From: an uncultured Rivularia sp.
GTDB lineage: Bacteria; Cyanobacteriota; Cyanobacteriia; Cyanobacteriales; Nostocaceae
Length of the DNA: 64,000 nucleotides
Assembly (NCBI GenBank): GCA_963665115.1
Contig: OY762007.1
Location: 2,464,001 to 2,528,000, forward strand
Direction: 5' to 3'
Positions 1 through 64,000 of this stretch are shown one piece after another. The notes beneath the pieces were generated by a model. It was not told where the DNA came from. It did not search any database and was given only the letters and a program-made list of their open reading frames with translations. Numbering within the stretch: the stretch's first letter is position 1; the number at the start of each line of letters is the position of its first letter. The translations under genes were made by a program, and so were the position numbers.

Positions 1-1
1 C

Positions 2-454
2 TGGAGTTTAAACGGAATAGTACAGTCGGTAGTAGAAGAACTGCCATTATCAGCATTTCAAGGCGTACTCAATGAATTGAAACGGCTGAATTCTTTACCT
101 ATGATGACATTGGCAAAAGCAAAGCAAGTAGAAACAGAATGCCTGTATCAAAAACAGCGCTTGTTGTTACGTTTGCGAGTGATGCCAGGAATGCACGGAG
201 AAGAAGCAACTTTACAAGTATTGCGTGGAGCGGCATTAAAGTTTTACCAGCAACAACAGCTAACCCATATTAGTCGTGACGCTTTGGGAGCTTCTCAACA
301 GTTAAGCTATAAAGTACGCGAACTACAGCGAAGGCTGGCTGTGAATAAACAAGACTTAAGTCCTCAGCAATTAGAGGCTTTGGAATCTTTGGACGGACTT
401 GTCGAAAATTTAGATCGTCATCTAAGAATACTTACAGACATTCCTACCTTATAG
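2..454 (+). CDS. 3' part of a cyanobacterial GspE/PilB-N-terminal-like protein (5' end outside window)
   Basis: The frame is open from base 2 (WSLNGIVQSVVEELPLSAFQGVLNELKR...). 'LRLRVMPGMHGEEATLQVLR' resembles the PilB/GspE 'LRVSTLPT.HGE..VLR.L' segment, but no Walker A follows. Confidence 0.55.
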   Translation, partial: WSLNGIVQSVVEELPLSAFQGVLNELKRLNSLPMMTLAKAKQVETECLYQKQRLLLRLRVMPGMHGEEATLQVLRGAALKFYQQQQLTHISRDALGASQQLSYKVRELQRRLAVNKQDLSPQQLEALESLDGLVENLDRHLRILTDIPTL

Positions 455-656
455 ATAAAGACTCAGTGAAACCGCTGATGAGTATTCGCAAATCATTGTG
501 CTGTAATAGAAGCATTAAACGTTAGCTCTAAGAGTTACGGTTAGATAAATCAAAATTTTACAATCGTAATCTGCTCGCCGATTACGGTTGAAAATGTATG
601 TATCTACATAAACCTTTCTCTATCCAGTTTTTTAATCTATTTGTGGCAGATATTTC

Positions 657-1340
657 ATGCAGACAGAGGTTTTTAGTGAAATTTTCCCCTTAATGAGTAC
701 AGCTAATCCCCAAACTTTGGAATGGCTGCTCAACGTTGCAACAATGCACGAATATCCCGCAGGGCGAGCCGTTTTAATGGAAGATTCCTGGGGTAATGCG
801 GTTTACTTTATTTTGTCGGGTTGGGTGAAAGTACGACGTACCAACAGCGAAGATACTCGCGCTCTAGCGATTTTAGGTAAAGGTGATTTTTTTGGGGAAA
901 TGGCTATTTTAGATGAATCTCCCCGCTCTACCGATGTAATTGCTCTTTCCCCAGTCGAGTTGATTAGCGTATCTAGGGAAAGCTTTATTCAAATATTATT
1001 TAAAGATTCCCAGCTACACCACAGAATGCTGCAATTGATGGTAAAACGGATGCGTTACGTTAATTTACGTCTGCAAATGCGAGCAGCACCGCCAGCTGTC
1101 AAGCTATCTCATACTTTGGTTACTTTGGGAGAGAGTTACGGTGAAGCAGCTGAAAAAGGAAAAGATATTTACAATATTCCTTTTCAAGATTTAGCTGACG
1201 TTACCGACATCGGAATAGAAGAAACTACCCAAATTATGGAAAAGTTACATGAAAAAGCTTGGGTTAACATCAATACCGCTCAAGATATGATTCATCTACT
1301 TAATTTCAAGCAATTGGTCAATTTAGCTGGCAGAATTTGA
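657..1340 (+). CDS. Crp/Fnr family transcriptional regulator (cNMP-binding domain + HTH)
   Basis: cNMP-binding motif 'GDFFGEMAILDESPRSTDV'; C-terminal HTH-like 'QDLADVTDIGIEETTQIMEKL'. Confidence 0.85.
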   Translation: MQTEVFSEIFPLMSTANPQTLEWLLNVATMHEYPAGRAVLMEDSWGNAVYFILSGWVKVRRTNSEDTRALAILGKGDFFGEMAILDESPRSTDVIALSPVELISVSRESFIQILFKDSQLHHRMLQLMVKRMRYVNLRLQMRAAPPAVKLSHTLVTLGESYGEAAEKGKDIYNIPFQDLADVTDIGIEETTQIMEKLHEKAWVNINTAQDMIHLLNFKQLVNLAGRI

Positions 1341-1374
1341 GTGAGAGGGAGTAGGGAATAGAGAGTAGTGTTTG

Positions 1375-1405
1375 TAAACCCGGTTTTTTGGAAAAACCGG
1401 GTTTA
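1375..1405. terminator. Stem-loop downstream of the Crp gene, possible terminator
   Basis: TAAACCCGGTTTTT-TGG-AAAAACCGGGTTTA, a perfect 14-bp stem about 35 bp after the stop codon. Confidence 0.5.
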
Positions 1406-1538
1406 TAATTATTTGTTCTACGTACCGCGATTTATCGCTTTTATCTTAGCTGGTGTTTTATTTGAGTAACAGCAAAAGTCTATCAAGCTATAAGTTGTAA
1501 GTTAGATTAAGAATCCTCGATCGATAATTCCAAAAAAT

Positions 1539-3303
1539 ATGACCGAATTAACTGCTCCTCCCACCCAAAATTCTGCAAAGTCTACCAGAGCAACAATTAA
1601 TTACCAAGTTGCAATGCCTCATCCTCAAACGCATCTGTTTGAGGTAACTTTACATTTAGAAGATTATTCGTTATCTACTTTAGATTTGAAAATGCCCGTC
1701 TGGACTCCCGGTTTCTTACTTAGTACGGGAATATGCCAAGCATTTACAAGATTTGTCTGCCATAAGTAGCGATAAAGCTTTAACTTGGCGCAAAATTGGT
1801 AAAAATTATTGGCAAATAGATACAGATGGAATTTCACAAGTAACTGTTAAATACCGTATTTTCGCAAATGAATTAAGCGTGCGAACAAATCATTTAGATG
1901 CAACCCACGGTTATTTTAATGGAGCGGCAATATTTTTCAGAATACCTGAATTTGATAAGCAACCGATTCACATTAATATTCAAACACCACCTCAATGGCA
2001 AGTCACCACAACATTACCAGTAGTTGAAAAACAAAAAAATACTTTTGTCGCTGCGGATTTCGATACTCTTGTAGATAGTCCTTTTGAAGTCGGTACCCAT
2101 CAGCTACATGACTTTGAAGTTAGAGGGAAACCCCATCAGTTAGCGATTTGGGGAAAAGGTAACGTTAAAGTCGAGCCGTTAATCGAAGATATTAAGAAAA
2201 TCATCGAAGTAGAAGCAAATATGTTCGAGGGTTTACCTTACGAAAAATATCTATTTCTGCTCCACTTATCCGCGCAATCCTTCGGTGGATTAGAACATAA
2301 AGATTCTTGTTCCTTAATATACAAGCGGTTTGGATTTGGCGATCGCGATCAATACGAACGTTTCATGCAGTTGGTAGCTCACGAATTTTTCCACCTATGG
2401 AATGTGAAGCGGATTCGTCCCAAAGAATTGGAAGTTTTCGATTACGATGGAGAAAACTATACACCTTCTCTATGGTTTTGCGAGGGAACCACAAGTTACT
2501 ATGACTTATTAATTCCTTTGAAAGCAGGAATTTATGATGTTAGTTCATACTTAAATAATTTAAGCAAAGAAATCAGTCGATATCAAACCACACCCGGACG
2601 TAAAATACAGCCAGTTTCCGAATCAAGTTTTGATGCTTGGATTAAACTTTATCGTCAAGATGCTAACAGTCCAAATTCACAAATCTCCTATTATTTAAAA
2701 GGAGAAATGATTACCTTGTTGTTAGATTTAATGATTCGTTCCCGTCATAAAAATCAGCGTTCTCTTGACGACGTGATGCTCAAATTATGGCAGCAATTTG
2801 GTAAAGATGAAATTGGTTATACTGCCGACGAATTAAAGCAAATTATCGAATCAGTAGCAGGCACCGATTTAACAGACTTCTTCGATCGTTATATTCACGG
2901 TAGAGAAGAATTACCTTTTAACGAATATCTCGAACCCTTTGGTTTAGAATTAGCTGTAGATACAACCGAAGAGCCATTTTTGGGAATAAAAGTAGTTAGT
3001 AACAATGCAAAAGAATCAATCAAATTTGTAGAATCAGATTCTCCCGCCCAAATTGCTGGAATAGACGCAGGAGATGAATTACTAGCAATTGATGGGATTA
3101 AAGTAACCGGAAAACAATTAAGCGAAAGATTAAAAGATTATCAACCACGAGATACCGTTGAAATTACCGTATTTCATCAAGATGAACTGCGTAATTATAG
3201 CGTTACATTGGATGAACCTCGTGCAAATAAATACGAAGTAGTCCCAGTAGAAAATCCTTCTGCCGTTCAGAAAGAGAATTTTACGAAGTTTTTGAAATTG
3301 TAG
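1539..3303 (+). CDS. M61 family (glycyl) aminopeptidase with C-terminal PDZ domain; apparent +1 frameshift at ~1712-1714
   Basis: 'GGLEH', 'AHEFFHLWN', 'LWFCEGTTSYY' and PDZ-like 'SPAQIAGIDAGDELLAIDG'. Removing one T restores 'WTPGSYLVREY' and joins ORFs 1539 and 1753. Confidence 0.85.
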
Positions 3304-3328
3304 ATTATAACTTGTAACTTGTAATAAC

Positions 3329-3516
3329 TTGTAGGTTGGGTTAGACACGAAAACCAATTTAATTAATCATGAAAATGTTAGTTTATCGTGTCGTAACCCA
3401 ACATGATGATTGCTGATGAATATTATCAAATACCTATACGTAATATTGGGTTACGGTTCAAGTGTAAGTTATTCGTTAGAATTTATATTTGCTTGTGAAT
3501 CTAACCCAACCTACAA
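3329..3516. mobile_element. ~185-bp non-autonomous REPIN/MITE-like element, copy 1
   Basis: Terminal inverted repeats TTGTAGGTTGGGTTAG...CTAACCCAACCTACAA and an internal inverted pair CGTAACCCAA...TTGGGTTACG. Confidence 0.75.
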
Positions 3517-3517
3517 A

Positions 3518-3754
3518 CTATATTATTTTAGAAAATACAAATAAAGTACCGCTATCATTTCGTCCAAATAGAATATCATCATCTATATAACTTATTCTCC
3601 ATAACTTTTCATTATTAAAAAAATCGAAAAGAGGAATTTTCAGTCCGGGTAACATCAAAGGTAGAAGAGGTCTAGTTAATTCAAATCCAAAAGTTTTCAA
3701 TTTTACTAACACAGTGTTGTCATCAAGAAAATTCCAAACACTTTCAAGTTCCAT
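3518..3754 (-). pseudogene. Possible PAP/fibrillin-like C-terminal fragment
   Basis: 'WRISYIDDDILFGRNDSGTLFVFSK' resembles the fibrillin C-terminus. An in-frame stop just upstream prevents a full-length ORF. Confidence 0.4.
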
Positions 3755-3970
3755 TTTCCATTCTGCAAAAGCAGCTACCTCAATAATTTGTTAAAGATTA
3801 TTTGGGTATGCTAAATCTTGAAAAATTATATTTTTATAATACCCATATTAAACAAAAAAATAACATAATCCAACGTAAAAGCTCTGCTTTCAAATTATAT
3901 GGAAGGCAGAGCCTTCTATTATGGATTCCCAGCCGGAGACTGTGAACCAGTTGGGTTCCCAAAATTTCAA

Positions 3971-4843
3971 TCACATAAAAAGCTTCGCAACACCAGTAAT
4001 ATTATCGCTACCATATCCTTTATCTCGCGCATCCAAATAAACCCGATAAATCGCTTCTGATATTGGACTTGCTGCTTCAACATCCGCAGCAGTTTGCATT
4101 ACATAGCGAAAATCTTTCTCTACTAAATCAATCGGAAACATCGGCGCATGATTACCTTTCAATATCAAACTTGCTGCATTATTTGCCGCTGGGCTAGTTA
4201 CGGGTAATTCACTTAAACATTGAATTGCTTTTTCCAATTCTAAACCGTTTTTCGTTAACATTCCGATAATTTCAGCAAATGCAGCAACTTGAATACCAAA
4301 CATTGCATTAACTGCTAATTTCATTGCCATTCCCTCACCGATATCTCCCACATGATTGATTTTTCCACCACCTGCGGATAACAGAATATTTTCGGCTTTG
4401 CTCAAGATTTCGGCTTTTCCACCTACTAGATAAATTAGATTCCCGCTATCTGCTTGGGGGCGAGTACCAACTACGGGAGCATCAAGAAAGGCTATTTCAC
4501 GATTTGTAATTTCTGCTGCTAATTCTTTTACCCAATTAACTGTTAACGTACTTGATTCAATGGCAACTGCACCTTTACGCATCCCCAACAACGCACCCAT
4601 TTCCGAATTTAACCAAACTGCTCGCGATGCATTGGTATCCGTTACCATGCTAATAACAACATCGGCTTCTTTAACTGCAAGTCTTGGTGTAGTTGCGACA
4701 GTTGCGCCTTTTGCTGCTAAAGCTTCTACTGATTTAGGGGAGCGATTCCAAACCGTAACGTTGTAATTTGCTTTTAACAGATTAGCTGCCATGCGGGAAC
4801 CCATCGCACCAAGCCCAAGTACCGTAATGTTTTGCTTATTCAT
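3971..4843 (-). CDS. NAD(P)-dependent oxidoreductase, 3-hydroxyisobutyrate dehydrogenase family
   Basis: 'VLGLGAMGSRMA', 'FLDAPVVG', 'MKLAVN'. ATG at 4843 is preferred over the GTG at 4876. Confidence 0.85.
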   Translation of the reverse strand: MNKQNITVLGLGAMGSRMAANLLKANYNVTVWNRSPKSVEALAAKGATVATTPRLAVKEADVVISMVTDTNASRAVWLNSEMGALLGMRKGAVAIESSTLTVNWVKELAAEITNREIAFLDAPVVGTRPQADSGNLIYLVGGKAEILSKAENILLSAGGGKINHVGDIGEGMAMKLAVNAMFGIQVAAFAEIIGMLTKNGLELEKAIQCLSELPVTSPAANNAASLILKGNHAPMFPIDLVEKDFRYVMQTAADVEAASPISEAIYRVYLDARDKGYGSDNITGVAKLFM

Positions 4844-4954
4844 ATTTTGATAATTTTGATTTGACAGTGAATACACTATATTTGCTGCACTAAAAACAAT
4901 AAATACTAAATTATGAATTAAACTCGTGTAAATTATGCACTAATTAATTGGCTT

Positions 4955-5001
4955 GTAGTAAGGACTTTAGTCCTCGAATTTAGGGCTAAAGCCCTTACTA
5001 C
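4955..5001. repeat. Short GTAG-REP doublet (family also at 11198, 18045, 31750, 38427, 61690)
   Basis: GTAGTAAGGACTTTAGTCCT...AGGGCTAAAGCCCTTACTAC: two hairpins bounded by GTAG/CTAC. Confidence 0.65.
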
Positions 5002-5018
5002 GAACAAAAACTATCAAA

Positions 5019-5916
5019 ATGGATTTATCAGTACTGCAAATTTTTGTGGAAGTGATGCGACACGGTAGTTTTGCCGCAGTCGCACGAGAACGAAATATCG
5101 ATCCATCTTCTGTTTCGCGAATAGTTGCGGGCTTGGAGTCGGAATTGGGTATCAGGTTATTTCAGCGCACCACACGTAAGTTATCTCCAACTGAAGCAGG
5201 GATGACTTATTTTGAAAGAGTTGAACCGCTCATCGAAGAAATGCACCAAGCAGCAGCGGTTGCAAAAGATATTTCTGGAAATCCCAAGGGAACAATCCGC
5301 GTCACGGCTTCGGTTTCTTTTGGGACTCAAGTGTATTGTGCCGTTGTTACCCAGGTTTGAAGCGAAATATCCAGAATTGACGGTAGATTTATTGCTTACA
5401 GATTCGGTTGTAGATTTATTTACCGAAAGAATTGATGTTGCAATTCGTTTAGGACAACTTGCTGATTCGACTTTAATTGCTCAACAATTGATGCACACCA
5501 GTTATTCAGTTTGCGCGAGTCCAGATTATTTACAGCGATGCGGACAACCGCAAATACCGAAAGATATTGAGCAACATAATTGTCTGCTTTTTCCTTTATT
5601 AGGTTTTAGAACCAGATGGATATTTAAAGATAAAACTACGAATATACAGGAAATCCCAGTCAAGGGAGACACAATTATTTCCAACGCGATCGCACTGCAA
5701 CAATGTGCAATTTCAGGAATGGGTTTATCACTGCTTCCCCACTGGTTAATTGATGGAGATGTTCGTAGTGGTAAGTTAGTTAAGCTATTTCCAGATTACG
5801 AAGTTACGGCAACGGATTTTAATACCGCAGCTTGGTTTGTTTACCCCAGTCGTGCTTATATTCCTCTTAAAGTAAAGGTGTTTGTTGAGGACATTACAGC
5901 AGTTTATAATTCGTAG
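5019..5916 (+). CDS. LysR family transcriptional regulator; apparent +1 frameshift at GGG 5322-5324
   Basis: HTH 'GSFAAVARERNIDPSSVSRIVAGLESELGIRLFQRTTR'; substrate domain 'ERIDVAIRLG'. Removing one G gives 'SFGLKCIVPLL'. Divergent from the oxidoreductase gene. Confidence 0.85.
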
Positions 5917-6097
5917 GTTGGGTTAGAGACGAAAGCCAATTTAATTAGCAATAAAAATGTTAATTCATCATGTCGTAACTCGACATCGTGATTGCGGATA
6001 AATATTGTGAAATACCGATAACGTAATGTTGGGTTACGGTTAAAATACAAATTATTTGTTTTGAAATAAATATCTTTGTGAACCTAACCCAATCTAC
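5913..6097. mobile_element. ~185-bp REPIN/MITE-like element, copy 2
   Basis: GTAGGTTGGGTTAGAGACG...CTAACCCAATCTAC; the interior aligns by eye with copies 1 and 3. Confidence 0.75.
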
Positions 6098-6183
6098 AGA
6101 AAGTTTATTTATACTGATGGTAAGGCTTAGTAATAATCAGCCGCATTTAAAAGGTTATAAAAAATAAAATAAAAATAAAAAAC

Positions 6184-6663
6184 ATGAGAAGGAATTTTTA
6201 CACTGCTTTTTTATTAGGGATAGCTATTATCCTCATTAACGAGCTGACTACGTGCGAACCTTACCTTATTTTTAAGGATTATAAGGACTGTATTATATGG
6301 GGTCCGTTTAGGTGGGGAATTACTTTAGAACAAGATTGGGCTATTGAGAAAAATCCTAATGATGCTGCTGCTTTCTATAACCGGGCATCTATTCACGCTG
6401 AATGGGGAAGGAGGGAGAAAGCCATTGCAGATTTCGCTGAGGTGATTAGAATTAACCCCACAGATGCAAATGCTTTCCCTAGTGTTGCTGGTGCCTACTC
6501 CCGGCGAGGGCAGCAATATCATATACTTGGAAACAAGCAGAAAGCACTTGCAGACTATCATAAAGCAGCAGAAATTTGTAAACAAAAAAAGAACTATTTT
6601 TGTTATAAACGTACATTAGATGACATTAAATGGGTTCAGGAGTCATTACCTTCAACACCTTAG
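6184..6663 (+). CDS. Small TPR-repeat protein with N-terminal signal/TM segment
   Basis: 'NPNDAAAFYNRA...AIADFAEVIRINP' and 'AYSRRG...ALADYHKA'; hydrophobic N-terminus. Confidence 0.7.
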   Translation: MRRNFYTAFLLGIAIILINELTTCEPYLIFKDYKDCIIWGPFRWGITLEQDWAIEKNPNDAAAFYNRASIHAEWGRREKAIADFAEVIRINPTDANAFPSVAGAYSRRGQQYHILGNKQKALADYHKAAEICKQKKNYFCYKRTLDDIKWVQESLPSTP

Positions 6664-6666
6664 TTA

Positions 6667-6852
6667 GTAGGTTGGGTTATGCACGAAAACCAATTTAATT
6701 CCCAAAGAGAATGTTAATTAATCGTGTCGTAACTCGACATCGTGATTGCGGATGAATATTGTGAAATACCGATAACGTAATGTTGGGTTACGGTTCAAAT
6801 ATAATTGATTTATTTTTTTTCGATATATCTTTGTAAACCTAACCCAACCTAC
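6667..6852. mobile_element. ~185-bp REPIN/MITE-like element, copy 3
   Basis: GTAGGTTGGGTTATGCACG...CTAACCCAACCTAC; shares TGTCGTAACTCGACATCGTGATTGCGGAT with copy 2. Confidence 0.75.
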
Positions 6853-6931
6853 AAGAATTAATATTTTTTCTTATAAATCTAATTGAATAATTGTGGTACG
6901 GGCATCCCTGCCCGCACTTTAATAAAATTTA

Positions 6932-7669
6932 TCAAGCGTATCTTTTCAAAACCCCCGGCTCTTGCTGCATGGGTAACACATCCAAAGTGTCAATTTGAGA
7001 ACAGTATTTTAAATCATCATTGCAGTCCAAACCTATCAAGCGTTTACCGTGGCTGGCATATTTAAACATTTGCAACAAATCATCTTTCCACTGAGAATAA
7101 AGTGCCATTGCAGCAACTACTTCATCGTTACCCACAACATCATCTATAGATAACTTAGTTTTTTCCAATAGATGATGAGCGATCGCACCAGCGCAAGCAG
7201 TATCTTCAAGAGAATAACTACCTTGCCATCCAGAACCCACCATCCAAACATTTTCCGGTTTATTCTTGGCTAAATATTCGACTACAGACGTGAGATTGAC
7301 AAACGCTCCGGTAATAACCGTTGATGCCTCCTGTATTCTTTGTAAAGCACGTGTACCGTTAGTAGTACTGATAAACAAGCGCTTTCCTTCTACAACTTCC
7401 CGTTTGCAGTCGAGAGGAGAATTCCCTAAATCAAAATTAGGAACCTTTGCACCACCCCTTTCCCCAGCCCGCAAACGTTTGTCAGCAGGAAAATTTTCGC
7501 TGACTTCCACAAGTTGATCCAAGTCGCTGAAAAATTGAACAGCTTCCCCACCGTGAGCTAAAACCGTTGCCATAGTTGTAGTTGCACGCAAGACATCAAC
7601 TGCGATCGCGCATTCTGGCATCCCAGTTGTTGGAGTTTCTTCCGGAGCATGATAGATAAATAATTTCAC
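6932..7669 (-). CDS. comB: 2-phosphosulfolactate phosphatase family protein
   Basis: '[10 protein letters not shown]', 'GERGG', 'FDLGNSP', 'STTNGT', 'SLEDTACAG'. Confidence 0.9.
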
Positions 7670-7900
7670 GCGCTTGATACACCTACTTTTCTATACTCCC
7701 GAGATTTTAATACGCTGCCGGTGTCAACAGGAAGATGGGGCATGAGCGAGTAGCGAGTAGCGAGTAAAGAGTAAAGAGTAAGAATTTATTCGCAAAAGTA
7801 TGCTTTCGGGTGAGATGAACATGGTTTACCAATAGTTCTGAAGACGTATCTAATATGCTTTTAACAGAAATATATTTTTTCTACTTGCTACTTACTACTT

Positions 7901-8007
7901 ACTCACTACTCACTACTCACTACTCACTACTCACTATTCACTACTCACTACTCACTACTCACTACTCACTACTCACTACTCACTGCTCACTACTCACTAC
8001 TCACTAC
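7901..8007. repeat. STRR-type heptamer tandem repeat (ACTCACT)n
   Basis: About 15 near-perfect tandem heptamers. Other STRR tracts occur at ~9397-9470, 15531-15600, 26123-26155, 27590-27690, 33527-33565, 42748-42795, 48787-48860 and 58410-58530. Confidence 0.85.
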
Positions 8008-8127
8008 TAACTGCTCACTGTTGACTGTTCGCTGTAGTCTGGAAAGAGAACAACTTAAAATAAAATATATTTAGCGTTTAGCTGCACGCAACACTTCTCA
8101 ATCCAAAATCCAAAATCTAAAATCAAA

Positions 8128-8544
8128 ATGGCTCCTCTACCAGATTACCGTCCCAAACAACTTTCTCTCGGTCCGTTGGAAGCGGAAATTCTAAATATTG
8201 TTTGGCAGTTGGGAAAGGCTACGGTAAAAAATGTACACGACCGCATTTTAGCTGATCCCAACCGCGAATTAGCTTATACTTCAGTTACTACCGTGCTGCG
8301 ACGACTAACCGAAAAAGGTTGGCTCGAATGCAATAAACGGGGAAAAGCTTTTTATTGGCAACCGCTGCTAACAAAGCAACAGGCAGAAGTTATTCAAGCA
8401 CACGAACAGTTACAGAAATTTCTTAAGGTAGGAAATCCCGATGTAATTGCGGCTTTTGCAGATAGCCTAGATGAAGCAGATTCTGCCAAAATACAAGCAA
8501 TAGCAAAACGAGTTCAAGCTGCGCGACAAGCGAGGGAGGAATAA
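8128..8544 (+). CDS. BlaI/MecI/CopY family transcriptional regulator
   Basis: 'LGPLEAEILNIVW', 'LAYTSVTTVLRRLTEKGWL', 'GKAFYW'. Confidence 0.9.
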   Translation: MAPLPDYRPKQLSLGPLEAEILNIVWQLGKATVKNVHDRILADPNRELAYTSVTTVLRRLTEKGWLECNKRGKAFYWQPLLTKQQAEVIQAHEQLQKFLKVGNPDVIAAFADSLDEADSAKIQAIAKRVQAARQAREE

Positions 8545-8547
8545 TAA

Positions 8548-9389
8548 ATGCATTTATTGATAATTTTTTTAGCTTTAATAGTTGCCTACACTACAAGATG
8601 TCAATGGACTCAAAACATCGCTAGATGGAATGAACGTTGGCACAAAGCACTATTTTTCTTTTTATTTCCTCCCTTATTGATTTTCACCACAACCTTAGCT
8701 TTAGTGTTTATGGGGGCCCTCAAGGCAGAATGGGAGGCTTGCAAACTGGTTGTTATGGCTATGCGATCGCCTTACTTGCTATTGCCTTTTTTGCAATAAT
8801 GTGCGTCAAACAAGCATGGCAAGGATGGCTATCTGTAAAAGAGACGAGTGACTGTCCGACAATTAATGTGGGGGGAAAACAAGTTCGCTTATTAAATACA
8901 TCAGCATTATTTGCCGGTCAAATTGGCTTTCTAAAACCCGAATTAGTCTTAAGTTCTGGATTATTAAAAACTCTTTCAAGCAATCATTTAGAAACCGTTT
9001 TAGCCCACGAACAAGGACATTATTATTATCGCGATACATTTTGGTTTTTTTGGTTGGGTTGGATGCGAGAATGTACTTCCTGGTTGCCTAATACAGAAGC
9101 TTTATGGCAAGAATTATTAACTTTACGAGAATTGCGAGCCGACGCTCACGCAGTTTCATTTGTAGATCCCTTGTTGCTAGCAGAATCTCTACTAATGGTT
9201 GTTAGCAGTCCCCCGATTACTTCAGAAGTACTTTGTGCAGCATTGGGTTCACCCGGTGCCAACCGTTTAGAAGAAAGAGTAGAAGCCCTCTTATCTCCAC
9301 CGCAACCAACACTAAAAATTCACTTCACCTCTTTGAAATGGCTTGTATGGACTTTTATTCCTTTAGTTAGCATCGCGTTTCATAGTTAA
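8548..9389 (+). CDS. M56/BlaR1-like membrane metallopeptidase; apparent frameshift at GGGGGCCC ~8712-8719
   Basis: 'VLAHEQGH' (HExxH), 'RELRADAHA' and N-terminal TM helices; starts 3 bp after the BlaI-family gene. Confidence 0.85.
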
Positions 9390-9502
9390 TTAAGAATTGG
9401 GGATTGGGGATTGGGGATTGGGCATGGGTAATTGGTAATTGGTAATTGGTAATTGGTAATTGATAATTGATAATTAATTTCTCCCCTTGTCTCCCCATCC
9501 CC

Positions 9503-10444
9503 CTATCTCCCCATCGTTTGATAATACCAACGTCTAAATAACAAAGTGCCTTTATCTGTAGGAACGTTTAATTCTTCTGTTGTATTGGGAATTTCACCAA
9601 CTTGAGATTCAATTACTACTTTATCTTCGATAACAGGTTTGATAAATTCATCAACAATATATCCTTTTGATTTCTCGTTTGTTTCTCCTAACATCAATAT
9701 TGATAAAATATATCGCGTTTGCTGCTCGTTAATTGGTACGCTAAATAAATGTACTCGCACTGGTATTCCCATTTCATCAAACTTTAATACAACTAGATTG
9801 GGTTGATGCCATTCCAATGCAAAACCAGATGGAGTATTATCGAAACGATTAAAAACTTTGATGCTTGTTTCTGTTTGTTCAATTTGATATTCAGCAACAC
9901 TCTTTGCTTCTAAAGCTTTCTTACCAATCGCACCACCAAAAGAGTTACGATGCACGAATGGTAAATGTACAAAATCCATTGCATTTTCAATTACTCGCGT
10001 CCAATGAACATTCCAAATTTCATCATGAACGTAGTAAGATTGTTGGGGTTGTTTCAAACTTTCAGGAATTTGCGGCTCCGATACTTTCTCAAATCCTGTA
10101 AAAACCCATACTAATCCGGCAATAATCTGCGTTGGGAAACTGACAGCAGATAACTTAGATAAATTAATTTCTTTGGGATTGTTGAAAGGAATTTCAGTAC
10201 AGTTTCCATTATTATCAAACTGCCAACCATGATAGGGACATTCCAAACAGCCGTTATCGTTTATTTTACCTAATGAAAGCGCAACTCCTCGATGAGGACA
10301 TTTATCCAAAAGCGCTCCAACTTCACCCGATAAATTACGAAATAAAACTAATTTTTCCCCTGCTAATTTCACCGTAATAGGTGTATTCTTAATTTCTTCC
10401 ACCGATACTACAGGTGTCCAAAAATCCGAAAACATTTCAAACAT
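9503..10444 (-). CDS. Rieske non-heme iron oxygenase (VanA/ring-hydroxylating alpha-subunit-like)
   Basis: Rieske 'CPHRG...CPYHGW'; mononuclear iron site 'ENAMDFVHLPFVH'. Confidence 0.9.
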   Translation of the reverse strand: MFEMFSDFWTPVVSVEEIKNTPITVKLAGEKLVLFRNLSGEVGALLDKCPHRGVALSLGKINDNGCLECPYHGWQFDNNGNCTEIPFNNPKEINLSKLSAVSFPTQIIAGLVWVFTGFEKVSEPQIPESLKQPQQSYYVHDEIWNVHWTRVIENAMDFVHLPFVHRNSFGGAIGKKALEAKSVAEYQIEQTETSIKVFNRFDNTPSGFALEWHQPNLVVLKFDEMGIPVRVHLFSVPINEQQTRYILSILMLGETNEKSKGYIVDEFIKPVIEDKVVIESQVGEIPNTTEELNVPTDKGTLLFRRWYYQTMGR

Positions 10445-10465
10445 AATTTCTCCTTTTATTCTAAC

Positions 10466-10485
10466 TACCTAAAATTAAGTAGGTA
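10466..10485. promoter_or_regulatory. Putative TetR operator TACCTA-N8-TAGGTA upstream of the Rieske gene
   Basis: TACCTAAAATTAAGTAGGTA; the same dyad and spacing recur at 11147-11166. Confidence 0.7.
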
Positions 10486-10562
10486 AATTAATATCTGATG
10501 TAGAGACGTAGCACTGTTACGTCTCCCCAACGTTAAATATCACAGCTAATACATCTCAAAAA

Positions 10563-11144
10563 TCACCTTTTTACCGCACCCTTCAGCAGCAAAGCAATCA
10601 AATCTGCGACTAACTGGCGATCGCCTTTAACTCCATAGCGCTTAAAAGTGTAAAGTGCTTCAATGGAAGATATAAAAGCACCACCAATAAAACCTGGATC
10701 TTGCTGTAAATCATCTTGTAAATCATCGCGATATCTAGCAAACAACTCCTCAATCGGTGCAAACGCGCCTTGGTACATAGCAGATTCGAGTTGAGCGGCT
10801 TTATTAGTAGATAATTGCGGTAAATCGGTTAAAATCATCCTCCCCCCATTCAAAGGAGGTTGCTCGATTAACCACATTCCCACAGAAAACAAACAACTTT
10901 CTAAATCTGGATTTGCTTGAGCTATTAATTTTTTTAAAACAGCGCTACGGCGTTCTAAATGACGCAGCATTACCTCTACGTACAAATCTTCCTTTCCCAA
11001 AGGAAAATGATAGTAAAGCGAAGCCTGTTTTATACCCAACGCTTTGGCAATATCCTTTAACGTCACGGCAGTATAGCCACGAGAGGTAAATAGCTGCTCT
11101 GCGGTATCAAGGAGATTTTCTCGCGATGATTGCTGTTTACTCAT
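10563..11144 (-). CDS. TetR/AcrR family transcriptional regulator
   Basis: 'LFTSRGYTAVTLKDIAKALGIKQASLYYHF' HTH. Confidence 0.9.
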   Translation of the reverse strand: MSKQQSSRENLLDTAEQLFTSRGYTAVTLKDIAKALGIKQASLYYHFPLGKEDLYVEVMLRHLERRSAVLKKLIAQANPDLESCLFSVGMWLIEQPPLNGGRMILTDLPQLSTNKAAQLESAMYQGAFAPIEELFARYRDDLQDDLQQDPGFIGGAFISSIEALYTFKRYGVKGDRQLVADLIALLLKGAVKR

Positions 11145-11146
11145 AT

Positions 11147-11166
11147 TACCTAACTTAAATTAGGTA
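11147..11166. promoter_or_regulatory. Putative TetR autoregulatory operator TACCTA-N8-TAGGTA
   Basis: TACCTAACTTAAATTAGGTA, 2 bp upstream of the TetR start codon. Confidence 0.7.
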
Positions 11167-11391
11167 GATAGTTTTTGTCAAGACGATAAAAAAGTTTGTA
11201 GTAAGGGCTTCAGCCCTTTAATTTGAGGGCTAAAACCGCCACGTAGAACCCATTAATTAAATATAAATTTAGTTTACGCAAACATTCCTTAACAATCTTA
11301 ATATTCGTAAAGCACTCTTAACAATCGCGATAGTAAACATTCAAATTATGGGAACATAAATACAATCAACGTTGATATTTAGAATTTATAG

Positions 11392-12408
<1,017 letters not shown>

Positions 12409-12526
12409 AATATAATGTTATGTTCCCAGGCTTCGGTTTGGGAATGTATTTACAAAATCACACTTTTATATATTTATTGTAAAATGCCCATTTTTTCATA
12501 TGTCTTTAACCCAAACTACTATGTTT

Positions 12527-12887
12527 TTAAATAGGATTGCTCAAAAACACTAACTGATTCTCCATATCTTGGGCTGACTTTGTTGCAATCAATTTCAAAA
12601 CTCGTCGCATTTGCTCGCCAATCGAATATTCCTGTAATGAGATAATAATTCCAGCGTGAGTTCGACTTTCATTGATAAAAATAGTATGTAACTGGCAGAA
12701 ATCACCAACATTAAATGTGTAAAAAACTCGCTGTTGCTGTGTCGCAATAATCAACTGTTCTTCATCACTCAAGCTGATTGTACCAATTTCTCCAACCGTC
12801 ACGATATCTACTCCTCGCGCTCTCAAAGCCTGAACGAATCGCCGATCCATTGAGTCCCTCATCTATGAATAATCGAATTGGACTCAT
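12527..12887 (-). CDS. DUF5615 PIN-like (VapC45-like) putative toxin; apparent +1 frameshift at 12856-12858
   Basis: The corrected N-terminus reads 'MSPIRLFIDEDSMDRRF'; 'SDEEQL...RVFYTFNVGDF...HAGII'. Its ATG overlaps the upstream stop (ATGA). Confidence 0.75.
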
Positions 12888-13171
12888 GTAAACGATCCCA
12901 TTTCTTTAGCTAATCTTTCATAATCATTTTTTTCAGAAGCAATATAAGCTTCAATCTCTTCTCTATTCGCATGATAATACGTCAGAGCCGCATAAACTTG
13001 CGCTAGCGTCACATTGCCCATACGCTCGACAATTTCCTCCGCATTCATCCCATTTTTGTACCAAACAGCTATACGCTGAACGGATATTCTAGTTTCAGCG
13101 ATGCGCGGACGACCACCGCAAATTCCTGCCGTGCGTACAATTAGTGTGCCAATGTCAGTAACGGCTTGCAT
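12884..13171 (-). CDS. DUF433 domain protein (putative antitoxin)
   Basis: 'GICGGRPRIAETRISV...LAQVYAALTYYHANREEI'. Confidence 0.85.
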   Translation of the reverse strand: MQAVTDIGTLIVRTAGICGGRPRIAETRISVQRIAVWYKNGMNAEEIVERMGNVTLAQVYAALTYYHANREEIEAYIASEKNDYERLAKEMGSFT

Positions 13172-13351
13172 AGCTTATTTTTCCATTTTTGCTCTTATCA
13201 TAACCTGATTTAAACAATTTTATCGTTATGAAAATTGACCGATTACTTAATGTCTATCTAAACTATAATATTTGGTTAATGCCCTTCTATATCTTTTATT
13301 AAAAATCAATTTTTTCATACTTATTAAACTAAAACTACCTATAAAATAAAT

Positions 13352-13663
13352 ATGATTATCCGTCCTATTTACTACCGAATTATTGAACGTCGCGGTTATG
13401 GTTGGGCTTTTAAGCATGGAAAACCTTTTATTAATCTATTTAATGCACCTCGGCTTGAGCAAGAGGAGGATTTATTTTCAGTATTTAATACTTCAATGAA
13501 AAAAGTCGCGATAGAACTCTTTCGCATCAACGGTGGTAAACAAGGTTATTACATCGCCAATATTTTGGATAAAAAATATTACTATTGCGGTACTGAGTGG
13601 AAAGATGTGAAAACGAAGTTTCGAGAGTTAGGAATTGGTAGAGACAATCCAATCAAATCGTAG
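13352..13663 (+). CDS. Hypothetical protein
   Basis: 103-aa ORF with ATG and protein-like composition; no family recognised. Confidence 0.55.
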   Translation: MIIRPIYYRIIERRGYGWAFKHGKPFINLFNAPRLEQEEDLFSVFNTSMKKVAIELFRINGGKQGYYIANILDKKYYYCGTEWKDVKTKFRELGIGRDNPIKS

Positions 13664-13732
13664 TTTGCTTAAAACACTAGGATGAAAACCGCTATATTGA
13701 AAGCTTACAATTAGAAAAAATAAATTTACAAA

Positions 13733-14359
13733 ATGGCTTACAGCGATTTTAAATTAGCTCAAGTTATCCAATCTTTTGGGTTAACAGTTCATGAAGGCTC
13801 TAGAATATTCGCTGATTTCCCCGAAGAAAAATGTAGCGATTTGCTTAAAACTATTCTTAAAGAGAATGTAGATTTAGCGGTTGCTATTAATACAGAAAAA
13901 GCCCGTTCTGAAATGATAATTAGCCCAATACTGCTTGAAGTTCGGCGTAAACTTGATAACAAAATTAGTTTATTTTCAGGAGTAGATTTTAATGTCGATA
14001 GTACAAGAGGATTAAATGGCTTCTGCGATTTCCTTATTAGTCTTTCTCAAGAACAACTTTTCATCCGGGCACCTGCAATTACTCTGGTTGAAACAAAGAA
14101 TGAAAACCTTAAATCGGGATTAGGTCAATGTATTGCAGAAATGATTGCAGCACAGCTTTTTAATGAAATGCAAGGAAATAAAATTAAAACTATTTATGGT
14201 GTAATATCGATTGGAACGATTTGGCAGTTTTTAAGATTGGAAGATAATAATATTTTCATCGATCTAAGTGAATATTATATTCAAGATGTTGAAAAAATTT
14301 TAGGAATTTTAGTAAATGCACTCCGACAAAATTTAAAATTAAACCTTTTCTTTTGCTGA
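13733..14359 (+). CDS. Hypothetical protein, PD-(D/E)xK nuclease-like (HsdR N-terminal-like)
   Basis: 'EKARSEMIISPIL', 'GFCDFL', 'VETK', 'GQCIAEMIAA', 'GTIWQF' pattern typical of a cyanobacterial multi-copy family. Confidence 0.65.
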   Translation: MAYSDFKLAQVIQSFGLTVHEGSRIFADFPEEKCSDLLKTILKENVDLAVAINTEKARSEMIISPILLEVRRKLDNKISLFSGVDFNVDSTRGLNGFCDFLISLSQEQLFIRAPAITLVETKNENLKSGLGQCIAEMIAAQLFNEMQGNKIKTIYGVISIGTIWQFLRLEDNNIFIDLSEYYIQDVEKILGILVNALRQNLKLNLFFC

Positions 14360-15526
14360 AGGTATCCCCAATTTATTTAAAGTAGCATCAATCTCTTCTA
14401 AAACTTGAAAATCTTCTTCAGGTAAAGTGCTATTACTACGTTTTTCTAAAAACGAAAATGCTTGTCTAAACTGATTTGGTGTTGCTTCTATTGGTGCATC
14501 AAAGTGACAAGGAATAATTCGTTTAAAATCCCACTTGGCAATCTTTTCTGCCCATGCGATTGTTTCTTCAGGTGCGCGATTCAGAATTAAAGTCTGTAAA
14601 ATTGGTGCTACGAATAACCTACCGTTACCTCGCAACGCTTCAAAACAACGCTGCCAATCATGCTTCCATTTGAAGGGATATAAGCCAAAATAAGCTTTTT
14701 TAGAACGTTCCGGAGCTTTAGCAGCATTGCGAAATACTTCCCCCCATTTTGGTACATCCAAGACGCTGGGACGAAAATATAAGCCAAATAACGCGATGCG
14801 CTGCCACCCTTTACGACGATTTTCGGGCGTATCTGCAATGATGTCAGTTGCTTTATCTCTAGCGTGGAAAAGTAAGGGGTATGTGTCTAATAAAGTAATT
14901 GCGGGAGGTTGTTCGGGTACGGAAACTATTGAGTCAGTAACTAAGAGAGTATTTGATGATTTATGCAACAATGCGACTTCCGCAAATCTACCAGCACCCA
15001 GTTCGATAGGGCCGAGAATTTCATAGTCAAATTGATTGCCGAAAGGTGTTTTGCTGCTGTCTTCTGGAAGTACTTGAGTGCGTTTTGCGGGTATGCCCAA
15101 CCAGCTTAGAGGAAGATTCACGGGAAAACTCCACTGTTTGGGTGCGACGAATATCTGTGAATCGGGAAAACGTCTGGCAAAAGGACCAACAAATACTTTA
15201 TGTTCTAAACCGGAGATAGTAGGCAAAATTATATACTTTACTCTACCGTGGGAAGCCACTAATTCCTCAACAAGACGAACGCATTCCGGCGTTGGTGCAA
15301 TTGGTGCATAAACCAGCAAACCGCCTTCTTTGAGCTTAACCACCGTCATGCGAATCGGGACAACAACGTAGAAAATGCCTTGAAGTTGGTCAAAAGTCCA
15401 AACTGTATCCTTAACTACTTCCTTACGGATGGTTCGCCGCTTACCGAATGGGTAAATTGGCAAAGTAAACCAGAAGTTCCATGAATAATCTTTGGAATTA
15501 TTTTGCTGTTCTAAGGTTTCAAGCAT
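14339..15526 (-). CDS. DUF4336 domain protein (metallo-beta-lactamase-like)
   Basis: 'IRMTVVKL...LLVYAP', 'GLEHKVF', 'TLLVTD', 'WDFKRIIPCHF'. Confidence 0.75.
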   Translation of the reverse strand: MLETLEQQNNSKDYSWNFWFTLPIYPFGKRRTIRKEVVKDTVWTFDQLQGIFYVVVPIRMTVVKLKEGGLLVYAPIAPTPECVRLVEELVASHGRVKYIILPTISGLEHKVFVGPFARRFPDSQIFVAPKQWSFPVNLPLSWLGIPAKRTQVLPEDSSKTPFGNQFDYEILGPIELGAGRFAEVALLHKSSNTLLVTDSIVSVPEQPPAITLLDTYPLLFHARDKATDIIADTPENRRKGWQRIALFGLYFRPSVLDVPKWGEVFRNAAKAPERSKKAYFGLYPFKWKHDWQRCFEALRGNGRLFVAPILQTLILNRAPEETIAWAEKIAKWDFKRIIPCHFDAPIEATPNQFRQAFSFLEKRSNSTLPEEDFQVLEEIDATLNKLGIPSAKEKV

Positions 15527-15954
15527 TTTCAGGAGTAGGGAGTAGGGAGTAGGGAGTAGGGAGTAGGGAGTTAGGAGTAGGGAGTAGGGAGTTAGGAGTT
15601 AAATTATCTAAGTATTGGTCACTGATTACTGATTACTTATTACTGCTCGCTGACAATAATTAATCTTTTTTCAATAAATTGTATTATCTCACAAACATCT
15701 ATTGAGTTAAATATTTAAGATTGCTTTGAAGTCAAAAATTCTACATCGAGTCAAAGGTAACTTTTTTTACGCTTAATTTTAACGGGTTGCAACCGCGTGT
15801 ATTTTTCAATAGTCTATGCTCGACTATTATTTTAAACAATCAAAATGCTATAAATAGTTCAAATAATTGACTATGTTTTAAGTATATATTTTTTTAAAGC
15901 TGTGATTTTTTCGATACAATATATAGAGAAATTCAGTGTTCAAAGTGAAGGCAT

Positions 15955-17016
15955 ATGATAGTAGGACAATCCACTCGTCAGAAAGTATTTGACACTAACA
16001 TTGAGAATTATCATGTTTTATTGACACCACAAGAAGTTAAATCAAAATTACCTTTAACACCGTCGGCGGAAGCAAATGTTTTAAAATATAGACAAGAGTT
16101 AAAGGATATATTAGATTTTCAAGATACAAGAAAATTTATCGTAATTGGTCCTTGTTCGATCCATAATACAGAATTAGCTTTAGAATATTCTCAAAGATTA
16201 AAGAAGCTTCAAGAAAAAGTTGGAGACAAATTACTGTTAATTATGAGGGTTTATTTTGAAAAACCTAGAACAACAGTAGGCTGGAAAGGTTTAATTAATG
16301 ACCCGGATATGGATGATTCTTTCCGTATCGAGAAAGGTATATTGACTGCACGGGAATTGCTTTTAAAAATTAACGAATTAGGATTGCCCGCAGGTACGGA
16401 AGCTCTAGACCCGATTATACCTCAGTACATCAGCGAATTAATTTCTTGGTCTGCAATCGGGGCACGTACTGCTGAGTCACAAACTCACCGCGAAATGTCG
16501 AGCGGGCTTTCGATGCCAGTCGGTTTTAAAAATGGTACGGATGGTAATGTTCAAGTTGCTTTGAATGCTCTACATTCAGCTAAAAATAGCCATCATTTTC
16601 TGGGGTTAAATCGACAAGGACAAGTCAGTATTGTTCAAACCAAAGGTAATGATTACGGTCATGTAATTTTACGTGGTGGTGGTGGGAAACCAAACTGCGA
16701 TCGCGAAAATGTAAAAGCCACCGAAGATCAACTCAAAAAAGCAGATTTAACACCAAGAATTGTGATTGATTGCAGTCACGGTAATTCTAATAAAGACTAC
16801 AAAAAGCAAGCTGGTGTTTTAGAAGATGTGGTAAATCAAATAGCGGACGGCAACACATCTATCGTGGGGATGATGTTGGAATCTAATTTACATGAAGGTA
16901 ATCAAAAGATTCCTGCCAATTTACAAGAGTTAAAGCATGGAGTTTCCGTGACAGATGCTTGTATTGGTTGGGAAGAAACGGAAAAAATTCTTTTGGCTGC
17001 TCACGAAAAGTTGTAA
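15955..17016 (+). CDS. aroF: 3-deoxy-7-phosphoheptulonate (DAHP) synthase, class I-alpha
   Basis: 'GPCSIH', 'RVYFEKPRTTVGWKGLINDP', 'AIGART', 'GFKNGT', 'IDCSHGNS', 'SVTDACIGW'. Isozyme identity (aroF/G/H) cannot be resolved. Confidence 0.9.
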   Translation: MIVGQSTRQKVFDTNIENYHVLLTPQEVKSKLPLTPSAEANVLKYRQELKDILDFQDTRKFIVIGPCSIHNTELALEYSQRLKKLQEKVGDKLLLIMRVYFEKPRTTVGWKGLINDPDMDDSFRIEKGILTARELLLKINELGLPAGTEALDPIIPQYISELISWSAIGARTAESQTHREMSSGLSMPVGFKNGTDGNVQVALNALHSAKNSHHFLGLNRQGQVSIVQTKGNDYGHVILRGGGGKPNCDRENVKATEDQLKKADLTPRIVIDCSHGNSNKDYKKQAGVLEDVVNQIADGNTSIVGMMLESNLHEGNQKIPANLQELKHGVSVTDACIGWEETEKILLAAHEKL

Positions 17017-17040
17017 TCAATAAACGGTGAATTTAGTGCA

Positions 17041-17162
17041 CCTACACCCTATAAGGGTGAGGCTATAGGAACAAAGCCTACCTGCGTAGGCTATAAAGAA
17101 AGATTCTTAGCCCACGCAGATGGGCTTTGTAATATTAGCCCCACCCTTATAGGGTGAGGGCT
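17041..17162. repeat. Four-hairpin dispersed repeat (relatives at 19387-19500, 42109-42294; partial at ~30822-30858)
   Basis: CACCCTATAAGGGTG / AGCCTACCTGCGTAGGCT / AGCCCACGCAGATGGGCT / CACCCTTATAGGGTG; lies between convergent genes. Confidence 0.65.
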
Positions 17163-17173
17163 TTTTTTATTCC

Positions 17174-17956
17174 CTATTCCCTGTTCCCTATTTTCTTTTT
17201 CCAAGGAAATAATCCGCCAACTTCGTCACGATAGCGTTGATATTGTTCGCCATAGATACGAACTAAATCTCGTTCTTCAAGGGTTATTCCAATTAATATA
17301 TAAAATGTAAATGTTGTTGATAAAACGAAATGGTCGAGTTGCATATATGGAGTTGCCCATATACCTATAAGTATTCCTGTTTGGATTGGATGGCGATTGA
17401 AGTTGTACATCCAGCGTTTCATAAATGGAAATTCCTGATAAGTTTCTCCTTTCCAGTAAAGATATACCTGACGTAAACCAAATAAATCAAAATGGTTGAT
17501 GGCAAAACTTGCGAAAACAAAATAAATCCAACCGCAGCCAAATATACCCCAAATTAAATATTTTAGTTCTATATTATTAACCGACCAAATTGTTATTTGT
17601 ATAGGCTGCCAGAAGTATAATAATGTGGTTAAAGCAATAGCAGAAGAAAAGACATAAGTACTTCGCTCCGCTGCAACGGGTATTTTTTGCGTCCACCACT
17701 GTTTAAAAACTGGACGTGCCATGATGCTATGTTGCAGTCCAAATAAAAATACTAAAACTAGATTAATGCATAGTGCTAAAAAAATAGAGCCTTGATTTGA
17801 AGATATTGAAGCTAACGGATGCTTACCAGCACTGTAAAAAATCAAATATAGTATAGTCAACATTGCGATCGCGTAACTAACAACACCGTAGATAAGTACG
17901 AGAAATCGTTTACCTTGTGATATTTGAGTTAGCTGTTGTTTGTTTGGAAACGTCAT
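17174..17956 (-). CDS. Methanethiol S-methyltransferase MddA-like membrane methyltransferase (ICMT/NnrU-like)
   Basis: 'FGLQHSIMARPVFKQWW', 'ERSTYV', 'INHFDLFGLRQV', 'RHPI', 'LEERDL...YQRYR'. Confidence 0.7.
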   Translation of the reverse strand: MTFPNKQQLTQISQGKRFLVLIYGVVSYAIAMLTILYLIFYSAGKHPLASISSNQGSIFLALCINLVLVFLFGLQHSIMARPVFKQWWTQKIPVAAERSTYVFSSAIALTTLLYFWQPIQITIWSVNNIELKYLIWGIFGCGWIYFVFASFAINHFDLFGLRQVYLYWKGETYQEFPFMKRWMYNFNRHPIQTGILIGIWATPYMQLDHFVLSTTFTFYILIGITLEERDLVRIYGEQYQRYRDEVGGLFPWKKKIGNRE

Positions 17957-18171
17957 TATATCCGCTCTGCTTTACCCAACCTATTACCATGCAAAGGTTA
18001 GATTTTAAGGTTTGTAGCGAGCGGTTTATTTTAAAAAAAAGTTCGTAGTAAGCGATTTATCGCCTCATGATTCGGAATTTGGAGGCGCTGAAGCGCTACT
18101 ACAAACTATGATTACCCGGCAAAATACTACGTTTTCCGGTTAGGAATTTTCTGTTACCTATGCCCTATGCC

Positions 18172-19067
18172 CTATTCCCTTCCTATCATCTCTTGAATAA
18201 ACCCAGGTAAAGCAAAAGCAGCTTTATGAATATCTGCATTGTAATAGCGTAAATTATGTTCTTTAACAAATTGAGTGGCTTTTTTTGAATCCAAATTATC
18301 AACGGGATGCTTGCCTTGTTTGGAACAATAAGTTAAACTCCACATTCCGGTAGGATACATGGGAATAAATACTAAATAACAATGTACCGAATCATTGCCA
18401 AAAACTTGTTTGAGACATTGATTTAAATCTGTAAAAGCCTTTTGATGAAAGATTGGTGATTCGCTTTGTACCGTTACTACTCCACCAACACGGAGACAGC
18501 GATATACATCTTGATAAAACGATTTAGTAAATAATCCTTCTGATGGTCCCCTACGGGATCTGAAGAATCAATTATTACTAAGTCATAGGAATTATCGGCG
18601 GCATTTTTAACAAATTCAATCCCGTCATCTATGAGTAAATTTAACTTTGAATGTTCTAAAGCTGAAGAAATAGTAGGTAAAAATTGCTTGGAAGCACGCA
18701 CCACCGCTTCATCAATTTCCACCATTGTGATTCGCTCAATTCCTTGGTGGCGAACTAATTCGCGAATCGTTCCCCCATCTCCAGCGCCAATTACCAGCAC
18801 ATCTTTGACATCGGGATGAGTCAACATTGGGACATGAGCAATCATCTCGTGATAAGCCGCTTCATCCGCTTCGGTACACATCACCATCCGATCGATAGTC
18901 AGCATTTTCCCTCTGTCGTGAGTATCAAATACTTCTACAGTTTGAAAGGGAGAGACTTCATGAAAAAGCCTTTCTCCTTTTAAACGAATAGATATAGCAA
19001 AATTTCCATTGCTATCTGTTACCCATTCGGTTGAACTGATTTTATTGGGTTGTTCTGAAATGGTCAT
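18172..19067 (-). CDS. speE: Polyamine aminopropyltransferase (spermidine synthase); apparent frameshift at CCCC 18548-18551
   Basis: 'YHEMIAHVP', 'VLVIGAGDGGTIRE', 'VEIDEAV', 'IIDSSDPVG'. The corrected frame continues 'PSEGLFTKSFY...IPMYPTGMW...YYNADIHKAAFALP'. Confidence 0.9.
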
Positions 19068-19683
19068 TTCAATTTTGGATTTCGGATTTTGGATTTTAGA
19101 TTTTGGATTGTTCTCTGTTCCCATACTTCAAATAAAATATGTGAGAACAACTGTAGATGCGTGGTAGATTACGAATGCACCAACCAGGGATTAAGTATAT
19201 GATTTTATGGTGATTGATTCAATAGTTTTCTTTTTATAAAACGGGAAAATACAAAAAAATATTTGAGCCTAAATAAAAAAAGATGATTTATCAAATTGTA
19301 AACTTATAAATAAAATTTGATGATTTTTTTAAATAAAATATTTAATTTGCCTTTCAACTAAAAACTATTTATTACTATGAGTTCTACCTTGGAATAAATT
19401 CCCAGGCTTATACATTAAGTCTTCTAAAGAAGACTGAACAAGGATTTCAGTACGTTTTAACGTACTTTGTATATTAGCCTTGAAATAAATTTCAAGGCGG
19501 GAAATCTGGCTTAATAAGAATGTTGCAAAATATTCAGTTTTAAAGAACTTATGCTATTTAAGCAATATACTTTGTTATAAACTAAATAAACTAAATAAAA
19601 TATAAAACCGCTATAAACGGACATTTTCTCAATACTTATAAACATTTAATATTATTTATACTACCCATTACTTATTACCTAAC

Positions 19684-21027
19684 CTAAAAAGGAATCTGAA
19701 TTAAAAATTCCGTTCCTTCTCCTGGAGAAGAAATACACTGCAAATTTCCTCCATGATTTTCAGTAATAATTTTATAGCTAATTGAAAGTCCTAAGCCAGT
19801 ACCTTTTCCTTCTGGTTTGGTAGTAAAAAAAGGTTGGAAAATATCATTCTTTACTGACTCTGACATTCCTTTACCATTGTCAGCAATTTTAACGGTAACT
19901 TGGTATTTATCTATAGTAGTTGCAATCCGGATATTGGGGTTTATGCAAGTACAATCTTTCCGGTTTAAATCTTGATCCTCAATTATTGATTCTTCTAATA
20001 TATCGATCGCATTAGCTAACAAATTCATAAATACTTGGTTGATTTGCCCCGGATAACATTTGACTTTAGGTAAAATACTATAATCCTTAACAACTTGAAT
20101 AGCGGGGCGTTTGGGATAAGCTTTGAGACGATGTTGTAAAATCATTAATGTTGCTTCTATCCCTTCATGAATATCAACTAATTTCTTATTTTCTCCATCG
20201 GTACGAGAAAAGTTTCGTAAAGACTGCATGATTCCTTTGATAGTATCGGTACCCAATTTCATCGATGACATTAACTTGGGTAAATCTTTGTCAATATGTT
20301 CTAAATCCATAACTTCCATTTGTTCTTTAACTTCGTAGCCGGGATTAGAACAATTTTTTTGAAAAAGTCGAACTAATAAAAGTAAATCTTCAATGTATTG
20401 GTTAGCATAATGCAAATTAGTAGAAATAAAACCTATAGGATTGTTAACTTCATGGGCAACACCAGCAACTAATTGTCCCAAAGAAGATATTTTTTCTGTT
20501 TGAACTAATTGTAGCTGAGTTTGTTTTAATTCATCTAAAGTTTGAGATAGTTCGGAGGTTCGCTCTTTAACTCGTATTTCTAATTCTTGCTTCTGCTTGT
20601 CTAATTCAATATTTAATTTACGCAATTTTAAATGTAGACTAATTCTAGCTAAAACTTCTTCTTGTTCAAATGGTTTAGTTATATAATCTACAGCACCTAA
20701 AGTTAAACCTTTAACTTTTTCTTCTGCCTCTGTAAGTGCGGTTATAAAAATTATCGGAATATCTCTGGTAGAAGGATTAGCTTGCAATCTCCGACAGGTT
20801 TCAAACCCGTCTATTTTAGGCATCATTACATCTAATAATATCAAATGGGGAGGATTTCTCTCAACTTGCTCAATTCCACTCGCACCATCCATTTCAACTA
20901 ATACTTCATAGCCAGCATTTCCTAAGACATCATGGAGAATTTCTAGGTTAGTTGGACTGTCATCAATGACTAAAATTGTTTCTAGTTTTTTATTAGAGTC
21001 AAACTCTTGCTCGTAAGATAAGTTCAT
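19684..21027 (-). CDS. Hybrid response regulator/histidine kinase (REC-HisKA-HATPase)
   Basis: 'ILLDVMMP', 'GVAHEVNNP', 'NLLANAID', 'FFTTKPEGKGTGLGL'. ATG at 21027 is preceded by an AGAGG RBS. Confidence 0.9.
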   Translation of the reverse strand: MNLSYEQEFDSNKKLETILVIDDSPTNLEILHDVLGNAGYEVLVEMDGASGIEQVERNPPHLILLDVMMPKIDGFETCRRLQANPSTRDIPIIFITALTEAEEKVKGLTLGAVDYITKPFEQEEVLARISLHLKLRKLNIELDKQKQELEIRVKERTSELSQTLDELKQTQLQLVQTEKISSLGQLVAGVAHEVNNPIGFISTNLHYANQYIEDLLLLVRLFQKNCSNPGYEVKEQMEVMDLEHIDKDLPKLMSSMKLGTDTIKGIMQSLRNFSRTDGENKKLVDIHEGIEATLMILQHRLKAYPKRPAIQVVKDYSILPKVKCYPGQINQVFMNLLANAIDILEESIIEDQDLNRKDCTCINPNIRIATTIDKYQVTVKIADNGKGMSESVKNDIFQPFFTTKPEGKGTGLGLSISYKIITENHGGNLQCISSPGEGTEFLIQIPF

Positions 21028-21061
21028 GTCAACCTCTTTATTTTCAAATAATTTTATAGTC

Positions 21062-23407
21062 TTATGATTTGATATTTTCTTGCAGAAATTGACGAATCTT
21101 ATTAATATTAAAAGATTGTGCAAATAAATTTAGTTCGGAAACAAACTGTTGATATTCTCGATCGATTTCTGCAATTCTATCTAATTCCTTTTGAATCCCT
21201 TTTATTTTACCCTGTTTAGCAAATTCTAATAGCATTGTTAATTCTGAAATTGGCGGAATAATTATTTTATTTTTAGGAGGTGCTTTTGATGGTATTAATT
21301 TAATATTTTCTTCAACGCTATAACGCCAAGTAAGATTTAATTGTTTTGCTAATATACGATACAATTCGTTTGATTTAACAGGTTTGTTTAAAAAGTAGTT
21401 TGCTCCTGCTTGCATAGCTTTTTGATTTTCGTTATCGGATGTACTCACAGAGCAAAAGAAAAATAAGGTATTTTCTAGTTGTTCCAACTTGCGAATTTCA
21501 TAAAGCATTTTCCATCCATGCATAATGGGCATTTTTATATCAGAAATAATTAGATCTGGTTGATATTTTATTGCTTTCTCTAAACCATCTTGTCCGTTTT
21601 CTGCTTCTATTAAATCAAAGCCAATAGTTGATAATAGATTAATAAATAAAGAACGATTTTCCCATCTGTCATCTACAATTAAGATTTGCTTTTTCTTACC
21701 GATATAACCGATAATTCTGCCGGTACGGGTAATGCTGCTTGTTCCTGTCCAATCGTCAGCAACAGGACATTCTATTTCAAATTGAAATACACTTCCCATC
21801 TCTAATTCACTTTTGACTATAATTTTACTATTCATCATCTCGATTATTTTTTGACTCAAAGCCAATCCCAGCCCCGTACCTTCTGATTTGTTTTTGGTTG
21901 TACCTAATTGCTCAAAAGGTGAAAATATTTTATCTATTACTTCGGGTTTCATTCCTATTCCAGTATCTTCAATATGAAAAAGCAATCTTACTGTTTCTGA
22001 AAGAGACTCTTTTTTTATTTCTAATACCTCTACTTGTAAAGTTACGCAGCCTTTTTCGGTAAATTTAATAGCATTACTAAGTAAATTTATTAATACTTGT
22101 CGCAATCGTCTTTTATCGATGTTAATTCCAGATGGTAAATTCTCTGGAGTCAAATAGATAAAGCTCAACCCTTTTTGTTCGGTTTTGATACGGCATATTT
22201 CTACAACTTCTTGTAAAAAAGAAGGAAAATGAAAATCACTAGTGTGAAGCTTAATTTGATGCGCTTCTATTTTTGTAAAATCGAGAATATCGTTGATTAA
22301 AGTTAATAAGTGCTTGCCGCAACGATGAATAATTTCTATACCCCGCTGTTCCTTTTTCGAGAGATTCGGGGAATTTTGAATGATTTGGGTATAGCCTAAA
22401 ATACCGTTTAAAGGCGTGCGAAGTTCGTGACTCATATTTGCCATGAATTCGCTTTTCGCATAACTTGCTGCATCGGCAGATATTTTGGCTTCTTCTTGTT
22501 TTTGAATATTAATTTTTATCAGATCGAAAAGCTGGTTTACGGAAGCTGCAAGTTTTTTTGCTTCTATATTTCCGATGATGGATAATTGTAGATCGTAGTT
22601 TGCTTCTTCTAAAGCTTTTTCTGTGACTTCAGTAACTGTTGAAATCGGTTTAACAATCATGCGACTGCTGTAAATAGCGATAACAGAAGCGAGAGTTAAA
22701 GACAAAATCAAACTCATAATTGTAATTACTGAACGCAGCATTTGCGTTCGACTCAAATTAACTTCTGCTTTTTGTTCCTGCCCTTTTAGAGATTCGACAA
22801 AAACTTGCAACTCATCTACAAATTTCAGCGTTTCAATTCGAGAATTGCTTGCTACCAAATTAGCAGCTAGCCGTTGTACCTTAATCTCTTGCGTTCTTAA
22901 CTGATTCGATTCAATCTGTTTTAAAGTCTTTTTAGAGTCTTGAGCAAATTTTTCTAAACTATCGTTATACTTATTCAATTTTTGTTTAAAATTTACTGAA
23001 GCATCCGTATTAACTTGATTCAGTAATTCTTTAAAATTATTTACTCTACTAATCGCCTGTTGAAACTCCTGGGGTTTTTGTAGATAAGGATAAACATCGC
23101 TAATGAGTTGTAAACTTAGAGTTGTATTTAGCAAGCTATTTAACAGTGTTAATTCTTGACGAATATCTTTTCTTTCTTGATTTGCTCGATCAACCAAAGA
23201 ATTTCCTACACTCAAACCAAGGCCAGTACCCCCGACAGTAATACCCAGCGCAACAGCATATCCCAGAAAAATCTTTTTTTGTAGAGTGAGACGATTAGTT
23301 ATCCAGGTAACGGGCTTAAATGGCCATCCCGATGAAATCCAAGAAGCTGTTTTGTGCTTCTGGGTATCCGGTTGAGAAATTTGATGCTCTGAAGAAGGAT
23401 AAGTCAT
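21062..23407 (-). CDS. Membrane hybrid sensor histidine kinase (2 TM-HAMP-like-HisKA-HATPase-REC)
   Basis: 'MSHELRTPLNG', 'NLLSNAIKFT', 'DTGIG', 'GTGLGL', 'ISDIKMP'. Confidence 0.9.
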   Translation of the reverse strand: MTYPSSEHQISQPDTQKHKTASWISSGWPFKPVTWITNRLTLQKKIFLGYAVALGITVGGTGLGLSVGNSLVDRANQERKDIRQELTLLNSLLNTTLSLQLISDVYPYLQKPQEFQQAISRVNNFKELLNQVNTDASVNFKQKLNKYNDSLEKFAQDSKKTLKQIESNQLRTQEIKVQRLAANLVASNSRIETLKFVDELQVFVESLKGQEQKAEVNLSRTQMLRSVITIMSLILSLTLASVIAIYSSRMIVKPISTVTEVTEKALEEANYDLQLSIIGNIEAKKLAASVNQLFDLIKINIQKQEEAKISADAASYAKSEFMANMSHELRTPLNGILGYTQIIQNSPNLSKKEQRGIEIIHRCGKHLLTLINDILDFTKIEAHQIKLHTSDFHFPSFLQEVVEICRIKTEQKGLSFIYLTPENLPSGINIDKRRLRQVLINLLSNAIKFTEKGCVTLQVEVLEIKKESLSETVRLLFHIEDTGIGMKPEVIDKIFSPFEQLGTTKNKSEGTGLGLALSQKIIEMMNSKIIVKSELEMGSVFQFEIECPVADDWTGTSSITRTGRIIGYIGKKKQILIVDDRWENRSLFINLLSTIGFDLIEAENGQDGLEKAIKYQPDLIISDIKMPIMHGWKMLYEIRKLEQLENTLFFFCSVSTSDNENQKAMQAGANYFLNKPVKSNELYRILAKQLNLTWRYSVEENIKLIPSKAPPKNKIIIPPISELTMLLEFAKQGKIKGIQKELDRIAEIDREYQQFVSELNLFAQSFNINKIRQFLQENIKS

Positions 23408-23691
23408 TCGTCTGACAGCGTTTGCACCGATATATGGAATTTGCGCGGTTAATTACATGATTCCCAAAATGCAACTCAGAATTGTCATTATTTTTAACGA
23501 ATTACCTCTTTAGGGCTACTTTTTCGGCTATTTACATCCGCTGAATTAACCTAACGTTCAATATTTCAGCACTGTGGCGACTTACACAAAAATGATTTTT
23601 CCCCTTGTCGTATCGTTCCCCGTTGTTGCATCTGCCATCGATAAAGTATCATGCAACAAATAACTATTACGGCTCTGTCACCTCTAATTTT

Positions 23692-23985
23692 ATGGATAAC
23701 AATATAAGAATTTGGTTCATTTGCTTCGTAGTGCTATTTGCTTTATCACAGCTATTCGATTGGGTACAGCAGCTTTATTTACCTTTACCTATCTATATTT
23801 TAGGTGGAGCATTTTTGGCAGTTGCTTCAAATTATGAAAAGCTTTTCGGTAGTTATCTGGGCGAATATTCAGGTGAAAATAATACTCAACAGCAATTAGA
23901 TGCTGCTTCTCAACCTGAAGTATCAAGCTATGAGGATGCTTATCAATCTGAGGAAGTTGAAGAATTAGAGATTAGGGAATTGTAA
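23692..23985 (+). CDS. Hypothetical small membrane protein
   Basis: Two hydrophobic segments ('LPLPIYILGGAFLAVASNY') and an acidic tail; ATG at 23692. Confidence 0.6.
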   Translation: MDNNIRIWFICFVVLFALSQLFDWVQQLYLPLPIYILGGAFLAVASNYEKLFGSYLGEYSGENNTQQQLDAASQPEVSSYEDAYQSEEVEELEIREL

Positions 23986-24010
23986 AAAGAAGTAATACTT
24001 AAAATAAAAT

Positions 24011-24361
24011 TTATTTAGCTTTGTTTATGTAAGAAATATATTCAACAAAACAAAATCCAGCGACTAAACCAGTAATTACCGCACCAATAATTACTCCTTT
24101 CATTAGACTAAATTTTCTTTGTCTTTTACAGCTTAGAATTAAAGGAATAACGTATAAAAGTTGATATAACCATACAGCACTAATACCGAGAGCAAGAGGT
24201 TCGTATCCTCTACCGAGCGGCAAATTAGAATTATCTGCTAGAAAAGCAAAAAAATACATTCCTAAAATACTAAGAATAAAGTTAGTTGATAATACTAATA
24301 AAATTCCCCCGATAATTGTCAACCAATCGTTACTGCGAGGATTAGGATTTCTGTTTGACAT
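24011..24361 (-). CDS. Small 3-TM membrane protein, paralog B
   Basis: Shares 'QLLYVIP...KRxR...KGVIIGAVITxLVxGxCF' with the neighbouring ORF. Confidence 0.75.
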   Translation of the reverse strand: MSNRNPNPRSNDWLTIIGGILLVLSTNFILSILGMYFFAFLADNSNLPLGRGYEPLALGISAVWLYQLLYVIPLILSCKRQRKFSLMKGVIIGAVITGLVAGFCFVEYISYINKAK

Positions 24362-24373
24362 GGTTTTATTCTG

Positions 24374-24679
24374 TCAACGTATAAATATCAAAAAGCAGCC
24401 ACCATTTACTAACGCTGTAATTACTGCACCAATAATTACTCCTTTTACGATGAAATTATTGCGTTTACGTTTAAGCCAAATACAAACTGGAATTACGTAT
24501 AGCAGTTGCAATAGGAACAATCCGCCAAGCGCAAAGAAAAAACCTAAAATGGTATAGCCACCATAAATCATCTGTAAAATATAGCTAATCACAAATATTA
24601 TTAAGATTGCTAAAGCGTGCATTCCAATTAGTAATAAGAGGCCTTGAATAACTCCCCTAATTTCATTTTGTTGCGACAT
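24374..24679 (-). CDS. Small 3-TM membrane protein, paralog A
   Basis: 'QLLYVIPVCIWLKRKRNNFIVKGVIIGAVITALVNGGCF'; 22 bp downstream of the radical SAM gene. Confidence 0.75.
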   Translation of the reverse strand: MSQQNEIRGVIQGLLLLIGMHALAILIIFVISYILQMIYGGYTILGFFFALGGLFLLQLLYVIPVCIWLKRKRNNFIVKGVIIGAVITALVNGGCFLIFIR

Positions 24680-24701
24680 AGTTATTTAGTTAAACTGATT
24701 A

Positions 24702-26114
24702 TTAATTCCGATTATTAACTAAATCATACCCCGCGCTACCTTCGCGATAAAACATATTAAAAGTATCAAAAGGAATAATTCTACCGTCGGGGTGTACGAT
24801 GTGAATGCAGGAACGTTTTACCGATCGCACATCAAAGTTAAAAGGATCGAGAAACTGCACAACCATCACCCGAAAGATATTTGAATAATTCAATCCTGCG
24901 GGTACGTTAACCATCGGCAAACAACACAAAAGCTGTTTTAATGAAGTTGCAGCGGAAGCTGGTGAATGACTTGTAGAAAACAACTCAAAAATCTTACTTT
25001 TTAACTCTTCATTCTGTTCGTAAAGTACGCTATTTGGCATCATTTCCACAAACGCTTCCGGATTAACTAATCCAGTTAAAGGTATTACTTTACCATTCAG
25101 TTTCAATGCATATCCCATAGCCAAACAATCGGGATGACAGGGAACCGGAAGAATATCTTCTGGTTTAAAATATGGACTTTGTTCTAAAATAGATCTGCGA
25201 ACTTCTGTAAGCGTATATCTATCAGTTTTCGGGTTAAATCCTGACAATCTTCCCGCAGCTTGTATCGGTTGAAAAGTTACACCGCGAACGCATTTTTGCT
25301 GCAATCCGTATTCGATGATTTTACCGATTTCACCGTCATTTAAACCTTTTTTGACGGTAACAACCAAAGTTGTAGAAATATTATATTTATTTAGTTGCGC
25401 GATCGCCTTTTCTCTGACAATTCGCAAATCCGCTCCCCGCAACTCTTGTAGAGCTTCCGCTTCAAAGCTATCAAACTGTAAATATATCTCAATTCCCGGT
25501 ATATATTGGGAAAGACGCTCGCAAAAAGCTTTATCTTGAGCAATTCTCACACCGTTAGTATTAATCATCAAATGCTTTATCGGTTTGCTTTTGACAATAT
25601 CTAATATTTCAAAAAACTCAGGATGAATAGTAGGCTCACCACCGCTCAACTGCACAATTTGCGGTTCCCCTTCATTTTCTACAACCGCATCAATCATGCT
25701 TTCAATTAGTTTTAAACTGCGATGTTTTCGAGGTTGATGGGAATCCGAAAACTCTTCCACACCAGAATCAGCATAACAAATTGGGCAAGAAAGATTGCAT
25801 TTATCAGTAACTTCGATTAAAGTCAAACAGCTATGTTGTTCGTGATCTGGACAAAGCCCGCAATCGTAAGGACAACCGTATTTTATTGGTGTATTAAACC
25901 GTCTGGGAATATCACCCGGCTTAATAAACTCCAGACACTTTTTATAATATTCAATATCGTCAGCAATTAAAACCTCTTCCCTTCCATGAGTGGGACAATG
26001 TTTAACTAAATAAACATAATCATCCTGAAAAATAATTTTTGCTTCCACCTTAACAAGACACTTTGAACAAACACTATTAGTCAAAGCATAGAAAAGATAA
26101 TTACGACTAGGCAT
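24702..26114 (-). CDS. Radical SAM enzyme, Tes/GDGT-MAS (MJ0619)-like architecture
   Basis: N-terminal CxxC..CxxH ('CSKC...CPTH'), auxiliary 'CPYDCGLCPDH', radical SAM 'CNLSCPIC', 'LSGGEPT', 'NTNG', and C-terminal 'PCHPDC', 'CC', 'SCIH..PF'. Confidence 0.8.
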   Translation of the reverse strand: MPSRNYLFYALTNSVCSKCLVKVEAKIIFQDDYVYLVKHCPTHGREEVLIADDIEYYKKCLEFIKPGDIPRRFNTPIKYGCPYDCGLCPDHEQHSCLTLIEVTDKCNLSCPICYADSGVEEFSDSHQPRKHRSLKLIESMIDAVVENEGEPQIVQLSGGEPTIHPEFFEILDIVKSKPIKHLMINTNGVRIAQDKAFCERLSQYIPGIEIYLQFDSFEAEALQELRGADLRIVREKAIAQLNKYNISTTLVVTVKKGLNDGEIGKIIEYGLQQKCVRGVTFQPIQAAGRLSGFNPKTDRYTLTEVRRSILEQSPYFKPEDILPVPCHPDCLAMGYALKLNGKVIPLTGLVNPEAFVEMMPNSVLYEQNEELKSKIFELFSTSHSPASAATSLKQLLCCLPMVNVPAGLNYSNIFRVMVVQFLDPFNFDVRSVKRSCIHIVHPDGRIIPFDTFNMFYREGSAGYDLVNNRN

Positions 26115-26286
26115 GGATAAAAGTTAGGAGTTAGGAGTTAGGAGTTAGGAGTTGGGGATGGCGCATCGGGCATGGGGCATAGTTAAGAGTTAGGAATTAA
26201 GAGTTAGGAATGTAGTGGGAGCGTCTCGCTCCCTTGAAAAAAATTCCCTGCCCCTCTCCCCCATCTCCCCCTCCCCATCAGCTTCC

Positions 26287-26856
26287 CTACTCCTTCTCCC
26301 CATTTGAGACAAGCTCTGAAAGTATATTTCCGGTCAAATCTAAAAGCTGATCTAGTAATAATCCGATAGCACCAATACAGATTATACCTTCAATAATGTC
26401 ATCAACTTTACTTTGTTTATAAGCATTCCAAATGATAAAACCTAGCCCTTGATTAAGAGTCAACATTTCTATGGCGATCGCACTAAACCAAGCAATCCAA
26501 ACTGCAAATCTTAAACCCTCAAATATATGGTTAATTACTAATCTAAAGTTTCTTCCTTGTTTACGTCCATGTCGTATTCCTTTAGCAGTATTAAGAATAA
26601 TTGACCAAATGGCGCTAAAGAAAACAATTACAATTGCCGCAGCTTCAGCTTCTTTAAAAATGATTAGGGCAATCGGCAGTAAAGCGATAGGAACAATAGT
26701 ATTTGGTACTTGAAGTATCCATTTACATATTTGATAAATAATTCTATTTAAACCAATTAAATAGCCAATCAAAATACCTAAAACAACAGCAGAAATATAG
26801 CCAACAAGTAATAATTGCAAGCTAGATAAAAGATTAAAAAAAATACTTCGTTCCAT
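26287..26856 (-). CDS. Stand-alone ABC permease-like protein (NrtB/TauC/SsuC-type fold)
   Basis: 'SSLQLLLVGY', 'VPIALLPIAL', 'WFSAIAIEML...GLGFIIWNAY...IGLLLD'. Confidence 0.7.
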   Translation of the reverse strand: MERSIFFNLLSSLQLLLVGYISAVVLGILIGYLIGLNRIIYQICKWILQVPNTIVPIALLPIALIIFKEAEAAAIVIVFFSAIWSIILNTAKGIRHGRKQGRNFRLVINHIFEGLRFAVWIAWFSAIAIEMLTLNQGLGFIIWNAYKQSKVDDIIEGIICIGAIGLLLDQLLDLTGNILSELVSNGEKE

Positions 26857-26859
26857 TAT

Positions 26860-27609
26860 TTAAGATTTTATGCGGAACATTTTAGGGATAGTGCGACGAT
26901 AATACAAAATTGCCATGAGACAAGCTGTTTGAATTGCACTTAATCCTAAAAAGGCATGAAAATCTGGTTTAATAAAATCTATCAGGAAGCGAAAGGTTAA
27001 ATAAGAGATGAAATAAAATTGAAATAAATCGCCTTGTTGGTAGTTATAGCGACTGCGAAACCGTATAAATATAGCTAAAACAATTAAAAAAATAATTTCA
27101 TATAGCTGCGTTGGATGTCGTGAAATGCCATCGCCAAAATCTATACCCCAAGGTAAATTGGTCGCAATTCCGTAAGTTTTATCGCTCAAACCAGTTAAAA
27201 AACAGCCAATTCTACCGATAGCAGTTCCCGCAATTAAAGGGTAAACAAATACGTCACCAGTTGACTGCTTGACACCGATAATTTTTTTAGTAATTTCTAC
27301 ACCAATTAATCCACCCAACAAAGCACCGACAACAGTTTTACCCTGCAAAAATAGGAATAAAAATTGTTGTCTATCTTGCCATAATAAATTAATGTGCTGT
27401 AGTAAAACCAGCAACTTCGCACCCAACAAAGCCCCTAACATTCCACCTACAACCACAGAAGAACGTTGAGTCGTAGAAATCGAATCTTGACGAACATTAC
27501 GCAACATCAAACGAAACGCCACAGTATAAGCCAAAGACTCGAATAAAATATGTGGATGAATTTTAAAAAAGCCAAGAGAAATATAAATTGGGAATTGGGA
27601 ATTAGGCAT
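26860..27609 (-). CDS. Prolipoprotein diacylglyceryl transferase (Lgt)-like protein, divergent
   Basis: 'IGRIGCFL', 'LPWGIDF', 'RHPTQLYE', 'YLTFRFLIDF'. Confidence 0.8.
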   Translation of the reverse strand: MPNSQFPIYISLGFFKIHPHILFESLAYTVAFRLMLRNVRQDSISTTQRSSVVVGGMLGALLGAKLLVLLQHINLLWQDRQQFLFLFLQGKTVVGALLGGLIGVEITKKIIGVKQSTGDVFVYPLIAGTAIGRIGCFLTGLSDKTYGIATNLPWGIDFGDGISRHPTQLYEIIFLIVLAIFIRFRSRYNYQQGDLFQFYFISYLTFRFLIDFIKPDFHAFLGLSAIQTACLMAILYYRRTIPKMFRIKS

Positions 27610-27690
27610 TGGGCATTGGTAATTGGTAATTGGTAATTAGTAATTTTCCCCTTGTCTCCTTGTCCCCCCCATCCCCCCATCCCCCATCTC

Positions 27691-28287
27691 TTATTTCCCC
27701 ATCTTCCGTTTCATCTCATCCAACTCTGCTTCAGTTTCCCAACGAAGGAATTTTTCTTCTAAATCATCGTAGGTGTTAGAACTGGAGTTAGGATTAGAAT
27801 AGGTGCTACTTGCGCTCCACCAGCCAGTATCTGTGTCCATACGTTGTTGTGATTGAGCTTTTGTACGTGCTGCTTGCGCTTGTGTGGCTTTGGTTTGTAC
27901 TTCTTGTCGCCGTAATTGAATTTTTCGATATAATTCTTTGGCTTGGGTAATGCGTTCTTTTACACCTTGCATTTGCCCCCAAAGCTGGTTGCCTTGTCGC
28001 AATAATGCTGCTTCTCTTTCTTCCGCTTTTGCCGCTAAATCTTCTCTGCGAGCATTTTTCGCTTTTTGTACGCGGATATGCCATCTTTGGATTTCTTGCG
28101 CTGTAGACAATACTTCGTCTTGCTTGCGCTTTTCCTGTAGCTGCAAATCTGCGATTAATTTTAGAGTATCTTCTTCCTGCTCCCGTAACTGCTCCAATAG
28201 CGCATCTAGTTCCAAATGCGGGTTATTCCGCAGGAATTCTTCCAAACGACTTTCCAGAAACTTGCTCAAATCGTCAAATAAGCCCAC
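27691..28287 (-). CDS. PspA/IM30-like coiled-coil protein (TIGR04376-like)
   Basis: 'MGLFDDLSKFLESRLEEFL', 'AKNARREDLAAKAEERE', 'LEEKFLRWETEAELDEMK'. Confidence 0.7.
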   Translation of the reverse strand: MGLFDDLSKFLESRLEEFLRNNPHLELDALLEQLREQEEDTLKLIADLQLQEKRKQDEVLSTAQEIQRWHIRVQKAKNARREDLAAKAEEREAALLRQGNQLWGQMQGVKERITQAKELYRKIQLRRQEVQTKATQAQAARTKAQSQQRMDTDTGWWSASSTYSNPNSSSNTYDDLEEKFLRWETEAELDEMKRKMGK

Positions 28288-28573
28288 TTTGCCTTAACTC
28301 CAAACGGATTCGTAATTAAATTTATTGTAATGATTATTATCGGTAATGCGAAAGGAGTTGTTGTAAGTTTTGAGTCAGTAATTAGTAGTTAGTAATTATC
28401 TTCCCCTTATCCCCCTATCCCCCATTTTTCCATCCTGGGTAATAGTAATTAGTCAACCCCAGGTTAGATAAACAAGTTTATTAAATCATTTAATATAACT
28501 GTACTTATTAATTGCAATAGCGATTTAGGTATATTTATATCCATTTTATTTATGTATTCGGTCGTATATAAAA

Positions 28574-29707
28574 ATGAAAATAGCAGTATTAGGACATAGA
28601 ACTTTTCCAATTAGCGAACCTTTTGCAGGAGGATTGGAACGTTTTATTTATACATTAGTACGGGGTTTACAGGGCAAAGGATGCGATGTCACTTTGTTTG
28701 CACATCCAGATTCAGATGCAAGTCTTAATATTGCTTCGACTTCTTTTATAGATACTTCTTTTTGTACTACTTCAGAAGAAAAATCCCATGAGTCTTTTTT
28801 GAGCATCATGGATTATTTAGATTACGATGATTTTGATATAGTTCATAATAACTCTTTAAATTATTTTCCTATAGTTCTATCAGATACTATCAATACTCCA
28901 TTAGTAACTACGCTGCATACTCCACCCTTTCCACTACTTTCCAGCGCTGTCAAGCATCGAAAACGAAGAGGGAACTATATTTCTATTTCTAAATTCAACG
29001 CCGAAAGTTGGGGTTTAAATGATGGATTATCAAAAGTAATTTACAACGGTGTAGATGCCGATTTTTTTTCTTTTGCTAACAATAATTCACAAGATTTTGC
29101 AGTTTGGACGGGACGAATTATTCCTTGTAAAGGTACTCATTTAGCAATTGAAGCAGCGAAAAAAGCAAATATAAACTTGGTAATAGCAGGTCCAATTTGC
29201 GATTCCGAATACTTTGAAAAAGAAGTGAAACCTCATTTAAATGAAGGAATACAATATGCGGGACATTTAGGTAAAAATGAACTTGTATCGCTAATACAAA
29301 GCGCTTCCGTATGTTTATGTACGCCTATTTGGGCGGAACCCTTTGGCTTGGTTGTAATTGAAAGTCTGGCTTGCGGTACCCCGGTAGTTGCTTTTAACCG
29401 TGGAGCTATAGCAGAAATTATTGACGAAAATACTGGAATATTAGTAACTCCAGATGATACAGATGCTATGGCACGTGCAATAAAACAGGCTAAATATATT
29501 TCTCGATATGCCTGTAGAGAAAGAGTTCTCAAACATTTCAGTATTGAGGCAATGCTGTCAAATTATTTGCAAGTTTTTGAACGTATAGCAAACACTCGTA
29601 TCAAAAGACAAAAATCATGCACATCGGCTACTACATCCATTCTCACGGCAAGGGGGGACACTTACAAAGGGCGCAGGAAATTGCAAAACACATTAAATCG
29701 GACGTAA
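28574..29707 (+). CDS. Glycosyltransferase family 4 (GT-B)
   Basis: 'FAGGLE', 'VTTLHTP', 'GRIIPCKG', 'EPFGLVVIESLACGTPV'. Confidence 0.88.
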   Translation: MKIAVLGHRTFPISEPFAGGLERFIYTLVRGLQGKGCDVTLFAHPDSDASLNIASTSFIDTSFCTTSEEKSHESFLSIMDYLDYDDFDIVHNNSLNYFPIVLSDTINTPLVTTLHTPPFPLLSSAVKHRKRRGNYISISKFNAESWGLNDGLSKVIYNGVDADFFSFANNNSQDFAVWTGRIIPCKGTHLAIEAAKKANINLVIAGPICDSEYFEKEVKPHLNEGIQYAGHLGKNELVSLIQSASVCLCTPIWAEPFGLVVIESLACGTPVVAFNRGAIAEIIDENTGILVTPDDTDAMARAIKQAKYISRYACRERVLKHFSIEAMLSNYLQVFERIANTRIKRQKSCTSATTSILTARGDTYKGRRKLQNTLNRT

Positions 29708-30726
29708 CTTTTTTAGGAAGCAATCTTTTAAATTCAGATGTTGCAAATAATTTCAATATCGTAGATTTACCTCCCGATGAGATTGAATATGTTCCTAACG
29801 TCGCAATTAACAAAAACTGCGAAACTCTTTCCTTTCACTACGCACCTTACGCAGCTAAAACATATCAGCAGCGAATGTTGAAGTTAGCTCAGTGGGTAGA
29901 AACAACTCAGCCCACATTGGTTGTAGTTGATGTTTCTGCTGAAATAACTCAATATTTTCGGCTTTTGGGAGTACCCGTAATCTCGATGCTTCAACATGGC
30001 GATCGCACTGATTCGGCTCATCTTTGCGGTTACGATGCAGCTTACAAATTACTCGCACCTTATCCCGAATCCTTAGAATCTGATTCTGTACCTTTGTGGA
30101 GAAAGCAAAAAACCATTTACGTTCCCGGTTTTTCGCGTTATTCGGGATATTCTTTGAGTAAATCACAAGCAAGAAAGAATTTAGGAATTACCCAACAGCA
30201 AAAAGTAGTCTTAGTACTCAAAGGAAGAGGAGGAGACAAACATTGTTTGCAGAGCATTTCGGAAGCTGCCTCATTTACTCCAGAATGGCAATGGTTTATA
30301 GTTGGCCCCATAGAGATTAACTGTAATCAATTACCAACAAATATATCTTGCGAAGGATGGCAACAAGACACTTTTCCTTATTTAAAAGCTGCCGACATTG
30401 TAATTGCTTCTGCCGGACATAATACTACAATGGAAATTGCTGAAGCCCAAGTTCCATTTTTATGCATTCCCGAAGAAAGACCTTTTAACGAGCAAAAAGT
30501 CAAGGCAGAATTATTAGAAAATATGGGTTTATGTCTTTGTAGTAATTCATTTCCTACAAATTATTTAGTTAAAAGTACTTTAGAATTATTGATAAAAATG
30601 GATACTTCAAAATGGAAAAATATAGTTTCACCAGATGGAGCTAAAAAAGCTGGAATGGTAATTGAATCAGAAGCTTTCAAAATACAAAATTATCTACTAA
30701 GTAAAACTTATTGTAGGGTGTGTTAA
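29617..30726 (+). CDS. GT-B glycosyltransferase (GT28 C-terminal-like)
   Basis: 'IGYYIHSHGKGGH', 'VVDVSAE', 'AADIVIASAGHNTTMEI', 'PEERPFNEQ'. Confidence 0.8.
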   Translation: MHIGYYIHSHGKGGHLQRAQEIAKHIKSDVTFLGSNLLNSDVANNFNIVDLPPDEIEYVPNVAINKNCETLSFHYAPYAAKTYQQRMLKLAQWVETTQPTLVVVDVSAEITQYFRLLGVPVISMLQHGDRTDSAHLCGYDAAYKLLAPYPESLESDSVPLWRKQKTIYVPGFSRYSGYSLSKSQARKNLGITQQQKVVLVLKGRGGDKHCLQSISEAASFTPEWQWFIVGPIEINCNQLPTNISCEGWQQDTFPYLKAADIVIASAGHNTTMEIAEAQVPFLCIPEERPFNEQKVKAELLENMGLCLCSNSFPTNYLVKSTLELLIKMDTSKWKNIVSPDGAKKAGMVIESEAFKIQNYLLSKTYCRVC

Positions 30727-30868
30727 ATGCACGATTATATTTAACTTACAAACGATAATTTATATTCCGTTTAACGTACCATCCGCGATTAGCCCTAAAT
30801 CACCCTCATTCTGGAAGAGTGTAGCTATAGAAACAAAGCCCAGATGGTGCGTGGGCTAAATTATTTTC

Positions 30869-31717
30869 CTATGAACTCTCTTTTTTAAAACTCTCAATCT
30901 CTTCTTTTGAAGGCAATTTAGTTATTTCAATCTGATTATTTTCTAATTTAATATATCCCAACTCTGCAAACTGTTTCAACCACTTATCCATCGGCAAAAA
31001 ATTCCATTTATCGTAAAAAACTTTCGCGTTTTCTACAATATCCGCCAAATGATTCAATGGAGGAGAATAAGAAGCGTGAAATTGATGATATGCTAAAGCG
31101 CTGATTTTATGAAAAGGAATTTTATGTAGCCGTGCAGTAAACGAAAAATCTGTATCTTCTCCACCGTAGCCAGTAAAACGGGTATCGAATCCGCCGATTT
31201 TAGTAAAAGTCGATTTTCTAATTCCAAAACAAAGCGACCAAAAAAACTCATATTTATGAATAACTCGTTGATTTCCTGCTAATTCTTCACCCTGGAGTTG
31301 GTGTGGTGCAGAATCAAAATTCAGCGTTTCAAAAGTCCATTGTTTGCGCCATTGAGAATGTAAATAACGAATTGAACCTTGATAAAGTGCATCTTCTTGC
31401 TCGAGATGATAAGTAAAGGTTTTAACTAAATCAGGATGAGGAATACAATCAACATCTAAAAAGATTAAAAAATGACCATTCGCAATTGAAGAAGCTTTCG
31501 TGCGTGCTGCGGCTAAAGGTAATTTATGAAGAGAATTAATTACAGAAGACTTAATTTTGAAAGGTGTCGGTGGTAATTCAGGAAGAGAATCATTCATGCA
31601 TATAACGACAAGTTCCGAAGGATGCATTTTTGACTGAATCAAACCTTCAACTAAATTCTGTAAATGCGAAGTTCTTTGAGAGTAGAGCGTGCAAACTGAT
31701 ATTTTATGGTTTGTCAT
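30869..31717 (-). CDS. Glycosyltransferase family 2 / galactosyltransferase-like (GT-A)
   Basis: 'LPLAAAR', 'IFLDVDCIP' (DxD), 'FWSLCF', 'GGFD..FTGYGGEDTDF', 'HQFH'. Confidence 0.85.
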   Translation of the reverse strand: MTNHKISVCTLYSQRTSHLQNLVEGLIQSKMHPSELVVICMNDSLPELPPTPFKIKSSVINSLHKLPLAAARTKASSIANGHFLIFLDVDCIPHPDLVKTFTYHLEQEDALYQGSIRYLHSQWRKQWTFETLNFDSAPHQLQGEELAGNQRVIHKYEFFWSLCFGIRKSTFTKIGGFDTRFTGYGGEDTDFSFTARLHKIPFHKISALAYHQFHASYSPPLNHLADIVENAKVFYDKWNFLPMDKWLKQFAELGYIKLENNQIEITKLPSKEEIESFKKESS

Positions 31718-31813
31718 TACACCGCAAAATTATGACATAAATAAGGTTCGTAGTTGCGCTTTAGCGCCTCTTATCGGAAGCGCTGAAGCGCAACTACGAA
31801 CCATTATATAAAA

Positions 31814-33149
31814 CTAACCGATCTTTAATTTTGCAATCGAATTGTTACTACCAGATTTTACTATTTCAAATTCTGTACCCTGAATAACTGAATTTAAAAA
31901 TTTTTTCCATTGACTAAATCCTTGTTTCTTATAATCAAAATCTGAAATTTGCTCTTTAAAAATCCTCTGAACTTCTGAAAAAGATATACCATCTTGTTTT
32001 AATGCAGTCTGGTAAGGCTCATTAGCTTTAAAATATTCTAAAACTCTCTGATACTTATTATTACTTGCTTGTGGTTCATTTATCGCTGTCGAATCACTTG
32101 TTTCTCTTCGATGTTGTGCTGGGGTCTGGTAATCGAACAAAGTAATCGCACACAGCGGGAAGCAACTTATTAGTTTGATTCTCATAAGCGCATCCAATGA
32201 CTATTTTTCCATACTCATGCAGCTTTTTAGCCAAACAAGAAAATCCACCATCACCAGATACAATTGCAAAAACTTCTAACGAAGGTTTGGTGTGAATTAA
32301 TTCAACTGCATCAATTACCAATTGAATATCCGCTGCATTTCTATCATTACTGAAGCCAAAAATCTGCATTGGCTCAATACCAAGTTGTTGAATTGATGGT
32401 TTTATTCTCTTTAATCTACCATCACTCCAGTCAGCATAAGCGTATTGTCCTGCTATTTGTTTAACTAAATTGTGTCTTTTTATCTTTTGTGTAATATCTT
32501 CCAAAGAAAAATCAAATTTAGGATTGCTATTTCCTTCTGTTAAATTTTCGATGTCGTATAGAATTACCGTATTAAAGCTTTGGGATGGCGATTTTATCTC
32601 TTGAATTGCCGAAACTATCGGTTGTAAGTCGATTGCTGATGCAGGTTGTTTTGGAGACTCCATTACTTTTAGCAATTGTGCTTTTAATTCGCAAGATTGC
32701 TGTTTTTCTTGTTGAAATTCTTCTGTTAAATTATTTATCTGAGCCTGAGCTTGAACGGTATTTTCTTTTAATTCGGTAATCGTTGTTGATAAAACACTTT
32801 GACGCTGTTGATAAGCATGAACTAACTTTTGCTGAATACCAGCCCAATCTTGCGAAGAAGCCTCATGAGTAATAACTGCAAGCGCTGATTCATAACCTGC
32901 GATCGCAATCTCTAAATTATTCGCATGGTTTCCTTGTTCAAACTTGTCAATTAAGTTACTAAACTTAACAATAAGCCTAGCGATGCTAACAGCTTTAGCT
33001 GGTTGGTTTGCAAATGTTCGGCTTGCGAATTTTCGCAGTTCAGATGCAAAAGTATTATCAAGCTTATCTAAATGCTCTGTTAGAAGCGGATATATATCTT
33101 GATTTTGGCTAACAGGTTTTAAAAAACGGAGTATTAAATCTTGATGCAT
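31814..33149 (-). CDS. NYN (LabA/DUF88) domain protein with N-terminal TPR-like and coiled-coil region and C-terminal OST-HTH-like domain; apparent +1 frameshift at 32121-32124
   Basis: 'YDIEN', 'AYADW', 'NAADIQLVIDA', 'IVSGDGGF...LAKKL...CDYF'. The tail in the other frame reads 'DFDYKKQGFSQWKKFL'. Confidence 0.75.
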
Positions 33150-33266
33150 TGCTGTAATCCCGATAATGCAACGATAGATTTAGTTTTCCCAAAATTTAAT
33201 CGCATCTAACAGTAAGCAGTTATCAGTGAACAGTTATCAGTGAACAGTTATCAGTTATCAGTGATT

Positions 33267-33513
33267 CTTGAAATGGGACTGCGAGCATCTTGCTCGCTAC
33301 CACTGATGGAGCTTGAAATGGGACTGCGAGCATCTTGCTCGCTTCCACTGATGGAGCTTGAAATGGTAGTGCGAGCATCTTGCTCGCTACCACTGATGGA
33401 GCTTGAAATGGTAGTGCGAGCATCTTGCTCGCTAGCTACCACCAACAAAGCGAGTGACTGAGTTATTTCATTCAACTGGGCGAGTGACCGAGCGAGCAAG
33501 ATGCTCGCACTAC
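33267..33513. repeat. 45-bp tandem repeat (~4 units) of a REP hairpin plus one inverted REP copy
   Basis: Unit CTTGAAATGG(G/T)A(C/G)TGCGAGCATCTTGCTCGCTACCACTGATGGAG; inverted AGCGAGCAAGATGCTCGCACTAC at 33491-33513. Confidence 0.85.
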
Positions 33514-33564
33514 TTGTTATTTCACCAACTCCTAACTCCCAACTCCTAACTCCTAACTCCTAAC

Positions 33565-34437
33565 TCACAACGGTGTCACCCAATAGGTAACTCCCCGAAT
33601 AATTTTCTTCTGAAAACCTAATTGAATTAATTTTTCTGCTGGATAACCGACATAACTCCAATGGGGTACGTCGTATTCTACGGTGCGATACCAACCATTT
33701 TTATTTAATGCTGCTATTTGCTTTTTGCTATTTGCTCTTAAGTCAATTGCTAATCCCCATAAATGTTGTGAAGCTCCTGGTGGTGCGACTGTACCTAAAA
33801 TTCTTGTTTCTTTACCTTTTTTAACTAAGTCTAGTGTTCTGGAATTAGTATATTTTCTCCAAAATCTGGCAGTTGTAGCAAAGTTGCGAATACAGTCGCT
33901 TGCTCCATATCCAGATTTAAGCCGAAATCTTGCTTGACTGCGTGCTTTGTTTAAGGCATCGGCGGCTGATTTTTGTAAATAACAGTTTCTCGTACCTGCT
34001 ACTTTGCCTTTTGTGATGGTGGCTTGAAATTTTTTCGTTTTTCCATCGTTACTAAAGACGACTTGTTTTGGTAGCTTAATTGTTGATTGTAAATTTACAA
34101 ATGGCGCACCGTAAGCACGCAGCAAAATATATTCATAACTTTTGGGTTGAGGAATTTTTGGGAGCTGCGGAGTTAATGCTGCGATAAATCTTTCTTTAGC
34201 AGTTAAAGGCTGAGTTAAAGTCGGTGAAATGGTTGGTTTTGGTAAAGTTATTGGTTTTGGTGGAACAGTACATTCCTTGTTTAACAGTCTATTTACCAAA
34301 CAGTTTTCAACAATTTCAATATCTGAACTTGTCTGGCTATAAGCAACCCGATCGCTAGCAGCTAAAATTACAACTAAATATGTAGCAATTATCAAAATAG
34401 CTACTTTGTTAAATGTTATCTTAAATCTTATTTTCAT
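33565..34437 (-). CDS. D-alanyl-D-alanine carboxypeptidase, VanY/M15B-like
   Basis: 'VAPPGASQHLWGLAIDL', 'PHWSYVG'; N-terminal signal/TM segment. Confidence 0.75.
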   Translation of the reverse strand: MKIRFKITFNKVAILIIATYLVVILAASDRVAYSQTSSDIEIVENCLVNRLLNKECTVPPKPITLPKPTISPTLTQPLTAKERFIAALTPQLPKIPQPKSYEYILLRAYGAPFVNLQSTIKLPKQVVFSNDGKTKKFQATITKGKVAGTRNCYLQKSAADALNKARSQARFRLKSGYGASDCIRNFATTARFWRKYTNSRTLDLVKKGKETRILGTVAPPGASQHLWGLAIDLRANSKKQIAALNKNGWYRTVEYDVPHWSYVGYPAEKLIQLGFQKKIIRGVTYWVTPL

Positions 34438-34670
34438 TTATTTTAAAGTAATGCTTGATACTGGAAACGCCTTATTTTATACAATAATTTTCATTTGATA
34501 ATTCAATCAAATATCTTACACATAAGCTGTCGATCGCAACAATAATTTTCTTTTTATAAAAAAATAATAGTTGTTTTGCTGAGTATTTTATCAACACTGT
34601 ACAATCATTAATTGACTGTATCGGTTAAAATTAGATTAATCCTAAATGATGCTGAACTCTAAGTAAGACC

Positions 34671-36587
34671 ATGCACAATTGTGTTGAGTTCCAAGACTCT
34701 TTTGATGTCATAGTTGTAGGTGCAGGTCACTCTGGTTGTGAAGCGGCTTTAGCTACTGCACGATTGGGCTGTCGCACCCTGCTATTAACGCTTAACTTGG
34801 ATAAAATTGCTTGGCAACCGTGTAACCCTGCTGTTGGTGGCCCTGCAAAATCTCAGTTAACCCACGAAGTGGATGCACTCGGTGGGGAAATCGGGAAAAT
34901 GGCAGACCGTACCTACGTGCAAAAACGAATCCTCAATTCTTCGCGAGGTCCGGCTGTATGGGCTTTACGCGCTCAAACTGATAAGCGCGAGTATGCGTTG
35001 GTGATGAAGGAAATTGTTGAGAATCAAGAAAATTTAAGCATCCGTGAAGCGATGGTTACGGATTTGGTTTTGGGCGCGAATGATGATGTAATCGGCGTTC
35101 AAACTTACTTTGATGTGGCTTTTGAATGTAAAGCGGTTGTCCTCACCACTGGTACTTTTTTGGGAGGACGAATTTGGGTTGGTAATAAGTCAATGGCAGC
35201 CGGGAGGGCTGGAGAGTTTGCAGCAGAAGGTTTGACGGAAACTCTACAACGTTTGGGGTTTGAAACAGGTCGTCTCAAAACTGGAACTCCCGCACGAGTA
35301 GACAAGCGCACGGTTGATTACAGTAAAATGACTCCGCAACCGGGTGATGAAGATGTTCGCTGGTTTAGTTTCGATCCGGAAGTTTGGGTGGAAAAGGAAC
35401 AGCTACCTTGTTATATGACGCGCACCACGGCGGAAACTCACCAATTAATCCGCGACAATCTTAATCTTTCTCCGGTTTATGGTGGTTGGGTAGATGCGAA
35501 AGGGCCGCGTTATTGTCCGAGCATTGAAGATAAAATTGTTCGCTTTGCCGATAAGGAAAGTCATCAAATCTTTATTGAACCCGAAGGAAGGAATATTCCC
35601 GAACTTTATATCCAAGGGTTTTCCACAGGTCTGCCTGAAAATTTGCAACTACGTATGTTACGTACTCTTCCGGGTATGGAGAACTGCGTAATGTTACGTC
35701 CTGCCTATGCGGTTGAGTATGATTACTTACCAGCAACTCAGTGTTTTCCCACACTAATGACTAAAAAAATCGCCGGTTTATTTTGTGCGGGACAAGTCAA
35801 CGGTACAACTGGCTACGAAGAAGCCGCAGCTCAAGGAATAGTTGCCGGAATTAATGCTGCAAAATTTGTCCGCAACGAGGAAATGGTTGTTTTCCCCCGC
35901 GAGCAAAGCTATATCGGCACATTAATTGATGATTTATGTACCAAAGATTTGCGCGAACCCTATCGCGTATTAACTAGCAGATCGGAATATCGCTTGCTGC
36001 TGCGCTCCGATAATGCAGATCAAAGATTGACCCCTTTGGGAAGAGAAATTGGTTTGATTGGCGATCGCCGTTGGGGATTATTTAGCAGCAAGCAGGAGAA
36101 TATAACCGCCGAGAAAGAACGGCTGTATGCAACGCGGGTTAAGGAAAATGATGAAGTTGGGAAAGCAATAGTGGCAGACACGAATCAAGTTATCAAAGGT
36201 TCAATTACCCTTGCCGACTTATTACGTCGTCCGAAATTTCATTACGCTGACTTAATTAAACATGGATTGGGAAATGTGGATTTACAACGTGCCGAAAAAG
36301 AAGGTGCAGAAATCGATATAAAATATTCAGGCTATTTAGCCAGACAGCAGAATCAAATCGATCAAGTTGCTCGTCAAGCAAATCGTCCCCTTCCTGGAGA
36401 TTTGGACTATGACTCCATTAATACCCTTTCCAAAGAAGCACGTGAAAAGCTCAACAAGGTAAAACCGCTAACCATCGGACAAGCAGCACGGACGGGTGGA
36501 GTCAATCCCGCCGATGTAAATGCTTTACTTATATATCTAGAATTACGTAAAAACCATAGCCAGACTGAATCCCCAGCCTTAACATGA
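34671..36587 (+). CDS. mnmG: tRNA uridine-5-carboxymethylaminomethyl(34) synthesis enzyme MnmG (GidA)
   Basis: '[11 protein letters not shown]', 'CNPAVGG', 'RLKTGTPAR', '[11 protein letters not shown]', '[16 protein letters not shown]', 'TSRSEYRL'. Confidence 0.97.
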
Positions 36588-36875
36588 AGACAATCTTCAT
36601 AAAGCACGAGTATAGTAGTATTTGTATTCAGGAAGACAGGTATGATTAATAACATACGAAAATTGAAAAAATCATTAATACCTCCCTGGTATATGTTGAA
36701 ATAGATACTTAAACTTGATGAACTCTCCGTAACTGTCTCAGTGAGGAGCTGTTCTTTTTATTCACATTTACAACGGCTAATTTAAAAGGGCAATTCCAAA
36801 GGGCAAAGATTTCATAAATCGCCCTTAAGCAGCGAATTAATACCGATTAATACCGATTAATACTTAGAACCCATT

Positions 36876-38214
36876 ATGTCTAAAACAGCTAGTAAAAATC
36901 TCGTAATACCAGAACCCTCCGAAGAGTTAATCGTCAGCGAACCTTGGACGATGGACACTTATGCAGATGGTTTAATGGATGAACTTTTTTCTGATATTGA
37001 CTGCATTCTCGATCGGAAAGGTAATCTGAGCAAGCAAATAGTTCAACCGCAGCAGCAGTTAATCCTTCATCAAGCGACATTACCGCAGGTAGTTCCACCA
37101 CCTACTGTTATCAGTCCCCACCCAGCAAGCCAAACAACGCCAAATTGAAGCTCAACTTGATAGCGTTTTACGTGGTAATGCCCCTAAAACAGCTAAAGTC
37201 AAGAAATCCCATCGAAAAATTTGGCGCAACCTCGGACAAATACTGAAAGTGGGAGCAGGTTTAGGATTGGCGATCGCTGCAATCAACTGGGCAATTAGCA
37301 ACGGCTTTTTGAATCGTCTTACCTCCAAGTCGCTGCAATTTGCTTTGCAGGAACCAGCTTTACAGCAGAAAGTAATAGAAGCGTCAAACTCAGCACCCAC
37401 CCAAGCCCAAATCAGATCGGACTTAGCAGACTATATGCTCGGTGCCCTAGAAATTATTGATAGACAGCAAGACACCCAAGATAGAGCATCCGCGAATAAC
37501 ATCGCTCGCGCAACTCCCGTACCGGCAAATCAAGCAACCTTAGCCTACGCAAATCAACCAGTTGCAAACCTTCCAGCGCCGAAGATTGCCAACAACGCCA
37601 AACCACAAACTCGCAACACCAGAGTTGTAGAAAGAATTTACATACCTGTATATCAAGCTCCGCAGCCAATGCGTTATGCACCTCCAGCAATAGCGCAAGC
37701 ACCAGCACCAACACCTTTACCACCAGTAGAGACAGCATCCAAAGGATCGGCACCAAAACCATCTGAGGGCAAAGCCAGAAAAGCCGCACCCATAAAAGTA
37801 GCTAAAGCTAAAACACCGAAAACAATCAGCGCTTTTGCTTCTGTCAGAGAAATAAAGCCAGTAGCGGTAAAAAACAAACCCGTAAGCGTCAAGCAAGCTC
37901 CCGAAATACCTAAAATGAAAGCGGCAGCACCTATTGCACCAGCACCACAAGTTTCCTCAGCACCAGTTGAAAAGCCAGTTGAAAAAGAGCAAAAAGTAGC
38001 ATCAGTTCCAGTTTCTTCTCACGTATTAGAAGGATTGTTAGAACTAGGAGAACAATCTGCGGCATTATTTAAAGTTAATGGCGTAAGTCGTCGCGTCCAA
38101 AAAGGCGAAAGCATCGGTGCTAGCGGTTGGAAATTAGTAGACGTAGCCAACGGAGAAGCCATCATTCGCCGTAACGGAGAAGTGCGTTCAATTTTCGCAG
38201 GACAGAAATTTTAA
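36876..38214 (+). CDS. Hypothetical membrane-anchored Pro/Ala-rich protein with PilP/GspC-like C-terminal beta domain; apparent +1 frameshift at CCCC ~37117-37120
   Basis: Removing one C joins ORFs 36876 and 37249. C-terminus 'LEGLLELGEQSAALFKVNGVSRRVQKGESIGASGWKLV'. Confidence 0.6.
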
Positions 38215-38470
38215 TCAATTAACAATTAACAATTAACAATTAACAGGTAGTAATTGATAATTGACTAGATTGATTGTAGGGGTACATTAGGCTGTTATTA
38301 ACAACATATCATCAGGGCACGCTTTTCAAAAGCATCTACGATAACAAATTTTGAATCAGTTAGCAGTTAACAATTGCTGATAGAAATTCATATGCAATAA
38401 ATTAATTTTCTATGTTTTAAAGGTTCGTAGTAAGCGCTTTAGCGCCTCATAATTTGGACTAAAGTTCTTA

Positions 38471-38730
38471 CTACTACTTGCCCACAATAATTCTGCTGGG
38501 TTCCGGGAGTGCGAGCCGGAAAGCTCGCTGATTGTCACGAGGGAGCGAGACGCTCCCACTACATTTTGATTACCCCGCAAAACTAATGTGGTGAAGTAGT
38601 AGTACTCCACCACGATAATTCTGCTGGGTTCCGGGAGTGCGAGCCGGAAAGCTCGCTGATTGTCACGAGGGAGCGAGACGCTCCCACTACATTTTGATTA
38701 CCCCGCAAAACTAATGTAGTGAACTACTAC
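38471..38730. mobile_element. Two tandem copies of a ~130-bp MITE/REPIN-like element
   Basis: Near-identical cores ATAATTCTGCTGGGTTCCGGGAGTGCGAGCCGGAAAGCTCGC...GGGAGCGAGACGCTCCCACTAC...CCCCGCAAAACTAATGT. The same element occurs at 54.3-54.9 kb (inverted) and 61.4 kb. Confidence 0.8.
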
Positions 38731-38793
38731 TAACTATTAACCTTCAATTTTCCCACCCAAATCACCACTGCTCAATGATAACTGTTAACTGAT

Positions 38794-40269
38794 TTACTGC
38801 TCTACCCAAACAGAAACAGAACCACCATTACAGCGAAATTCAGCCCAACCCCACTCGTTAGTAGAAACGGGTTCTTTGACGTGTTCGGTTAAGTCATAAA
38901 ATTTGGTATTGGATTTGCCGACTTCCATCCATTTACTTCCCCCCGCACCATTGCTCATAATTACTGCCATTGCTTGAGGATGTTCTTTATTACCTAATCT
39001 TGTCCATCCGATAATGTCCCAATGGTCAAAGTAATTATACTGATAGCCATAGGCAAAATGTTTGCGAGCATAAAGGAATTTATCAATCAGCCACTGATGG
39101 GAAGGTAGATAAATCGGATAACGATTGCCATCCCTGCCATAGTCTTCATATTCCGCACCGTAATAATCGGCATAGAATACACAGGGATAACCTTCTTGAC
39201 GCAGTAAAATTAAAGCATATGCCAAAGGTTTAAACCAAGGTTCCACAGGGGCTTCCAATGCCTGCAACGGTTGTGAATCGTGATTTTCGACAAAAGTAAC
39301 CGCATGAGTGGGACGTTGCTGTACAAAGGTATTATCAAAAATGCGGCGCATATCGTAGCTTTCACCGGATTTACTGGCGTAGTGGAAATTATAGTGCAGT
39401 GGTACGTCGAAAAGCGACATTCTTCCACCCACCGCATCAGCAAACCAGTGCAAAGTATTGATATCGTTATACCAATATTCACCAACTACAAATAAATCTT
39501 TCCCAGCATGACGTTCCATTTCATCCAGCCATATCGGGAAAAACCACGATGAAATGTGTTTGATAGCATCCAAACGAAAACCATTTACACCCGTTGTATC
39601 GAGATACCATTTACCCCAATTAATCGCTTCATCTTGGACTTCCTTGCTTTGAAAATCGCAATCGCTTCCCATTAAATAAGAGAAATTGCCGTTTTCCAAA
39701 GCAACATAATCATCAAACACCTTACCTTCGAGTAGATATATAGTTGAAGAATCTTGAGTATATTCGTCATAATCTACTGCATCAAAATGCCACCAATGCC
39801 ACTCAAACTGAGAATATTTACCTTTTCTACCGGGAAACTTGTAATGGGTATAGCATTTTATATCTCGCATCCCACCTTGAGGATTTAACCTGTCATTTTG
39901 AGAAAAGGGAGTTGCTTTAGCAATTTCTGTATCATCACCACCAATGCGATGATTTAACACTGTATCTGCATAAACTTCAATTCCCGAATTTTGCAACGAT
40001 TTGACAGCATCTACATATTGCTGGCGGGTACCATACTTAGTACGAACAGTTCCTTTTTGTTCAAATTCTCCCAAATCGTACATATCATAAACAGCATATC
40101 CCACATCGTAAGTTCCACCCATTCCCTTATAAGCAGGTGGAAGCCACATAGCCGTAAAACCCGCTTTGGCTAACTCTTTGGCTCCTGTATTTACCTTATC
40201 CCACAGCGTTCCATCACCGGGAATATACCAATGGAAATACTGCATCATCGTACCGTTGATGTTTGACAT
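38794..40269 (-). CDS. Cytoplasmic alpha-amylase (GH13, AmyA/AmyS-type)
   Basis: 'GTMMQYFHWY', 'DLGEF..KGTVRTKYGT', 'GFRLDAIKH', 'VGEYW', 'FVENHDSQP'. Confidence 0.92.
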   Translation of the reverse strand: MSNINGTMMQYFHWYIPGDGTLWDKVNTGAKELAKAGFTAMWLPPAYKGMGGTYDVGYAVYDMYDLGEFEQKGTVRTKYGTRQQYVDAVKSLQNSGIEVYADTVLNHRIGGDDTEIAKATPFSQNDRLNPQGGMRDIKCYTHYKFPGRKGKYSQFEWHWWHFDAVDYDEYTQDSSTIYLLEGKVFDDYVALENGNFSYLMGSDCDFQSKEVQDEAINWGKWYLDTTGVNGFRLDAIKHISSWFFPIWLDEMERHAGKDLFVVGEYWYNDINTLHWFADAVGGRMSLFDVPLHYNFHYASKSGESYDMRRIFDNTFVQQRPTHAVTFVENHDSQPLQALEAPVEPWFKPLAYALILLRQEGYPCVFYADYYGAEYEDYGRDGNRYPIYLPSHQWLIDKFLYARKHFAYGYQYNYFDHWDIIGWTRLGNKEHPQAMAVIMSNGAGGSKWMEVGKSNTKFYDLTEHVKEPVSTNEWGWAEFRCNGGSVSVWVEQ

Positions 40270-40538
40270 AAGGGTGCTGCTGATAACTGTACATTAAGCA
40301 CTATAATCTCTTAAAGAGTAATAGGCAAAAATATCATTAACTGATGCAGTTATTTCGGATGAGGAATAGATTGCAGACGCGAAATATCGCGTCTCTACAA
40401 ATATTTAAAATCTAATAAGTAGTTAAGCCTGCATTATTTATATAATTACTATTCAGTTATATAACTGTTCCCTGTTCCCTACTCCCTATTCCCTATCCGA
40501 ACAAAATGTTAAATTAATTTTGCACGAGTACTTATTAT

Positions 40539-40832
40539 CTATTCCCAAGTCGCCACATCTCGAAATACTTGAGGAATTTCTGTCGATTGAGGAAATTCTA
40601 ATATCGTTTCCCTAACACCCAAATATCCCGATTCAGTAAAAGACATTAACATCCTTCCCAAAGCAAACCAAACCTCACTTTCATACTCCCAATCACCATA
40701 ACGCCCTGCTTTTCCCGCAATCGATCGCAATGCCCAAAAATAACTATTTCTCACCACAGAGCCGCCTTTTTTATACTCTGGCACATCTTCGTGGCTTATA
40801 AATATTAAATCGTCTTCAATTCTGGCTTTCAT
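40539..40832 (-). CDS. Hypothetical protein
   Basis: 97-aa ORF from ATG 40832 (the longer start lies in STRR DNA). Confidence 0.6.
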   Translation of the reverse strand: MKARIEDDLIFISHEDVPEYKKGGSVVRNSYFWALRSIAGKAGRYGDWEYESEVWFALGRMLMSFTESGYLGVRETILEFPQSTEIPQVFRDVATWE

Positions 40833-41131
40833 AAAACAAATTTGGGAATTGGGCATTGAGAATTGGGCGTTGAGCAGTAAGCAGTTAGGTAGGAAGTATT
40901 ATAAGTGCTTAGGCAAAATTAATTATATATTGTCATTGCGTTCACGTTCACGAAGCATTCACCTGTTTCCCGGAGGGGCTCTCGAAGAGTAAGGTGCGGC
41001 TCATCGCAAGGGCTTGAAGTTTTCGGAATGTACAATTAATTTTGCACAACTACTTAAATAAAACAGAGGGTTGGTATTCTCCGCTATATTACTCCCTGGT
41101 TCCCATTACCTATTACCCAATCCCCCATGCC

Positions 41132-42076
41132 CTATCCCCAATGCCCAATCCCCAAATTATCAGCAATTTCCACTTTCGCAGTCATTTGCTTTTGCACGGT
41201 TTCAATTAATTTTATCGTTCTTTGATAAGCTATTGTTTCTTTTCTATTTATAAAATAAGCTGCGGCTGTTTGTAAGTCTTTAATTGCAGCTTGAGAATAA
41301 CCAAGATTATGGTAAGCTACACCTCGATTGACATAAGCGATCGCACTTTTGGGATTAAGCTTAACTACTTCGCTAAAATCACGCAAAGCTCCCCGATTAT
41401 CTTTGTTTCTAGCACAAGCACAACCCCTGTTAAAATAAGCTCTATCGTCTGTTGAATTTAAACGAATTGCTTTTGAAAAATCAAGCAAGGCAGCTTGTAA
41501 ATTTTGCAATTCTAAATTAACTAAACCCCTATCGTTATAAATATCCCCTAACGAAGTTGAGAATTGAGGAGTTTGAGTTAATGCCAGATTATAATCTTGG
41601 ATTGCTTTTTGATGATTCTTCAATGCAGCATTAGCTATACCTCGGTTATAGTATGCTCGGAAATCATAAGGTTTAAGTTTAATAGCTTGGTTATTATCTA
41701 AAATCGCAGCTTGATAATTTCCCAATCTATACTCAGCAAGCCCTCGATTTAAATAAGCTTCAGTATTATCTGTAACAAAATTTAAAGCTGCCGTACAATC
41801 TGTAACTGCATTATGGTATTCTTTTAATTGAAGATAAGCTAAACACCGATTGCTGTAAGCTAAATTAAAATTACTCTTTAACTCAATTGCCTGAGTAAAG
41901 TCTTCAATAGCTTTTCTATACTTACCAAGTTGAATATTTTTTGCTCCCATTTGTAGCAAATCATCTGCTTCAAATTGATTGGAACTTGGTAACGAATGTA
42001 CGGGAGAAATTATAAAAAAGCAGTTAATCGCGACAATAACAATAAAATTAATTGCAAATCGATACCAGCAATTCAT
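41132..42076 (-). CDS. TPR repeat protein with signal peptide
   Basis: About 7 repeats of 'AYxNRG...AIxDxxxAIxL'. Confidence 0.9.
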   Translation of the reverse strand: MNCWYRFAINFIVIVAINCFFIISPVHSLPSSNQFEADDLLQMGAKNIQLGKYRKAIEDFTQAIELKSNFNLAYSNRCLAYLQLKEYHNAVTDCTAALNFVTDNTEAYLNRGLAEYRLGNYQAAILDNNQAIKLKPYDFRAYYNRGIANAALKNHQKAIQDYNLALTQTPQFSTSLGDIYNDRGLVNLELQNLQAALLDFSKAIRLNSTDDRAYFNRGCACARNKDNRGALRDFSEVVKLNPKSAIAYVNRGVAYHNLGYSQAAIKDLQTAAAYFINRKETIAYQRTIKLIETVQKQMTAKVEIADNLGIGHWG

Positions 42077-42320
42077 AAGTAGTATTCCTATATAAAGTTA
42101 ATAGGGAAAGCCGCACCCTAGAAGGGTGAGGCTAAACAAACAAAGCCCAGATGGTGCGTGGGCTATAAGTATATAAATATTCTTAACCTTAACCCACGTT
42201 AGCGTAATGTGCCCGTCAGCAAAGCGTCTCCCTTTGGGAGATAGGGCATAGGTGGGCTTCGTAGTATTAGCCCCAGGCTTAGAGCCTGCGGGCTTTTTTA
42301 GCAAATTACTTTTATCTTTA

Positions 42321-42650
42321 CTACCAACCGGCTTCAGCCTTAGACAAAACGTAAGCAGCTACATCTTGAATTTGTGTATCTTTCAAACGTCCTTTGAAAG
42401 CAGGCATCGCATTTTTACCATTAGTAACCTGAGTTACGATGTCTTCTATCGAATTCATACCATACTTTTCCAAATCCGCCTTACTTAAGCTCTTATTAGC
42501 TTGAACCAAATTTCTACCACCTGCATGGCAAGAAGCGCAATTAGCATTAAATACAGCACCACCAGCAGCTGCATCAGCTAAAGCAGGGCGATTGAAAGCG
42601 AAGCCGAAAATGACCGCGCCTACTAACAATATTGATAAAATCTTCTTCAT
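42321..42650 (-). CDS. petJ: Cytochrome c6
   Basis: Signal peptide 'PALA-D', 'CASCHAGG', '[12 protein letters not shown]', 'DVAAYVL...GW'. Confidence 0.93.
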
Positions 42651-42920
42651 TTTGTGTTCTCTCTAGGAATCAAGGATGATTTCGTACAATTCCAACTAAT
42701 ATTTTCTGATTCGTAACTTGGAACGTCAAATGACAAGCTGTCATAGTTGGGCATGGTGCATAGGGCATGGGGCATAGGGCATAGGGCATTGGGGATAGAG
42801 TATGGCAATGTTTAAGTTTTGTGAAGCTATGTGAAGGGGAGGGGGAGATAAAGAGACAAGGGGAAAAATTACTTCCTACTTAATACTCTCAATGCCCCAT
42901 GCCCCATGCCCAATTACCAA

Positions 42921-43418
42921 TTACCGATTACCAACTCCTAACTCTTTCAAACTCTCTCCGGTGACGCGACAAATGCGCCAATCTTCTAAAATGTCTGCTC
43001 CCATGTGGCGGTAAAATGCTTTTGCTGGTTCGTTCCAATTCAAAACGCTCCATTCCAATCTTCCGCAATTTCTTTCAATTGCAATGCTGGCGAGTTTAGT
43101 TAAAAGCGCTTTACCAATACCTTTTTGACGAAATTCTTCTAATACGAATAAATCTTCTAAATAGATTCCCGGTTGGGTCAGAAAGGTTGAATAATTATGA
43201 AAGAATAAGGCAAAACCGGCAGCTTTTCCGCTTGTTTCTGCTAATATTGCCTCGGCATATTTTTTTGAACCAAATAAATGCTCTTTGAGTTGTAAAGCAC
43301 TACCAGTTACCGCATCTGTTAGTTCTTCATATTCTGCCAATCCTTTAATTAATTCAAATAATACGTCGCAATCTTCTGGTTGAGCTAAACGTAAAATTAA
43401 ATCGCTATCAGTCGTCAT
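42921..43418 (-). CDS. GNAT family N-acetyltransferase (SSAT-like)
   Basis: 'LAEYE', 'YSTF...IYLEDLFV...RQKGIG', 'RLEWSVLNWN.PA..FY'. Confidence 0.88.
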   Translation of the reverse strand: MTTDSDLILRLAQPEDCDVLFELIKGLAEYEELTDAVTGSALQLKEHLFGSKKYAEAILAETSGKAAGFALFFHNYSTFLTQPGIYLEDLFVLEEFRQKGIGKALLTKLASIAIERNCGRLEWSVLNWNEPAKAFYRHMGADILEDWRICRVTGESLKELGVGNR

Positions 43419-43499
43419 TTAGTTATTTAAAATACGAAGGACGAAGTGTTCAGTATGAAACAAAGACATCTTAAATACTGGGGAACTTTACAAAAGTTT

Positions 43500-43730
43500 T
43501 TATTCCAGTGTTTGTCTGCGCGATGGTGACATTATCTTCAGCCCCCTGACAATTTCTTCGGGGGTTGCCGTTCCATTTGCGACTTTTGGCATGATATTCA
43601 TAAGCTCTAAAGCTAAATCTGTTTTGATTCCCGAAGCTTCTAGACGCTTTAGTTCCAAAATATCAATACCTACTTCTAATCCTTCTAAATACTCTTCTAC
43701 GGTAACTCCAAAGTCCTGAATCTCTGGCAT
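43500..43730 (-). CDS. Hypothetical protein
   Basis: 76-aa ORF preceded by an AAGGA RBS-like sequence. Confidence 0.6.
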   Translation of the reverse strand: MPEIQDFGVTVEEYLEGLEVGIDILELKRLEASGIKTDLALELMNIMPKVANGTATPEEIVRGLKIMSPSRRQTLE

Positions 43731-44180
43731 AGATACAATTCCTTAATTTCTAATCTCTAATTTCTAAATCTATTTCTACGTTTATTTTCCCGCAATAATG
43801 GGATATCAAAGCTATTTACTTTGATATCGTTAATTTAATTATTGTTAACTTAGAATGCATTAAACACTCAGTTTTAAGAGGTAATAATATTTTTATATTC
43901 GTTTCAGCAGCATAAATTCTGGTGAATAGAATTCGCTCCTACACCGCTCATTATCCACCTCCGTGGACTAATAAATTAAACCCGTGTTAGCAAAGCGTGT
44001 CTGTTAGGACATAAACAAACGGGTTTTGCTTGTGTAGTAAAGCCACTGCGTTGCGCGGGAGCAAGCGCGTTGTAGCAAGTGGCGTGCGGTTTCAACCGCC
44101 AGATATTTTTCAAACATCCTCTTGAGAGGACTAAAGAAAAAAAGTGAGATGTTAACTGCTAACTGTTCGCTGTTCGCTGA

Positions 44181-45319
44181 TTAAATCAACCAACCTTTCA
44201 AACGCTTAGCAATATGGGGGGACGGCGCAATTTACGCATTGCTTTACTTTGAATTTGTCTTACTCTTTCGCGGGAAAGGTTGAACATATTGCCAACTTCT
44301 TCTAAGGTGCAAGGTTCGCTACTTGCTAAACCGTAACGCAAGGAAATCACGTCTTTTTCCCGTGGAGTTAGTACGTCTCCTAATACTTCCCAAATCTCCT
44401 GACGCATCATGGTTTCGTTCATTCTTGCTTCTGGAGATTGGTTGTCTTCGTCTTCCAACAAATCCATCAACTCGGTATCTTCTTCTTTACCGACACGGTG
44501 GTTTAAGGAAAGCGCTTGACGACGCAATTGTTGTAATTGACGCAATTGATTGGCTGGTATATCTAATACTTCTGCCAATTCTTCTTCGCTAGGATTCCTG
44601 GATAATTTTTGCTTTAATTCTCTCTGTGCTTTCTTGAGTTTATTAAGCTTTTCTACAATATGTATTGGTAAACGAATTGTGCGAGCATCATTGGCGATCG
44701 CCCTTGTAATTGCTTGACGAATCCACCAGTAAGCGTAGGTTGAAAATTTGTATCCTTTATCGGGATCGAATTTTTCAGTAGCTCGATTTAAACCCATTGC
44801 CCCTTCTTGAATCAAATCTAGAAAGGGAACTCCACGATTAAGATACCGTTTGGCGATGGAAACCACAAGACGCAAGTTAGAACGAATCATTTTGCGCTTG
44901 GCGACTTTACCCTGGTACAAGCGATGCTCTAAATGCTTTTGAGTAACCCCCATTTCTTGGGCTATTGCCGCTTTATCGGGGGAATATCCTAATTTTTCTT
45001 GGGCTGATGCTTGTGCTTGTCTGACTTCTTCGAGGATGCGTACTCTTTTAGCTAACTCTACCTCTTCATCGGGCTTGAGCAGTGGATAACGCGCCATTTC
45101 TTTGAAAAACGCCCCTACAGCATCATCGTACTCAGTTTTGTTATATCCTGTAGGTCGCGCGGCTGCTAAATCATCACCACTGTTTGATTCATGTTCAATA
45201 TTTTGAGCAATTAAAGCTTCGTCGTCTGTCACTACTTCTAAAACGTTAATTGCTTCAGATTGATTCTTATCAGCAACTTTCTGCATACTTTCCATCTTTC
45301 CCAATTGTGCAATACTCAT
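44181..45319 (-). CDS. sigE: Group 2 RpoD-family sigma factor (SigE-like); apparent frameshift at G run 44216-44221
   Basis: 'DAVGAFFKEMARYPLL', 'SNLRLVVSIAKRY', 'GYKFSTYAYWWIRQ', 'TLEEVG..FNLSRERVRQI'. The corrected end is 'RRPHIAKRLKGWLI*' at 44181. The symbol is from recalled similarity to cyanobacterial SigE. Confidence 0.75.
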
Positions 45320-46172
45320 AGTTTTTTTAATGGGGGATTGTTGCCTGCGGACCGTAAATAGCGAAAGTGACAGCTACCGCATTGACATCTAAAGCTGAAA
45401 TTTTTCATGCTTTATCTGCCTTTCACTCGATTTAAAAACATACTTGGTGGCTTTATAGCTTAACTTTTACTTTTAAAGTAAAGCTTGATAATTTAATAAA
45501 GCTATATCCCACTCATATGACGTAGTTATGCTTTTCACCTGCAAATATAAACTTAATTAACTGTTGTAAATATATACTTCACTTTTCTTCTCTAACAGAA
45601 ATTTCTTCTTTCCACCTCCCAATTTTTTTATTTACTCAATAAATATAAAAAAATAATCTATTACCGCCCTTATGTTCAGTTTTACTATGTTTATCTTAAT
45701 ACTTTTAGGCTTTTATGTTGAATAACTGTCTAAGCGAATGCTATATGCTTTATGCTTTATTGAGTCAATACGTGACTTTAGACAATCTTGCTCAATTTAT
45801 CTAAAATATTGCAAGCGAAACTCTAGGAATTTATTTCCTATGTAAAAGCATCTCATATACCGTCAAAGCTGAATATCTATCAATAGAGAGATTAGCCCTA
45901 TTCCTTAATTGGTAAAGGGGGGCAAGAATTAAGGTAAAGAACTGAGATTATTTGAGTTCAGATGTCTGGTATCAAAAAGTCATTAGCTATATGGTTTATG
46001 TAAGGTTTGTTTATGAGATTACATCTAACGGAAATTTATCAAGTATTATGTCAATTGAAAGTATTCCGAAATACATTTTAACTTATCCATAGGAGATTCT
46101 TAATAGTTGAATAAGTTAATTCAATTTTGTTAAACGGATATTGGTAATTATCGTTCGGTAAAATAAAAAATT

Positions 46173-48787
46173 ATGTATACAAACAACGCAGCTTTACCAA
46201 CTGCGATTGCGGCTGCAAATCAAGGCGAATATACTCTGCGAATTCCCTCTTGCCAATGGGTTGAAGTGTTGGTGGACTGTCCGGGAATGACGGGATTCTT
46301 AACTTACGGATTACCTGCTGGGTTAGAAGTAAAACCAGGAGATATTTTGAGCGTGCCATTAAACAGGCAAACTGTTGGTGGAATAGCGATTCGTAAATTA
46401 ACAAAGCCTCCCCAAGATATACCAATAGAAAAAATTCGGAATATAGAAGATGTAGTTAGCACCGGATTTTTCCCAGATTTTTACTGGGAATTATTAAATC
46501 GAGTTGCAGCATATTATTATACGCCTTTAATTCAAGTAATTCGCGTTGCTTTACCTCCGGGTTTATTAGGAAAATCTCAACGTCGCGTTAAACTTGTTTC
46601 TCATCAAATTTCTCATAAAAATAGTTCCATTTCTTCGCCTGTTTCATTTTCCCTTTCCCCCGCAGCCAGAAAAATTCTTGATTTACTTGAAGCTCAACAA
46701 GAAGGAAATTACAGTTTTGTTTATTTAAGTCGGCAAGTTCGCGGTGCTTATCGTGCGGTAAGAGAATTACGAAGATTTGGTTTAATAGAGACTTATTTAG
46801 AAGCACCTCGTTTAACAAAACCAAAATTGCAAAAAGCGGTAACATTAATCGCAAGTAATTTTGCAGCAGATTTAACCACCCGTCAAACAGAAATTTTAGA
46901 AGTACTTCGGCGACGCGGTGGCGAAATGTGGCTAACCGAATTATTACAAACCTGTAGTGCCGGTTACTCGACTATAAAAACCATAGAAAAGAAAGGTTAT
47001 GTTGCCGTAGAAGAAAAAGAAGTTTTGCGAACCGAACTTGGCGAAAATGCAGATCAAACATTCGCCGGCGGGCAAGCAAAAAACCTTACATCAGCCCAAC
47101 AAATAGCTTTAGAAACGATAAATAATATTAATAGATATGCATCGATTCTATTACATGGAGTAACAGGTTCCGGAAAAACAGAAGTATATTTGCAAGCAAT
47201 TGCACCTTTATTAACAGCAGGTAAATCGGCATTGGTATTAGTTCCCGAAATCGGACTAACACCGCAACTAACCGATCGCTTTCGTGCTAGATTCGGCAGC
47301 AAAGTCAGTGTATACCATAGCGCTTTATCCCCTGGCGAACGTTTCGACACTTGGCGACAAATGCTAACAGGAGAACCTCAAGTAGTCATCGGCACCCGCA
47401 GCGCCATTTTTGCACCGTTACCCAATCTCGGCTTGATCATCCTAGATGAAGAACACGATTCCTCATTCAAACAAGATTCCCCCATACCCACCTACCATGC
47501 TCGTAAAGTTGCAGTTTGGCGAGCAGAATTAGAAAATTGTCCTTTAATATTGGGTTCGGCAACTCCCTCTTTGGAGACTTGGGTAGCTGCGGGGAGAGGG
47601 GGAGAGGGGGTAGAGGGGGTAGAGGGGGTAGAGGGGGTAGAGGGGGAAGAATTATTACTCAATCCCCCATGCCCAATCCCCCATGCCCAATCCCCATCTT
47701 CGTACTACCTTTCACTTCCAGAGCGTGTCAATTCTCGCCCATTGCCTCCGGTGGAAATTGTAGATATGCGGGAAGAATTGCACCGGGGAAATCGTTCTAT
47801 ATTTAGCAATCCTCTACAACAAGGTTTACGAGAGCTTATTGAAACCGGGCAGCAAGGAATATTATTTATTCATCGTCGGGGGGACACAGTACTTTTGTTT
47901 CTTGTCGTAGCTGCGGATATGTAATGGAATGTCCCCATTGTGATGTGTCGCTATCCTATCATCAGCCTAAAGCCGGAGCGCCGCAGGTTTTACGCTGTCA
48001 TTATTGCAATTACGCAACTCCCCATCCTAAAAATTGTCCCGATTGCTGTTCCCCTTATTTAAAATTCTTCGGTAGCGGTACCCAAAAGGTAGCGCAAGAG
48101 TTAGAAAAACAGTTTCCTGAATTAAAATTTATCCGTTTCGACAGCGACACCACCCGCAACAAAGGAGCGCATCGCACATTATTAACCAGATTTGCTAAAG
48201 GTGAAGCGCATTTATTAATCGGAACCCAAATGCTCACTAAAGGCTTAGATTTACCCCAAGTAACTTTAGTCGGAGTAGTTAGCGCCGATGGATTACTGCA
48301 TTTATCAGATTACCGTGCCAGCGAACGCGCTTTCCAGACTTTAACCCAAGTTGCCGGACGTGCGGGTAGAGGTGAAGACCCCGGAAGAGTTATAATCCAG
48401 ACTTACACTACAGAACATTCAGTAATCGAAGCAGTACAGCAACACGATTATCAAACTTTTATTCAAGACGAATTAGAACAGCGAGAAGCTTTAAATTATC
48501 CACCCTACGGTAGATTGATTTTATTGCGGTTAAGCAGTTTCGATTCCATTCAAGTAGAAAACACCGCCACAGAAATCGCCGAAAAACTTCTTCAGCGATC
48601 GCACATCGATATATTAGGGCCAGCACCAGCAAGTATATTGAGAGTAGCAAACCGTTATCGCTGGCAAATCCTATTAAAATTTGCTCCCGAAGACTTACCG
48701 GAATTACCAGACTGGGAAGAAATACGTCAGATGTGCCCGAATTCCGTTATTTTAACAATTGACATCGATCCCCTGAATATTATGTGA
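46173..48787 (+). CDS. priA: Primosomal protein N' (PriA); apparent frameshift at G run 47878-47883
   Basis: 'LHGVTGSGKTEVY', 'VPEIGLTPQ', 'DEEHD', 'GSATPS'; corrected 'HRRGHSTFVSCRSCG', 'CPHC..CHYC..CPDC', 'QVAGRAGR'. Confidence 0.93.
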
Positions 48788-48860
48788 TGGGGATTGGGGA
48801 TTGGGGATTGGGAATTGGGAATTGGGGAAAATTTTAACCTTTAACCTTTAACCTTTAACC

Positions 48861-50864
48861 TTAGTTACTGCTCACTGTTAATTCCGCGACTCTCTGAGCT
48901 AAATGATCTGCCTGAATTGGCTTGGCAAGATGTAGGTTAAAACCAGCTTGTAAAGATTCTTTTTGATTTGTTTCTCCTGCATAAGCGGTTAGTGCGATCG
49001 CAGGTATTTTTGCGCCTTTTTTGGGGGGTAGCGCTCGAATTTGACGCATTAATGTATGTCCGTTTACTTCCGGCATGGCGATATCACTGATCAGCAAATC
49101 TGGTTTATCTTGTAAAAATAATTTAAATGCTTCCGGGGCAGATGTGGCTGTTTCTACTGAAGCTCCGTAGGTTTCAAGGACAAATTTTAAAAATTCTAAG
49201 TTGTCTGGCTCGTCGTCTACTATAAGAATCTTTATACCGTTAAAATCTAAATCTAAATCTGCTTTATCTTTATTATTAGTTTCGCTATAAGTTTCTACAT
49301 GGGATGTTAAAGGTATCTCTACGGTAAATATCGTACCTTTGCCAATACCCGGACTTTCTACTTGAATGTTACCACCGTGAAGTTCTACTAAATGTCTGAC
49401 TATGGCTAACCCTAATCCCAATCCTCCAGTATTTCTAGTACTGGAACTGTTTTCCTGACGAAAGTAATCAAATACATAAGGTAAGAAATGAGAATTGATT
49501 CCTTTCCCCGTATCCGCAATTGTAATTTTGGCTTGAGAATTATTGCAGGTTAATTCTACATTTACTTTTCCTTTTGAAGGAGTAAATTTCACTGCATTGG
49601 AAAGTAAATTCCAAAAAATTTGCTGTAAGCGGTTAGCGTCTCCTTCAACAAATGCAGTTTCTGAAGAAAATTTGGTAATGATTTCAACAGATTTTGCATG
49701 AGCGGCTAAATGCACGGTTTCAATTGCAGCTTTGATGATATTTATCAAGTCAATGCTAACTGGATTTAGCTGTAATTTACCGCGCAATATCCGCGAAACG
49801 TCAAGCAAATCTTTGATCATTTCTGCTTGCAAGGAAGCATTTCGCTCAATTGTTTCTAATGCTCGATCGATTTTTTGAGGTGGAATTCTATTAGAGCGTA
49901 AAAGTTGAGTCCATCCTAAAATTGGGTTAAGTGGGGTTCGCAATTCGTGGGAAAGTACCGCTAAAAATTCATCTTTTACCCGGTTTGCTGCTTCGGCTTT
50001 TGCTAGTAATCTAATTCTCTCTAATTCGGCTTGTCTACGTTCGGTGATATCTCTTAAAGTAACTAAATTAGCAGTTTCCCCCTGCCAGTTTACTTTTACC
50101 ACGCGCATTTGTGCGATTAATTCTCTTCCCGTACCCGTGGAAATATCTACCTCGCTATTATCTTCACCAGCGACGGGAAAGCCAAATAATTCTCCTAAAA
50201 GTTCTTCTTCTTGACGATTAAATAGTTTCAAAGCTGCGGGATTGATAAACTTGACTATTCCTTTTTTATCTACCACCACTATCCCATCTGGATTTTTGGT
50301 AATTAGCATCCGCAACTGCTTTTCGCTCTTTTTGAGCGCAGCTTCTACTTTTTCTCTACGAATACTTTCTGTAAGTCTATGCTGACGTTGCTTTTTTAGT
50401 TCTGTTGCTTGAAAGAATAAACGCTGCTGTAAGTCAGTCAAATAAGTACTACATTCTACTTCGTTTGACTCACAACGTGGCGATCTAATTATATTAAGCG
50501 TTTGTTGTACTACCGATGCAAGTCGTGGTGATTGATTTTTACTTATATAGTCGGTTGCTCCTGCTTTGATACAGGTTACTGCATCGCGTGCGCTATCAAC
50601 ACCATTAATAACTATAAATGGAAGGCTTAATTGCTTTTCTTTTAATAATTCTTGAGCTATCAAAACATCCAACTTTGAATGCTGATAATCTGCTACGATA
50701 ATTTCTACGCTTGAATCTAAATAAGCTAAATAATCTTGTTCATTTTCTACTTGCTTTGCCACCGGATTAAAGTCGGCTTCGCGTAATAATGATAATATTT
50801 TTTCGCTTTCTTGGGCAGAATCACACAGCAATAATAAGTTTATTGGAACTGCCATAAATACCAT
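48861..50864 (-). CDS. Cytoplasmic hybrid histidine kinase (REC-PAS-HisKA-HATPase-REC)
   Basis: N-terminal REC; PAS 'DGIVVVD...FINPAA'; 'LSHELRTPLN'; 'NLLSNAVKFT'; 'GGLGLGL'; C-terminal REC 'ISDIAMP'. Confidence 0.9.
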   Translation of the reverse strand: MVFMAVPINLLLLCDSAQESEKILSLLREADFNPVAKQVENEQDYLAYLDSSVEIIVADYQHSKLDVLIAQELLKEKQLSLPFIVINGVDSARDAVTCIKAGATDYISKNQSPRLASVVQQTLNIIRSPRCESNEVECSTYLTDLQQRLFFQATELKKQRQHRLTESIRREKVEAALKKSEKQLRMLITKNPDGIVVVDKKGIVKFINPAALKLFNRQEEELLGELFGFPVAGEDNSEVDISTGTGRELIAQMRVVKVNWQGETANLVTLRDITERRQAELERIRLLAKAEAANRVKDEFLAVLSHELRTPLNPILGWTQLLRSNRIPPQKIDRALETIERNASLQAEMIKDLLDVSRILRGKLQLNPVSIDLINIIKAAIETVHLAAHAKSVEIITKFSSETAFVEGDANRLQQIFWNLLSNAVKFTPSKGKVNVELTCNNSQAKITIADTGKGINSHFLPYVFDYFRQENSSSTRNTGGLGLGLAIVRHLVELHGGNIQVESPGIGKGTIFTVEIPLTSHVETYSETNNKDKADLDLDFNGIKILIVDDEPDNLEFLKFVLETYGASVETATSAPEAFKLFLQDKPDLLISDIAMPEVNGHTLMRQIRALPPKKGAKIPAIALTAYAGETNQKESLQAGFNLHLAKPIQADHLAQRVAELTVSSN

Positions 50865-51078
50865 TTAATCACTTAATAGCTTATATTTTTGAGTTTATAT
50901 TTTTGGCAAAAACTAACTTACTGTAATCTAGAACGCATATTTTTCCTTTACCAAATTAAATAATAACTATACAAAGTATCTCTATACCCGTTTATTTCTA
51001 TCACGATATTTATTTAATCTTTGTCTACCCTAAGAATTATTTATTCATTATTTTATATAACCATAGAGCTAATTACTC

Positions 51079-52597
51079 TTACGATTCTTCTTGAAATAAT
51101 TCGCTCAGACGGTTAACTTCATCTTGATCTACATACATTGGATTACCAGACAAAATTCCCGTAACGTTGCGGAAACTTCTACCAATATGCATCCCTCGAT
51201 CGTCTATTGTAAATTCGCGAATTTGCTTGTCATGCATCGAACCCCGCATTTTGATTACCGCTAACCCTCTTCTAACTTCACCGTAAACTTCAACATATCG
51301 CAGTAAAATAATCGTATCGGTACTTGTAGAAATGTGGGATTCCGTTACCGAATTACCACCTAATAAAGTCGGAGCAGTGGCAGTGTAAAGCCCAGTCATT
51401 CCTTGTCCCTCTAACTGTCGCATTCAAACTGGCAATAAATTCTCGAAACCCATCGAGCGTGGCTACTTTTTCCAAAGCCGTCAAACTGTCTATTACTACA
51501 CGATGGGGTTTAAATTCTCTTATCGCTTCCTGCATTTTTATTAGATGATTTTCTAATCTAGTTGATTCCGGATAGCGAAAAATAATTTTTAATAATCCTT
51601 TTTCCTCGGCTTCTTGGAAGTTTGTTCCCCAGCCCCACGCATTTCTCATCAACTGATGGCGATTTTCTTCAAACGCAAAATAAATGCAGCGGTCGTCATT
51701 TTTGATTCCAGCAGCGATAAACTGAGTACAAAGTAAAGTTTTACCCGTACCAGTAGCACCACTAGCTAAAACAATTGAATCGCGATAAAAACCACCACCG
51801 CACATTTTATCGAGTTGATCGTTACCGCAAGAAATGCGGATAATAGATGAATCCTTATCCTCCGGAGCCATCGCCGAAAGAGGAATAGCCACAAACCCTG
51901 TATCGGTAATAATCGTAAATGGGAACTCCCCTTGTTGATGGGAACTACCGCGATATTTAAGAATTTCTAAAGTCCGACGACGCTTTTCTTCAATCAACAC
52001 GTTTCGTAGAATAATCACGTTGTCTGCGACATACTCTTCTACACCGTGAGTGCTGATTGGGCCGTATTCCTCATTGCGTTCTGATGTTAAAATTGCCGTA
52101 CTGTTAACATCTCGTAAAGCCGAAACAATGATAAATAAATCGTCGCGAATTTGAGCTTTATTAGGTATATAGCTAAAAATTGCTCCCAAAGAATCTATCG
52201 ATACTCTAGTAGCTTTTACTTTATCAATAGCATACTGAATTCGAGCCAGCAAAGGACTTAAATCGTAATCTCCACTAACGTAAGGATTTTTACCAGGCTC
52301 GGGAGAAGCATCAACGAAAATCCACTTACCTTCTTTTTCCCACTTTGCAATATCCCAACCAAAACCGCGCATATTTTTGCGAATATTTGGGGGAGATTCT
52401 TCAAAAGTAACGTAAACTCCCGTTTCTCCTCGTTTTATTCCTTCAATCAAAAACTGACAGGAGAATATTGTCTTACCGCTACCCGCACTACCAACTACCA
52501 AAGTAGTACGTCCAATTGGTAATCCACCTTCAGATATCAAATCGAAACCTGGAATTCCTGTTTCTAACTTTTCTAGATTTTGTCCTACTTGAGGCAT
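51079..52597 (-). CDS. kaiC3: Circadian clock protein KaiC, KaiC3-type; apparent +1 frameshift at 51407-51409
   Basis: Two RecA-like domains: 'GSAGSGKT...FEE' and 'GATGTGKT...FEE'; 'KYRG', 'KMRGSMHDK.IREF', phosphosite region 'HISTSTD'. Confidence 0.88.
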
Positions 52598-52641
52598 TTT
52601 AAAAATATCTTGTAGATAATTATCTAATTCGTCTTTTATAG

Positions 52642-52956
52642 TTACTCGCTAAATATATCATGCTTTTTGCTGTTAATTCCCAACCCCATTAAAACGGTTT
52701 TTACATCAGATAGATCCCCGATAATTCTAACTAATGGTAAAGGTAATTCTTTAATTAAAGTTGGTGTAACAATAATTTTTTCTTTTTCGGCAATATCGGG
52801 TTGCTTTAATACATCAATAATCAAAATTTTATATTTGTTAGGAAAATGTTCTTGACATAATTCCTTAAGGTTAGAAATAGCTCGATCCGACCGAGGCGTA
52901 TCTCCTGTTACATAAAGCTTAAGCACATATTTTTTCTCTAAACTACTTTTACACAT
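52642..52956 (-). CDS. kaiB3: Circadian clock protein KaiB, KaiB3-type by context
   Basis: 'YVLKLYVTG.TPRS..AI.NL', 'IDVLKQP..AE..KII.TPTLIK.LP.P..RIIGDLS'. Confidence 0.88.
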   Translation of the reverse strand: MCKSSLEKKYVLKLYVTGDTPRSDRAISNLKELCQEHFPNKYKILIIDVLKQPDIAEKEKIIVTPTLIKELPLPLVRIIGDLSDVKTVLMGLGINSKKHDIFSE

Positions 52957-52998
52957 TATTAAACGTATTTGTTACTATTTTTTTATAATTAATTTCAT

Positions 52999-53871
52999 TT
53001 AACCAGACTCTAAATTGTTATTGTTAATCTTATCAATACTAATTTTATTCAATCCGATAAAGTATTTTCGGTAATAAGCTGTTAAATAACCCATCAACTC
53101 CAATATTATTAAACGTGCTTCTTTTGCATAACTTTGAGACTTCCGAGGATTACGATCGGTTTTCTCTTTCAGAACGGCGGTATGAATTTCAATTGTATCT
53201 CTGGGTGTAGCCTGCATAAAGCCTAATTGTCTTGCCAAAGCATTAAGTTTTTCGGAGGTATTATGCTTAACTTTGTAAGCTTTCTCTTCTAAAGCTAAAT
53301 CCATAATTTCGCTGTAATTTTGTACTAGTTCTGCAAAAATATCCGGTTTGCTTTCTCGTAAAGATTCCAATCCTGATAGATTAGCGTTTGCAGAAGTGGA
53401 TGCTGCAAAAGCCTCAAGTTGCTCAAACTCTACCTTCTGTTGTTCATTTTGCTGCTGCTTTAAAATATTTACCTGCTGCTGTCGTTCGATTGCCGAACGA
53501 ATAGCATATACTAGTAAATTAGTATCAATTTCAGTTTTGTGTAAATATCCGATTGCACCTAATTCCAAAGCTTTAATAGCAGCGGCTTCATCCAAAATGG
53601 TATAAACAATAATTGGCAATTTAGGCGCAGCCTCTAACATTCCCGCCAAAGTTTTAATTCCGCGACTATCGCTAAGCATTAAGTCTAAGAAAATAACGTC
53701 GATATCGTTAAGTGATAACAGCCCCAATCCATTCTCTAAAGATTGAGCAACAATTACCTCAAAACCTTGTTTAAACGAAGAAGACTTAGCTTTAGATAGC
53801 AATCTGCGGAAATACTCTATCTCCTCGGGTTCATCCTCAATTAAAAGAACTTGGCAACGATGATTCAGCAT
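52999..53871 (-). CDS. kaiA3: Receiver domain fused to a KaiA-C-terminal-like domain (KaiA3-like)
   Basis: REC 'IEDE...FLDLML...T...K'. The C-terminus 'TIEIH...ARLIILELMGYLTAYYR' parallels KaiA 'VEIH...YRLTLIDVIAHLCEMYR'. Directly upstream of kaiB-kaiC. Confidence 0.7.
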   Translation of the reverse strand: MLNHRCQVLLIEDEPEEIEYFRRLLSKAKSSSFKQGFEVIVAQSLENGLGLLSLNDIDVIFLDLMLSDSRGIKTLAGMLEAAPKLPIIVYTILDEAAAIKALELGAIGYLHKTEIDTNLLVYAIRSAIERQQQVNILKQQQNEQQKVEFEQLEAFAASTSANANLSGLESLRESKPDIFAELVQNYSEIMDLALEEKAYKVKHNTSEKLNALARQLGFMQATPRDTIEIHTAVLKEKTDRNPRKSQSYAKEARLIILELMGYLTAYYRKYFIGLNKISIDKINNNNLESG

Positions 53872-54319
53872 AAGCTATTATTAGTTATCAGTAACTTGTT
53901 ACAGTAACTATTTATCAGTTATCAGTGACTAGTGTGCGGCTATGAGATCGTGGCGATTAATAAAAGTTATTGACCATTTGCTTCAATTTAAAAAGTTATA
54001 AATCGGACACATCTAATATCCTTATAAGTCTACAGGATGGCGTAATAACTATAAGAAAATTTCTTATTCTATACTGTCATTCATATATCACCTTCTATCA
54101 ACTTTAGATGTTTATGAAATCTATAAACACATCCAAAGTATGAGTTAGAGGGTGATTTATTGATTGCAATACTTACCTACAACCACCGAAAGGTATATTT
54201 CTTAAATAGAGAGTTAGTAATTAGAAGTTAGGAGTTAAAAGTTAGGAGTTAGGAGTTAGGAGTAAATGACTTTTACCATATTATTGTTGTAGAAATGTAC
54301 GGTTGAACATTTTCTACTA

Positions 54320-54905
54320 ATACTTCACCACATAAGTTATGAGGGTTAAAGGTAGTGCGAGCGTCTCGCTCGTTGTTACCAGGGAGCGAGACGCTCCCAC
54401 TCCTCGAACCCCGCAAAATTATCGTGGTTGGGTACTAGTACTCAACCACATTAATTTTGCGGGGTAATAAAAATGTAGTGGGAGCGTCTCGCTCCCTCGT
54501 GACAATCAGCGAGCTTTCCGGCTCGCACTCCCGGAACCCAGCAGAATTATTGTGGGCAAGTACTAGTAGTCGATTGCATAAATTATGAAGGGTTCGTTTT
54601 TCCCGTAACCTTCGGGAGACGTTATGTATAATGTCTCTACAACCCATCGGAACTAATGAAAAGGACTACTAGTAGTTGATTGCATAAATTCTGATGGGTA
54701 CGTTTTCGACCTAACGTCGGGAGACGTAGCACTGCTACGTCTCTACAACCCATTAAAACAAATGAAAAGGACTACTAGTACTCCACCACATAAGTTTTGC
54801 GGGGTAATCAAAATGTAGTGGGAGCGTCTCGCTCCCTCGTGACAATCAGTGAGCTTTCCGGCTCGCACTCCCGAAACCCCGCAGAATTATCGTGGTTAAC
54901 TACTA
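54320..54905. mobile_element. Cluster of three ~130-bp MITE/REPIN copies plus two copies of a second ~100-bp GTAG-hairpin element
   Basis: GTAGTGGGAGCGTCTCGCTCCC-type cores at ~54352, 54475 and 54815; GGAGACG...GTCTCTACAACCC units at ~54570-54670 and ~54675-54775; junctions are TACTAGTA. Confidence 0.75.
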
Positions 54906-54960
54906 GCAACTCGATACTCATTACTCATTACTCATTACTTATTACTCTTTACTCACTACT

Positions 54961-56167
54961 TCAAGGAACTCTCCCCCTCTCGCAATACGGTAAAGTGACA
55001 ATAAACTTAGCGCCTTCACCAAGTTTGCTTTTAGCCGAAATGTTCCCTCCATGACGTTCGATAATTCTGTCACAAATCGCTAAACCCAAACCCGTACCTT
55101 CGTATTCGTTAGAAACTGTGTAATCGTTGGCAAGGTTCAAATATTTGTTCGAGATATGCTTCATCGAAACCAATCCCGTTATCTTCTATAACTATTTCGC
55201 ATAAGCTACCTAATGCTTGATTTTGACTTCTCGGAGTTTGATAAATTTTGACGACTAATGTAATTTCTGGCTGACGATATTTCAATGAATTACCCAGAAG
55301 ATTTTGAAATAGTTGATAGATTTGACCGGAATCAGCCGAAATAACAGGTAATTTACCTACTTCCCAAACTACATCTGTCAAACCGTCAGCTTGTAAATCT
55401 GACATTACCCCTCGCACAAGTTTATTTAAGTCTACTTTTGTAAAAGGTTGTCCTTTTGTAGTTACAAGGGAAAAACTGAGTAAATCCTTAATCAAGCTTT
55501 GCATTCGATTTCTGACTTGACTGATGCGGTTAAGATAGCCAATGCCTTCTTCACCTAATACCTTTTGGTAATCTTCTTCGAGATATTCCGAAAGAATTTG
55601 AATTTTGTGCAGCGGTGACATTAAATCGTGAGACACGACGCTGGCAAAGTCTTCTAAATCGCGATTGCTACGCTCTAATTCTGTAAGTAAAGTTTTTAAT
55701 CTAGCTTCAGCTTGCTTGCGTGAGGTAATATCTTGGATTTGAGCAATAAAATATAGCGGTTGCTCTTGTTTATCCCTTACCAAAGAAACGCTGAGTAAAA
55801 TCCAAACAACATATCCGCTTGAGTGAAAATAACGTTTTTCCATTTGGTAAGTGCGAATTTCACCCGCAAGCATTCGACGCACGCAACCTAAATCTGCTTC
55901 TAAATCGGCGGGGTGGGTAATTTCTTGAAATGTTTTTTTGAGTAAATCTGTTTCAGAATAGCCAACAATTTCACACAAAGCACGGTTAACCTTTAACCAT
56001 CGCCCATCAGTAGCTACAAGCGCCATACCAATTGCTGCATCGTTGAAAGCTAAACGAAATAACTCTTCGCTATTGGGCAATTGTTCCTCAACTTGCTTTA
56101 ACTGGACGATTTCATTACTATTTGTAGAAACAGGTTTTATTTCTCTACCGTTAATATATTCCGACAC
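54961..56167 (-). CDS. PAS/PAC sensor histidine kinase; apparent +1 frameshift at 55113-55115
   Basis: PAS '[16 protein letters not shown]...ITHPAD'; '[18 protein letters not shown]'; 'NLLGNSLKY'; 'DNGIG'. The corrected tail reads '[16 protein letters not shown]'. Confidence 0.88.
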
Positions 56168-56717
56168 AACGGAAATTAGTTATTTAGTCTACATAATCTA
56201 TCTTGACACATCACAGTTTATGCCGATGAAATAAGAATTGTTATGTTGATAAGTTTTGCTCATTTTATCAAGATCGCATTTAGCAAAAAAAGATTTATTA
56301 TTCTTTTCAAAGAATTCGGATATTGGTCTTTTATTATACACTAGTACAGATTAATATCTGTTATATCGGTGAAAGCGATCGATATAAGTCTTTATGCAAA
56401 AACTATGAAGGCTTAGAAAGCGATTATTTTATTTAAAGAGGAATATAATATGCCAATTATCAATAGTAGAAGTAATCATTAAAAAATAACAAAAAATAAC
56501 GTATTAATTGAAGATTAGCTGATAATACCGGGAATATGTCAATATCCAATAGCCATAGATAAAGAAAGCAATTTAGCTAAAAAGCATTGCAGAATTAACT
56601 AAAGTAAGATATTTTGCCTAATATCTTGTAAATTATATTACAAGATACTAATTTATATTCCTATTAATAGACCCGACAATAGTAACTGTTTATCAAACTG
56701 TATACGGACGAAAATAC

Positions 56718-58400
56718 ATGGGACAAGGTTTGTTGCAGATAGGGTTAACCCTTGCTGTGGTGTTAATTATTACGCCAATAATTGGAAAATATATAGCCAA
56801 CGTATTTATGGGTGAATCTTCATTACTCGATCGAGTCATGAACCCATTAGAAAAAGTTATTTATAAGCTAGCAGACGTAAATCCTCAAGAAAATATGACG
56901 GGTAGGCAATATGCTTATTCTTTGCTACAAAGCAACTTATTTATGGGAATTTTAGTATTTTTACTAATTATTTTTCAAAAAGTTTTACCGTGGAACCCGA
57001 ATGGTTTTGGTGCGCCAAGGTGGGATTTAACACTGCATACGACAATTTCATTTTTAACAAATACGGGACAGCAGCATTACTTAGGAGAAAAAACCCTGAG
57101 CCACTTTAGCAGTATGGCGGGTTTAACCTTTTTGATGTTTGTCTCAGCTGGAACAGGTTTAGCAGTAGGTATTACTTTTCTTCGGGCTTTGACAGGCAAA
57201 CCTTTGGGAAATTATCACGCCGATTTAATTCGGGGGATAACCCGTATATTGCTGCCTATTTCTATTATTGGAGCCATCGTATTATTAGCTCAAGGAGTTC
57301 CGCAAACTCTTTTAGGATCTATAGCAGTAGAAACCTTGGAAGGCAGAACTCAGTATATTGCTAGAGGACCAGTAGCATCTTTTGAAATAATTAAACTGTT
57401 GGGTACAAATGGCGGCGGTTTTTTTGGTGCGAATTCGGCCCATCCCTTTGAAAATCCTAATAGTTTTACCAATTTAATCGAAATTATCGCGATGATGTCT
57501 ATTCCAACCGCGATGATTTTCGTTTACGGTATATTTTCTAACAATATTAAACAAGCTTGGCGGCTGTTTTGGCTGGTATCTATAATCTTTCTAGTTTTAC
57601 TTTGGATAACAGCAACTGGAGAATTTCAAGGTAATCCCCTAGTAAATTCCGACTTAGGACTCGAACAACCTAACTTAGAAGGAAAAGAAGTAAGATTTGG
57701 TTGGGCACAAACAGCGCTATGGGCAGTCATAACTACCGCAACTATGAACGGCGCAGTTAACGGAATGCACGATTCTTTAATGCCTACAGGAGGTTTTTCG
57801 ACCTTACTCAGTATGTTTTTACACGTAATTTGGGGTGGAATAGGAACCGGAATTGTTTATTTATTGATTTATCAATATTTAACCGCATTCTGGGCCGGAT
57901 TAATGATCGGTAGTACTCCAGAATTTTTTGGACGTAAAATTACAAAACGTTCAATAGTGTTAGCGAGCTTGGTAGTGCTAATTCATCCCATAGCGGTGTT
58001 GATACCCAGCGCGATCGCCTTAGCTTATCCCATATCTTTATCCGGAATCAGCAACCCCGGTTTTCACGGTATATCCCAAGTAGTTTACGAGTACATTTCA
58101 GCCAGCGCCAATAACGGCTCCGGCTTTGAAGGTTTGACAGACAATACCTTGTGGTGGAACTTAAGTACTGCTGCGAGTATGCTGCTAGGACGCTACGTTA
58201 GTATATGCGCCATCCTACTTTTAGCTGACACTATGGCACGTACAAAACCAGTACCGGCAATTCCTGCTACCCTAAAAACCGACACACTTTTATTTACCAG
58301 TTTGACAGCAATCCTAATTTTTACTTTAAGCTTTCTAATTTTCTTCCCCATTTTAATTAATGGCCCCTTAGCCGAAGCATTTAAGCTCGCAGCACGGTAA
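56718..58400 (+). CDS. kdpA: Potassium-transporting ATPase subunit A (divergent)
   Basis: 'SFLTNT.QQHY', '[20 protein letters not shown]', '[10 protein letters not shown]', 'GAVNGMHDS', 'ANNGSGF'. Confidence 0.92.
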
Positions 58401-58530
58401 ACAGTGAGCAGTTAGGAGTTAGGAGTAAGTAGCAAGTAGCAAGTAGTAAGTAGCAAGTAGTAAGGAATTAGGAGTTTTAAATTTCTCCTTGTCTCCCCCT
58501 CTCACCCTCTCCCCCTCTCCCCCTCTCCCC

Positions 58531-60639
58531 ATGCCTATGAACCCAGTAGCGACTACTTCTAAATCCAAGCTTGCCAATAGCGCTCCTAAAGAACCTCGTT
58601 CTTCGCGTAAAAAAGTAAAGGCAAGTAAAAAAGGTCTTTATCGTAGAGCGATAAGAGATGCTTTTGCCAAATTTAATCCCAAGCACATTATCAAAAATCC
58701 GGTATTGTTGGTGGTTTGGGTAAGTAGTTTTATTACTTTAGCGGCAACAATTTTCCCGGCTTTATTTGGCTCAAAAGCAATAGCAGATGCACGACTTTTT
58801 AACGGTGCAGTTACTGTAATTTTGTTTTTAACGGTGTGGCTGGCTAACTTTGCCGAAGCCTATGCTCAAAGTCGTGGAAAAGCACAAGCTGATGTATTGC
58901 GCTCGATTAAGTCCGATATAAATGCTAAAAAACTGCTTGCTGACGGTAACATTTCTGAAGTTCCCGCTACCAGTTTGCAGCGCGGCGATACTGTATATGT
59001 CGTAGCTGGTGATGTTATCCCCACCGATGGGGAAGTCATCATGGGTGCTGCGAGCGTAGATGAAGGAGCAATTACCGGAGAATCGGCACCCGTACTCAAA
59101 GAAGCGGGTTCTGATATAGCTAGTTATGTTACTGGTGGCAGCCGTATTATCTCGGATGAATTGATCGTCAGAATTACCGTCGATCCAGACAAAGGGTTTA
59201 TCAACCGGATGATTTACGTCATAGAGAGGAGAGAACGTAAGAAAACACCCAACGAAGCAACTCTGGCAATTTTATTAGTACTGATTAGCTTGATATTTTT
59301 ATCGGCGATCGCAACTTTTCCAGCACTAGCGTATTACGTTAAAGCTCCGATTAGCGTACCTATTTTAATTGCTGTTTTCGTGGCATTAATTCCTACAACA
59401 GTCGGCAGCTTACTAAGTGCTACCACTATTGGAGGCATGGACCGCGTTGCTCAATTAAACTTAATCGCTACTTCAGCTAGAGCCATAGAAGCCTGTGGAG
59501 ATGTCAGCACCTTAATCTTAGATAAAACAGGAACCGTAACCCGAGGCAACCGTTTAGCAGATGGTTTTATTCCTATTAACGGTCATACAATGCAAGAAAT
59601 TGCTTATGTAGGACTAGCGGCAAGTATCTTTGATGACACCTCAGAAGGAAAATCAATAGTCCGTCTGGCACAAAGATTGGGAGCAAGAATTGATTTCGAC
59701 TATCAAGCAGCCTTTCCTGTAAAATTCAGCGCCAAAAGCCGAATCGGTGGAACTAATTTACCTAATGGTTCGATGGTGCGTAAAGGTGCTGTAGATGCTG
59801 TAAAAAACTTTGTGCAATCGCAAGGTGGAGAATTTTCATCCGAACTCAATTCAGCTTACGAAATGGTATCCCAACAAGGAGGTACACCATTAGCCGTATC
59901 CATGAATAACGAAATTTACGGCATTATTTATTTAAAAGACAATATCAAACCGGGCATACGCGAACGCTTCGGACAGTTACGAAGGCTTGGCGTGCGAACC
60001 ATTATGATTACTGGCGACAATCATATAACTACTTCCGTAATTGCCAGAGAAGCCGGTGTCAAAGAATTTATCGCCGAAGCAACCCCCGAAGACAAAATCG
60101 CTGTAGTTCAACGAGAACAAGCAGAAGGTAAATTAGTAGCAATGACAGGGGATGGCACAAACGATGCAGCAGCATTAGCACAAGCCAATGTTGCCGTAGC
60201 CATGAATAATGGAACTCAAGCAGCAAAAGAAGCAGCCAATATCATCGATTTGGACTCAGATCCCACAAAACTAATCGACATTATCGGTATTGGTAAACAA
60301 GTGCTAATGACTCGTGGTGCTTTAATCACATTTTCAGTTGCAAACAACATAGCCAAATACTTTGCAATTGTTCCAGTAATATTTGCTTCGACATCAAATA
60401 AATTAAACATCATGAACTTGACAAGCACCAATTCCGCCGTGCTGTCAGTATTAATTTATAATGCCTTAATTATTCCAGCATTAATACCCTTAGCTCTCAG
60501 AGGTGTACCATTCACACCAATGACACCCAATCAACTTTTACAACGTAATATTTTGATTTATGGAATAGCCGGATTGATTATCCCATTTATCGCCATTAAA
60601 TTAATCGACCTGATAATTTCTCTGACAGTGCTGGCGTGA
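58531..60639 (+). CDS. kdpB: Potassium-transporting ATPase subunit B (divergent)
   Basis: 'ITGESAPV', 'KTPNE', 'LIPTT', 'DKTGT', 'MITGDN', 'MTGDGTND'. Start placed at ATG 58531 because the upstream TTG lies in repeat DNA. Confidence 0.92.
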   Translation: MPMNPVATTSKSKLANSAPKEPRSSRKKVKASKKGLYRRAIRDAFAKFNPKHIIKNPVLLVVWVSSFITLAATIFPALFGSKAIADARLFNGAVTVILFLTVWLANFAEAYAQSRGKAQADVLRSIKSDINAKKLLADGNISEVPATSLQRGDTVYVVAGDVIPTDGEVIMGAASVDEGAITGESAPVLKEAGSDIASYVTGGSRIISDELIVRITVDPDKGFINRMIYVIERRERKKTPNEATLAILLVLISLIFLSAIATFPALAYYVKAPISVPILIAVFVALIPTTVGSLLSATTIGGMDRVAQLNLIATSARAIEACGDVSTLILDKTGTVTRGNRLADGFIPINGHTMQEIAYVGLAASIFDDTSEGKSIVRLAQRLGARIDFDYQAAFPVKFSAKSRIGGTNLPNGSMVRKGAVDAVKNFVQSQGGEFSSELNSAYEMVSQQGGTPLAVSMNNEIYGIIYLKDNIKPGIRERFGQLRRLGVRTIMITGDNHITTSVIAREAGVKEFIAEATPEDKIAVVQREQAEGKLVAMTGDGTNDAAALAQANVAVAMNNGTQAAKEAANIIDLDSDPTKLIDIIGIGKQVLMTRGALITFSVANNIAKYFAIVPVIFASTSNKLNIMNLTSTNSAVLSVLIYNALIIPALIPLALRGVPFTPMTPNQLLQRNILIYGIAGLIIPFIAIKLIDLIISLTVLA

Positions 60640-60772
60640 GAGTTAACAGTAAAGAGAGAGGGGGATGGGGCGATGGGGAGAAATTTAAAACTCCTAACTA
60701 CTCATTACTCCCTACTCTTAACTCCCTACTTACTACTCCCAACTCCTTTAATCCAAAATCGAAAGTTCTATC

Positions 60773-61375
60773 ATGTTTCAACTTCGAGCAATTGCCACTT
60801 CAATTCGAGTTAGCTTGATATTGTGGTTGCTTACTGCCATTATCTATCCATTATTTATACTTTTAGTAGCTCAACTTCCCTTGTTTCAATATCAAGCTGA
60901 GGGTAGTGTAATTGTCGATCTATATAGTGAACCAATTGGTTCGGCTTTAATTGGTCAAACATTTACATCCGAAGAGTATTTTCATAGCCGACCAAGTAGC
61001 GTGTTATACAGTCAGGGGAAAAAAGCTCAACCTACTGGAATATCTGGCTCAAGCAACTTTGCTCCTAGCAACCCAAAATTACTTGAGCGAATTTCGGAAA
61101 CAGCGAATGTACTTCAAGACGAAAGTATAGATCCCCGTGCAGATTTAATTTATACTTCTGCTTCGGGATTAGACCCCCATATTACATATAAATCGGCCAT
61201 GCAGCAGTTAGATAGAGTTGCTAGCGCTCGCAATATACTACCAAATGAAATTTTCCCCGATATTGTCAAATATACCGAACGTAGATTTTTAAATATATTT
61301 GGTGAACCTGGAGTTAATGTCTTGAAATTAAATTACGCTCTCGATCTTCGAGAAATTAGCCGTAGAAGAAATTAA
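60773..61375 (+). CDS. kdpC: Potassium-transporting ATPase subunit C
   Basis: 'GSALIGQTF...YFHSRPS', 'SASGLDPHI', 'GEPGVNVLKLN'. Confidence 0.92.
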   Translation: MFQLRAIATSIRVSLILWLLTAIIYPLFILLVAQLPLFQYQAEGSVIVDLYSEPIGSALIGQTFTSEEYFHSRPSSVLYSQGKKAQPTGISGSSNFAPSNPKLLERISETANVLQDESIDPRADLIYTSASGLDPHITYKSAMQQLDRVASARNILPNEIFPDIVKYTERRFLNIFGEPGVNVLKLNYALDLREISRRRN

Positions 61376-61384
61376 TCTATTGGA

Positions 61385-61665
61385 GTAGTAGTCCACCACA
61401 TTGATTTTGCAGGGTGTTGGGAGTGCGAGCCGGAAAGCTCGCTAGCTTCTAACAGGGAGCGAGACGCTCCCACTGCATTTTTATTTCCCCGCAAAACTTA
61501 TGTGGCGCGATAGTAATACTCCACAACATTTATTTTGAGGGGTAACATCAATTTTATTGCTCTCGAATTAATTCTCTTTTCCCTCTTCCTCCGCGTACTC
61601 TGCGCTCTCTGCGGTTTTTTCATCCGTTCATAACCCCGCAAAACTTATGTGGTGAAGTAGTAGTA
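61385..61665. mobile_element. ~130-bp MITE/REPIN copy plus an adjacent relative with the same termini
   Basis: GGGAGTGCGAGCCGGAAAGCTCGC...GGGAGCGAGACGCTCCCACT...CCCCGCAAAACTTATGTGG; the second unit ends CCCCGCAAAACTTATGTGGTGAAGTAGTAG. Confidence 0.7.
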
Positions 61666-61823
61666 CTCTAGGTTAATTATAATGGGTTCGTAGTAAGGAC
61701 TAAAGTCCTAAATACGAGCGATAAATCGCTTACTACAAACCTTGATTAGCCTTCAAAATTAATGTGCAAAGTATTAGCATCGCAAGCGCAAAAATAAATC
61801 CAAAATCTAAAATCCAAAATCCC

Positions 61824-62969
61824 ATGACTCGCGTAATTGGTTTAATGAGCGGTACATCGGTAGATGGTATCGATGCGGCTTTAGTTGATATTTTCGGTAC
61901 GGGTTTAGCCATCAAAATCGAATTGATCGCAGGGGAAACATATCCCTATCCCACACAAATAAGAGAACGTATTCTAAAAATTTGTGCTGGTAAAGCTATC
62001 TCAATGGTAGAGTTGGCAGAATTAGATGATGCGATCGCCACTGCTTTCGCTTCTGCTGCAATCAATATTCAAGCAGATCGTCAACAAGCTACTTTAATCG
62101 GTTCTCACGGTCAAACAGTTTATCACCGACCGCTAACGGGATTTAGTGAAGGAAAACTTGGTTACAGTTTACAAATCGGTCGCGGAACCTTAATTAACCA
62201 TTTGACAGGTATTACCACCATAAATAACTTCCGTGCTGCTGATATTTCAGCAGGCGGGCAAGGTGCGCCTTTAGTACCTCGTATAGATGCAGCTTTACTC
62301 AGTGATGATTCGGAATCTCGCTGTATTCAAAATATTGGTGGAATTGGGAATGTTACTTATATTCCTGTCCGTGGCGGCGATTGGCTTTCAAAGATTCGCG
62401 GTTGGGATACCGGCCCCGGAAATAGTCTATTAGATTTAGCAGTCGAACATTTAACCGACAAAGCAAAAACCTACGACGAAGATGGAAAATGGTCCTCAAC
62501 AGGTAATCCTTGTTTCGATTTAGTAGAACAATGGCTCTCGCAAGAATATTTTCATTTGCCGCCACCGAAATCTACTGGTAGAGAATTATTTGGAGTTGAT
62601 TATTTACATCAATGTATAAAAGAGGCAGAAAGCTTTCAACTTAATCCAGCAGACTTTTTAGCAACTCTTACAGAATTAACAGCAGCCTCAATTGTCAATA
62701 GTTACCGTAACTTTTTACCACAAATGCCACAGCGAGTATTTTTGTGTGGTGGTGGCAGTCGCAACCTTTACTTAAAACATCGGTTACAACAGCTATTAGG
62801 AACCGTACCAGTTTCCACTACAGATGAAGTTGGTTTAAGCGCCGATTTCAAAGAAGCGATCGCATTTGCAGTTCTAGCCTATTGGAGACAAACAAATTCC
62901 CCCGGCAACCTACCCGCAGCAACCGGAGCTACAAAGGAAGTGCTTTTAGGAAACGTTTACTCAGTATGA
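61824..62969 (+). CDS. anmK: Anhydro-N-acetylmuramic acid kinase
   Basis: '[15 protein letters not shown]', 'GSHGQTVYH', 'GGQGAPLVP', 'NIGGIGN', 'DTGPGN', 'PKSTGRE', 'CGGG', 'KEAIAFA'. Confidence 0.95.
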
Positions 62970-63108
62970 GGAGAGGGGGAGACAAGGTGATGGGGTGATG
63001 GGGAGTGTGGAGACAATCAACTAACAACTAACTGGTCACTGCTCGCTGTCCGTGGGCTATACTTAACTAGCTTCGCGATACTGCAACAATACAGGGAATT
63101 ATCCACAG

Positions 63109-63555
63109 GTGGCTCATAGTTTTTTACTCGAACCAGGACGCTGGACATTACAAGGAAATTGGTTGGAACGTAATGGTTTGCCAATCGGCGTAAAAGGCAT
63201 GACCTTGGTTGCGTGGAATCGAGATAACTGGTTCACGATGGTAACAAAACTTATTTTTCCTTCATCCCAACATCCTGAAATTGCGTTGCAGTATAAAGGA
63301 CGTTTGGATGATGGCGAACGGCAGTATACTTTTTTACTACAGCATAATTTATTAGGGCAAGTAGAGGGAGAAGGCTGGATTGGTCCGGAGACAATCGTCC
63401 AGCGTTACTGGGTATTGGGCGATCGCCAGCGTCGCAGTGGATTTGAAACCTTACATCGCGTGTCAGACAATACTTATCATCTGACAAGTGGAATCATGGA
63501 AGGTCATTTTCTAATCAGCACAATGGAAGCGAATGTAGAACGACAAGTCAGTTAA
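63109..63555 (+). CDS. Conserved hypothetical protein (beta-barrel-like)
   Basis: 148-aa ORF with GTG start and beta-rich pattern; no function recognised. Confidence 0.6.
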   Translation: MAHSFLLEPGRWTLQGNWLERNGLPIGVKGMTLVAWNRDNWFTMVTKLIFPSSQHPEIALQYKGRLDDGERQYTFLLQHNLLGQVEGEGWIGPETIVQRYWVLGDRQRRSGFETLHRVSDNTYHLTSGIMEGHFLISTMEANVERQVS

Positions 63556-64000
63556 CAGTGAACAGTGAGCAGTGTTTAATCAATAACTCCTAATTCTTAA
63601 CTTGTAATTCAACATCCAAAATTCAAAATAAAAATATCTGTTGTTAAAGTCTAAAACTATTTAACTCCTAACTTGTAATCCAAAATGTAAAATCCGTCTT
63701 GAAAAGTTTGAAGGGACGAAAACCGACCCCATTAACTTTCCGCAAAATCCAAAATTATTTAACTCCTAACTCTTAAACATATTTTTTTTCACGGAAAGTT
63801 AAGTTTTTGATTAAAATTTGGGCATTATAAATTTGAGATAAAGTTAATAATTGCACAAAAAACCAGGTTTATTTACCATTTTTTTTTGTTATCAGTCAAT
63901 TTTTAGTTTTTTAAATCCTTTAGGACTTAGGCAAAACCTGACCTTTTTTATGGAAGTTGGGGGGTTATCAATTTCTGGAAGACTATTTTTTCCGTTGTCG

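Follow-up and report, generated by a model that had tools for sequence, protein, structure and literature searches.

The closest described relative of the radical SAM protein reported here is the archaeal GDGT-MAS, or Tes (MJ0619; PDB 7TOL and 7TOM). The ligands of its rubredoxin site and N-terminal cluster are named in PMC9433317 (Lloyd et al.), where Tyr459 is also given as conserved in archaeal GDGT-MAS homologues and dispensable in vitro; the C-terminal cluster is described as bound by three cysteines and a methionine (PMC13459092). Bacterial homologues of Tes have been known since 2022, when 456 of them were collected and proposed to make brGDGTs (PMC8941075), and the function of these bacterial relatives has been an open question ever since (PMC9433317; PMC8941075). 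The second relevant system is the prolipoprotein pathway. In E. coli Lgt, residues Y26, H103, R143, N146, G154 and R239 are essential (10.1101/2025.03.27.645668), R143, Y235 and R239 line the lipid cavity (PMC4728403; 10.1101/2025.03.27.645668), and the cavity opens to the periplasmic side, where the lipobox cysteine sits (PMC4728403). The substitutions Y26H and N146C were found in M. smegmatis MSMEG_5408 (10.1101/2025.03.27.645668), which is suspected of residual or redundant Lgt activity (10.1101/2025.01.07.631728).

Analysis of the window (the whole 64,000-nt stretch of Rivularia DNA) revealed a module consisting of a Tes-like radical SAM enzyme, a second Lgt, and small membrane proteins with one cysteine (Table 1). 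The enzyme module is real, widespread and uncharacterised, each part of the trio belongs to a known fold, and the enzyme is not a tetraether synthase; the function discussed below is proposed from comparison. No description of the trio was found in the literature searched, where subscription papers and supplements were thinly covered, and the accessible parts of 10.64898/2026.02.09.704826 and 10.64898/2026.09.04.749484 added nothing on the trio or on the function of TrsS, a related protein. The earlier note, which had singled out the radical SAM gene, overlooked both of its partners, the second Lgt and the small proteins with a cysteine.

Table 1. Features of the module in the window.
Feature	Position	Strand	Remarks
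Small membrane protein 2, paralogue of protein 1	24011..24361	-	116 aa; last helix ends L-V-A-G-F-C104-F
Small membrane protein 1	24374..24679	-	101 aa, ~3 helices; 22 nt behind the enzyme
Radical SAM enzyme, GDGT-MAS/Tes fold (IPR034474-type), Lgt-linked bacterial subfamily	24702..26114	-	470 aa
Remodelled C-terminal metal site	24765..25139	-	C326/C397/C398/C436/H438 and D/E450 family-invariant; conservation
Canonical radical SAM motif C106/C110/C113	25776..25799	-	alignment
N-terminal auxiliary [4Fe-4S] site C81/C85/C88/H91	25842..25874	-	MJ0619 C73/C77/C80 + His; alignment
Rubredoxin-like site C16/C19/C40/H43	25986..26069	-	MJ0619 C9/C12/C33/H36; alignment, Pfam PF23545
NtrB/SsuC-like ABC permease, between Lgt and enzyme	26287..26856	-	PF00528
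Lgt paralogue	26860..27609	-	249 aa; PF01790 103 bits, cut-off 24.9

All motifs quoted in the earlier note are present in the enzyme ORF: CxxC-x20-CxxH (C16-x2-C19-x20-C40-x2-H43), CxxxCxxCxxH (C81-x3-C85-x2-C88-x2-H91), CxxxCxxC (C106-x3-C110-x2-C113), PCHPDC (P325-C-H-P-D-C330), CC (C397-C398) and SCIH (S435-C-I-H438). The protein has no transmembrane helices (19-residue hydropathy maximum 1.1). Homologues were aligned as 77 sequences, comprising the window protein (P0001) and 76 near full-length ORFs from the best 80 of 585 loci; four of the 80 loci were dropped, their ORFs being fragmentary or frameshifted. The ligands of the rubredoxin, N-terminal cluster and radical SAM sites, as well as C326, C397, C398, C436 and H438, are invariant in 77/77 sequences, and the motifs are therefore not due to chance; position 330 is variable (53 sequences have C, 15 have S and nine have A). 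Residues 91-96 of P0001 (HEQHSC) are invariant too. C96 is common in TrsS-type relatives and is V, A or G in Tes; judging by the alignment, it may mark a non-Tes chemistry.

Among the matches listed from the best 80 of 585 loci, the nearest named homologue belongs to Rivularia sp. (93% identical), in keeping with a cyanobacterial genome. Homologues with 56-70% identity in the best 80 of 585 loci come from Bacillaceae, Paenibacillaceae, Flavobacteriaceae and Acidobacteriaceae, the family being common in the last of these. Within the genus, the gene is present in just 9 of 27 genomes and is thus accessory or dispensable. Two of the nine contain it split over two frames (G278:C1:2348028-2349441 and G279:C1:845131-846672), by frameshift or assembly error. 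Short heptamer tandem repeats lie just 5' of the enzyme start (window 26121-26200); we take them to be of a type common in heterocystous cyanobacteria. The scan for promoters and terminators stayed at chance level (13 found against 16.5 expected). Elsewhere in the window, a tandem repeat of ~45 nt (33240-33499) gives repetitive ORFs on both strands, and three adjacent ORFs on the plus strand (28574-31717) were judged by eye to be glycosyltransferase-like.

The closest solved structure to the enzyme is 7TOL (best PDB match, E 3e-62). An AlphaFold2 model built from 67 sequences (pLDDT 80, pTM 0.84; pLDDT below 50 at residues 375-406) superposes on 7TOM with Z 43.4 and rmsd 2.4 over 402 residues at 32% identity, the next family reaching Z 20. 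The GDGT-MAS-type fold and domain order supposed in the earlier note are thus confirmed. Of the SAM contacts of GDGT-MAS, R210, Q268, R275, Y195 and D199 are kept (R226, Q282, R289, Y211 and D215 in the window enzyme), and S271 is replaced by Q.

The Tes-type architecture of the metal sites, also claimed in the earlier note, holds for the three N-terminal sites, which map one to one, and not for the C-terminal cysteines, most of which are not conserved in Tes. When aligned to MJ0619 as that note had proposed, the C-terminal cysteines mostly fail to fall on the presumed Tes ligands, the outcome it had named as speaking against its reading, while the N-terminal ones do map. For this comparison 67 family members were set against 121 Tes-type proteins, namely P0267, P0270 and 119 matches of P0270; P0267 and P0270 both exceed the Tes cut-off, and the matches of P0270 are, where named, mostly Bathyarchaeia, which makes the sample narrow. 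In the C-terminal part, 121/121 Tes homologues share three cysteines and a methionine (MJ0619 C338, C455, C470 and M439), and this conservation, taken together with the description of a ligand set of three cysteines and a methionine (PMC13459092), suggests that C338, C455 and C470 bind the C-terminal cluster. Their columns correspond to enzyme positions 330, 435 and 450, where the window protein reads C330, S435 and D450. Among the 67 family members, position 330 is C in 44, S in 14 and A in nine, and a cysteine at 435 (S, T or A) or at 450 (D or E) occurs in none. The column of Met439 is position 419 (M in 40, V in 27; V419 in the window protein), and that of Tyr459 is I439 in 66 of 67. Polar residues including H94, C96, E209 and T248 are invariant in the family and not in Tes.

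The region of the presumed lipid pockets differs as well. Ahead of the FxD motif, 111 of 119 measurable Tes proteins have a stretch of 116 residues, and 43 of 45 measurable family members one of 95; the 21-residue Tes segment absent from the family lies in a helical region presumed to make up the second lipid pocket. Of the hydrophobic Tes columns, the family retains 63 of 81 in the barrel and 29 of 62 at positions 291-412, a part in which the alignment is unsure and which includes the poorly modelled residues 375-406. In a quick IQ-TREE phylogeny (57 rows, midpoint root; rows P0124 and P0418 poorly trimmed), Tes forms one group (SH-aLRT 98), Tes and TrsS group together (99), and the enzyme family with four of five Lgt fusions lies beyond a branch of support 100 from Tes/TrsS.

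Identity with Tes was therefore rejected: the enzyme scores 277.2 bits, below the NF045702 equivalog cut-off of 450, falls into a separate clade and lacks two of the three Tes-invariant C-terminal cysteines. Its best NCBIfam match is TrsS (NF045646, 313.3 bits over almost the whole length), which was rejected likewise, as the score is below the cut-off of 490 and the clade is separate. Since score, C-terminal ligands, deletion and clade all differ, we regard the enzyme as a Tes paralogue with a rebuilt C-terminal site; the four invariant cysteines there suggest that it may still bind a C-terminal Fe-S cluster. The different substrate anticipated in the earlier note appears right, in that one other than the archaeal lipid is likely.

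The enzyme is linked to an Lgt paralogue, which lies no more than 5 kb away in 71 of the best 80 of 585 loci, spanning Cyanobacteriota, Bacillota, Acidobacteriota, Bacteroidota and Planctomycetota. Of the nine loci without a nearby paralogue, five end at a contig edge, and for the other four a paralogue-type match exists at another site of the genome. In a sample of 251 genomes from the phylum, 20 contain the enzyme, 20 the paralogue and 19 both, kin among them not being independent; in four of the 19 the two genes are on different contigs or far apart, and one genome (G004, 95% complete) has the enzyme without the paralogue. Moreover, 29 long proteins match the profile of the paralogue, and in 22 of them, as also in P0124, Lgt, Zn-ribbon and radical SAM domains are fused. 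A Cys-Cys pair is found in the linker right after the Lgt domain of fusion proteins P0124, P0394 and P0402. Genome G225 (L089, G225:C3:3575000-3581000) contains a decayed module in the same gene context as in the window: the Lgt paralogue is intact, the enzyme is reduced to a 24-residue remnant after it, and small proteins were not found there. Beyond the enzyme and Lgt, each genuine gene family occurs in at most 15 of the best 80 of 585 loci, the larger clusters being shadow frames. The ABC permease, which among the loci listed occupies this position in L001 and L002, was rejected as a module member and is likely a passenger, Lgt ending less than 200 nt from the enzyme in 56 of the best 80 of 585 loci. 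All three parts are present in 68 of the best 80 of 585 loci, the small proteins being recognised by a rule or profile drawn from these same loci.

The host genome contains two Lgt genes, the housekeeping one and the paralogue, which is located two places upstream of the enzyme. The model of the paralogue matches 5AZB (Foldseek E 2e-7, TM 0.59), its TIGR00544 score (59 bits) is below the equivalog cut-off of 118.9, and the 13-residue Lgt motif is incomplete. In E. coli numbering, R143, G154, the HPxQxYE motif, Y235 and R239 are kept, and the substitutions are Y26H, H103V, N146C, E151D, E243D and R246K. In the alignment of 55 paralogues (the window copy and 54 of the 70 copies from the best 80 of 585 loci), R143, G154, Y235 and R239 are likewise kept, and Y26 is replaced by H, H103 by an aliphatic residue, N146 by C and E151 by D; C136 is invariant (55/55) and H20 nearly so.

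Small protein 1 has a basic KRKR loop followed by a helix ending L-V-N-G-G-C95-F and is a candidate lipid acceptor; it has no Pfam or NCBIfam family, and its Atlas neighbours are unnamed cyanobacterial clusters. In both small proteins of the window the cysteine is near the C-terminus, unlike the N-terminal signal peptide of a canonical lipoprotein. It follows basic residues and a hydrophobic helix, at what the positive-inside rule predicts to be the outer end. Among small hydrophobic ORFs, a basic-helix-Cys segment occurs in 70 of the 113 that adjoin the enzyme-Lgt pair versus 9 of the 123 further away, and a small cysteine protein, by rule or profile, in 74 of the best 80 of 585 loci, these counts being partly circular because rule and profiles were drawn from the same loci. 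Two of the six loci without such a protein have the Lgt paralogue and 5 kb of room on both sides. The profile of the C-terminal type matches 8 of the 251 phylum genomes, all within the 19 two-gene carriers.

In 40 hand-picked proteins of this type the cysteine is invariant, partly by selection. The canonical lipobox ([LVI][ASTVI][GAS]C) occurs in two of the 40; position +2 is aromatic (F, W or Y) in 37 of them, S, G, T, Q and N being dominant there in 45 lipoprotein-like ORFs of the host. In the aligned set 6-17 residues follow the cysteine (40/40), the tail is poorly conserved beyond +3, and little is common apart from the helix and the cysteine. Plain signal-peptide-plus-Cys proteins are encoded in cassettes L015, L022, L087, L088, L090, L093 and L099; in the regions inspected in 12 genomes, they lie beside the genes in G082, G019, G004, G013 and G028, and no candidate was found in the stretches examined of G231, G070 and G052. 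Complex prediction for the Lgt paralogue and small protein 1 scored 0.09 against a mark of 0.32, which speaks neither for nor against an interaction.

The small proteins vary between lineages. In some Paenibacillaceae (L067:16-297, L068:3903-4172, L075, L077-L079) a small cysteine protein is encoded upstream of Lgt; its N-terminus is a Cys/His-rich (B-box-like) metal-binding domain, followed by a single helix. In Acidobacteriaceae (L015-L023) up to five consecutive small cysteine proteins are encoded in the interval from Lgt to the enzyme; their cysteine follows the first helix and not the last. In L027 a run of N gives the false appearance of a fusion of the enzyme with a small protein. A 3-oxoacyl-ACP synthase III-like ORF, named by eye, follows the enzyme in G019 (L088:3413-4405), alone among the loci of the 12 genomes.

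As the enzyme lacks the C-terminal cysteines of Tes and travels with a spare Lgt and small cysteine proteins, an undescribed pathway for anchoring small proteins by an unusual lipid is likely. From fold, motifs, linkage, fusion and cysteine placement we infer a private protein-lipidation line in which the enzyme would tailor a phospholipid and the Lgt paralogue transfer the product to the small-protein cysteine; the proposal has, in our opinion, an even chance of being right. First, the cytoplasmic enzyme would take up a phospholipid, probably phosphatidylglycerol, and abstract a hydrogen from an acyl tail, and the re-liganded C-terminal Fe-S cluster would finish the modification, most plausibly by tail-to-tail C-C coupling giving a ring or a dimer. 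Second, the Lgt paralogue would accept the altered donor, recognise a non-standard box (L-N-G/A-A/G-C-aromatic) and pass the donor's diacylglyceryl moiety on to the cysteine that caps the helix on its outer side. Third, signal peptidase II may then free a short lipopeptide. The enzyme is soluble and depends on SAM and a reductant, while the cysteine is predicted to face outward; for this reason tailoring is assumed to precede transfer.

The proposal is supported by a fold and a SAM site like those of an enzyme acting on lipid tails, by the retention of R143, Y235 and R239 in the paralogue, and by the occurrence of Y26H and N146C in MSMEG_5408 with its suspected residual Lgt activity. Against it weigh the loss of the Tes ligands for the C-C-coupling cluster and the shortened second-pocket region, the absence from the paralogue of Y26, H103 and N146, essential in E. 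coli Lgt, the rarity of the canonical lipobox, and the six of the best 80 of 585 loci without a small cysteine protein. Within private lipidation, tail coupling is the preferred chemistry by homology, but its prospects are about evenly balanced, since the catalytic cluster site is changed. The full claim that in at least five phyla, oxygenic cyanobacteria included, a Tes-fold enzyme makes a tail-coupled (ring or membrane-spanning) phospholipid which a dedicated Lgt fixes to small proteins is put forward tentatively, as something that would be somewhat surprising.

Several other functions could be suggested for the module. First, the small protein could be the precursor of a RiPP-like lipopeptide, the enzyme modifying the peptide (for example, by a crosslink with the aromatic residue beside the cysteine) and the paralogue adding an ordinary diacylglyceryl group. 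The short tails, the aromatic +2 residue, the remodelled pocket region of the enzyme and two or more precursor-like copies at many loci agree with this. However, the tail is variable beyond +3 and predicted to face outward, and in members of the signal-peptide type it is a long, soluble stretch; the fold resembles GDGT-MAS (Z 43) far more than SuiB or SkfB (Z 17-19); and the enzyme has no SPASM/twitch or PqqD-type Pfam family and weak NCBIfam barrel matches, though absence from such scans is compatible with peptide substrates. We consider this reading rather unlikely.

Second, the paralogue might not be a classic Lgt: its Cys136 together with His20 could bind a lipid or acyl group covalently as an intermediate, and the small protein might transiently ferry a radical-made lipid product across the membrane to another acceptor, in analogy to the DltX peptide and D-alanine. 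The conservation of C136 and H20, the aliphatic residue at position 103 and small proteins alike only in helix and cysteine would fit such a shuttle, but it would need an acceptor transferase, and no conserved fourth gene was found, as stated above for the best 80 of 585 loci. The odds are clearly against it.

Third, the enzyme could be a bulk synthase of membrane-spanning lipids, joining membrane fatty-acyl tails like Tes or Mss, with its neighbours accessory. The fold shared with GDGT-MAS, the frequency of the family in Acidobacteriaceae and the proposed role of bacterial Tes homologues in brGDGT synthesis (PMC8941075) point this way. Yet the enzyme is below the Tes cut-off, outside the Tes clade and different in its C-terminal ligands, its gene is dispensable (9/27), and the co-occurrence and fusion with Lgt would be left unexplained. 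In addition, under strict thresholds Tes homologues were reported from 3 of 14 iso-diabolic-acid-producing Acidobacteria and from none of the other producers (PMC13159169), and in Solibacter, which produces brGDGTs, a far closer homologue of Tes is present (40%, E 1e-139; 10.1101/2022.04.07.487437). This makes bulk synthesis improbable. Finally, action on a lipid head group or a small molecule, or maturation of a residue of the Lgt paralogue, is the most improbable reading: the fold is not tied to lipid tails, because TrsS, sister to Tes, shares the architecture and has different gene partners, and the polar residues invariant in the family and not in Tes allow for another chemistry, but the small cysteine proteins would be unaccounted for and the Lgt cavity opens periplasmically (PMC4728403), away from a soluble cytoplasmic enzyme.

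Oxygen sensitivity, from which the earlier note had argued for another substrate or microoxic expression, is a weak argument, because the host genome has 26 radical SAM matches, of which 24 are over the Pfam cut-off, and the gene is also present in two photosynthetic genomes (G093 and G231) with reaction-centre genes and no nifH over the cut-off. Microoxic expression is possible in the host, where nifH is in two halves (model positions 1-123 and 128-262) ~3.6 kb apart (G000:C1:4136816-4141166), an arrangement that a heterocyst-type excision element would probably explain. Near the split nifH, the radical SAM gene at 4132513 is likely nifB. Restriction of the enzyme to heterocysts or microoxic conditions was rejected as a requirement across the family, given G093 and G231 and the homologues from Bacillaceae, Paenibacillaceae, Flavobacteriaceae and Acidobacteriaceae.

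Under the preferred reading, private lipidation of small proteins, a large Tes-like subfamily gains named partners and a candidate substrate, and the question of its function therefore becomes testable with three short genes. The second Lgt type (Y26H/N146C), noted earlier without a role, likewise gains a candidate one. If the anchor is indeed tail-coupled, it would represent a new class of protein lipid anchor, protein-bound, scarce and missed by bulk lipid surveys. For geochemists, a loose Tes homologue with such features is not evidence of tetraether or brGDGT production.

Compared with known systems, the enzyme has in common with GDGT-MAS the four-domain fold and domain order and, one to one, the rubredoxin CxxC-x20-CxxH, the N-terminal cluster of three cysteines and a histidine, and the CxxxCxxC ligands; unlike Tes, its family has invariant C326, C397, C398 and C436 and is linked or fused to Lgt. 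TrsS, a radical SAM (seleno)protein of unknown function that appears as a table row alone in the accessible part of PMC13188914, has the same N-terminal sites, but groups with Tes (99% SH-aLRT) and has a methyltransferase and DUF5714 as fusion partners. Mss of Thermoanaerobacter and Thermotoga, compared here by description only, is remotely related to Tes and known from anaerobes (PMC13159169); its radical SAM coupling of bacterial fatty-acyl tails provides a precedent for the first step of the proposed mechanism. Finally, the paralogue shares Pfam family and fold with E. coli Lgt (5AZB/5AZC; PF01790), and differs from the classic lipoprotein pathway in being a second copy whose acceptor box is non-canonical and often C-terminal in a protein of several helices, and in being coupled to a radical SAM enzyme.

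What the first reader, a model, noticed from the sequence alone, without database searches (positions are those of the whole stretch)
51079..53871. Contiguous kaiA3-kaiB3-kaiC3-like second oscillator cluster
Seen: a REC protein whose C-terminus matches the KaiA C-terminal helix pattern (EIH...RL.ILELM..L...YR), then kaiB (42 bp gap), then a two-domain kaiC (44 bp gap). Known: Synechocystis has a KaiA3-KaiB3-KaiC3 system in which KaiA3 is a receiver/KaiA chimera. Automated annotation would call the first gene only a response regulator. Here all three genes form one apparent operon.
Basis: partly seen in the sequence, partly recalled or inferred. Interest (0 to 1): 0.7.

Follow-up and report, generated by a model that had tools for sequence, protein, structure and literature searches.

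The report
Known second cyanobacterial clock operon
This is an ordinary copy of the already described kaiA3-kaiB3-kaiC3 gene set, which likely runs a second daily protein timer in this cyanobacterium; the break in its kaiC gene is most likely a sequencing error, and a neighbouring sensor kinase may be its still unknown input.

Summary
The three genes and the 42/44-bp gaps are real. The first protein is the orthologue of Synechocystis KaiA3 (Sll0485): 40% identity over 283 aa, by far the best genome hit, KaiA-like C-terminus by profiles. KaiB and KaiC group with KaiB3 and KaiC3 (KaiC 99/99; S423/T424 kept). A separate kaiA1B1C1 exists, so this is the second system.

It is not new. Köbler 2024 says a contiguous kaiA3B3C3 is the rule, and lists a Rivularia KaiA3 83% identical to this one. 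I found the trio contiguous in 34 of 41 loci. The scan noted this kind before, in an Asgard archaeon.

Three of four runs lack it, and 10 relatives are intact. Such insertions hit 32 of 172 genes compared, at GGAC/GAAC/GGCC/GGTC, so it is very likely an assembly artefact, possibly from Dnd phosphorothioation.

One lead: two histidine kinases flank the cluster here and in a distant Coleofasciculaceae genome. The upstream one is a candidate for KaiA3's unidentified kinase (about 30%). Oscillation is inferred, not tested.

The parts
52999..53871 (-). kaiA3, 290 aa: receiver domain (E12, D13, D63, T91, Y109, K112 kept), long linker helix, KaiA-like C-terminal helical domain (about 176-276)
52642..52956 (-). 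kaiB3, 104 aa
   Evidence: PF07689 E 1.8e-24; below both KaiB equivalog cut-offs; tree with KaiB3, 89/88
51079..52597 (-). kaiC3, 505 aa when read through with X at the break; annotated in the window as ORFs 51353-52597 and 51079-51423. Both P-loop lysines, both arginine fingers, E310/E311, T418, S423 and T424 are present
51407..51409 (-). one extra base in a short G run before AC (GGAC motif lengthened) that shifts the kaiC3 frame; very likely an assembly error
   Evidence: absent in contigs of runs X2, X3, X4, present in X1; motif analysis
54961..56167 (-). upstream PAS-HisKA-HATPase histidine kinase (394 aa in relatives; split here by an extra base at 55113); candidate kinase for KaiA3 D63 (inferred)
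48861..50864 (-). downstream hybrid kinase, 667 aa (N-terminal receiver-like part, PAS, HisKA, HATPase, receiver), 214 bp after kaiC3; candidate input or output (inferred)
54212..54936 (.). dispersed multi-copy palindromic and heptamer repeats that widen the kinase-kaiA3 gap to 1089 bp (336-606 bp in 13 related Rivulariaceae-type loci)
   Evidence: (very high summed depth)

Best explanation
The locus encodes orthologues of Synechocystis KaiA3, KaiB3 and KaiC3, which likely form a second, dampened phosphorylation oscillator coupled to the main KaiA1B1C1 clock. Shown here: the orthology, the gene order, the conserved catalytic and phosphorylation residues, and a separate kaiA1B1C1 locus. Inferred from the Synechocystis work: hexameric KaiC3 autophosphorylates at S423/T424 when a KaiA3 dimer binds its C-terminal tail through the KaiA-like domain; KaiB3 then binds and counteracts KaiA3, so KaiC3 dephosphorylates, giving a cycle of about 24 h. 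More weakly inferred: KaiA3's intact receiver (D63) takes a phosphate from a histidine kinase and so tunes the cycle. The kaiC3 frameshift is very likely an assembly error, so the gene is taken as intact.
For: KaiA3: 40% identity over 283 aa to the L075 protein, which matches the Sll0485 sequence printed in Supplementary Data S1 (compared by eye). That protein's best hit in this genome is this gene, E 1.5e-55; the next of 8 hits is 8.6e-11. P0013 (Rivularia, 288 aa, 83% identical) matches the listed PCC 7116 KaiA3 (by eye). C-terminal domain: the top 3 of 9 PDB hits of a 20-sequence profile are KaiA (E 0.037-0.06); hhalign against 5 KaiA1 gives P 1.2e-4 over 92 columns; the Atlas top three are KaiA clusters at 0.90-0.91, then RsbU_N; Pfam KaiA matches 11 of 20 orthologues. 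KaiC: 64.7% to G201's 505-aa KaiC, 50.0% to its KaiC1 and 35.3% to its 568-aa KaiC2; KaiC3 clade 99/99. S423/T424 have the same numbers as in Synechocystis KaiC3. kaiA1B1C1 lies at G000 8.1415-8.1440 Mb. In vitro and in vivo cycles of the Synechocystis orthologues: PMC11372060 section 9. Frameshift.
Against: Nothing was measured on these proteins. The Synechocystis in vitro cycle is low-amplitude and dampened. The window's own C-terminal domain has no Pfam KaiA hit even at E 10 and no PDB hit as a single sequence; D267, H271 and E274 of KaiA correspond to E258, Y262 and A265. The AU test does not reject joining the Rivularia-type KaiC group with KaiC1 (p 0.061), and the mixture-model quick tree gave the KaiC3 clade only 81. 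The Rivularia-type KaiC3 and KaiB3 sit on long branches. The system is dispensable in the genus: no kaiA3 found in 10 of 27 genomes, one of them (G016) through a contig break.
Confidence: 0.72

Rival explanations
1. The three proteins are true KaiA3/B3/C3 orthologues but work here as a signal-driven switch or hourglass: the flanking kinases set KaiA3 activity, and KaiC3 phosphorylation follows the signal instead of running free.
For: Intact receiver residues. Kinases flank the trio in 11 of 14 Rivulariaceae-type loci and in L029. KaiA3-type C-terminal domains are often fused to sensor domains: of 42 long hits scanned, 38 carry PAS, 24 a receiver and 5 GAF. The Synechocystis in vitro cycle is dampened.
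Against: In Synechocystis cells KaiC3 phosphorylation cycled for three free-running days. Most distant loci have no kinase as the next gene upstream.
Confidence: 0.2
2. kaiC3 is a real pseudogene in this strain: the frameshift is genuine and the system is decaying.
For: The extra base is in the assembly and in run X1 at depth about 205, and at the same site in G003 and G007. Decay does occur in the genus: G001 kaiC3 is interrupted, G023 keeps a remnant, G024 kaiA3 holds stops.
Against: X2 and X4 show no substitution against the window in these genes yet lack this base and three other insertions, and lack the kaiC1 one. 32 of 33 frameshifting indels found in G000 are insertions, and 30 of 32 lie in four lengthened 4-mers against a 3.5-5.0% background. 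Housekeeping genes (priA, a sigma factor, kaiC1) are hit in the same way. G003 and G007 differ from G000 at the other sites.
Confidence: 0.03
3. The first gene is an ordinary response regulator with an unrelated helical output, beside a divergent duplicate of kaiB1C1.
For: Pfam and NCBIfam see only the receiver. Structure searches did not return KaiA as a clear match. AU p 0.061 for the group with KaiC1.
Against: Full-length best-hit orthology to Sll0485, KaiA-like profiles, 65% versus 50% KaiC identity, AU p 0.00065 against the window KaiC alone with KaiC1, and conserved A3-B3-C3 order.
Confidence: 0.03

Closest known systems
KaiA3-KaiB3-KaiC3 of Synechocystis sp. PCC 6803 (Sll0485 system; Köbler et al. 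2024, PMC11372060)
   Same: Receiver plus KaiA-like chimera with the phospho-Asp kept; kaiB3 directly downstream; 505-aa KaiC3 with S423/T424 and no long tail; coexists with kaiA1B1C1.
   Different: kaiC3 is contiguous here (separate in Synechocystis). Two histidine kinases flank the cluster. The genome's KaiA1 is the short, 117-aa single-domain form, so KaiA3 is the only KaiA-type protein found here with an N-terminal sensing module. No KaiC2-type protein among the three KaiC-like hits.
KaiA3 of Rivularia sp. PCC 7116 (WP_015121463.1, Supplementary Data S1 of PMC11372060)
   Same: 83% identical (P0013); relatives in this genus share the five-gene layout.
   Different: Another species; in this assembly kaiC3 and the upstream kinase carry artefact-type insertions.
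Canonical KaiA1B1C1 (Synechococcus elongatus type)
   Same: Same A-B-C order; KaiC catalytic residues and Ser/Thr sites aligned.
   Different: KaiC about 50% identical; KaiA3 has a true receiver rather than a pseudo-receiver; about 22% identity in the C-terminal profile match.
KaiB2-KaiC2 hourglass timer (Rhodobacter type)
   Same: Double-ring KaiC with a KaiB partner.
   Different: 35% identity to G201's KaiC2, no extended C-terminus, Ser/Thr sites rather than Ser/Ser, and a KaiA-type activator is present.

Membership tests
KaiA3B3C3 system | KaiA3 is the best-hit orthologue of Sll0485 over the full length | tested here: met
   (E 1.5e-55 versus 8.6e-11); only the Sll0485-to-this-genome direction was run genome-wide
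KaiA3B3C3 system | N-terminal receiver domain with phosphorylatable Asp | tested here: met
   PF00072; D63 aligns with D65; receiver fold Z up to 19.5, rmsd 2.5 over 154 residues
KaiA3B3C3 system | C-terminal domain KaiA-like by sequence profile | tested here: met
   each signal is weak alone and the window sequence by itself has no Pfam KaiA hit
KaiA3B3C3 system | C-terminal domain adopts the KaiA four-helix bundle (structure) | tested here: inconclusive
   full model has four helices at 176-276 with pLDDT about 78-95, but searches were filled by the receiver; the domain-only model was poor (pLDDT 58)
KaiA3B3C3 system | kaiA3 directly upstream of kaiB3, usually followed by kaiC3 | tested here: met
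   rule stated
KaiA3B3C3 system | KaiC belongs to the KaiC3 clade, with Ser/Thr sites and no extended tail | tested here: met
   (99/99); caveat AU p 0.061 for the group joined to KaiC1
KaiA3B3C3 system | KaiB belongs to the KaiB3 group | tested here: met
   89/88, outside the KaiB1 clade (99/95); moderate support on 103 columns
KaiA3B3C3 system | Co-occurs with KaiC1 | tested here: met
KaiA3B3C3 system | KaiA3 binds KaiC3 and drives phosphorylation cycling with KaiB3 | not testable with these tools
   needs biochemistry; shown only for the Synechocystis proteins
Canonical KaiA1B1C1 | KaiC in the KaiC1 clade and KaiB above the KaiB equivalog cut-offs | tested here: not met
   (KaiB 101.6 < 110 and 96.2 < 145.3 bits)
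KaiB2C2 hourglass | Extended KaiC C-terminus and Ser/Ser sites | tested here: not met
   505 aa versus 568 aa; S423/T424

The most novel reading that the evidence does not exclude
The upstream PAS histidine kinase (54961-56167) is the cognate kinase of KaiA3's receiver, so the five-gene block kinase-kaiA3-kaiB3-kaiC3-hybrid kinase is a complete input-oscillator-output module. It would supply the KaiA3 kinase that Köbler et al. call not yet identified, and would be the entry point for signals in a lineage whose KaiA1 has no N-terminal sensor domain.
Probability: 0.3. Interest if true: 0.5.

Novelty: new member of a known kind. Interest (0 to 1): 0.15.

Why it matters
The cluster itself adds one more genome to a described system and matters little. 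Two by-products have some value. First, the conserved flanking kinases give a directly testable candidate for the unidentified KaiA3 kinase (PMC11372060 Discussion). Second, this assembly carries about 157 spurious frameshifts per Mb of coding DNA at four short motifs, so split genes anywhere in it, and in G007 and probably G003, should not be read as pseudogenes or programmed frameshifts without read support.

Tried and rejected
Single-sequence searches of the C-terminal domain against PDB and Pfam gave nothing. Fold searches of the full model returned only receiver domains. The domain-only model had pLDDT 58 and gave no meaningful match; a KaiCBA chain appeared at rank 46, E 5.7, which I do not count. 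Complex prediction of the KaiA3 C-terminal dimer with the KaiC3 tail was not available, so binding is untested here. The promoter scan found 22 sites against 27.5 expected, and no terminator-like site between the three genes: uninformative. 'Contiguity is new' was rejected. 'First in Rivularia/Nostocales' was rejected. Programmed frameshifting in kaiC3 was rejected because three runs and 10 relatives hold the open frame. The first 29-row careful tree did not finish; its quick tree misplaced the long KaiC2 branch, so I rebuilt with 17 rows, dropping 12 (two KaiC-like outliers and ten redundant rows). Literature searches for phosphorothioate-linked errors in PacBio or HiFi data (listings) and for phosphorothioate + cyanobacteria + GGCC + dndC (0 papers) found no such report; one search found the Nanopore case. 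The held library omits most subscription papers.

Full report
OBSERVATION. The minus strand holds a 290-aa ORF (52999-53871), a 104-aa ORF (52642-52956) and KaiC sequence from 52597 to 51079, with gaps of 42 and 44 bp. Pfam finds a receiver domain, KaiB and the KaiC ATPase. The quoted C-terminal motif is present. The genome is a single 8.69-Mb contig, and the closest named relatives of the first protein are Rivularia and Calothrix records.

FIRST GENE IS KaiA3. A phylum search gave locus L075 of genome G201, whose protein matches by eye the Sll0485 sequence printed in Supplementary Data S1 of Köbler et al.; the kaiB next to it ends in the KaiB3 epitope peptide quoted in bioRxiv 700500. The window protein is 40% identical to it over 283 residues and is its best hit in this genome, E 1.5e-55 against 8.6e-11 for the next of 8. 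Receiver residues E12, D13, D63, T91, Y109 and K112 are intact. The C-terminal domain is KaiA-like by four methods: a 20-sequence profile ranks three KaiA chains first among 9 hits in 177,635 PDB sequences (E 0.037-0.06); hhalign against five KaiA1 gives P 1.2e-4, probability 55%; the Atlas top three are KaiA clusters at 0.90-0.91, then RsbU_N; Pfam KaiA matches 11 and RsbU_N 7 of 20 orthologues, but not the window sequence itself. Structure searches were inconclusive (see Tried and rejected).

KaiB AND KaiC. G201 has three KaiC genes: 519 aa in kaiABC, 568 aa beside a kaiB, and 505 aa alone; the last carries S423/T424, the KaiC3 sites named. The window KaiC, read through with X, is 505 aa and 64.7%, 50.0% and 35.3% identical to KaiC3, KaiC1 and KaiC2. 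A 17-row tree rooted on KaiC2 places it with KaiC3 at 99/99; a quick mixture-model tree gave 81. The AU test rejects the window KaiC alone with KaiC1 (p 0.00065) but not the four-row Rivularia-type group with KaiC1 (p 0.061). P-loop lysines, arginine fingers, E310/E311, T418, S423 and T424 are kept. KaiB groups with KaiB3 at 89/88. The genome also has kaiA1 (117 aa), kaiB1 and kaiC1, and a third, distant KaiC-like gene. Short single-domain KaiA is typical of Nostocales (PMC8113500 passages).

THE FRAMESHIFT. Four runs of one study hold the region. Contigs of X2, X3 and X4 lack the base at 51407 and three more insertions (44216, 47878, 55113); X1 equals the assembly. The kaiC1 break behaves the same. 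These runs are not independent studies, and their platforms are not on record. Of 14 Rivulariaceae-type loci, 10 have an intact 505-513-aa kaiC3, 2 share this frameshift, 1 is interrupted and 1 is cut by a contig end. I then aligned 224 ORFs from 400 kb of G013 to G000; 172 passed the filter (204 kb). 33 carry an isolated frameshifting indel, 32 of them insertions in G000. 30 of the 32 lie in a lengthened GGAC, GAAC, GGCC or GGTC within 14-15 nt, against 3.5-5.0% background; the other two show such a motif in the wider context. Per-site rates are 0.7-10.5%, about 157 per Mb of coding DNA. G007 shows 14 such events in 66 genes, all at these motifs (two are probably one site); G021 shows 0 in 66. 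This is a systematic assembly artefact. Its cause is inferred: G000 has dndC and dndD in a dnd-like locus, GAAC/GTTC and GGCC are known phosphorothioate motifs, and dnd systems cause errors at GGCC in Nanopore assemblies (passages of PMC9521924 and bioRxiv 2026.03.20.713089). Against it: G021 and G013 also have dndC without showing the errors, and I saw no report of GGAC or GGTC as targets. I put the phosphorothioate cause at about 55%.

SYNTENY. Of 41 loci from the genome collection, 34 have kaiA3-kaiB-kaiC contiguous, 4 have kaiA3-kaiB only, and 3 are uninformative. Full-length orthologues were found in 21 of 301 phylum genomes, own included, and in none of the 37 other same-family genomes of that draw. 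Köbler et al. already state the contiguous order as the rule and list Rivularia sp. PCC 7116, whose protein matches P0013, 83% identical to ours. Their figures are not held, so I could not see whether Fig. 1b draws the Rivularia locus. A search for kaiA + Rivularia + kaiC3 found 0 papers.

FLANKING KINASES. A PAS histidine kinase lies upstream and a hybrid kinase downstream, all on one strand. Both are present in 11 of the 14 Rivulariaceae-type loci (one cut downstream, one short contig, one with the upstream gene reduced to a remnant). In L029 (Coleofasciculaceae) both flank the trio too, 93 bp upstream, and their best hits in G000 are the window's two kinases; L029 is also sister to this group in the KaiC tree (94/99). 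In 27 genomes of the genus, the upstream kinase and kaiA3 are both found in 16, only the kinase in G016 (kaiA3 cut by a contig end), only kaiA3 in G021, neither in 9. G008 and G012 keep kaiB3-kaiC3 and the downstream kinase but lack both kaiA3 and the upstream kinase; G023 is similar with a kaiC remnant. The two genes are neighbours, so one deletion removes both and this is weak evidence; G024 keeps the kinase with a broken kaiA3. Among 25 distant loci only L029 has a kinase as the next gene upstream, while several have one next downstream. The paper says the KaiA3 kinase has not been identified; the listing showed no paper on it. I give the upstream kinase about 30%.

MECHANISM AND VERDICT. 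Shown: orthology, order, intact residues, a second Kai locus. Inferred from Synechocystis: KaiA3 stimulates and KaiB3 reverses KaiC3 phosphorylation, giving a dampened cycle of about 24 h linked to the main clock. A new member of a known kind; interest 0.15.

PAPERS SEEN. PMC11372060: abstract, introduction, Results sections 6, 7 and 9, Discussion part 1 of 2, passages, Supplementary Data S1 (both parts, cells cut), and a text search of the supplementary PDF. bioRxiv 700500, bioRxiv 2026.03.20.713089, PMC9521924 and PMC8113500: passages only; preprint supplements were closed and may list further motifs. Others: search listings only. The labels priA, sigma factor, dndB/dndE, IS630-type and Kdp rest on my reading of translations (recalled), not on a family call. 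Two earlier scan notes on an Asgard archaeon describe the same kind of system; I did not test them.

Noticed in passing
whole assembly G000; in the window 44216, 47878, 51407, 55113: Systematic 1-2 base insertions at GGAC, GAAC, GGCC and GGTC split about 19% of the genes compared (32 of 172). Also seen in G007 (14 events in 66 genes) and at single sites in G003, not in G021. Split genes in this assembly are suspect.
   Followed up: yes
G000:C1:6800838-6816165 (L122, L124): dnd phosphorothioation locus (dndC and dndD confirmed by NCBIfam; dndB/dndE-like neighbours by eye). dndC is itself broken at such a motif in G000, G003 and G007 and whole in G013 and G021. If the modification causes the insertions, they hint at a wider motif set (G-G-H-C plus GAAC) than the passages I read describe.
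   Followed up: partly
one search hits P0050-P0203: The KaiA3-type C-terminal domain hits 1713 clusters at 50% identity (1424 at E 1e-10), far more than the 15 cyanobacterial species and five other genera listed in 2024. Of 42 long hits scanned, 38 carry PAS, 24 a receiver, 5 GAF, 1 MEDS and none a kinase ATPase domain. Their link to kaiBC genes was not checked.
   Followed up: partly
G000:C1:5293425-5296366: A third, distant two-domain KaiC-like gene (27% identity, no Ser/Thr site pair), followed by a small receiver and a receiver-kinase; frameshifted at a GAAC-type motif here, whole in G013 (L118).
   Followed up: partly
L127 (G008), L128 (G012), L129 (G023), L130 (G024), L015/L019 (G001): Natural loss states in the genus: kaiB3C3 without kaiA3 and the upstream kinase; a kaiC3 remnant; a kaiA3 with stops; a kaiC3 interrupted by transposase-like ORFs.
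   Followed up: partly
window 54212-54936: Cluster of dispersed palindromic repeats and AGTTAGG heptamers between the upstream kinase and kaiA3, present at many copies elsewhere in the genome by summed depth.
   Followed up: partly
window 56718-61375: kdpA-kdpB-kdpC-like potassium pump genes, divergent from the upstream kinase (named from the translations by eye).
   Followed up: no
G000:C1:3366772-3367530: A 252-aa protein with a C-terminal KaiB-like domain (39% to the window KaiB).
   Followed up: no
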